Source: an uncultured Chloroflexia bacterium (GTDB lineage: Bacteria; Chloroflexota; Anaerolineae; B4-G1; SLSP01). From it: 26,814 nt of DNA. Below, piece by piece: positions 1 through 26,814 of the stretch. Numbering within the stretch: position 1 is the first letter of the stretch; every line of letters starts with the position of its first letter. The notes under the pieces are model-generated. The model was given only the letters and a program-made list of their open reading frames with translations. It was not told the DNA's origin and did not search any database. The position numbers and the translations under genes are program-made. The DNA is taken from contig CAVVUS010000015.1 in the NCBI GenBank assembly GCA_963751345.1, positions 1 to 26,814 of the forward strand. The letters run 5' to 3'.

Positions 1-30
1 CAGCTCCACCCGCCGGGACAGCCGATCTAA
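1..30 (+). CDS. Possible 3' end of a gene entering from the left (...QLHPPGQPI*)
   Basis: Frame 1 is open from base 1 to TAA at 28-30. It would converge on the minus-strand operon across a REPIN-like element. Too short to identify. Confidence 0.25.
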   Translation, partial: QLHPPGQPI

Positions 31-96
31 GTGGCAAAGATCCCCGGCATCCTGACGTAAGGGCAATCGCAGTCGCGGCGATGCACATAGCGCTCT

Positions 97-243
97 GTGG
101 ACCGCGGGCGTCTCGCCCGCTCCGAGCGCACACAGGGCCCCCCAGAACACATAACCGCCTGCGCACACAGAGCATGTGCGCAGGCGGCGCCTTCTCTACC
201 AGTCCACGCTGTGCATAGAGCGGGCGAGACGCCCGCGGTCCAC
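97..243. repeat. REPIN-like element: 26-bp perfect inverted repeats with an internal 13-bp hairpin
   Basis: 97-122 GTGGACCGCGGGCGTCTCGCCCGCTC is the exact reverse complement of 218-243. Each arm contains the palindrome GCGGGCG-N3-CGCCCGC. Inner stem 155-167 pairs with 175-187. Confidence 0.85.
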
Positions 244-295
244 CGTACATCGTTAGCGCCGGGCATTGCCGAGGACGCCCCCGGCGTTTTCTTCG

Positions 296-2530
296 TCAGG
301 CGCGCGACGCGAGATCGAACTTCGCCTTCAAATCCTCGATGAGCTCCCGCGCCTTGTCCGCCGTGTCCGCCTCGGCGAAGATCCGGAGCACCGGCTCGGT
401 CCCCGAGAAGCGCATCAGCGCCCAGTTGTCGTTCGCCAACAGGAACTTGACCCCGTCGAGCGTCGACACGTGCTCGACCTCGTACGGACCGAGCCGAATC
501 GGGGTAGTGTCGTGTTCCTCGATCAGCGTCTCCAACCGCTTGGGGATGATGACGCGCATTTCGGGCGTCGCCGGAACATTGGCCTCCACCGAGACCAGAT
601 GCCCCGTGATCTCGTAGACGCGGGGCAGGAGTTGCGAGATCCGCTGCCCGGTCACAGCAAGCATCTCGACGATCAGCGCCGCCGCGAAGATGCCGTCCTT
701 GCCCAGGATGTGTCCCCGGATAGTCAGCCCGCCGCTGGACTCGCCCGCCAGCAGCGCGTCGTGCTCCACCATCGCCGCCGCGACGTGCTTGAAGCCCACC
801 GGCACCTCGTAGGCTGTTTCGCCGAGCTTGGTCGCCAGCCGGTCGAGCAGGTGCGTGGTCGCCAGGTTGCGGACCACCCCGCCCCGCTCCCCGCGGACCT
901 CGTGGAGATACCAGTAGATCAGCAGCAGGATGTCGTTGACCGTGACATACTCGCCGTTCTCGTCCACGATGGCGATGCGGTCGGCGTCGCCGTCGGTCGC
1001 CAGCCCCAGATCGTAGTGCTCGTCCCGCACGTGGGTCATCAGCAACCGCAAGCCCTCAAGATCGGGGGCGGGCGAGCGCCCGCCAAAGAGCGGGTTGTGC
1101 CGCTCGTTGATGAAGGCCACCCGACAGCGTGCCTCGGTCAGGATGATGCCGAGGGTTAGCTGGCTGACGCCGTACATCGGATCGACGATGACCCGCAGGC
1201 TTGCCTTGCGAATCGCGTCCAGGTTGATCAACGCCTCCACGGCGTCGACGTAGGCATTGGTGAAGTCCTGCAGTCGGACGACCCCGGCGTCGATCGCCAG
1301 ATCGAGGTCGAGCTTGACCACGTCCTCGATCCCCAGCGCATTGGCCTCGACCTCGATCGTGCGAACTTCCACATCCTGGAGCAGCGAACCGTCCATGCGA
1401 AACACCTTGAGCCCGTTCCACTCGGGAGGGTTGTGGCTCGCGGTGAAGACCAGGCCGTAGGAAGCGCCGACTGCAGCCGTGGCATAGGTCACCAACGGTG
1501 TAGGCGCGTCCTCCTCCAGCAGGATCGTCGTGATATTGTTGCCCGCGAAGACCTCCGCCGCCGCACGGGCGGCACGGTCCGACAGGAAGCGGCGGTCGTA
1601 GCCGATCAGCACACCGTTGCGCTCCTCGGCCCTGCGGGTGACCGCATTCGCCAACGCCTGGCAGAGCCGGCGGACGTTGTGAATCGTGAACCCCTCGCCG
1701 ATCACGGCGCGCCAGCCGCCGGTGCCGAACGCGATGACGTTCAGTTCCTCGTGGCGGCGGGGGCGAAAGATGCGTTTCTGCAGGATAAACGAGGCCTGAA
1801 TCAGGTTCTCACGCGTGTTGATGCCCAGCACCTCGTCCTGATCGTAGATCTGGTAACTCTCCACACGCATCCCACCGCGGATCAGGCGGTGTGCCGTGTC
1901 GGTCAGCCGGAAGTCGCCATCGACCGGAGAACGTGCCAGGGTCTCCAGCGTCGAGAAGATCGCGGGCGCCCTGACGATGTAGGCCCCGACGTTGAGTTCG
2001 CGGATCTCCCTTACCTCCGGTGATGCCTCCTCCTCCTCGATGATATCGATGATGCGTCCGCCGGCGTCACGGATGATACGCCCATAGGGGAGCGGCTCCT
2101 GGACCATCGCCGTCAGCAGCGTCAGGTGGGCGCCCTTGAGGCGGTGCCGGTTGAGCAACCCCCGGATCGACGAAGGGCGGAAGAGCGGGGTGTCGCCATA
2201 GAGGATCAGCAGGTCGCCCTGATAGTCCGACAACAACGCCTTGAGCTGCAGCACGGCGTGTCCGGTCCCGAGCTGGGTCTCCTGCACCACGTATCTGAGG
2301 CTAGGGTTCGCCAGATGCTGTTCGATCGCGCTGTCAGAGCGCGGTACCACGACGTAGAGATCCTCAGGCGCCACCACCTTCAGCGCGTTCTGAACCACGT
2401 AGTCGATGACTGCGTGGTCGCCGAGCGGCTGAAGGAGAATGGGTGTCCCATCCCCGGTAATGGTCTCCTGACCTGCCGCCAGAATCACGGCCTTCAGACC
2501 GCGCGACGCCTCGTCCTCGATCCTGTGCAT
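296..2530 (-). CDS. Fusion of a GlmU-like N-terminal nucleotidyltransferase domain and a phosphoglucomutase/phosphomannomutase (744 aa)
   Basis: ATG 2530 with GGGAGG RBS. N-terminal motifs LAAG, QxxQLGTGHAV, YGDTPL, YGRIIR, LTD, GINT. C-terminal FGTGGWR, phosphoserine loop TASHNP, metal loop DGDADR, GESSGG and RFSGTEP. Confidence 0.9.
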   Translation of the reverse strand: MHRIEDEASRGLKAVILAAGQETITGDGTPILLQPLGDHAVIDYVVQNALKVVAPEDLYVVVPRSDSAIEQHLANPSLRYVVQETQLGTGHAVLQLKALLSDYQGDLLILYGDTPLFRPSSIRGLLNRHRLKGAHLTLLTAMVQEPLPYGRIIRDAGGRIIDIIEEEEASPEVREIRELNVGAYIVRAPAIFSTLETLARSPVDGDFRLTDTAHRLIRGGMRVESYQIYDQDEVLGINTRENLIQASFILQKRIFRPRRHEELNVIAFGTGGWRAVIGEGFTIHNVRRLCQALANAVTRRAEERNGVLIGYDRRFLSDRAARAAAEVFAGNNITTILLEEDAPTPLVTYATAAVGASYGLVFTASHNPPEWNGLKVFRMDGSLLQDVEVRTIEVEANALGIEDVVKLDLDLAIDAGVVRLQDFTNAYVDAVEALINLDAIRKASLRVIVDPMYGVSQLTLGIILTEARCRVAFINERHNPLFGGRSPAPDLEGLRLLMTHVRDEHYDLGLATDGDADRIAIVDENGEYVTVNDILLLIYWYLHEVRGERGGVVRNLATTHLLDRLATKLGETAYEVPVGFKHVAAAMVEHDALLAGESSGGLTIRGHILGKDGIFAAALIVEMLAVTGQRISQLLPRVYEITGHLVSVEANVPATPEMRVIIPKRLETLIEEHDTTPIRLGPYEVEHVSTLDGVKFLLANDNWALMRFSGTEPVLRIFAEADTADKARELIEDLKAKFDLASRA

Positions 2531-2543
2531 GGCACCTCCCGCG

Positions 2544-3734
2544 CTACCAGTTCGTGTATGAGCCATCGCGCCGGTGCAGATGTGGGGCTTCCCATAGCTT
2601 GAGGGACTGCGCCCGGATGTAGTCTTCGTTGACGTCGACGCCCAGTCCCGGCCCGGTGGGCACCGGGAAGCTGCTGCCCTCCAGCTTCGGCTGCATCGGG
2701 AAGATCTCCTCCGACGGGTACTCCTGCGCCTCGGTCGGCGAGACCCTGACCTCCATCCAGGCGAAGTTCGGCACCGCGGCAGCCAGATGAATCGTGGCGG
2801 CGGCGCACACAGGCCCAAGGGGATTGTGCGGCATCAGATCGATGTAGTGCGCCTCGGCCCACCCGGCAACCTTCTTGGCCTCGGTCATGCCGCCGACGTT
2901 GCAGATGTCCACGCGGATGAAATTGGTGAGACCACGCTCGATGTAAGGCAGGAACTGCCACTTGCTGGCGAACTCCTCGCCGACCGCAAAGGGCACCCCG
3001 GTCATCTGCCGCAGTACCGCATAGGCCTCGGGCGACTCGTCACGGATCGGCTCCTCAAGGAAGTCGAGCGTCCCCGACGGCATGCGCTGGCAGAACGAGG
3101 CGGCCTCCGCCACACTCAACCGGTGGTGGTACTCGACGCCGAGCACCGGCCCCGGGCCCACAGCGGCGCGCACCCTGGGCAACCAGTCCGCCGTCACCCC
3201 AATGGACTCCCGCGGCTCGTAGAGCCTGCGGTCTTCGGCATCGGACTCGCGCCACCCCTGGTCGTTGCGGGTCAAACCCTGGGCAGCCCCAATGCGGATG
3301 ACGTTCCACCCGTGCGCCAACAGCAGGTTGACGTTTTCGAGCAACTGCTCGAACGAGCGACCGCCCGTCGTGGCGAAGCACGGCACAGAGTCGCGATGCT
3401 TACCGCCTAGGAGATCATAGACCGGGACACCCAGCGCCTTGCCGACGATGTCGTAAAGGGCGATGTCGATGGCGGAGATCGCGCCGGTCAAGATACGACC
3501 GCCCTCGAAATACTGGCTGCGGTACATCTCCTGCCACAACGCGTCTCGCTGCATCGGGTCGCGCCCGATCAGGAACTCCCGGTAGTGGTTAACCGCCCCG
3601 GCGACCGCCAACTCTCTGCCCGAAACGCCTGCCTCACCCCACCCGTAGATGCCCTCGTCCGTCTCAACCTTCACGAGGCACTGATTGCGATGCCCCACCC
3701 ACACAGGATACGGCTTGATGTCCGTAATCTTCAC
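2544..3734 (-). CDS. Mandelate racemase/enolase-superfamily acid-sugar dehydratase (DgoD/ManD-like)
   Basis: GTG start with GAGG RBS. Motifs VKVETDEGIYGWGE, SAIDIALYDIxGKALGVPVYxLLGG, metal ligands EYHHR/LEEP/GEE, PHNP, GPGLG and C-terminal DGSxxxW. Confidence 0.9.
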   Translation of the reverse strand: MKITDIKPYPVWVGHRNQCLVKVETDEGIYGWGEAGVSGRELAVAGAVNHYREFLIGRDPMQRDALWQEMYRSQYFEGGRILTGAISAIDIALYDIVGKALGVPVYDLLGGKHRDSVPCFATTGGRSFEQLLENVNLLLAHGWNVIRIGAAQGLTRNDQGWRESDAEDRRLYEPRESIGVTADWLPRVRAAVGPGPVLGVEYHHRLSVAEAASFCQRMPSGTLDFLEEPIRDESPEAYAVLRQMTGVPFAVGEEFASKWQFLPYIERGLTNFIRVDICNVGGMTEAKKVAGWAEAHYIDLMPHNPLGPVCAAATIHLAAAVPNFAWMEVRVSPTEAQEYPSEEIFPMQPKLEGSSFPVPTGPGLGVDVNEDYIRAQSLKLWEAPHLHRRDGSYTNW

Positions 3735-3752
3735 AATTCACCTCACTCTCTC

Positions 3753-3786
3753 ATTCTGCATTCTCTTATTCTTGATTCTGGATTCT
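3753..3786. repeat. Short tandem ~7-bp repeats (ATTCT core x5)
   Basis: ATTCT at 3753, 3760, 3768, 3775 and 3782 (spacing 7,8,7,7) in the intergenic gap. Confidence 0.6.
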
Positions 3787-4867
3787 AGACTCCCACTCCC
3801 CACCGCGACAGCCGCCGCAGAGCATCCTGCGCCATTTCCTCATCGGCGATGCCGCCCACCGTCACCCACGCCCCTTCGGGTCGCAGAACGTCCATCAGGT
3901 CATCCAGCTCCTCGGCGGGCACGTAGAGACAGAAGGCCTTGTGAGCGGCCTGGATGCGTTGGTAGATGGGAATCCAGTCGGACCAGTGGTCGTGTCCGGC
4001 ACCGGGGACCCACTGGATGGCGTGGATCTCGGGCAGCGCCAATAGCGTATCCAGGAACCGCAGGGCTTGAGGCCCGTCCAGGTGGTAGATGTTGCGGTCC
4101 ATGTGCCTGCACTCCCGCACGATCCCCGGCAGAAAGACCTCCTCATACATACGGTTGGAGACCATGCACGAGAAGTCATTCGAGGGCACGTGATACTTGC
4201 CGCGACAGGTGGCGTTGAGCCACGTCGTGCTGGGCATCCCGGCTGCCTTGAGCTTCCGATCATAGATATCGTACAGCTCGATGAAGTCGTCGGTGACGCG
4301 CTCGCAGAGCGCCTTGACGTCTTCCGGATGGTCGATCATGTCCACGCATAACCTCTGGGGATCGCGGAAGGCCGCGACTGCGTCACCGCCGGGATGCAGA
4401 TCGGTGTAGCCCACAATGAACGTGTCCCGTCCGGCCTCGATCAGGGCATCCATCATCTCCAGGATCTTGCGAAAGTAGAAGTTACTCTTGTCGAGATGGA
4501 GCTCTGTCAGTCGCTCCGGATCCCAGCTCTCCAGAATGGGCTCACTCCACGAGGTCGTCTCGCCATATTCCAGAGGGCAGCCGTAGAAGGCCGAGAAGAC
4601 CTCCGGGCCGAGGTTCGGCCAGGCTGTCGGCAGGGCATCCGCGTAGGCGACCTGGTTGGCGAGAATCGCCGCAGTTCGCGCGACGACAAACTCAGTATCC
4701 ATCCAACGCTCGCGCACGGACGTGTGCGCCTTCTCCGGTACGGGAACCTGCTCAGCGTATGGTTTGGCAAACGTCATCGAGACCAGAGGCCGATCGACGA
4801 TGTCGCAGGCCCACCAGGCCTCATAGCGGTCGAGGACTTGGTCGAAGTCCGGCTTCATACTGAACAT
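3785..4867 (-). CDS. Uroporphyrinogen decarboxylase/MtaA-like (URO-D superfamily) protein of unknown function
   Basis: 360 aa, tightly packed in the operon. Motifs NLGP, RDPQRLCVD, NDFSCMVS..YEEVFLP, YHLDG and QWVPGAG are typical of uncharacterised URO-D-like proteins. Confidence 0.7.
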   Translation of the reverse strand: MFSMKPDFDQVLDRYEAWWACDIVDRPLVSMTFAKPYAEQVPVPEKAHTSVRERWMDTEFVVARTAAILANQVAYADALPTAWPNLGPEVFSAFYGCPLEYGETTSWSEPILESWDPERLTELHLDKSNFYFRKILEMMDALIEAGRDTFIVGYTDLHPGGDAVAAFRDPQRLCVDMIDHPEDVKALCERVTDDFIELYDIYDRKLKAAGMPSTTWLNATCRGKYHVPSNDFSCMVSNRMYEEVFLPGIVRECRHMDRNIYHLDGPQALRFLDTLLALPEIHAIQWVPGAGHDHWSDWIPIYQRIQAAHKAFCLYVPAEELDDLMDVLRPEGAWVTVGGIADEEMAQDALRRLSRWGVGV

Positions 4868-4870
4868 CGA

Positions 4871-5854
4871 TCAGACCAGGGAATCCTCTTTGACGAAGTC
4901 GATGATGTCATCGACATAGCCAAAGGCCAGGGCAACGACTGTGTCGGCGCCGCCATAGTAGAGCGCGAGCCGCCCTGTCGGAGCGTCGCAGAGTGACGCG
5001 CAGGGGAAGACGACGTTGGGAACGTCGCCCACGTTCTCGTAGAGCGTCTTTGGCGAGAGCATATACCGTCGCGATCGCGCGATCACCTTCCACGGCTCGT
5101 CCAGGTCCAGGAGCGCGGCGCCCGCGGCGTAGACAAAGCCATTGCACGAGGTCAGGACCCCGTGGTAGATCAGCAGCCATCCCTCGGACGTCTCGATCGG
5201 GATCGGCCCGGCGCCGACTTTGGTGCTTTGCCAACTATTCGCGGTCCCGAAGACGTACCGGTGGTTGCCCCAGAAGTGCATATCCGGGCTCTCGCTGTAG
5301 AAGATGTCACCGAAAGGCGTGTGCCCGTTGTCGCTGGGGCGGCTCAGCATGGCATAGCGACCGTTCACCTTCCTGGGGAAAAGCACGCCGTTGCGGTTGA
5401 AGGGCAGGAAGGCATTTTCGAGCTGGGTGAAAGTCTCGAAGTCGTGCGTGTAGGCCACACCGATCGTCGGGCCGTGGAACCAGTTGCACCACGTGACGTA
5501 ATAGCGATCCTCGATCCAGACGACGCGGGGATCGTAGCCATAGACGAACCTGCCGACCTCGGGATCGTCGCAGACGAAGTGGATGCGATCGCGGCCTAGC
5601 TCCCACGTGATCCCGTCTTCACTCCGGCCCGCGTGGAGCCGCATCTCTCGGCCCATATCGTCGACGCGGAAGACGCCGGCAAACGCCCCCTGATAGGGCA
5701 CCACGGCGCTGTTGAAGATGCTATTGGACCCCGGAATGTGGTCGCGTGGAATCACGGGGTTGCCCGTGTACCGCCACATAGCGCCTCGCGTGCCTTCCGG
5801 CCTGTCCTCCCAGGGGATATTGGGCAGGGGATCGCCGACAATCTGTACTGTCAT
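4871..5854 (-). CDS. Glycoside hydrolase family 130 beta-mannoside phosphorylase (beta-1,4-mannooligosaccharide phosphorylase-like)
   Basis: ATG 5854 with AAGGAGG RBS. Motifs [60 protein letters not shown] and YYGGAD. Confidence 0.93.
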
Positions 5855-5917
5855 CAAGGCCTCCTTGTGTGAAAGTGTTGTACGAACCGGGAATCCAGCA
5901 CCTGGGGATGGAATTGC

Positions 5918-6894
5918 TCAGACCCATTGTGCCCGACCGGGATAGGTCACCTCAAGATCGGGCGCAGGATAACCCGCGCGAATAGCATCCTGGAGCTGAC
6001 GATTCCGGTCCACATAAGCGTCCAGCGGGTCGAGGCTGGAAACGGTCCACAATCTCCGCCAGCGTCAGGTCGTCCCGATTAGCCTCCAACGTGAACATCC
6101 CTTCCTCGTGCCACGTTCGCAGCGTGATATCGGGCCCGTAGGTCTTGTGCAGGTCGGGAATCACCCCGGCGTTGAAGTCGCAGTGGAAGAGTCCGACGTC
6201 TAGGTTCAGCGTGTGGGCGGTCACGGGATCGTACCACCCGGTCTTCGCAAGCTCCTCACCCATGATATCGAGCACGCGACCATACCGGGACAGCACGGAG
6301 GAGACCACATAGTAGCGATGGAGCCAGGCGTAGATGCTCAGGTGCTTTCCGCCATCGTACGCCGAACACCAGAAGACGATCTCCGCTCCCTTGCGCTTGA
6401 GCTCGGCCCAGGACTCAGGATACATAATATCGAAGCAGATCTGGATCCCGATCCGCCCGAAGTCGGTCTCGAAGACCGGCAGATCTTCCCCGGGAGTGAT
6501 GCCCAACTCCAAGCTCTTGAACTCGGCCCCCTGCACGACCGGATGGATCTTGGCGTAGCGCCCCGCAATCTGTCCCTGCCGATCGATGAGCACGGCGTCG
6601 TTCGTAATGTGGCTACCGTGGATGCCGATCAGGGGACAGATGATGTAGCAGCCGTGGTCACGGGCATAACTTGCGACCAGATCCGTCGTAGGACCGGGAA
6701 TCGGTTCGGCGACCTCAGCCGGCGACGTGTAGGGCACGCCCTGCGACACGAAGGTCTCAGGCAAGCGCAATGATGTCCGGCCTCTCGGCTACAGCCTGAT
6801 CCAGGAGACCACGGACTCTGGTGCGGTTGTCCGCGACGGTAGGACCACCCTTGTATTGCCACGACACCGTGGCAACTCTGACTTTCCGTGCCAT
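5918..6894 (-). CDS. Carbon-nitrogen hydrolase (nitrilase/amidase family), reconstructed across two apparent +1 frameshifts (~6765, ~6040)
   Basis: ATG 6894 with GGAGG RBS gives MARKVRVATVSW...PDIIA, continued by LPETF. Triad E (LPE), K (YAKIHP), C (ICFD). An alternative frame gives a natural C-terminus ...LDAYVDRNRQLQ...AQWV* ending at 5918. Confidence 0.8.
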
Positions 6895-7021
6895 CCACAC
6901 CTCCTCTGGGGCAATTTGGCTGCGTTTCTTCCGGCGCTGCCGGTCGACAGCCGAGGCGTATCCACTTCACGGCCATTATACTGCCATCCCGATGCGCTGC
7001 CATGACACAGGGAGTGGCAGT

Positions 7022-7050
7022 TTGCGCTATCTCCGAATGCAGTGTACACT
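7022..7050 (+). promoter_or_regulatory. Putative sigma70-type promoter of sor
   Basis: TTGCGC (7022-7027)-N17-TACACT (7045-7050). A divergent TATAAT on the minus strand at 6975-6980 may serve the carbohydrate operon. Confidence 0.5.
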
Positions 7051-7152
7051 CTAAATGCGGGACAGGAGCCGGCCGACGCGTGTGGGCCATCGCGAAGGTG
7101 TGCGGCTGCGACTCAATCAAAGCGTTCAACTAAGCAACGGGAGGATATACCA

Positions 7153-7545
7153 ATGAAGATCGGTGATGCCATACAGTCTGCGGATTGGAAAAGCGAGAAG
7201 CACGTACCTGTGGTCGAGGCCCCGGACAGTGTCAAGGCCGGCGAACCCTTTATGGTCAATGTGAGCGTTGGCAAGGAGATTCCTCATCCCAACACCACGG
7301 CCCACCACATCGTGTACATTGATGTCTTCTTCAAGCCGGACGGCGACAAGTTTCTTTATCAGGTCGGGCACTTCGATTTCGCCGGACATGGCGCCTCGGC
7401 CAAGGGTGCGGACACGGGCCCGGTCTACACCCACCCGAACGCGACCTTCTCCATGACCGTCTCCCAGCCTGGTACCCTCGTGGCTGTGGAGCAGTGCAAT
7501 ATCCATGGACTCTGGGAAGGCAGCAAGGAACTCAAGATCGCGTAG
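7153..7545 (+). CDS. sor: 1Fe superoxide reductase (neelaredoxin/desulfoferrodoxin ferrous domain)
   Basis: ATG 7153 after GGGAGG. Iron ligands in EKHVP, PHPNTTAHHI and CNIHG. No N-terminal desulforedoxin domain. Confidence 0.92.
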   Translation: MKIGDAIQSADWKSEKHVPVVEAPDSVKAGEPFMVNVSVGKEIPHPNTTAHHIVYIDVFFKPDGDKFLYQVGHFDFAGHGASAKGADTGPVYTHPNATFSMTVSQPGTLVAVEQCNIHGLWEGSKELKIA

Positions 7546-7585
7546 CCGGGCGCGAGGATTTGAGCTGGTTCTGGCAAGATGTGTA

Positions 7586-7617
7586 GATGAGAGCCGGGGG
7601 CCTCCCCGGCTCTCATC
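7586..7617 (+). terminator. Hairpin after sor, probable terminator or RNA-stability stem
   Basis: 14-bp perfect stem GATGAGAGCCGGGG / CCCCGGCTCTCATC with a 4-nt loop. No clear U-tract. Confidence 0.6.
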
Positions 7618-7626
7618 CGTAATGGC

Positions 7627-7654
7627 TTGCGTGCCGCGTGTTTTATGCTATACT
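7627..7654 (+). promoter_or_regulatory. Putative promoter of the ferritin-like/peroxiredoxin genes
   Basis: TTGCGT-N16-TATACT with extended -10 TG (TGCTATACT). Confidence 0.5.
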
Positions 7655-7806
7655 TTTCTCAGTAATCAATCAAATCGGCCATTACCGTTTAGGGATGCCC
7701 GTGAGTGAGCACGCGAGTAGCCATTGTGTCGCCGGACTTGTTTGTTCAAATTCATGAATCTAAAATACCCCTATCTTGAACCCTATGAATGATAAGGAGG
7801 CGTGCC

Positions 7807-8286
7807 GTGAGTCTGATCGATGTGTTGGCTGAAGCGCTGAAGCTCGAGCTGGATGGGCGGGAGTTCTACACGCGGATGGTCGGGCGTATGGAGGACGAGG
7901 CCGGAAAAGCAATGTTCCAGCAGCTTGCAGAGGATGAGACAGACCATTACGCGTACATCAAGCGCCAGTACGACGCGTTGCAGGCCGGCAAAGGCTGGGC
8001 GGCGATTCCCGAGATGGACCTGGTCACGTCAATTGACGCTGTGTCAGTCGTCTTCCCACCCGATGAGAAGGGGCTGAAAGACCTGCCAGACGAACCCACC
8101 GAAGAGGACGCTCTGCTCTTTGGGCTCAACATCGAGGACGTGAGCTTCAAGCTCTACTACAACAACTCAGAGCGAACCAATGATCCGGAGGCAAAGCAAC
8201 TGTTCATGCAGTTGGCGAGCGCCGAACAGAGGCACTTTGAGATCCTTATGCAGCGATACGAATCGCGGTTTCACTATCCGAGGTAG
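7807..8286 (+). CDS. Ferritin-like diiron protein (rubrerythrin/erythrin family, no rubredoxin domain)
   Basis: GTG 7807 after AAGGAGG. Two repeats of A/G..xE....FY/LY followed by LAxxExxH (EDETDH, SAEQRH). Confidence 0.85.
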   Translation: MSLIDVLAEALKLELDGREFYTRMVGRMEDEAGKAMFQQLAEDETDHYAYIKRQYDALQAGKGWAAIPEMDLVTSIDAVSVVFPPDEKGLKDLPDEPTEEDALLFGLNIEDVSFKLYYNNSERTNDPEAKQLFMQLASAEQRHFEILMQRYESRFHYPR

Positions 8287-8332
8287 GATCCCAGAGGCCT
8301 CAACACGATAATGTTGGACATGGAGGCCAAAT

Positions 8333-8941
8333 ATGGATAACGTATTCGAGCTAGCCCAGGTCGGCCGCTTGGCACCGGGTTTCGAGGTACAAGCGCTGGT
8401 CGACGGCAAAATCACGGATATCGCGCTTTCGGAGTACGCCGGAAAGTGGGTCGTGCTCTTCTTCTACCCCGGCGATTTCACCTTCGTCTGTCCGACCGAG
8501 TTGGTCATGGTCGCCAGCCGCTACGATGAGTTTCGCGCCCTGGGGGTTGAGGTCCTGGCGTTGAGCGTCGACTCGCCCCACGTGCACAAAGCATGGCAGG
8601 AGCACGAGCTTTCGAAGATGGTGGACGGCGGGGTCCCCTACCCCATGCTCAGCGACCGCGGCGGTCGCGTCGGCGAGAAATACCTGGTGTACGACGCCGA
8701 GGAGGGCGTCGACATCCGCGGATTCTTCGTCGTCGATCCGGACGGCGTGCTCCAGGTCGCGGAAGTGCTGAATTCCTCGATGGGGCGCGATGTGGACGAG
8801 ATGCTGAGGCTGCTTCAGGGCGCCCAGTACGTCTACGCGCGCCGCGATGAGGCCCTGCCCGCATGTTGGCAGCCGGGCGACCAGACCCTGAAAAAGGGGG
8901 AAGCCCTGGTGGGCAAAGTCTGGACCACCTGGGTGAAGTAG
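8333..8941 (+). CDS. ahpC: Peroxiredoxin, AhpC/Prx1 family (PrxU-like, Cys form)
   Basis: GGAGG RBS. Motifs GKWVVLFFYPGDFTFVCPTE, SVDS..VHKAW, YPMLSD, RG.FVVDPDG and WQPG. Confidence 0.9.
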   Translation: MDNVFELAQVGRLAPGFEVQALVDGKITDIALSEYAGKWVVLFFYPGDFTFVCPTELVMVASRYDEFRALGVEVLALSVDSPHVHKAWQEHELSKMVDGGVPYPMLSDRGGRVGEKYLVYDAEEGVDIRGFFVVDPDGVLQVAEVLNSSMGRDVDEMLRLLQGAQYVYARRDEALPACWQPGDQTLKKGEALVGKVWTTWVK

Positions 8942-8972
8942 TCGCCCTGCACCGAAGGAAAAACCACCGGAG

Positions 8973-9010
8973 ATCCTGTCCTGCCACAGGATGATGTGGC
9001 AGGACAGGAT
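8973..9010 (+). terminator. 16-bp perfect hairpin between the peroxiredoxin and mutM
   Basis: ATCCTGTCCTGCCACA-GGATGA-TGTGGCAGGACAGGAT. No U-tract; ends 15 nt before the mutM ATG. Confidence 0.55.
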
Positions 9011-9025
9011 GGCCGCCACTGCATT

Positions 9026-9875
9026 ATGCCCGAACTGCCCGAAGTAGAGACCATCGCACGGCGGCTGCGCCCTGTCCTGACCGACCACACCGTGGAAGAC
9101 GTCGATGTCCTCTGGTCGCGAACCATCGACCGCCCGTCCCTGGACGCATTCCTGGTCCAACTGCGAGGGGCCCGATTCACCGGAATCCACCGGCGTGGCA
9201 AATACATCGTGATGGACCTGGACCGGCCCTGGACGCTGCTCGTCCACTTGAGAATGAGCGGAAAGTTCGCCGTGCACGCGCCCGACGAAGGGACCCGGCG
9301 ACGATAAGCATACCCGGGTCGTCATGCGTCTGGACGACGGGACCTGGGTCGCGTACGTCGATCAGCGTAAGTTCGGACGGTTCTACCTCGTCAAGAATAG
9401 TGATGAAATCGTAGATAGATTGGGTCTGGAGCCACTCTCACCGGAGTTCAGCGTGGGGTGGCTGCAGAGGGCGCTGTCGGGGCGTCGAGGTGAGATCAAG
9501 CGGCTGCTGCTGGATCAGCGGTTTCTCGCCGGATTGGGCAATATCTACGTCAGCGAAAGCCTCTGGCTGGCCAGGATTCATCCGGCCCGCGTGGCCGGCT
9601 CGTTGACGGCGGAGGAATGCCGCCGGCTGCACGGCGCCATCATCGAGGTGCTGCAGCAGAGCATCGGCAATGGGGGCACCAGTCTGGAGGATCGACAGTA
9701 CGTCTATCCGGACGGTGAGATCGGGAACCACCAGGTGCATCTCAAGGTCTACGATCGAGCAGATGACGCGTGCCCTCGCTGCGGGTATGCGCTGGAGCGG
9801 TTCGTACAGGGGCAGCGAAGTACTTATTTCTGTCCGGTCTGCCAGCCCCTCGACCCTCAAGCAGCATCAGGTTGA
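9026..9875 (+). CDS. mutM: Formamidopyrimidine-DNA glycosylase (Fpg), one apparent +1 frameshift at ~9290
   Basis: MPELPEVET, RRGKY and HLRMSG in the first frame. DQRKFG, LLDQ..LAGLGNIY and the CPRC...CPVCQ zinc finger in the second. Removing one G in GAAGGGA rejoins them. Confidence 0.92.
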
Positions 9876-9932
9876 GGCGGTCCGGGCGTGAGGCTAGTTC
9901 TTCGTACCTGAATCATATATAAGGAGAATACT

Positions 9933-10148
9933 GTGGAGACCAAAACGTTGAAGATCAGCGGCATGACATGCCAAATGTGTGTGAAACACGTCACTCGGGC
10001 GCTCGAGGGCGTCGATGGCGTGAGCGCGGTCAAGGTCGAACTCGAGCCCGGCACCGCTGTCGTGACCTATGATCCGGCAAGCGCGGGCATGCAGGCATTT
10101 CAGAACGCCGTCGACGAGGCCGGATACCAGGTCGTCGGCGAGGCGTAG
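9933..10148 (+). CDS. copZ: Heavy-metal-associated (HMA) copper chaperone
   Basis: 71 aa, GMTCxxC motif, GVxxVxVxL, C-terminal AGY; AAGGAG RBS. Confidence 0.88.
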   Translation: METKTLKISGMTCQMCVKHVTRALEGVDGVSAVKVELEPGTAVVTYDPASAGMQAFQNAVDEAGYQVVGEA

Positions 10149-10165
10149 GAACGTAGTAACGACAA

Positions 10166-10224
10166 AACCTTGCGAAGATGACTTGGATTAACCTTGCGAA
10201 GGTTTCGGAAACCTTCGCAAGGTT
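10166..10224. repeat. REP-like nested palindrome between convergent genes (possible bidirectional terminator)
   Basis: AACCTTGCGAAGGTTT (10190-10205)-CGG-AAACCTTCGCAAGGTT (10209-10224) is a perfect 16-bp IR with self-palindromic arms. Partial third copy AACCTTGCGAAG at 10166-10177. Confidence 0.75.
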
Positions 10225-10244
10225 CGGAATAAGCCAAGACGCGA

Positions 10245-11396
10245 CTATAGCTCGCAGAGCAAGGCTGCCAGCAGCGCGGCGCGCTCGGGCAGCGAACTGA
10301 CCTCGACGTACTCGTGTTCCGCGTGCCCGCCGTCCCCCACAACGCCCAGACCATCAAGCGTGGGCACACCAAGTGCCGACGTGAAGTTGCCGTCGCTCGC
10401 CCCACCCGTCGAGCCTTCCTTGAGATCCATCCCCATCGCCTGTCCAAGACGCCGGGCGGTCTCAAACATGTGTACCGTTCCCTCCGTCCGCTCCATCGGG
10501 AATCGATCGAATCCACCGGTGACCGACAGCGTCGTGCGCGGATCGACGGGCTGCAGCGAACAAATGTCGCGTTCGAGCTTCTCGGCTGCCTCGCGGGTCC
10601 AGGCGCGCACATCCACCTCGGCCCGAGCTTCGGCGGCGACGACGTTCGGTCTCGTTCCCCCCTCGACGACGCCAACGTTGACCGTCGTCCCGGCATCGTA
10701 GTCGGTCATCGCATGAAGCTTCAGGATCTGGTGTGCCATCTCCTCGATCGCGCTGATACCCTCTCGGGGCGCGGCGCCCGCGTGTGAGGCAAGTCCGGCG
10801 ACCTTGATCTCGAAAGAGCCGACCCCCTTGCGGGCCGTCTTGATCAGCCCACCCGGGATCGCGGGTTCGAGAACCAATGCGTAGGCCGCCTTCTTTGCCT
10901 CTGCCTCGATCAGCAGGCGCGAGGTCTCGCTGCCGGTCTCCTCGTCGGAGTTGAACAGCAGCACTACGGGCCTCGGGAGCGGCAGATTCAGCGTAGCGAT
11001 GGCGCGAAGCGCGTACTCCGCGATCACCAGCCCACCCTTCATGTCAAAACACCCCGGGCCCATCGCGCGACCGTCCGCCACACTGAACGGACGACGGGCG
11101 AGCGTTCCGACGGACCATACGGTGTCAAAGTGGCCAATGAGGAGTGCCGGGGGTTCGGAGGCGCCCCCGGAGGTCGACGCAGGGAGCGTCACCCGTACGT
11201 GGTGTGCTCCATCGGCGACCTCGAGGACCTCCGTCTCCGCCCCAAGCCCTCGCCACAGATCGGAAAGGTACGCGGCGAGGGCATATAGACTGTCCTTGTC
11301 GGTACTCGGTGATTCTTGGTTGACCAGCGTCTCAAGCGACGCCAGCATATCGCCCTGTTGGGTCTCCAGATAAGTCCTCAGCGCAGCGTAATCCAT
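10245..11396 (-). CDS. M20 family metallopeptidase (glutamate carboxypeptidase/CPG2-like)
   Basis: Zinc-binding motifs GHFDTVW, GPGCFDMKGG, DEETGS, LEP, GGASDGN and GGHA; dimerisation domain with ARKG and SHAG. Confidence 0.88.
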   Translation of the reverse strand: MDYAALRTYLETQQGDMLASLETLVNQESPSTDKDSLYALAAYLSDLWRGLGAETEVLEVADGAHHVRVTLPASTSGGASEPPALLIGHFDTVWSVGTLARRPFSVADGRAMGPGCFDMKGGLVIAEYALRAIATLNLPLPRPVVLLFNSDEETGSETSRLLIEAEAKKAAYALVLEPAIPGGLIKTARKGVGSFEIKVAGLASHAGAAPREGISAIEEMAHQILKLHAMTDYDAGTTVNVGVVEGGTRPNVVAAEARAEVDVRAWTREAAEKLERDICSLQPVDPRTTLSVTGGFDRFPMERTEGTVHMFETARRLGQAMGMDLKEGSTGGASDGNFTSALGVPTLDGLGVVGDGGHAEHEYVEVSSLPERAALLAALLCEL

Positions 11397-11402
11397 AGGA
11401 TA

Positions 11403-12297
11403 TCACCTCGTGGTTGATGTCGCAGCCAAGGATAGCAGATCGAGGTCTTCCCGCAACTGCATCCCCGCCGCGCCCAACCGCGCCGCGATCTCGGCGAGCG
11501 TCTCGCCGGTCTCCGGATGGACGTAGTAGGGAGCCAGATCGGCCACAGGGACGGCCACATGAGCATATCTCTGGAGATCGGGATCCGGGACGTGGCGGAG
11601 GCCCATTTCAAACACGTCATAATTGAAGAGCGCGATATCAAGATCGATGGTCCGGGGCGCGTTCTTATCTGAGGTTCGAACGCGCCCCAGCATTTGCTCG
11701 ATCTCTGACAGGACGTTGCCCTTGAGGTCACGTGGCGACAGGTACGTCATCAGGAGAACCGCCGCGTTGAGGAACTTCGCCTGACCGACGCTGCCCACCG
11801 GGGCAGTTTCATAGACCGGCGAGGTGCGAACGACCGTCACATCATCGTGCTCGCGAAGCAGTGCGACAGCGGCCCTCAGGTTTTCCTCCGGATCGATATT
11901 CGATCCCAGCGCGACGAACGCGCGGTTGGGCTCATGGGCGAGATCGGTCCGCGTACGGACGATTTCGATCCCCACCGATCGGGCGAACCGCAGCGCGCCG
12001 GGCTTCTCCAGGACCACCCGCGCGGCCTCCACGCGGGTGTCAGCCAAACAGATCGCGGCGATCTCCGCCGCCAAGCGTTCCACCAGGTAGAAGCTTGACG
12101 CTTCGACCATACGGATGACGCGCTTGGTGATCGTACGGTAGTTGACGGCATCGGCAATCTGATCGCGATCGGCCCGCGGCCCGCGTGTCCGCCGTCAGCG
12201 TGAGGTTGATCAGGACGTCCTGGCGGTTCTCGCGCTCCTCCTCATTGATGCCCACGATCGTGCGCAGGAGGAGGTCTTTGACGTGAATCTGATCCAT
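11403..12297 (-). CDS. folK: Fusion of dihydroneopterin aldolase/epimerase (FolB/FolX-like) and HPPK (FolK), one apparent frameshift at ~12165
   Basis: ATG 12297 gives MDQIHVKDLLLRTIVGINEEER..RQD, which continues after the shift with NYRTITK...LVERLA...KPGA. In the same frame follow ALGSNI, SPVYET.PVG, FLNAA and GRVR..KNAPRTIDLDI. Confidence 0.87.
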
Positions 12298-12301
12298 GGC
12301 T

Positions 12302-13033
12302 CTACAGGTGCTCCCCACCGGTCACGTAGATCAAGTCGCCGGTGACGAAGTCGGCGCCAACCAGATAGAGCACAGCCCTGACGACGTCGTCGGGCGACCC
12401 AAAGCGTTTTGCGGGTATGCCCTCTGCTTTGCGCTCCAGGAAAGCCTCGTCGAGGCCGGGCGGGGGTAGGATCATCCCCGGTGCAATCGCGTTTACCTGC
12501 ACATCCGGCGCCAGGGCAAGCGCCAGGCTCTTGGTCATGGCGATAAGGCCGGCCTTTGTCAGTGTGTAGGCAAAGTGATCCGTCCCCGGGCGGACACCCC
12601 GCCAGTCCGCGATGTTGACGATATGTCCCCGGCGCGACGAATCCTTGAGGTAACGGCCAAACGCCTGGCTGAGGAAGAAGGGCGCCTTCAGGTTGATCGC
12701 GAAGTGACGATCCCAGTTCTCCTCCGAGGTGTCGTCCCAGCGCCCTCGCTCGAAGATCGCGGCGCTGTTCACCAGGATGTCCAATCTTCCGAACGCCCCG
12801 ACCACCTTTTGAATAAGGTCCGCCGGCCCTGCCGCCCCTGTGAAATCGGCCTTGAGAGCCAGCGCCCGCCGGCCCATCGCCTCGATCTCCGAGACCACTC
12901 CCTCGGCAGGGCCTGCCGAGCTGTTGTAGGTGAGCGCCACATCGGCCCCGTGCTCGGCCAAGCCCAGGGCTATGGCCTTCCCAACGCGAACCGCCCCACC
13001 CGTGACGAGAGCAACCCTCCCTGTGAGACTCAC
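12302..13033 (-). CDS. SDR oxidoreductase, pteridine reductase (PTR1/FolM-like)
   Basis: TGGAVRVG (Arg-containing PTR-type Rossmann motif), LVNSA, NIAD (Asp in place of Ser), YxxxK (YTLTK), VNAIAPG. Lies between folE and folB-K. Confidence 0.85.
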   Translation of the reverse strand: MSLTGRVALVTGGAVRVGKAIALGLAEHGADVALTYNSSAGPAEGVVSEIEAMGRRALALKADFTGAAGPADLIQKVVGAFGRLDILVNSAAIFERGRWDDTSEENWDRHFAINLKAPFFLSQAFGRYLKDSSRRGHIVNIADWRGVRPGTDHFAYTLTKAGLIAMTKSLALALAPDVQVNAIAPGMILPPPGLDEAFLERKAEGIPAKRFGSPDDVVRAVLYLVGADFVTGDLIYVTGGEHL

Positions 13034-13044
13034 AGTGTCCCCTC

Positions 13045-13692
13045 CTAGAAACCGACTCCGCCCTGTCTTATGTGCTCGAAGAACTCCGACCGCGCGTTCT
13101 GGTCATCCTTGAACACTCCCAACATCGCACTCGTCGTCATCCGGGCATTGGCCTTCTTGACGCCGCGCATGGCGGCACACATATGCATCCCCTGCACCAC
13201 CACCGCCACCCCCTTGGGGTGAAGCGTCTCGTCCAGGAAATCCGCGATTTGCTGGGTCATCCGCTCCTGCACCTGCAGCCGGCGCGCAAACATCTCCACG
13301 ATGCGCGGGATCTTGCTCAGCCCGATGACCTTCCCGTCAGGGATGTACGCCACGTGCGCCTGGCCGAGAAAGGGCAGGATATGGTGCTCGCACATACTGT
13401 AGTAGTCGATGTCGCGCACGACCACCATCTCGTTGTATTCCACGTCGAAAAGCGCGCCGTTGATCAAGCGCTCGGGATCCACGTGATAGCCCGCGGTCAG
13501 CTCCGTGAACATTCTGGAGACACGCCCCGGGGTATTGAGGAGCCCCTCCCGCTCGGGATCTTCACCGATGGCCTCAAGGATCATCCCCACGGCGCACTCG
13601 ATCTCATCACTGCACTCTTCCTGCCGAATATCCAGCAGATCATTCCGGAAAACGTCATAGTAGCCTGGGCTGATCGCCTGCTGTTTTTCCAT
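13045..13692 (-). CDS. folE: GTP cyclohydrolase I
   Basis: ATG 13692 with GGAGG RBS. Motifs [16 protein letters not shown], [25 protein letters not shown] and HMC..MRGV. Confidence 0.96.
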
Positions 13693-13744
13693 CCTAACCT
13701 CCACTACGGTCTTGGACCGTATGACTCGTGTCTAAGTTGACTCC

Positions 13745-13773
13745 AGTATAGCACATCGAAGATATATTGTCAA
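13745..13773 (-). promoter_or_regulatory. Near-consensus sigma70 promoter of the fol operon
   Basis: Minus strand TTGACA (13773-13768)-N17-TATACT (13750-13745) with extended TG, within an AT-rich island. Confidence 0.75.
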
Positions 13774-13895
13774 TATTGTGAATATATATTGTATAATCAG
13801 TCGCTCACCATAGTGGCGAGAACACGCTCGCACCATTTAGACTGTCGAAGAGCCCGCCCTCTTACGCAACATCGGCGCTTTCGGACGGGACGCTC

Positions 13896-15247
13896 CTATT
13901 CCACGGCCACGCTCCCCTGTCCGGCCTCCTGCCAGCGTGCCTCGCCGCGGGTCACTCGCTGCATCGTCAGTGCGGCGAGAAAGAAGAAGATCACAGGCAT
14001 GAGAAGCACCAGTCCATAGTTGCCCGATCGCTCGATGACGAACCCATTGAGCACAGGTCCGGCAATGGCGGCCAACTGCGACGCCAGATAGTAGAAGCCG
14101 GTGTAGGTTCCCACGTCGGCATCACTATCCGAGGTGTCCACCACCATCGGCAGCGAGTTGATGTTCACCAGCGCCCAGGCGCACCCACCGAGAGCGAGCG
14201 CCCCGCCGATCACGTAGATGCTGGGTACGAAGTAGCCGATCAGGAGCAGGACGGCGAAGATGACAAGGCCGAACGTAATCGTCCTCCTCCTGCCCACCCG
14301 CACAGCGATGAAGCCGCTCGGGACCGCGAAGGCGATGAAGGTGATGTAGGAAATGCTGGAGAGGAGCGACGCTTGGTTCTCCTTGATGCCCAGGACGTTC
14401 ACGCCATACGACGTGAAAAACGTCTCGATCGCATTATATCCCACAAACCAGAGGAAAATCGACAACATCAGCAGGAGGAGACTACGTCGGGCCCCTGGCG
14501 AGATGCGGCGCAGACCGCGCAGAGCCTGCAGCTGTACCTCCTCGCGCTCGTCGGGCGCGTAGATGACCTGGCGCTGCTCGTGCACAAAGAAGACCAACAT
14601 CAGCACGGCCGCCGCCATCAGCACGCCCGCCACGATAAAGGGCAGGGCTATGTCAATGCCATAGAGCCAGGCGCCCACCAGCGTGATCACGACGCCGCCC
14701 AGCCCGCCCATCAGATTGATCACGCCGTTGGCCTCACTCCGCAACGGCGAGGGGGTCAGGTCGGGCATCAGCGCGATGACCGGGGTGCGGAATCCGGCCA
14801 TCGCCAGCAGAAAGATGCCGACGGCGAGGAGGAACAGGGCCATAGTACCACCCAAGCACCGGCGTCTCCCCACTCAGCACGGGCGGAATCCCCTTGACCA
14901 CGAGGGGGATGACGACGAACGCGGCGATGGAAATCGGCGCCAGTGCCATGATGAAAGGCTTCCTGCGCCCGAACCGCGTCCACACGCGATCGCTCCACAC
15001 GCCGATCAGGGGGAGCAGAAAGAGACCGGCGATGTTGTCGAGCGTCATCAGGAAGCCGGTGAGTGCGGCGCCCAAGCCCGAACCCCGAGGCTTTGGTGCT
15101 CGTCTGGAAGGCCGGGTTGCCGGCTTGCAGGAAGATCGGCACGTAGTCATTGTACAGTTTCCACATCACACTGATGCCGAAAAAGCCAAAGCCAATCAGA
15201 AATGTCTTGCGGTAGTCGAGTTTTGGGCGGGATTCCTGGCCTTCCAT
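13896..15247 (-). CDS. MFS transporter (SLC45/GPH sucrose-maltose type), two apparent frameshifts (~15075, ~14865)
   Basis: Three overlapping frames give TFLIGFGFFG..., PLIGVWSDR..TRFGRRKPFI and ALMPDLTP..LRSEANG, with about 12 hydrophobic segments and GxYTGFYY. Confidence 0.85.
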
Positions 15248-15283
15248 GCTGGGATGACTTCCTTTCTGTGAGCTTGTACAACC

Positions 15284-15408
15284 CTAGTGCGGAATCAGTA
15301 GAGCTGTTCGGGAAAGGATTTTGACCTCGTTCCAGGCGGATCTGTGATCCGCCTGGAACGTATGCCTTGGGAACCTGTTACCGAAAAGCTGCTATGCAAC
15401 TGCACTAG
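15284..15408. mobile_element. MITE-like nested inverted-repeat element bounded by CTAG
   Basis: Outer CTAGTGC (15284-15290)/GCACTAG (15402-15408). Middle AGCTGTTCGG (15302-15311)/CCGAAAAGCT (15381-15390). Inner perfect 15-bp stem 15328-15342/15346-15360. Confidence 0.5.
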
Positions 15409-16186
15409 TCCGACTCTGATGAGGCGAACCCGGGGATGTGAAAACCGCATGCGGCGAACTGCGCCAATAGGTCATCCGGCGACGACTCCCACTGGCCCGT
15501 CTTGCGCGAGATGTGCTCGGTCCAACTGTAGGTCTCGTAGGTGAAGGTCTCCTCGCGGTCGCCCTCCAGGCGGATCATGGCCCGGTGCCGGCGATAATAG
15601 TCCTGGGCGAGGTACCCCTCATCCATTGCGGCCGCCGCCCGCTCGATCTGCTCCTCGCTGAACCGCGGGTACTCGTCCTCAAAGAGTGTGAAGTCGAGGG
15701 GATAGCGCGGGCGCGGCGGCGGGTTCTCACCGGGATACCCCATCGTCAGCCCCACGAGCGGAAAGACCCGTCTCGGGAGCTTGTATTGCTCGACGATACG
15801 GTCGGCGTGATAGGGGATGCCGCCCAGGAAGCAGCTACCGAGGCCCAGACTCTCCGCGGCGATGACCAGGCTTCGGCCATCAGCGTCGCGTCCTGGATGC
15901 CAAAGAGAAGCAGCGAAAGATCGTTCTGGACCATCTGCCAGCCGCGCTTGGCCATGATCGCCTCGTGACGGTGGGAATCGACGCAGACGATGAAGAAGAG
16001 CGGCGCCCCGAACGGGTTGTGCGCCCGATCGCGCGAGAGCAGAAGGCTGCCCATCTGGTAGGCAAAGGGCGCCTGTTGCCCTGCACGGACGATCGTCTCG
16101 ACGACCTCGTCCGCCGGCACCTGGTCGGTATAGATGCGAATGGATGCGCGATTCATCATGGTCTCGATGACCGGATTGTTCAACAT
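15405..16186 (-). CDS. Nitroreductase (NfsA/NfrA-like), one apparent -1 frameshift at ~15873
   Basis: ATG 16186 after GAAGGAG. NRASIRIYTD and AGQQAP; after the shift AAESLGLGSCFLGGI and FPLVGLTMGYP...PRPR. Confidence 0.85.
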
Positions 16187-16336
16187 GCTCACTCCTTCAT
16201 CTTCGTGATCAATGCACATAGACTAGACCAAAGGGCACGTTTCGCCAAGTTCAGAATCGTCCGGGTTGTGCAAATCCAAGGATCTGCGACACTAGGGCGA
16301 ACCGCTCACAGCGCTCGCACGACGGCAGGAGGCGCG

Positions 16337-17665
16337 ATGACATCCCAGACCGAGGGCAGGACATACCATCTCCCGTGGGGACGAGAGCAAATTGACGTCT
16401 CGTTGCCGGCGGCGTGGCAGGTTGCCGGTGTCCTGGAGCCCGCTCCGACGCCCGGCGTTGCGGACACCCGGGCAGAGGTGGAGCGAGGGCTGGGCGCGCC
16501 CGTGGGCTCTCGCAGGCTGAGCGATCTGGCGAAAGCGGCCCACCGGGTGGCGATCGTGATCGACGACGATAGCCGCCCGACGCCGGTGCACCTCCTGCTC
16601 CCCGCCGTCGTGGCCGAGCTGGAGGCGGCAGGCGTGGCGCGCGAGGCATGACGGTGGTGACGGCGCTGGGCGTGCACCACCCGATGAGCGAGGCCGAGGT
16701 CGTTCGAGGGCCGGGCGACCTGGTGACCCAGGGGCTCCGCTGGGAAAACCACGACTGCTACACCGCCGATGGCCTCGTCCATCTTGGGACGACGCGGTGG
16801 GGGACCGAGGTGTGGATCAACCGGACCGTGGCGGAGGCCGATCTGGTCGTCTCGATCGGCTGCATCGAGCCACACCTGATCGCCAGCTTCGGCGGGGGGT
16901 ACAAGAACCTGATCCCCGGCGTGGCAGGGCGGGAGACGATGGGGCACAACCACGCGCTGAATGCCAGTCCCGGGACCTTCAACATGGTCGGCCAGCCGAT
17001 CGCGGACAACCCGATGCGGCTCGATCTGGAGGAGGGGGCGCAAATGCTCAAGCCGCCGGTCTTCCTGGTCAACGCGGTGCTCAATAGCGCGCTGGACGTG
17101 GTCCGTGTGGTGACCGGCGATCCCGTCGCGGCCCACCGCGAGGGCACGCGCGTCAGCGCCGAGATCTACGGCAGCCGCTTCGACCAACCGGCCGACGTCG
17201 TCATCGCCTCGACGCACCCGATGGACCAGGATCTGCGCCAGGGGAGCAAGGCGCTGGCCAACACGATCCGGGCGGTACGCCGCGGCGGGGTCCAGATCAT
17301 CCTGATGCGCGCGGAGGAGGGGTTGGGCGTCTTCGGCCTCGCCCAGCGGAGCCTGCCGCTCAAGCGGCGGGGGCTCAAGTTCCTCGCGCCGCTGCTGGTG
17401 CGCATCGTCCCCAGGATGAAGTCAGGGCAACATGCCCGACGATGAGCGCTTCTACCTCTACTTCGCGCTGCAGGCGATGCGCCACTGCACCACGCTGATC
17501 TACGCCCCGACGGTGCCGGAGGAGGCACGATCGGGGCTGCCCTTCGTCATCTTCGTGGACTCGGTCGAGGAGGCCATCGCCTACGCAGAGAAGCGGCATC
17601 CCCGCGCCCGCACACTGATCTTCCCCCACGGCGGGAGCACCTATCCGATCCTGAGCGGACGGTAG
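16337..17665 (+). CDS. larA: LarA-family nickel-pincer-dependent alpha-hydroxy-acid racemase/epimerase, apparent frameshifts at ~16648 and ~17430
   Basis: ATG 16337 after AGGAGG. Motifs IVIDDDSRPTP, ALGVH, NHDC, LGTT..GTEVWIN, IEPH..ASFGGGYKNLIPGVAG, HNH, QGSKAL and terminal IFPHGG.T.P. Confidence 0.85.
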
Positions 17666-17676
17666 TCGCTCCGCGG

Positions 17677-17736
17677 AGACCTTTGGGGTCTCCCTCTCGA
17701 CCAGGTAACTTCTTGAGAAAGAGACCCCAGAGGTCT
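17677..17736. repeat. REP-like imperfect inverted repeat between convergent larA and AKR
   Basis: AGACCTTTGGGGTCTCCCTCTCGA (17677-17700) pairs imperfectly with TTGAGAAAGAGACCCCAGAGGTCT (17713-17736). Each arm has an AGACC-N5-GGTCT palindrome. Confidence 0.65.
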
Positions 17737-17738
17737 TC

Positions 17739-18760
<1,022 letters not shown>

Positions 18761-18840
18761 GATCCGCTCCGTGGCACTTAAGCTTCGACAGGCAAATCCA
18801 GTATAGCATACCGATCCGGTTCATTGGCACATCGGCACAC

Positions 18841-18902
18841 GAATCCATCCCCCGAATCCACGTTAGGGTGGATGATCTAGGCACGAAGCCTCCCCTTACA
18901 CT
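18841..18902 (+). promoter_or_regulatory. Activator-type promoter, copy 1: GAATCCAC-N6-GTGGATGA plus -10 TACACT
   Basis: Palindrome at 18854-18875, extra half-site GAATCCAT at 18841-18848, TACACT at 18897-18902. Same architecture at 22226-22273. Confidence 0.65.
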
Positions 18903-18999
18903 GCCAAAGGGGAGGCTGGGCTCACCTGTAAGCTTTTTCTGCGGCAGCGCGCTTGCCCAAACAGGAAAAAAAAAAAAAAAACTCACGGAGGAAGTAAAT

Positions 19000-19122
19000 A
19001 TGCCATGGCGCAGTCTTGGTGTGGGAGAACTGATTCTATTGATCTGCTGCCCGAGCAGCATGCTCGCCGTCGTCGTTGGTGTCGTTCTGTGGCTGGTTAC
19101 CAAGAACAAGCGTAAGCAATAG
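19000..19122 (+). CDS. 40-aa small membrane protein (MPWRSLGVGELILLICC...VTKNKRKQ)
   Basis: GGAGG RBS at 18987-18991, long hydrophobic stretch followed by a basic tail, LGxxEL start. Confidence 0.55.
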   Translation: MPWRSLGVGELILLICCPSSMLAVVVGVVLWLVTKNKRKQ

Positions 19123-19141
19123 GGCAAACGACCTCCACCGA

Positions 19142-19361
19142 ATGAGTGACCACGAGAACGACCAGCAGGCGGTCTACAGGATCCGCCTAGCCGACGTCCT
19201 TGACGAGGGCTGGTCAACCGGGTTCGATGGCATGGAGGTCACAGTGCAATCCAACGGCGACACCTCTTGACCGGCCCCATTCGAGATCAGGCGGCGCTCC
19301 ACGGCATCCTGGCGAAAGTTCGCGACATGGGGCTGTCCTGTTGTCCGTCCAGCGACTCTGA
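19142..19361 (+). CDS. Small conserved-type hypothetical protein (~72 aa, YxIR...W...DQAALHG.L.K.RD.GL), apparent indels at ~19265 and ~19336
   Basis: First frame MSDHENDQQAVYRIRLADVLDEGWSTGFDGMEVT..NGDT, then LTGPIRDQAALHGILAKVRDMGL, then LLSVQRL*. Confidence 0.7.
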
Positions 19362-19550
19362 GGCATCTTCAGAATAAGTTGCTCAGTTGAGTTGGTTCCA
19401 ATATTTTTTTACATTCTCCCCTGTTCCTGGAACTTTCCCCGCATCGTGAACGTTGTAATATGTGGGATGTCGCTTCGCGACATACCACATGTACGGCTGG
19501 GTACCGGATAGCTTTTAGTATTCGGGCCCTCACGATGACAGGGAGAGGAA

Positions 19551-22184
19551 ATGGAAGCTCCGCTGTTGACCACCAAACTCTACGTGCCCACAACCCAACC
19601 GGAGATCGTGCCTCGGCACACATCATCGACCGGTTGAACGCAGGGCTGCACCGTAGGCTCTCCCTCGTGTCGGCGCCCGCAGGCTTCGGAAAGACTACGC
19701 TACTCAGCGCGTGGGCTGGAACGTGTGGTCGGGAAGTCGCATGGGTCTCGCTCGACGAGAGTGATAACGACCCCGCGCGCTTCTGGGCCTACGTCGCCAC
19801 CGCGCTTGCCAGGGCGGGAGCCGACGTCCGGCCCATCGCGCAGGCAGCGCTTCACTCCCCGGAACCGCCCTCAACAGAGACGCTGCTGATCCCGCTGCTG
19901 AACGGGATCACCGAGACGCCCGCCCCGCTGCTCCTCGTCCTCGACGATTACCACACGATCACGACACGGCAGATTCACGAAGGGCTGGGCTTCTTCCTCA
20001 ATCACCAGCCACCCCACGTCCACCTCGCCATCGCCACCCGCGCGGACCCCCCGCTACCCCTATCGCTTCTGCGCGGACGCGGGCTGCTCACGGAGCTCTA
20101 CCAACGCGACCTGCGGTTTACGTCAGAGGAAGCCGCGACGCTGTTAAACCGGGTCATGGACCTGCCGCTCTCGCCGGAGGAGATCGAGGCGCTGGAGCGA
20201 CGGACGGAGGGCTGGATCGCGGGCCTGCAGATGGCGGCGGTCTCTATGCGCGGATGCACCGACAGGGCCACGTTCGTCCGGGCGTTCAGCAGCAGCAACC
20301 GGTACATCTTCGACTACCTGGTTGAGGAGGTGCTTCGACGACAGCCGCCCCACGTCCGGCGCTTCCTGCTGCGGACCTCCATCCTCGATCGCCTCTCCGG
20401 CGACCTGTGCGAGGCTGTCATCAGGTCCGACGACGGGCCGATCATGCCGCAGACTCGCAGTCCCTGCTCGAATATCTGGAGCGCAACAATCTCTTCGTCG
20501 TCCCGCTGGACGATGGACGACGATGGTACCGCTATCACCATCTCCTCGCGGACCTGCTGCGTCGGCGACTGGAGCGGGAAGCACCCGGACTCGTGCCCGA
20601 GTTGCACGATCGCGCTAGCAAATGGTACGAGCAGCGCGGGCTCACCACCGAGGCCGTGCACCACGCGATCGCCTCCGGCAGCTTCGAGCGTGCAGCGCAC
20701 CTAGTCCAGCAGATGGGATGGTCGGTCTTTGCGCGTGGCGAACTAACCACGGTGCTCGGTTGGATCGCCGCCCTCCCGGACGAGGTCGTGCGCTCACACC
20801 CCGACCTGCACGTCCTCCAGGCATGGGCTATGGCGAAGTCGGGACGGCTGGAGGACGTCGAGCCGTCCCTGCAAGCTGTCGCCCCGCACGAGCTGCAGGG
20901 CGAGGTGGCCGCGGTCCGCGCCTACGTGGCCGGTGTGCGCGGGGACCTGCCACGCGCGGTGGCGCTTGCCGAGCGGGCATTGGCGCAGTTGCCCGAGGAG
21001 AACGACTTTCTGCGCGCCATCGTCGTGCAGAACCTGGGCACCGCCTATCACTGGCGCGGCGACTCGATGGCCGCGAGCCGAAGCTTGACCAGGCGGTGAA
21101 GCTCAGCCGGGCCGCGGGCCAGGCCCACCAAACCCTGACCGCGATGGCGGTATTGGGCCGCACGTACGAGATGCAAGGGGCGCTGCGGCGGGCAGCTGCG
21201 ACCTACCGGGAGGCTCTCGATCTGGCATCTGGGCCGGGCGACCGGCCTGTACCGTTCGCCGGGATGGCCTACGTGGGCCTGGCCGGGCCGCTCTACGAGT
21301 GGAACGACCTGGACAATGCCCGGCACTATGCGCTAGAGGGCATGCGGTTGAGTGAGATGGGCGGGTTTGTGGCCTATGAGGTCGCCGGTGGCGCTCGCCT
21401 CGCGGCGGTCTACCAAGCACAGGGCGACGGCGACAAAGCCATCGCTACGCTCCGGCGGGCGGAACAGCTGGCGATGAGCCGTGATTATGGGCTCGTCAGG
21501 GCGCTGATCGACGAACTGCGCGTCCGGCTGTGGATTGCAAAGGGCAACATCGCGGCGGCGGGGCAATGGGCGCGGGCCCACAGGCGAGATCCGGGTTGGA
21601 CTTCAACGCGGCCAGTGAGATCGAGCAAATGGCGGTGGCCCGGGTGCTCGTCATCCAGGGAAAGCGCAGCGAGGCCTGGGACCTGCTGGGCCACCTATTG
21701 GATGCCGCGCGGGCTTCAGGGCGAACGACCACGAGATTAAGCTCTTGGTGTTGCAGGCGTTGACCTGCCGGAACGGGAACACCTCGACCCAGGCACTGAG
21801 GGCCCTTGAGCAGGCGCTAACCCTGGGCGAACCGGAAGGCTACGTGCGCACCTTTATCGACGAGGGAGAGCCAATGGTCCGGCTGCTGCAGCGCGCCCTA
21901 TCCCAGGGACTGATGCCCGACTACGTGGCTAAGCTCTTGGACGCCACCGGCGACGGGGCGCAACCCTCTCCTTCCCCGTGACCGCGATGATCGATCCCCT
22001 CACCGAGCGCGAGGTTGACGTGCTCCGCATGATGGTCGCCGGCCTGTCCAACCCCGAGATCGCCGAGGCATTGTACATCGCTATAAGCACGGTGAAGACG
22101 CACGTGAACCACATCTACGGCAAACTCGACGCCACACACCGTGCCGCAGCCGTGGCACGCGCGCGGGAGCTCAGCCTGCTCTGA
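19551..22184 (+). CDS. MalT-like STAND ATPase/TPR/LuxR transcriptional regulator (~880 aa), about six apparent frameshifts
   Basis: ATG 19551 after GGAGAGG gives MEAPLLTTKLYVP. Walker A APAGFGKT, Walker B LVLDDYH, TRADPPL, RTEGWIAGL, WYRYHHL, helical repeats, GYVRTFIDEG, LuxR HTH LTEREVDVL..GLSNPEIA..TVKTH..IYGKL. Confidence 0.9.
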
Positions 22185-22193
22185 CGTCTCACC

Positions 22194-22273
22194 ATCAACC
22201 GCGATCGGACTCCGGATCAACCTGTGAATCCACCTGACGGTGGATGACCTACGGCCCTCACACGTGCTACAGT
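22194..22273 (+). promoter_or_regulatory. Activator-type promoter, copy 2: GAATCCAC-N6-GTGGATGA plus -10 TACAGT
   Basis: Palindrome at 22226-22247, upstream ATCAAC half-sites at 22194 and 22216, TGC-TACAGT at 22265-22273. Confidence 0.65.
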
Positions 22274-22312
22274 GCTTATGCAGTGCCTATTGGTCAAGCG
22301 CGAGGAGATGAA

Positions 22313-24067
22313 GTGAACAGATCAAGTTGGACAAGACTCACTACCGCCGTGCTGATCTGCGTGCTGGGCTATAGCGCCTGCACGGGCGGCGGCGCCCCGC
22401 CATCCACGAACACGACGGAGGCGGCTCCGGCACCGACAGCACAGCCGCCGGTCATGGCGACGCACTATGGCGACGCCGGTCCCGCGCCCGTCCGCAACGG
22501 TGCCGGCCTCCCCAAGCCCAATCGACGCCGGACGCCGAGGGAGAAGAGCAGCGCACCCCGACGCCCACAGCGCAAGCACACAACCGACGCCAACGCCGGC
22601 TAGCCGCAGTACGTCGAGCGCTCCCACCGAGCGCATCGAGTTCCTACCCGGCGCCACGACCTTCTCGCTGACAGGGCACCTTCCGGCAAACGGAGACAAG
22701 CTCTACGTGATGAACGTCGCGGTCGGGCAGTACATGGAGATCGACGTCGCCGCGGAGGGAGGCGCGGAGCCTGCGCCTCTCCCTGACCGGCGCCGACGGT
22801 ACAGTCATCCAGTGGCTTGGGCCGCCACACCTGAAAGCCGTCGTTCCCAGCACCCAGGATTATACCCTCCGGATCGCCAGCGCCGTCGAACCCGTGGACT
22901 ACGCCCTGAGCGTCTTCATCCCCGTCCGCATCGTCTTTGCGCCGGGCACGACCCAGGCGACGGTGACCGGCGTCCTGACGGGCGACGAGATGCGAAGCTA
23001 CGTCCTCCGCGCGTCGGCGGGCCAGACGCTGTCTGTCGAGACCACGGCGACGCAGGGCGCGGTGAAGACAGTCATCGCCGGAAGCGACGGCACCGTGCTG
23101 GTGAGCGGCAACGTGGCAGCGGGCCCGGTCCTGGGCCCCCTCACCCTGAACACGACGCAGGACTATCTCATCACCGTGCTGGACGTGAGCGGGGAGGGCG
23201 CACAGTACGAGATGACCGTCCGGATCCCTGCTGCGCCGACGCCCTCTACATCGCCGCCCTCCGGCGTCCCACGGATCACGTCCTTCACGGCACAGGTCAC
23301 CGGTGGCGCCGCCGGGGAGAGCATCGAGCTCAAATGGGAGGCCGCCGGTGAACGGGGCATGCTCTGCCCTATCGTGGGCGCGCATTGGGCAGGCTGCGCG
23401 TGTCTGTTCGACGTGCCGCTCGCGGGGACGCGGACCGTCGGGCCCGACGAGATCGTGGGGCACACCACCGGATTCGAGCTAGTCGTCGATGGGGCGGGCG
23501 AGCGGGTGACGGAAACCGTCGACCTCGACGTTGCGTGCCCGGTGGGAACGCCGGCGTGGTTCTTCGACGCACCACCGCCGATGTGTCCTCGTGCGCCGGC
23601 CCTGCACACGCCTGCAGCTGCGCAGCGATTCGAGCGAGGGGTACATGATCTGGCTGGCCGAGGAGGACACCTACTATCTTCTCTACGACGACTACCTGCT
23701 GCCCTCCCTGGATCTGCTCCCATCCACCTCGGGCGGGAGCCTGCAGATCCTGCGCGGCCCCCTGGACCTCGAACCCGGTGCCGACCCCGATCACCGGACC
23801 GGGGAGACCCCGCCACCGGGACGCGTCGAGCCGGTCAGCGGCTTCGGCCTGATCTGGCGCGGCGAGGTGCAGGGCGTCGAGGGCGTGCGGGCGCGGCTCG
23901 GCTGGGCCGTGGAGGAGGAAGCCGGGTTCGAAGGCGCCGTCCAGTGCGAGGTGCCCTGCGGCGCCCACTGGCATTGCTACCTCCGCGATCCTCAGGGCGC
24001 AATCGTCCATCTGACCTACGAGCGCCCCCTGGGCTACATGTGGGCCCCTTGGCCCACGGGGCAATAG
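22313..24067 (+). CDS. Large secreted lipoprotein: Pro/Thr linker, two PPC-like beta-sandwich repeats and a C-terminal QxFExG/GFG-LGWA domain; at least 3 apparent frameshifts
   Basis: GTG 22313 after GAGGAG. Signal peptide ending LGYSAC; repeats RIEFLPG.../RIVFAPG... with GQ and TQDY; AQRFERG(Y)MIW; PVSGFGLIW..VRARLGWA. Confidence 0.72.
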
Positions 24068-24149
24068 CGGCAACGAGACACAGGGCCCGCCCACCTAACC
24101 GCACCCCAGATACCAGCCCCCCAGCACAGCGTGCAACCCGATCTTCAGT

Positions 24150-24178
24150 TTGCGCCGGCAGGCAGTCGGGACTACATT
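24150..24178 (+). promoter_or_regulatory. Promoter placed for a leaderless sialidase mRNA
   Basis: TTGCGC (24150-24155)-N17-TACATT (24173-24178), 6 nt before ATG 24185. No SD sequence. Confidence 0.5.
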
Positions 24179-24184
24179 CCGGCT

Positions 24185-25276
24185 ATGGATATTGAGCGAT
24201 TCGAACAGCAAGATCTCTTTGTCAGCGGCGAGGGTGGGTACGCTCGCTACCGCATCCCCGCTCTGGCGGTCTCGACGAAAGGCACCGTGTTGGCCTTCTG
24301 CGAGGCGCGCAAGTTCACGGGCCAGGACTCTGACCAGATCGATCTCTTCCTCCGTCGCAGCTTTGACGGCGGGCGTACCTTCGAGCCCGTCCAGGTCGTG
24401 GCGACTCAGGAGGGATGGGTCTGCGGCAATCCCGCGCCGGTCGTGGACCGTGACACGGGCAGGATCTGGCTGCCGTTCTGCAAGAACCTCAAGGACGGCG
24501 ACGAGACGATGATCTGCGAGGGGAAGGCCCCGCGCCAGGTCTGGATGACGACCAGCGACGACGACGGGGCGACCTGGGCCGAGCCCTGGGAGATCACCCG
24601 CGACGTGAAACCGCCCACGTGGTCGTGGTACGCGACCGGCCCGGGCCACGGCATTCAGCTCCAAAGTGGGCGCCTGGTCGTTCCCTGCGATCACATCGTC
24701 TTTGAAGCCTACAATCGTCAGGATCCTTACCATTCGCACGTGATCACCAGCGACGATCATGGCGCGACGTGGCAGATCGGGGGAAGTGCAGATGAGGGCA
24801 CGAACGAATCCGCGGCCTTCGAGACCGTGGATGGTTGGCTCTACCTGAACTGTCGCAACAAGCACCGTCTCGCCGAGGGCGGCAACTATCGCGCCGTTGC
24901 CTGGAGCCGCGATGGCGGGACGAGCTTCGCTCCCATCATCCACGACGCCGCCCTCTTGGAGCCGATCTGCCAGGCCAGCGTGTGCCGGTTCACGACGGCA
25001 GCACAACAGGACCGCAACCGCGTGCTCTTCTCCAACCCCGCCAGCCGCACGCGAGATCACCTGACGGTGCGGATGAGCTACGACGAAGGGCGGACGTGGC
25101 CCATCAGCCGGCTGTTGCACGCCGGGCCTGCCGCCTACTCGGACCTGTGTGTCACGCAGGACCTGAGCATCTGCTGTCTCTACGAGCGAGGCGCGGAGAC
25201 GCCCTACGAGCGGATCTCGCTGGCGCGGTTCAACCTCGCTTGGCTCACGGGCGGGACGGATCGGCTCGACCGTTAG
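24185..25276 (+). CDS. Sialidase/neuraminidase family (GH33), no signal peptide
   Basis: YRIP motif, five Asp-boxes (SFDGGRTF, SDDDGATW, SDDHGATW, SRDGGTSF, SYDEGRTW), GPGHGIQ, TNE, NCR, AAYSDL and LYE. Confidence 0.9.
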   Translation: MDIERFEQQDLFVSGEGGYARYRIPALAVSTKGTVLAFCEARKFTGQDSDQIDLFLRRSFDGGRTFEPVQVVATQEGWVCGNPAPVVDRDTGRIWLPFCKNLKDGDETMICEGKAPRQVWMTTSDDDGATWAEPWEITRDVKPPTWSWYATGPGHGIQLQSGRLVVPCDHIVFEAYNRQDPYHSHVITSDDHGATWQIGGSADEGTNESAAFETVDGWLYLNCRNKHRLAEGGNYRAVAWSRDGGTSFAPIIHDAALLEPICQASVCRFTTAAQQDRNRVLFSNPASRTRDHLTVRMSYDEGRTWPISRLLHAGPAAYSDLCVTQDLSICCLYERGAETPYERISLARFNLAWLTGGTDRLDR

Positions 25277-25412
25277 CTGGGCCGCTTTCCCCACCGTCGA
25301 AAACACAGCCAGCCTGGCAAGCGCCTCCCCTCGGTGTACCCGAATCGGCAAGGCCCCGCCGCCTCTCGTCGTTTGACTATCGATGGTCAAGAGCGATAGG
25401 GCGATCGCATGT

Positions 25413-25469
25413 TTGACGAACACGACACGATCCTGTACATTTGTGAGAGGTGTGTGTACAGTTTCACAA
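25413..25469 (+). promoter_or_regulatory. Sigma70 promoter followed by a Rex-like operator
   Basis: TTGACG (25413-25418)-N17-TACATT (25436-25441). GTGTGTACAGTTTCACAA (25452-25469) resembles TTGTGAA-N4-TTCACAA. Confidence 0.55.
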
Positions 25470-25484
25470 AAAGGGGGAGTATCG

Positions 25485-26662
25485 ATGCAATATCGCCAAT
25501 TCGGAGAGACGGGCATCCAGGTATCGGCATTGGGCTTTGGCGCGATGCGACTGCCCACCACGGATCCAACCGATCGCTACGACGATCGACGAGGCATTGG
25601 CCACGCAGGATGATCCGCTACGCCATCGATCACGGCGTCAACTACGTCGACACGGCCTATCCCTACCACAACGGGGAATCCGAAAGCTTCGTCGGACGGG
25701 TGCTGCAGGACGGCTACCGGGAGAAGGTGAACCTCGCGACGAAGCTGCCGATGTGGGCCATCGAGAAGGAAGGGGACGCCGAGCGCATCCTCAACGAGCA
25801 GTTGGAGAAGCTGCAGACCGACCACGTCGACTTCTACCTCTTCCACGGGCTGCGCGCTCCGCGGTGGGAGACCGTGCAGACCTTCAAGCTGCTCGATTGG
25901 GCGGAGACGGCGCTGGCCGACGGACGGATCGGGCATCTCGGCTTCTCGTTCCACGACAACTTCGACGTCTTCAAGATGATCATCGACGCGTACGATGGCT
26001 GGTCGTTCTGCCAGATCCAGCACAACTACATGGACATCAACACGCAGGCCGGGACCCAGGGACTGCGCTACGCGGCGTCCAAGGGCCTGGGCGTCGTCAT
26101 CATGGAGCCGCTGCTGGGCGGGCGCCTGGTCAATCCGCCGGAGCCCGTGCAGGAGATCTGGGATACCGCGCCGACCGTGCAGACGCCCGTCGAGCGCGCC
26201 ATGCGCTGGCTCTGGGATCAGCCCGAGGTCTCTGTCGTCCTGAGCGGGATGTCCACGATGGAGCACGTGGTTGAGAACGTCGCCAATGCCGGCCGCTATA
26301 GCGTGGGCAATATGACGGCCGAGGATCAGACGCTCATCGCCAAGGCCCGTGCCAAGTACGAAGAGCTCTGCCCCATCCCGTGCACCAAGTGCGAGTACTG
26401 CCTGCCGTGCGCGGTCGAGCTCAACATCCCGCGGCTCTTCGATATCCTCAATCGCGGCGTGATGTACAACAAGCTGGATGAGGCGCGCCGCAGCTACCAG
26501 CGTATGTCGGAGGAGCAGAAGGCCACGGCCTGCATCGCCTGCCACCAGTGCGAGGAGCAGTGTCCCCAGTCGATCCCCATCAGCGAGTGGATGGTCCACC
26601 TCGACGAGATTCTGGGCCAGGGAATGGACGTCGACGCCTGTCTGGCGGAGATGGCGGGCTAG
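25485..26662 (+). CDS. Aldo/keto reductase with a C-terminal 2x[4Fe-4S]-type domain, apparent indels at ~25580-25608
   Basis: ATG 25485 after GGGGGAG gives MQYRQFGETG..VSALGFGAMRLP. Then GVNYVDTAYPYH, LATKLP, DFYLFH, GFSFH, MEPLLGG, LSGMS, CTKCEYCLPC and CIACHQCEEQCP. Confidence 0.9.
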
Positions 26663-26694
26663 CTACGTCCGGTCCGACCCACCCCGTTCGTTAG

Positions 26695-26725
26695 AAAGCG
26701 CCCCGAGTCTATCGGGGCGCTTTTT
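26695..26725 (+). terminator. Rho-independent terminator
   Basis: AAAGCGCCCCGA-GTCTA-TCGGGGCGCTTT, ending in TTTTT. The A-rich 5' side suggests it could act in both directions. Confidence 0.8.
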
Positions 26726-26814
26726 CCTTGCACTGTGGATCCCTCGTCTCCTAGTGCCGAAACAAGCCAGGTCTTCTGCAGTCGAACCAGATAATCCCGG
26801 CCTCCGACATGATG

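What the first reader, a model, noticed from the sequence alone, without database searches (positions are those of the whole stretch)
18841..24067. Self-contained STAND (MalT-like) signalling module with its likely operator visible twice
Seen: the 22-bp element GAATCCAC-N6-GTGGATGA occurs at 18854-18875 and 22226-22247, one on each side of the MalT-like regulator. Each copy is followed after 20-21 nt by a TACAxT -10 with no good -35. Each is preceded by further ATC half-sites at roughly helical spacing (18831, 18843, 18856; 22194, 22204, 22216, 22228). Known: MalT-type STAND regulators oligomerise and bind arrays of sites to activate promoters that lack a -35. Inference: this regulator activates a two-unit regulon, (i) the 40-aa membrane peptide plus the DQAALHG protein and (ii) the large lipoprotein. 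I know of no characterised operator, ligand or regulon for this kind of module, so it is the best candidate here for an undescribed system.
Basis: partly seen in the sequence, partly recalled or inferred. Interest (0 to 1): 0.78.

Follow-up and report, generated by a model that had tools for sequence, protein, structure and literature searches.

The report
MalT-box promoters flanking a MalT-like regulator
The repeated 22-bp element is real and is most likely the binding site of the neighbouring MalT-like regulator, a variant of the known MalT box, and related genomes show the same layout, usually driving a small protein of unknown function.

Summary
ATCCAC-N6-GTGGAT occurs exactly twice in the window (0.01 expected), at the stated coordinates. 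Each copy has a TAnnnT -10 hexamer 20-21 nt downstream.

A motif learned only from 68 related regulator loci ranks these two sites first and second in the window. In those loci the same layout sits next to the regulator: one or two direct boxes, an inverted box ending in GGA(T/G)GAC, then TAnnnT 18-19 nt later (49 of 57 sites). Box sequence changes with the regulator's recognition helix.

The right arm carries GGATGA, the core of the E. coli MalT box. It lies about as far from the expected start site as the mapped MalT motif of Actinoplanes. So this is a variant of a known operator, not an uncharacterised one.

The new point is the usual target: a ~80-aa ferredoxin-like protein ("DQAALHG") with no Pfam or NCBIfam family. 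It has 14,602 cluster representatives and occurs in 47 of 79 loci.

Caveat: the regulator has six frameshifts, the small protein two and the lipoprotein at least three. Other window genes are also split, and a 104-nt poly-C run lies nearby, so sequence error is the likelier cause. Ligand, binding and start sites are untested.

The parts
18841..18849 (+). Site 1, upstream direct box (GAATCCATC), a direct copy of the left arm 13 nt upstream
   Evidence: Read. It corresponds to the first box of the 36-nt family motif, which scores 11.9 nats at 18842, the best score in the window.
18854..18875 (+). Site 1, inverted repeat GAATCCAC-N6-GTGGATGA. The right arm carries the MalT-box core GGATGA (18870-18875).
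   Evidence: It lies in the divergent intergenic region between the aldo-keto reductase gene (minus strand) and the peptide ORF.
18897..18902 (+). Predicted -10 hexamer TACACT of unit (i). Start site expected near 18909.
   Evidence: It lies 20 nt after the GAT that corresponds to the family's GAC. The family mode is 18-19 nt.
19000..19122 (+). 40-aa hydrophobic peptide ORF (MPWRSLGVGELILLICC...KNKRKQ), with GGAGG 8 nt upstream of its ATG
   Evidence: It has no homologue in the 79 loci (best tblastn E 1.6). L008 has a 74-aa membrane ORF in the same position before its small-protein gene. Whether the window ORF is a real gene is unsettled.
19142..19377 (+). Small 'DQAALHG' protein gene, broken by two frameshifts (near 19267 and near 19340)
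   Evidence: The family HMM built from the loci hits three overlapping frame pieces (E 1e-8 to 3e-10).
19551..22184 (+). MalT-like STAND regulator: P-loop NOD, MalT-type TPR sensor and LuxR/GerE HTH. It has six single-base frameshifts near 19617, 20434, 21078, 21593, 21725 and 21970.
   Evidence: Pfam TPR_MalT and GerE. tblastn of P0001, an intact 875-aa relative (83% identical over the NOD stretch), gives 7 pieces of 76-95% identity in frames 3,2,1,3,2,1,3.
22215..22222 (+). Site 2, upstream direct box (GGATCAAC), 11 nt upstream of the left arm
   Evidence: It lies within the 36-nt motif match at 22214 (10.3 nats, second best in the window).
22226..22247 (+). Site 2, inverted repeat GAATCCAC-N6-GTGGATGA, starting 42 nt after the regulator's stop codon. 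GGATGA is at 22242-22247.
22268..22273 (+). Predicted -10 hexamer TACAGT of unit (ii). Start site expected near 22280.
   Evidence: 19 nt after GAC, the family mode
22313..24067 (+). Secreted or lipid-anchored protein (GTG start, signal-like helix, Cys, Pro/Thr-rich linker, two beta-sandwich domains), broken by at least 3 frameshifts
   Evidence: tblastn of the intact 580-aa relative P0241 (95% identical over the searched part) gives frames 2,3,1,2. No Pfam or NCBIfam family. AlphaFold2 model of P0241: mean pLDDT 52.8, confident only for residues 101-300.

Best explanation
Each copy of the element is an array of binding sites (boxes) for the MalT-like regulator encoded between them. An array has one upstream direct box plus an inverted pair whose promoter-proximal arm reads GGTGGATGA(C/T). 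It overlaps the -35 position of a promoter that has only a TAnnnT -10 and a partial -35.

By analogy with MalT, an unknown inducer binds the TPR sensor and the ATP-bound NOD oligomerises. The HTH domains then occupy the boxes cooperatively and recruit RNA polymerase. Transcription would start near 18909, giving the peptide and the small DQAALHG protein, probably reading on into the regulator itself. It would also start near 22280, giving the secreted or lipoprotein gene.

Shown: the repeat, its geometry, its conservation next to related regulators, and box/helix co-variation. Inferred: binding, activation, oligomerisation and start sites. The frameshifts are most likely sequence errors.
For: 1. 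The repeat is not chance: 2 found against 0.01 expected.

2. Independent recognition. A 36-nt motif was learned by expectation-maximisation from the 300 nt after the stop codon of 68 related regulators, with the window excluded from training. It ranks the two window sites first and second of all positions on both strands (11.9 and 10.3 nats, next best 6.7).

3. The motif is real in the relatives. Over 1.13 Mb it gives 57 hits at 12 nats or more, against 0, 1 and 0 in three shuffles. 33 hits are in the training zones and 24 elsewhere. 38 of 57 lie within 300 nt of a MalT-like gene end, a zone that covers 4.2% of the sequence.

4. Promoter geometry, using columns outside the motif model. 49 of 57 sites have TAnnnT exactly 18-19 nt after the GAC, against a background of 0.0036 per position. 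The window values are 20 and 19.

5. Boxes co-vary within a site. Left arm against the upstream direct box: 4.94 of 7 matches within a site, 4.53 between sites. Left arm against the reverse complement of the right arm: 4.63 against 4.18. 0 of 5000 permutations reach either value.

6. Box type follows the recognition helix. STVK[ST]H[VI]NH[IL]YGKL (window, L001, L007, L008, L020, L022) goes with GG(T/A)GGA(T/G/A)GAC or GGTTGATGAC. NTVRTHTKNLYMKL goes with GTGGTGAG. DTVKKH..H[VI]L.KL goes with GGGTGA(C/T)G, or ACGTGACG in L078.

7. Two-sided arrangements recur. 9 loci have 2 or more sites. L008 has one site after the regulator and one divergent site before it.

8. Family. The intact relative P0001 passes NCBIfam's MalT model (546.7 bits, cut-off 537). 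It also matches E. coli MalT structures 8bob (E 5e-64) and 1hz4 (E 4e-20).

9. Precedent. The MalT-box core is GGA(T/G)GA. The Actinoplanes MalT motif TCATCC-5nt-GGATGA overlaps the -35 and lies 34.4 +/- 1.0 nt from mapped start sites, and deletion or overexpression of that malT changes 40-42 of 51 local genes (PMC7567727, passages read). Here GGATGA ends about 33-34 nt before the expected start sites.
Against: There are no binding or transcription data.

All 79 loci were fetched through the regulator. Adjacency of motif and regulator is therefore partly built into the sample, and 33 of the 57 hits come from the zones the motif was trained on.

The expectation-maximisation step overfits on its own. 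On shuffled input it gave 4, 7 and 15 sequences at 12 nats or more, against 33 for the real data.

Box/helix co-variation is confounded with phylogeny.

The exact 12-base core occurs in 0 of 79 loci.

The inverted hexamers are spaced ATCC-N10-GGAT. This is 5 bp more than in Actinoplanes, so the register in which the site equals a MalT box is ambiguous.

As written, the regulator gene cannot give a full-length protein (six frameshifts).

Site 1's spacing to the -10 is one base beyond the family mode.
Confidence: 0.75

Rival explanations
1. The element is a promoter or operator used by something other than the adjacent regulator. Candidates are another transcription factor, or the housekeeping sigma factor reading (A)TGAC(C/A) as a -35. 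In this reading the MalT-like gene is only a neighbour.
For: The right arm ends in ATGACC or ATGATC, 18 or 19 nt before the -10. In the closest relatives it ends in ATGACA, 17-18 nt before. That is a partial TTGACA. All loci were chosen through the regulator, so there is no regulator-free background.
Against: A bare -35 does not explain the conserved direct and inverted boxes upstream of it, or their co-variation within a site and with the regulator's recognition helix. In the actinomycete-type sites TGAC sits 3 nt further from the -10 (about 20 nt of spacer; my reading). No other regulator gene was found among the window ORFs scanned, although ORFs under about 120 aa outside the module were not scanned.
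Confidence: 0.12
2. The inverted repeat is an RNA hairpin: a terminator or attenuator of the regulator's transcript.
For: Site 2 begins 42 nt after the regulator's stop codon and can form a 7-bp stem with a 4-nt loop. Many related sites also follow the regulator's stop, often with a TTCG loop.
Against: No T run follows, and no terminator-like site was found in 18600-22500. Folding is unexceptional, with z between -0.7 and -1.2 on either strand. Site 1 follows no co-oriented gene. It lies between divergent genes. Related sites also occur upstream of and divergent from the regulator (L008, L040, L053, L068, L076). A hairpin does not explain the upstream direct box or the fixed 18-19 nt distance to TAnnnT.
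Confidence: 0.04
3. The module is a decayed, non-functional pseudogene cluster, and the sites are relics.
For: There are six frameshifts in the regulator, two in the small protein and at least three in the lipoprotein.
Against: Genes elsewhere in the window are split in the same way: Fpg, FolB, the Lar_N protein and an MFS transporter. A 104-nt poly-C run replaces part of the aldo-keto reductase gene, and an A16 run follows. Apart from the shifts the reading frames are clean, and the pieces match intact relatives at 76-95% (regulator) and 95% (lipoprotein). All six regulator shifts go the same way, as systematic miscalls would.
Confidence: 0.1

Closest known systems
E. coli MalT and its MalT boxes (maltose regulon activator)
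   Same: The domain order is the same: P-loop NOD, arm, superhelical TPR-type sensor, LuxR HTH. P0001 passes NCBIfam NF003420 and matches PDB 8bob and 1hz4. The box core GGA(T/G)GA is present in both window sites. Several boxes lie in an array that overlaps the -35 region. MalT multimerises on inducer and ATP and binds its boxes cooperatively (PMC4381067 and PMC6906923, passages; box sequence quoted in PMC7567727 and PMC9628970).
   Different: No maltose genes are nearby. The targets are a peptide, a small unknown protein and a secreted protein. The inducer is unknown. The box is extended (GGTGGATGAC) and paired with an inverted copy 4-6 nt away. The organism is probably a member of the Chloroflexota, judged from the relatives' record names. 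The HTH could not be compared with MalT's, because no MalT DNA-binding domain appeared among the solved-structure matches.
Actinoplanes sp. SE50/110 MalT (ACSP50_3915) and its maltose-regulated large genomic region (Droste et al. 2020, PMC7567727)
   Same: A MalT-like LuxR activator controls neighbouring non-maltose genes. It acts through a palindrome ending in GGATGA that overlaps the -35, 34.4 +/- 1.0 nt from the start site. The window's GGATGA ends about 33-34 nt from the expected start sites.
   Different: The motif there is TCATCC-5nt-GGATGA. Here it is ATCCAC-N6-GTGGAT, so the ATCC/GGAT cores are 10 nt apart rather than 5. An extra direct box lies upstream. There are two promoters here against 17 mapped there. 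Whether that region encodes a DQAALHG-type protein was not checked.
LAL (large ATP-binding LuxR) regulators of Streptomyces, e.g. SCO6993
   Same: An N-terminal ATP-binding domain plus a C-terminal LuxR HTH, binding short palindromes (PMC9628970, passages).
   Different: SCO6993 is a 606-aa repressor whose footprinted sites share no consensus. The protein here is about 875 aa with a MalT-type TPR sensor, and its site layout is sharply conserved.
ACT-like / ferredoxin-fold small regulatory domains (for the small protein only)
   Same: The predicted fold is beta-alpha-beta-beta-alpha-beta (pLDDT 84.3). The best PDB matches are ACT domains of the acetohydroxyacid synthase regulatory subunit and of RelA/SpoT.
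   Different: The matches are weak (best E 0.018, TM 0.47-0.65) and are shared with acylphosphatase and ribosomal protein S6. No ACT or other Pfam or NCBIfam hit was found. This is a fold resemblance only.

Membership tests
MalT/LAL-type STAND regulator | N-terminal P-loop NTPase (NOD) with Walker A | tested here: met
   SAPAGFGKTTLL is in the translated frame. Pfam AAA_16 gives E 1.3e-5, but 26.2 bits is below the 32.6 cut-off on the fragment. Relative P0001 aligns to the E. coli MalT NOD-arm structure 8bob_C over residues 5-416, E 5e-64.
MalT/LAL-type STAND regulator | MalT-type TPR/superhelical sensor domain | tested here: met
   PF17874 TPR_MalT is found in three consecutive frame pieces (profile positions 1-61, 63-230, 274-335; E 9.5e-12, 3.6e-37, 3.2e-17). 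P0001 matches 1hz4 at E 4e-20.
MalT/LAL-type STAND regulator | C-terminal LuxR/GerE helix-turn-helix | tested here: met
   PF00196 GerE, E 5e-19, 68.1 bits against a cut-off of 23.5. Closest solved relatives are VraR and NarL-type DNA-binding domains.
MalT/LAL-type STAND regulator | One uninterrupted reading frame of about 875-900 codons | tested here: not met
   There are six frameshifts. They are judged likely sequence errors because other window genes are split too and a poly-C artefact lies nearby.
MalT/LAL-type STAND regulator | Inducer- and ATP-dependent multimerisation | not testable with these tools
   Needs biochemistry.
MalT-box-dependent promoter | Box with core GGA(T/G)GA | tested here: met
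   GGATGA is at 18870-18875 and 22242-22247. Regulators with the same recognition helix have GGATGA, GGAGGA, GGAAGA or TGATGA at that place. The consensus is quoted from PMC7567727 and PMC9628970.
MalT-box-dependent promoter | Proximal box overlapping the -35, about 34-35 nt from the start site | tested here: inconclusive
   The geometry fits only if the start sites are 6-7 nt after the TAnnnT hexamers. No start site has been mapped.
MalT-box-dependent promoter | Several boxes per promoter | tested here: met
   Each window site has three boxes, two direct and one inverted. The same is seen in the family motif, and the boxes co-vary within a site.
MalT-box-dependent promoter | Bound and activated by the MalT-like protein | not testable with these tools
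   Only indirect support: adjacency and box/helix correspondence.
Maltose regulon | Targets are maltodextrin uptake or catabolism genes | tested here: not met
   The targets are a peptide ORF, the DQAALHG protein and a secreted beta-sandwich protein. No mal-type family was found in the window ORFs scanned.
Intrinsic terminator | GC-rich stem followed by a T run | tested here: not met
   0 terminator-like sites in 18600-22500. Fold z-scores are -0.7 to -1.2.
ACT domain (small protein) | Match to an ACT sequence family | tested here: not met
   No Pfam or NCBIfam hit for the intact relative. Only weak fold matches were found.

The most novel reading that the evidence does not exclude
The small ferredoxin-like 'DQAALHG' protein may be the dedicated partner of this clade of MalT-like STAND regulators. 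It is the most common first gene behind their box promoters. It could act back on the regulator as a co-sensor or anti-activator, as MalK, MalY and Aes do for E. coli MalT (the MalY and Aes roles are recalled, not checked). Alternatively it could pass the signal to membrane partners. Two representatives are fused to a DUF6326 membrane domain, and in the window and in L008 the gene follows a small membrane ORF. That would define an unrecognised two-protein signalling module spread across Chloroflexota and Actinomycetota.
Probability: 0.3. Interest if true: 0.7.

Novelty: new variant of a known kind. Interest (0 to 1): 0.5.

Why it matters
MalT-like LuxR regulators are very numerous in Chloroflexota and Actinomycetota. 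Almost none has a known operator, target or ligand.

This analysis gives a concrete and testable site model for a whole clade: a box array at a fixed distance from the -10. It shows that box sequence tracks the recognition helix. It also links the clade to a very large unannotated small-protein family (14,602 cluster representatives at E <= 0.001). With these points, regulon prediction from sequence becomes possible for these regulators, and the small protein gets its first functional context.

The window itself is an ordinary member of the clade, in a poor-quality assembly.

Tried and rejected
- Exact core motif in the 79 loci: 0 matches. Only the degenerate layout is conserved.
- ATCC-N10-GGAT in the loci: 26 found against about 17 expected, so not informative.
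- nhmmer seeded with the two window sites alone: only two weak hits in the loci (L020 E 0.65, L001 E 5.9), plus one weak hit elsewhere in the window at 25051-25088 (E 0.9).
- A generic search for 'direct repeat plus inverted repeat': the first run timed out. The vectorised rerun gave 406 hits against 211-236 in shuffles, too noisy to use.
- Expectation-maximisation controls: control regions 3 kb away gave 4 sequences at 12 nats or more, and shuffles gave 4, 7 and 15, against 33 for the real data. The EM count is therefore not used as evidence by itself.
- Third and fourth upstream boxes: not conserved.
- Complex prediction of the L061 regulator (residues 1-850) with its small protein: no verdict, score 0.00. 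This is no evidence either way.
- Protein atlas for the small protein and for the lipoprotein relative: only unnamed Chloroflexota clusters.
- Pfam and NCBIfam: nothing for the peptide, the small protein or the lipoprotein.
- Fold search for the small protein: weak, generic ferredoxin-like matches.
- Fold search for the lipoprotein model. The model has low confidence outside residues 101-300. It gave tandem beta-sandwich binding modules such as the ColG collagen-binding domains and CUB domains. One domain resembles the lysozyme inhibitor PliG (4dzg, target TM 0.75, 26% identity). These are leads only.
- Literature: 'DQAALHG' is in 0 papers. A search for MalT/STAND/LuxR/Chloroflexi listed nothing relevant among the 12 shown. 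A search on LAL binding sites and direct repeats listed 3 papers, seen only as a listing. No paper was found on the small protein or on this clade's operator. Subscription journals are outside the library.

Full report
**The observation**

The 22-bp element GAATCCAC-N6-GTGGATGA is present at 18854-18875 and 22226-22247. Its 12 specified core bases, ATCCAC-N6-GTGGAT, match exactly twice on both strands of the 26.8-kb window. The mean over 100 dinucleotide-preserving shuffles is 0.01, and none reaches two. Relaxing to two mismatches adds nothing. The similarity runs on for 26 nt.

TACACT (18897-18902) and TACAGT (22268-22273) follow at 21 and 20 nt. Of 39 GGATGA hexamers in the window, three have TAnnnT 18-23 nt downstream, and two of those are these sites.

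Each site has one further direct copy of the left arm: GAATCCA at 18841 and GGATCAAC at 22215.

A consensus scan finds no sigma-70 promoter and no terminator in 18600-22500. The right arm does end in ATGATC or ATGACC, a partial TTGACA 19 or 18 nt before the -10. 'No good -35' is therefore only roughly true.

**The genes**

The central gene is a MalT-like STAND regulator. It has a Walker A motif, Pfam TPR_MalT in three pieces, and GerE. It is not intact. An 875-aa relative, P0001 (83% identical over the NOD stretch searched), aligns in seven pieces. The frames run 3,2,1,3,2,1,3, which means six single-base shifts all in the same direction.

The small 'DQAALHG' gene (19142-19377) has two shifts. 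The downstream secreted or lipoprotein gene (22313-24067) has at least three.

This is not special to the module. Fpg, FolB, a Lar_N protein and an MFS transporter elsewhere in the window are also split. A 104-nt poly-C run replaces the middle of the neighbouring aldo-keto reductase gene, and an A16 run sits in the leader of unit (i). Intact relatives exist for the regulator (P0001) and for the lipoprotein (P0241, 580 aa, 95% identical over the searched part). I read the frameshifts as sequence errors (about 0.9) rather than gene decay.

**Related loci**

By their record titles they are mostly Chloroflexota (Anaerolineae and others) and Actinomycetota. The source genome is not among them. The exact core motif occurs in none of them.

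The DNA just after the stop codon of the closest regulators nevertheless shows the same construction as the window's site 2:
- one or two direct boxes of the type (A)ATCCACCCC about 12 nt apart;
- the last box paired with an inverted copy across a 4-6 nt gap;
- the inverted copy ending in GGA(T/G)GAC;
- then a TAnnnT hexamer.

I learned a 36-nt motif by expectation-maximisation from the 300 nt downstream of 68 regulators, with the window left out of training. It then gave 57 hits at 12 nats or more in 1.13 Mb, against 0, 1 and 0 in three shuffles. 33 hits are in the training zones and 24 elsewhere, including sites upstream of and divergent from the regulator. 38 of 57 lie within 300 nt of a MalT-like gene end, a zone that covers 4.2% of the sequence. 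The same motif ranks the two window sites first and second in the window (11.9 and 10.3 nats, next 6.7).

Expectation-maximisation overfits by itself: shuffles gave 4, 7 and 15 'sites' against 33. The weight therefore rests on features the model did not see.
- 49 of 57 sites have TAnnnT exactly 18-19 nt after the GAC, against 0.0036 per position in the background. The window values are 20 and 19.
- The boxes of one site resemble each other more than boxes of other sites do. The figures are 4.94 against 4.53 of 7, and 4.63 against 4.18. 0 of 5000 permutations reach either value.

**Who binds**

Box sequence follows the regulator's recognition helix.
- Helix STVK[ST]H[VI]NH[IL]YGKL (window, L001, L007, L008, L020, L022) goes with right arms GGTGGATGAC, GGTGGAGGAC, GATGGATGAC, GGTGGAAGAC, GGTTGATGAC and GGAGGATGAC.
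- The Nocardioides-type helix NTVRTHTKNLYMKL goes with GTGGTGAG.
- The helix DTVKKH..H[VI]L.KL goes with GGGTGA(C/T)G, or ACGTGACG in L078.

This is what a cognate protein-site pair would show, though shared ancestry would give some of it too.

The hairpin or terminator alternative is weak. There is no T run. Fold energies are ordinary. Site 1 lies between divergent genes. A hairpin also explains neither the extra direct box nor the fixed distance to the -10.

**Comparison with what is known**

The right arm contains GGATGA. The MalT box of E. coli and Klebsiella is GGGGA(T/G)GAGG with core GGA(T/G)GA, and it overlaps the -35.

In Actinoplanes sp. SE50/110 a MalT-like regulator activates a block of non-maltose genes through TCATCC-5nt-GGATGA. 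That motif was found upstream of 17 mapped start sites, 34.4 +/- 1.0 nt from the start site. Deletion and overexpression of that malT confirmed the effect (PMC7567727, passages read; box also quoted in PMC9628970).

MalT multimerises with inducer and ATP and binds its boxes cooperatively (PMC4381067 and PMC6906923, passages).

P0001 passes NCBIfam's MalT model and matches the MalT structures 8bob and 1hz4.

The differences are:
- the spacing of the inverted cores (ATCC-N10-GGAT here, N5 in Actinoplanes);
- the extended box;
- the targets;
- the unknown inducer.

**The targets**

The first ORF after 21 of the 57 sites belongs to one small-protein family, the window's 'DQAALHG' protein. Other first genes include ABC-transporter ATPases (L005, L018, L028, L050, L052, L056, L075), an MFS transporter, oxidoreductases, hydrolases and a CAAX protease.

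A family HMM finds the small protein in 47 of 79 loci. 35 of its 56 copies lie within 500 nt of a MalT-like gene, a zone that covers 6.9% of the sequence. Of these 35:
- 22 are just after the regulator on the same strand;
- 8 are divergent and before it;
- 3 are before it on the same strand, as in the window;
- 2 are after it on the opposite strand.

The family has no Pfam or NCBIfam model, and every name shown in the search listing is 'hypothetical'. It has 14,602 cluster representatives at E <= 0.001 and 7,444 at <= 1e-10. The string DQAALHG occurs in no paper of the library.

Its predicted fold is beta-alpha-beta-beta-alpha-beta (pLDDT 84.3). PDB matches are only weak and ACT-like. Two representatives are fused to a DUF6326 membrane domain.

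The 40-aa peptide ORF has no homologue in the loci. L008, however, has a 74-aa membrane ORF in the same place before its small-protein gene, behind a divergent box site.

The lipoprotein family is small, with 14 hits. Homologues lie downstream of the regulator in L007, L008 and L022. P0242 and P0244 come from contigs of the same lengths as those of the regulators P0001 and P0002 (12,366 and 38,763 nt), so they are probably the same contigs. Only two beta-sandwich domains of the lipoprotein model are confident.

**Verdict**

The repeat is real, and it is very probably the operator of the adjacent regulator (0.75). The module is a member of a very large, uncharacterised MalT-like clade. The operator is a variant of the MalT box, not a new kind. 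The most interesting by-product is the clade-wide link to the small unannotated protein, whose role is open. Binding, activation, start sites and the ligand remain untested. The genome-wide enrichment test could not be run.

Noticed in passing
window 18414-18517 and 18966-18981: A run of 104 C replaces the middle of an aldo-keto reductase gene on the minus strand. Pfam profile positions 2-57 and 193-289 survive on either side. An A16 run lies in the leader of the peptide ORF. Both look like assembly or sequencing artefacts.
   Followed up: partly
window 8996-9875, 11403-12318, 13896-15150, 15965-17445: Fpg, FolB/HPPK, an MFS transporter and a Lar_N (lactate racemase-like) gene are each split between ORFs in different frames. 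Indel errors therefore run through the whole window.
   Followed up: partly
window 19551-22184 and 22313-24067: All six frame changes in the regulator go the same way (frames 3,2,1,3,2,1,3). All three in the lipoprotein go the opposite way (2,3,1,2). The junctions are not at obvious homopolymers. Unexplained.
   Followed up: partly
window 18800-18805 (minus strand): A TATACT hexamer on the minus strand lies upstream of the divergent aldo-keto reductase gene. Site 1 would sit roughly 35-75 nt upstream of it, so the array might also influence that gene (my reading).
   Followed up: no
window 24068-25276: A BNR/sialidase-like gene (Pfam BNR_2, E 1.2e-34) follows the lipoprotein on the same strand after about 130 nt. 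It could belong to unit (ii).
   Followed up: no
L009 about 4400-4520, L015 about 210-336, L016 about 4540-4662, L021 about 7850-7972: Four small-protein genes share a different, highly conserved upstream element (AATAACACTTTCGAGTCAT ... AAAAT(T)GACCCTTTTG(C/T)GTGGCGAC ... TATACT). It looks like another box dialect, missed at the 12-nat threshold.
   Followed up: no
L018 5398-5700: A second MalT-like gene starts about 20 nt after the stop of the first, giving tandem paralogues. Two box sites lie 3-3.5 kb downstream.
   Followed up: no
L007 6851-7681, L022 4840-5661, L020 10899-11714: Rce1-like CAAX protease genes recur downstream of the box promoters in three loci. ABC-transporter ATPase genes are the first gene after the site in seven loci.
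   Followed up: no
P0266, P0274: The small-protein domain is fused to a DUF6326 membrane domain in two representatives. P0256 carries two copies in tandem.
   Followed up: partly
L053: One Chloroflexia-labelled locus carries four box sites around its regulator. Two of them lie in front of cupredoxin-like genes.
   Followed up: no
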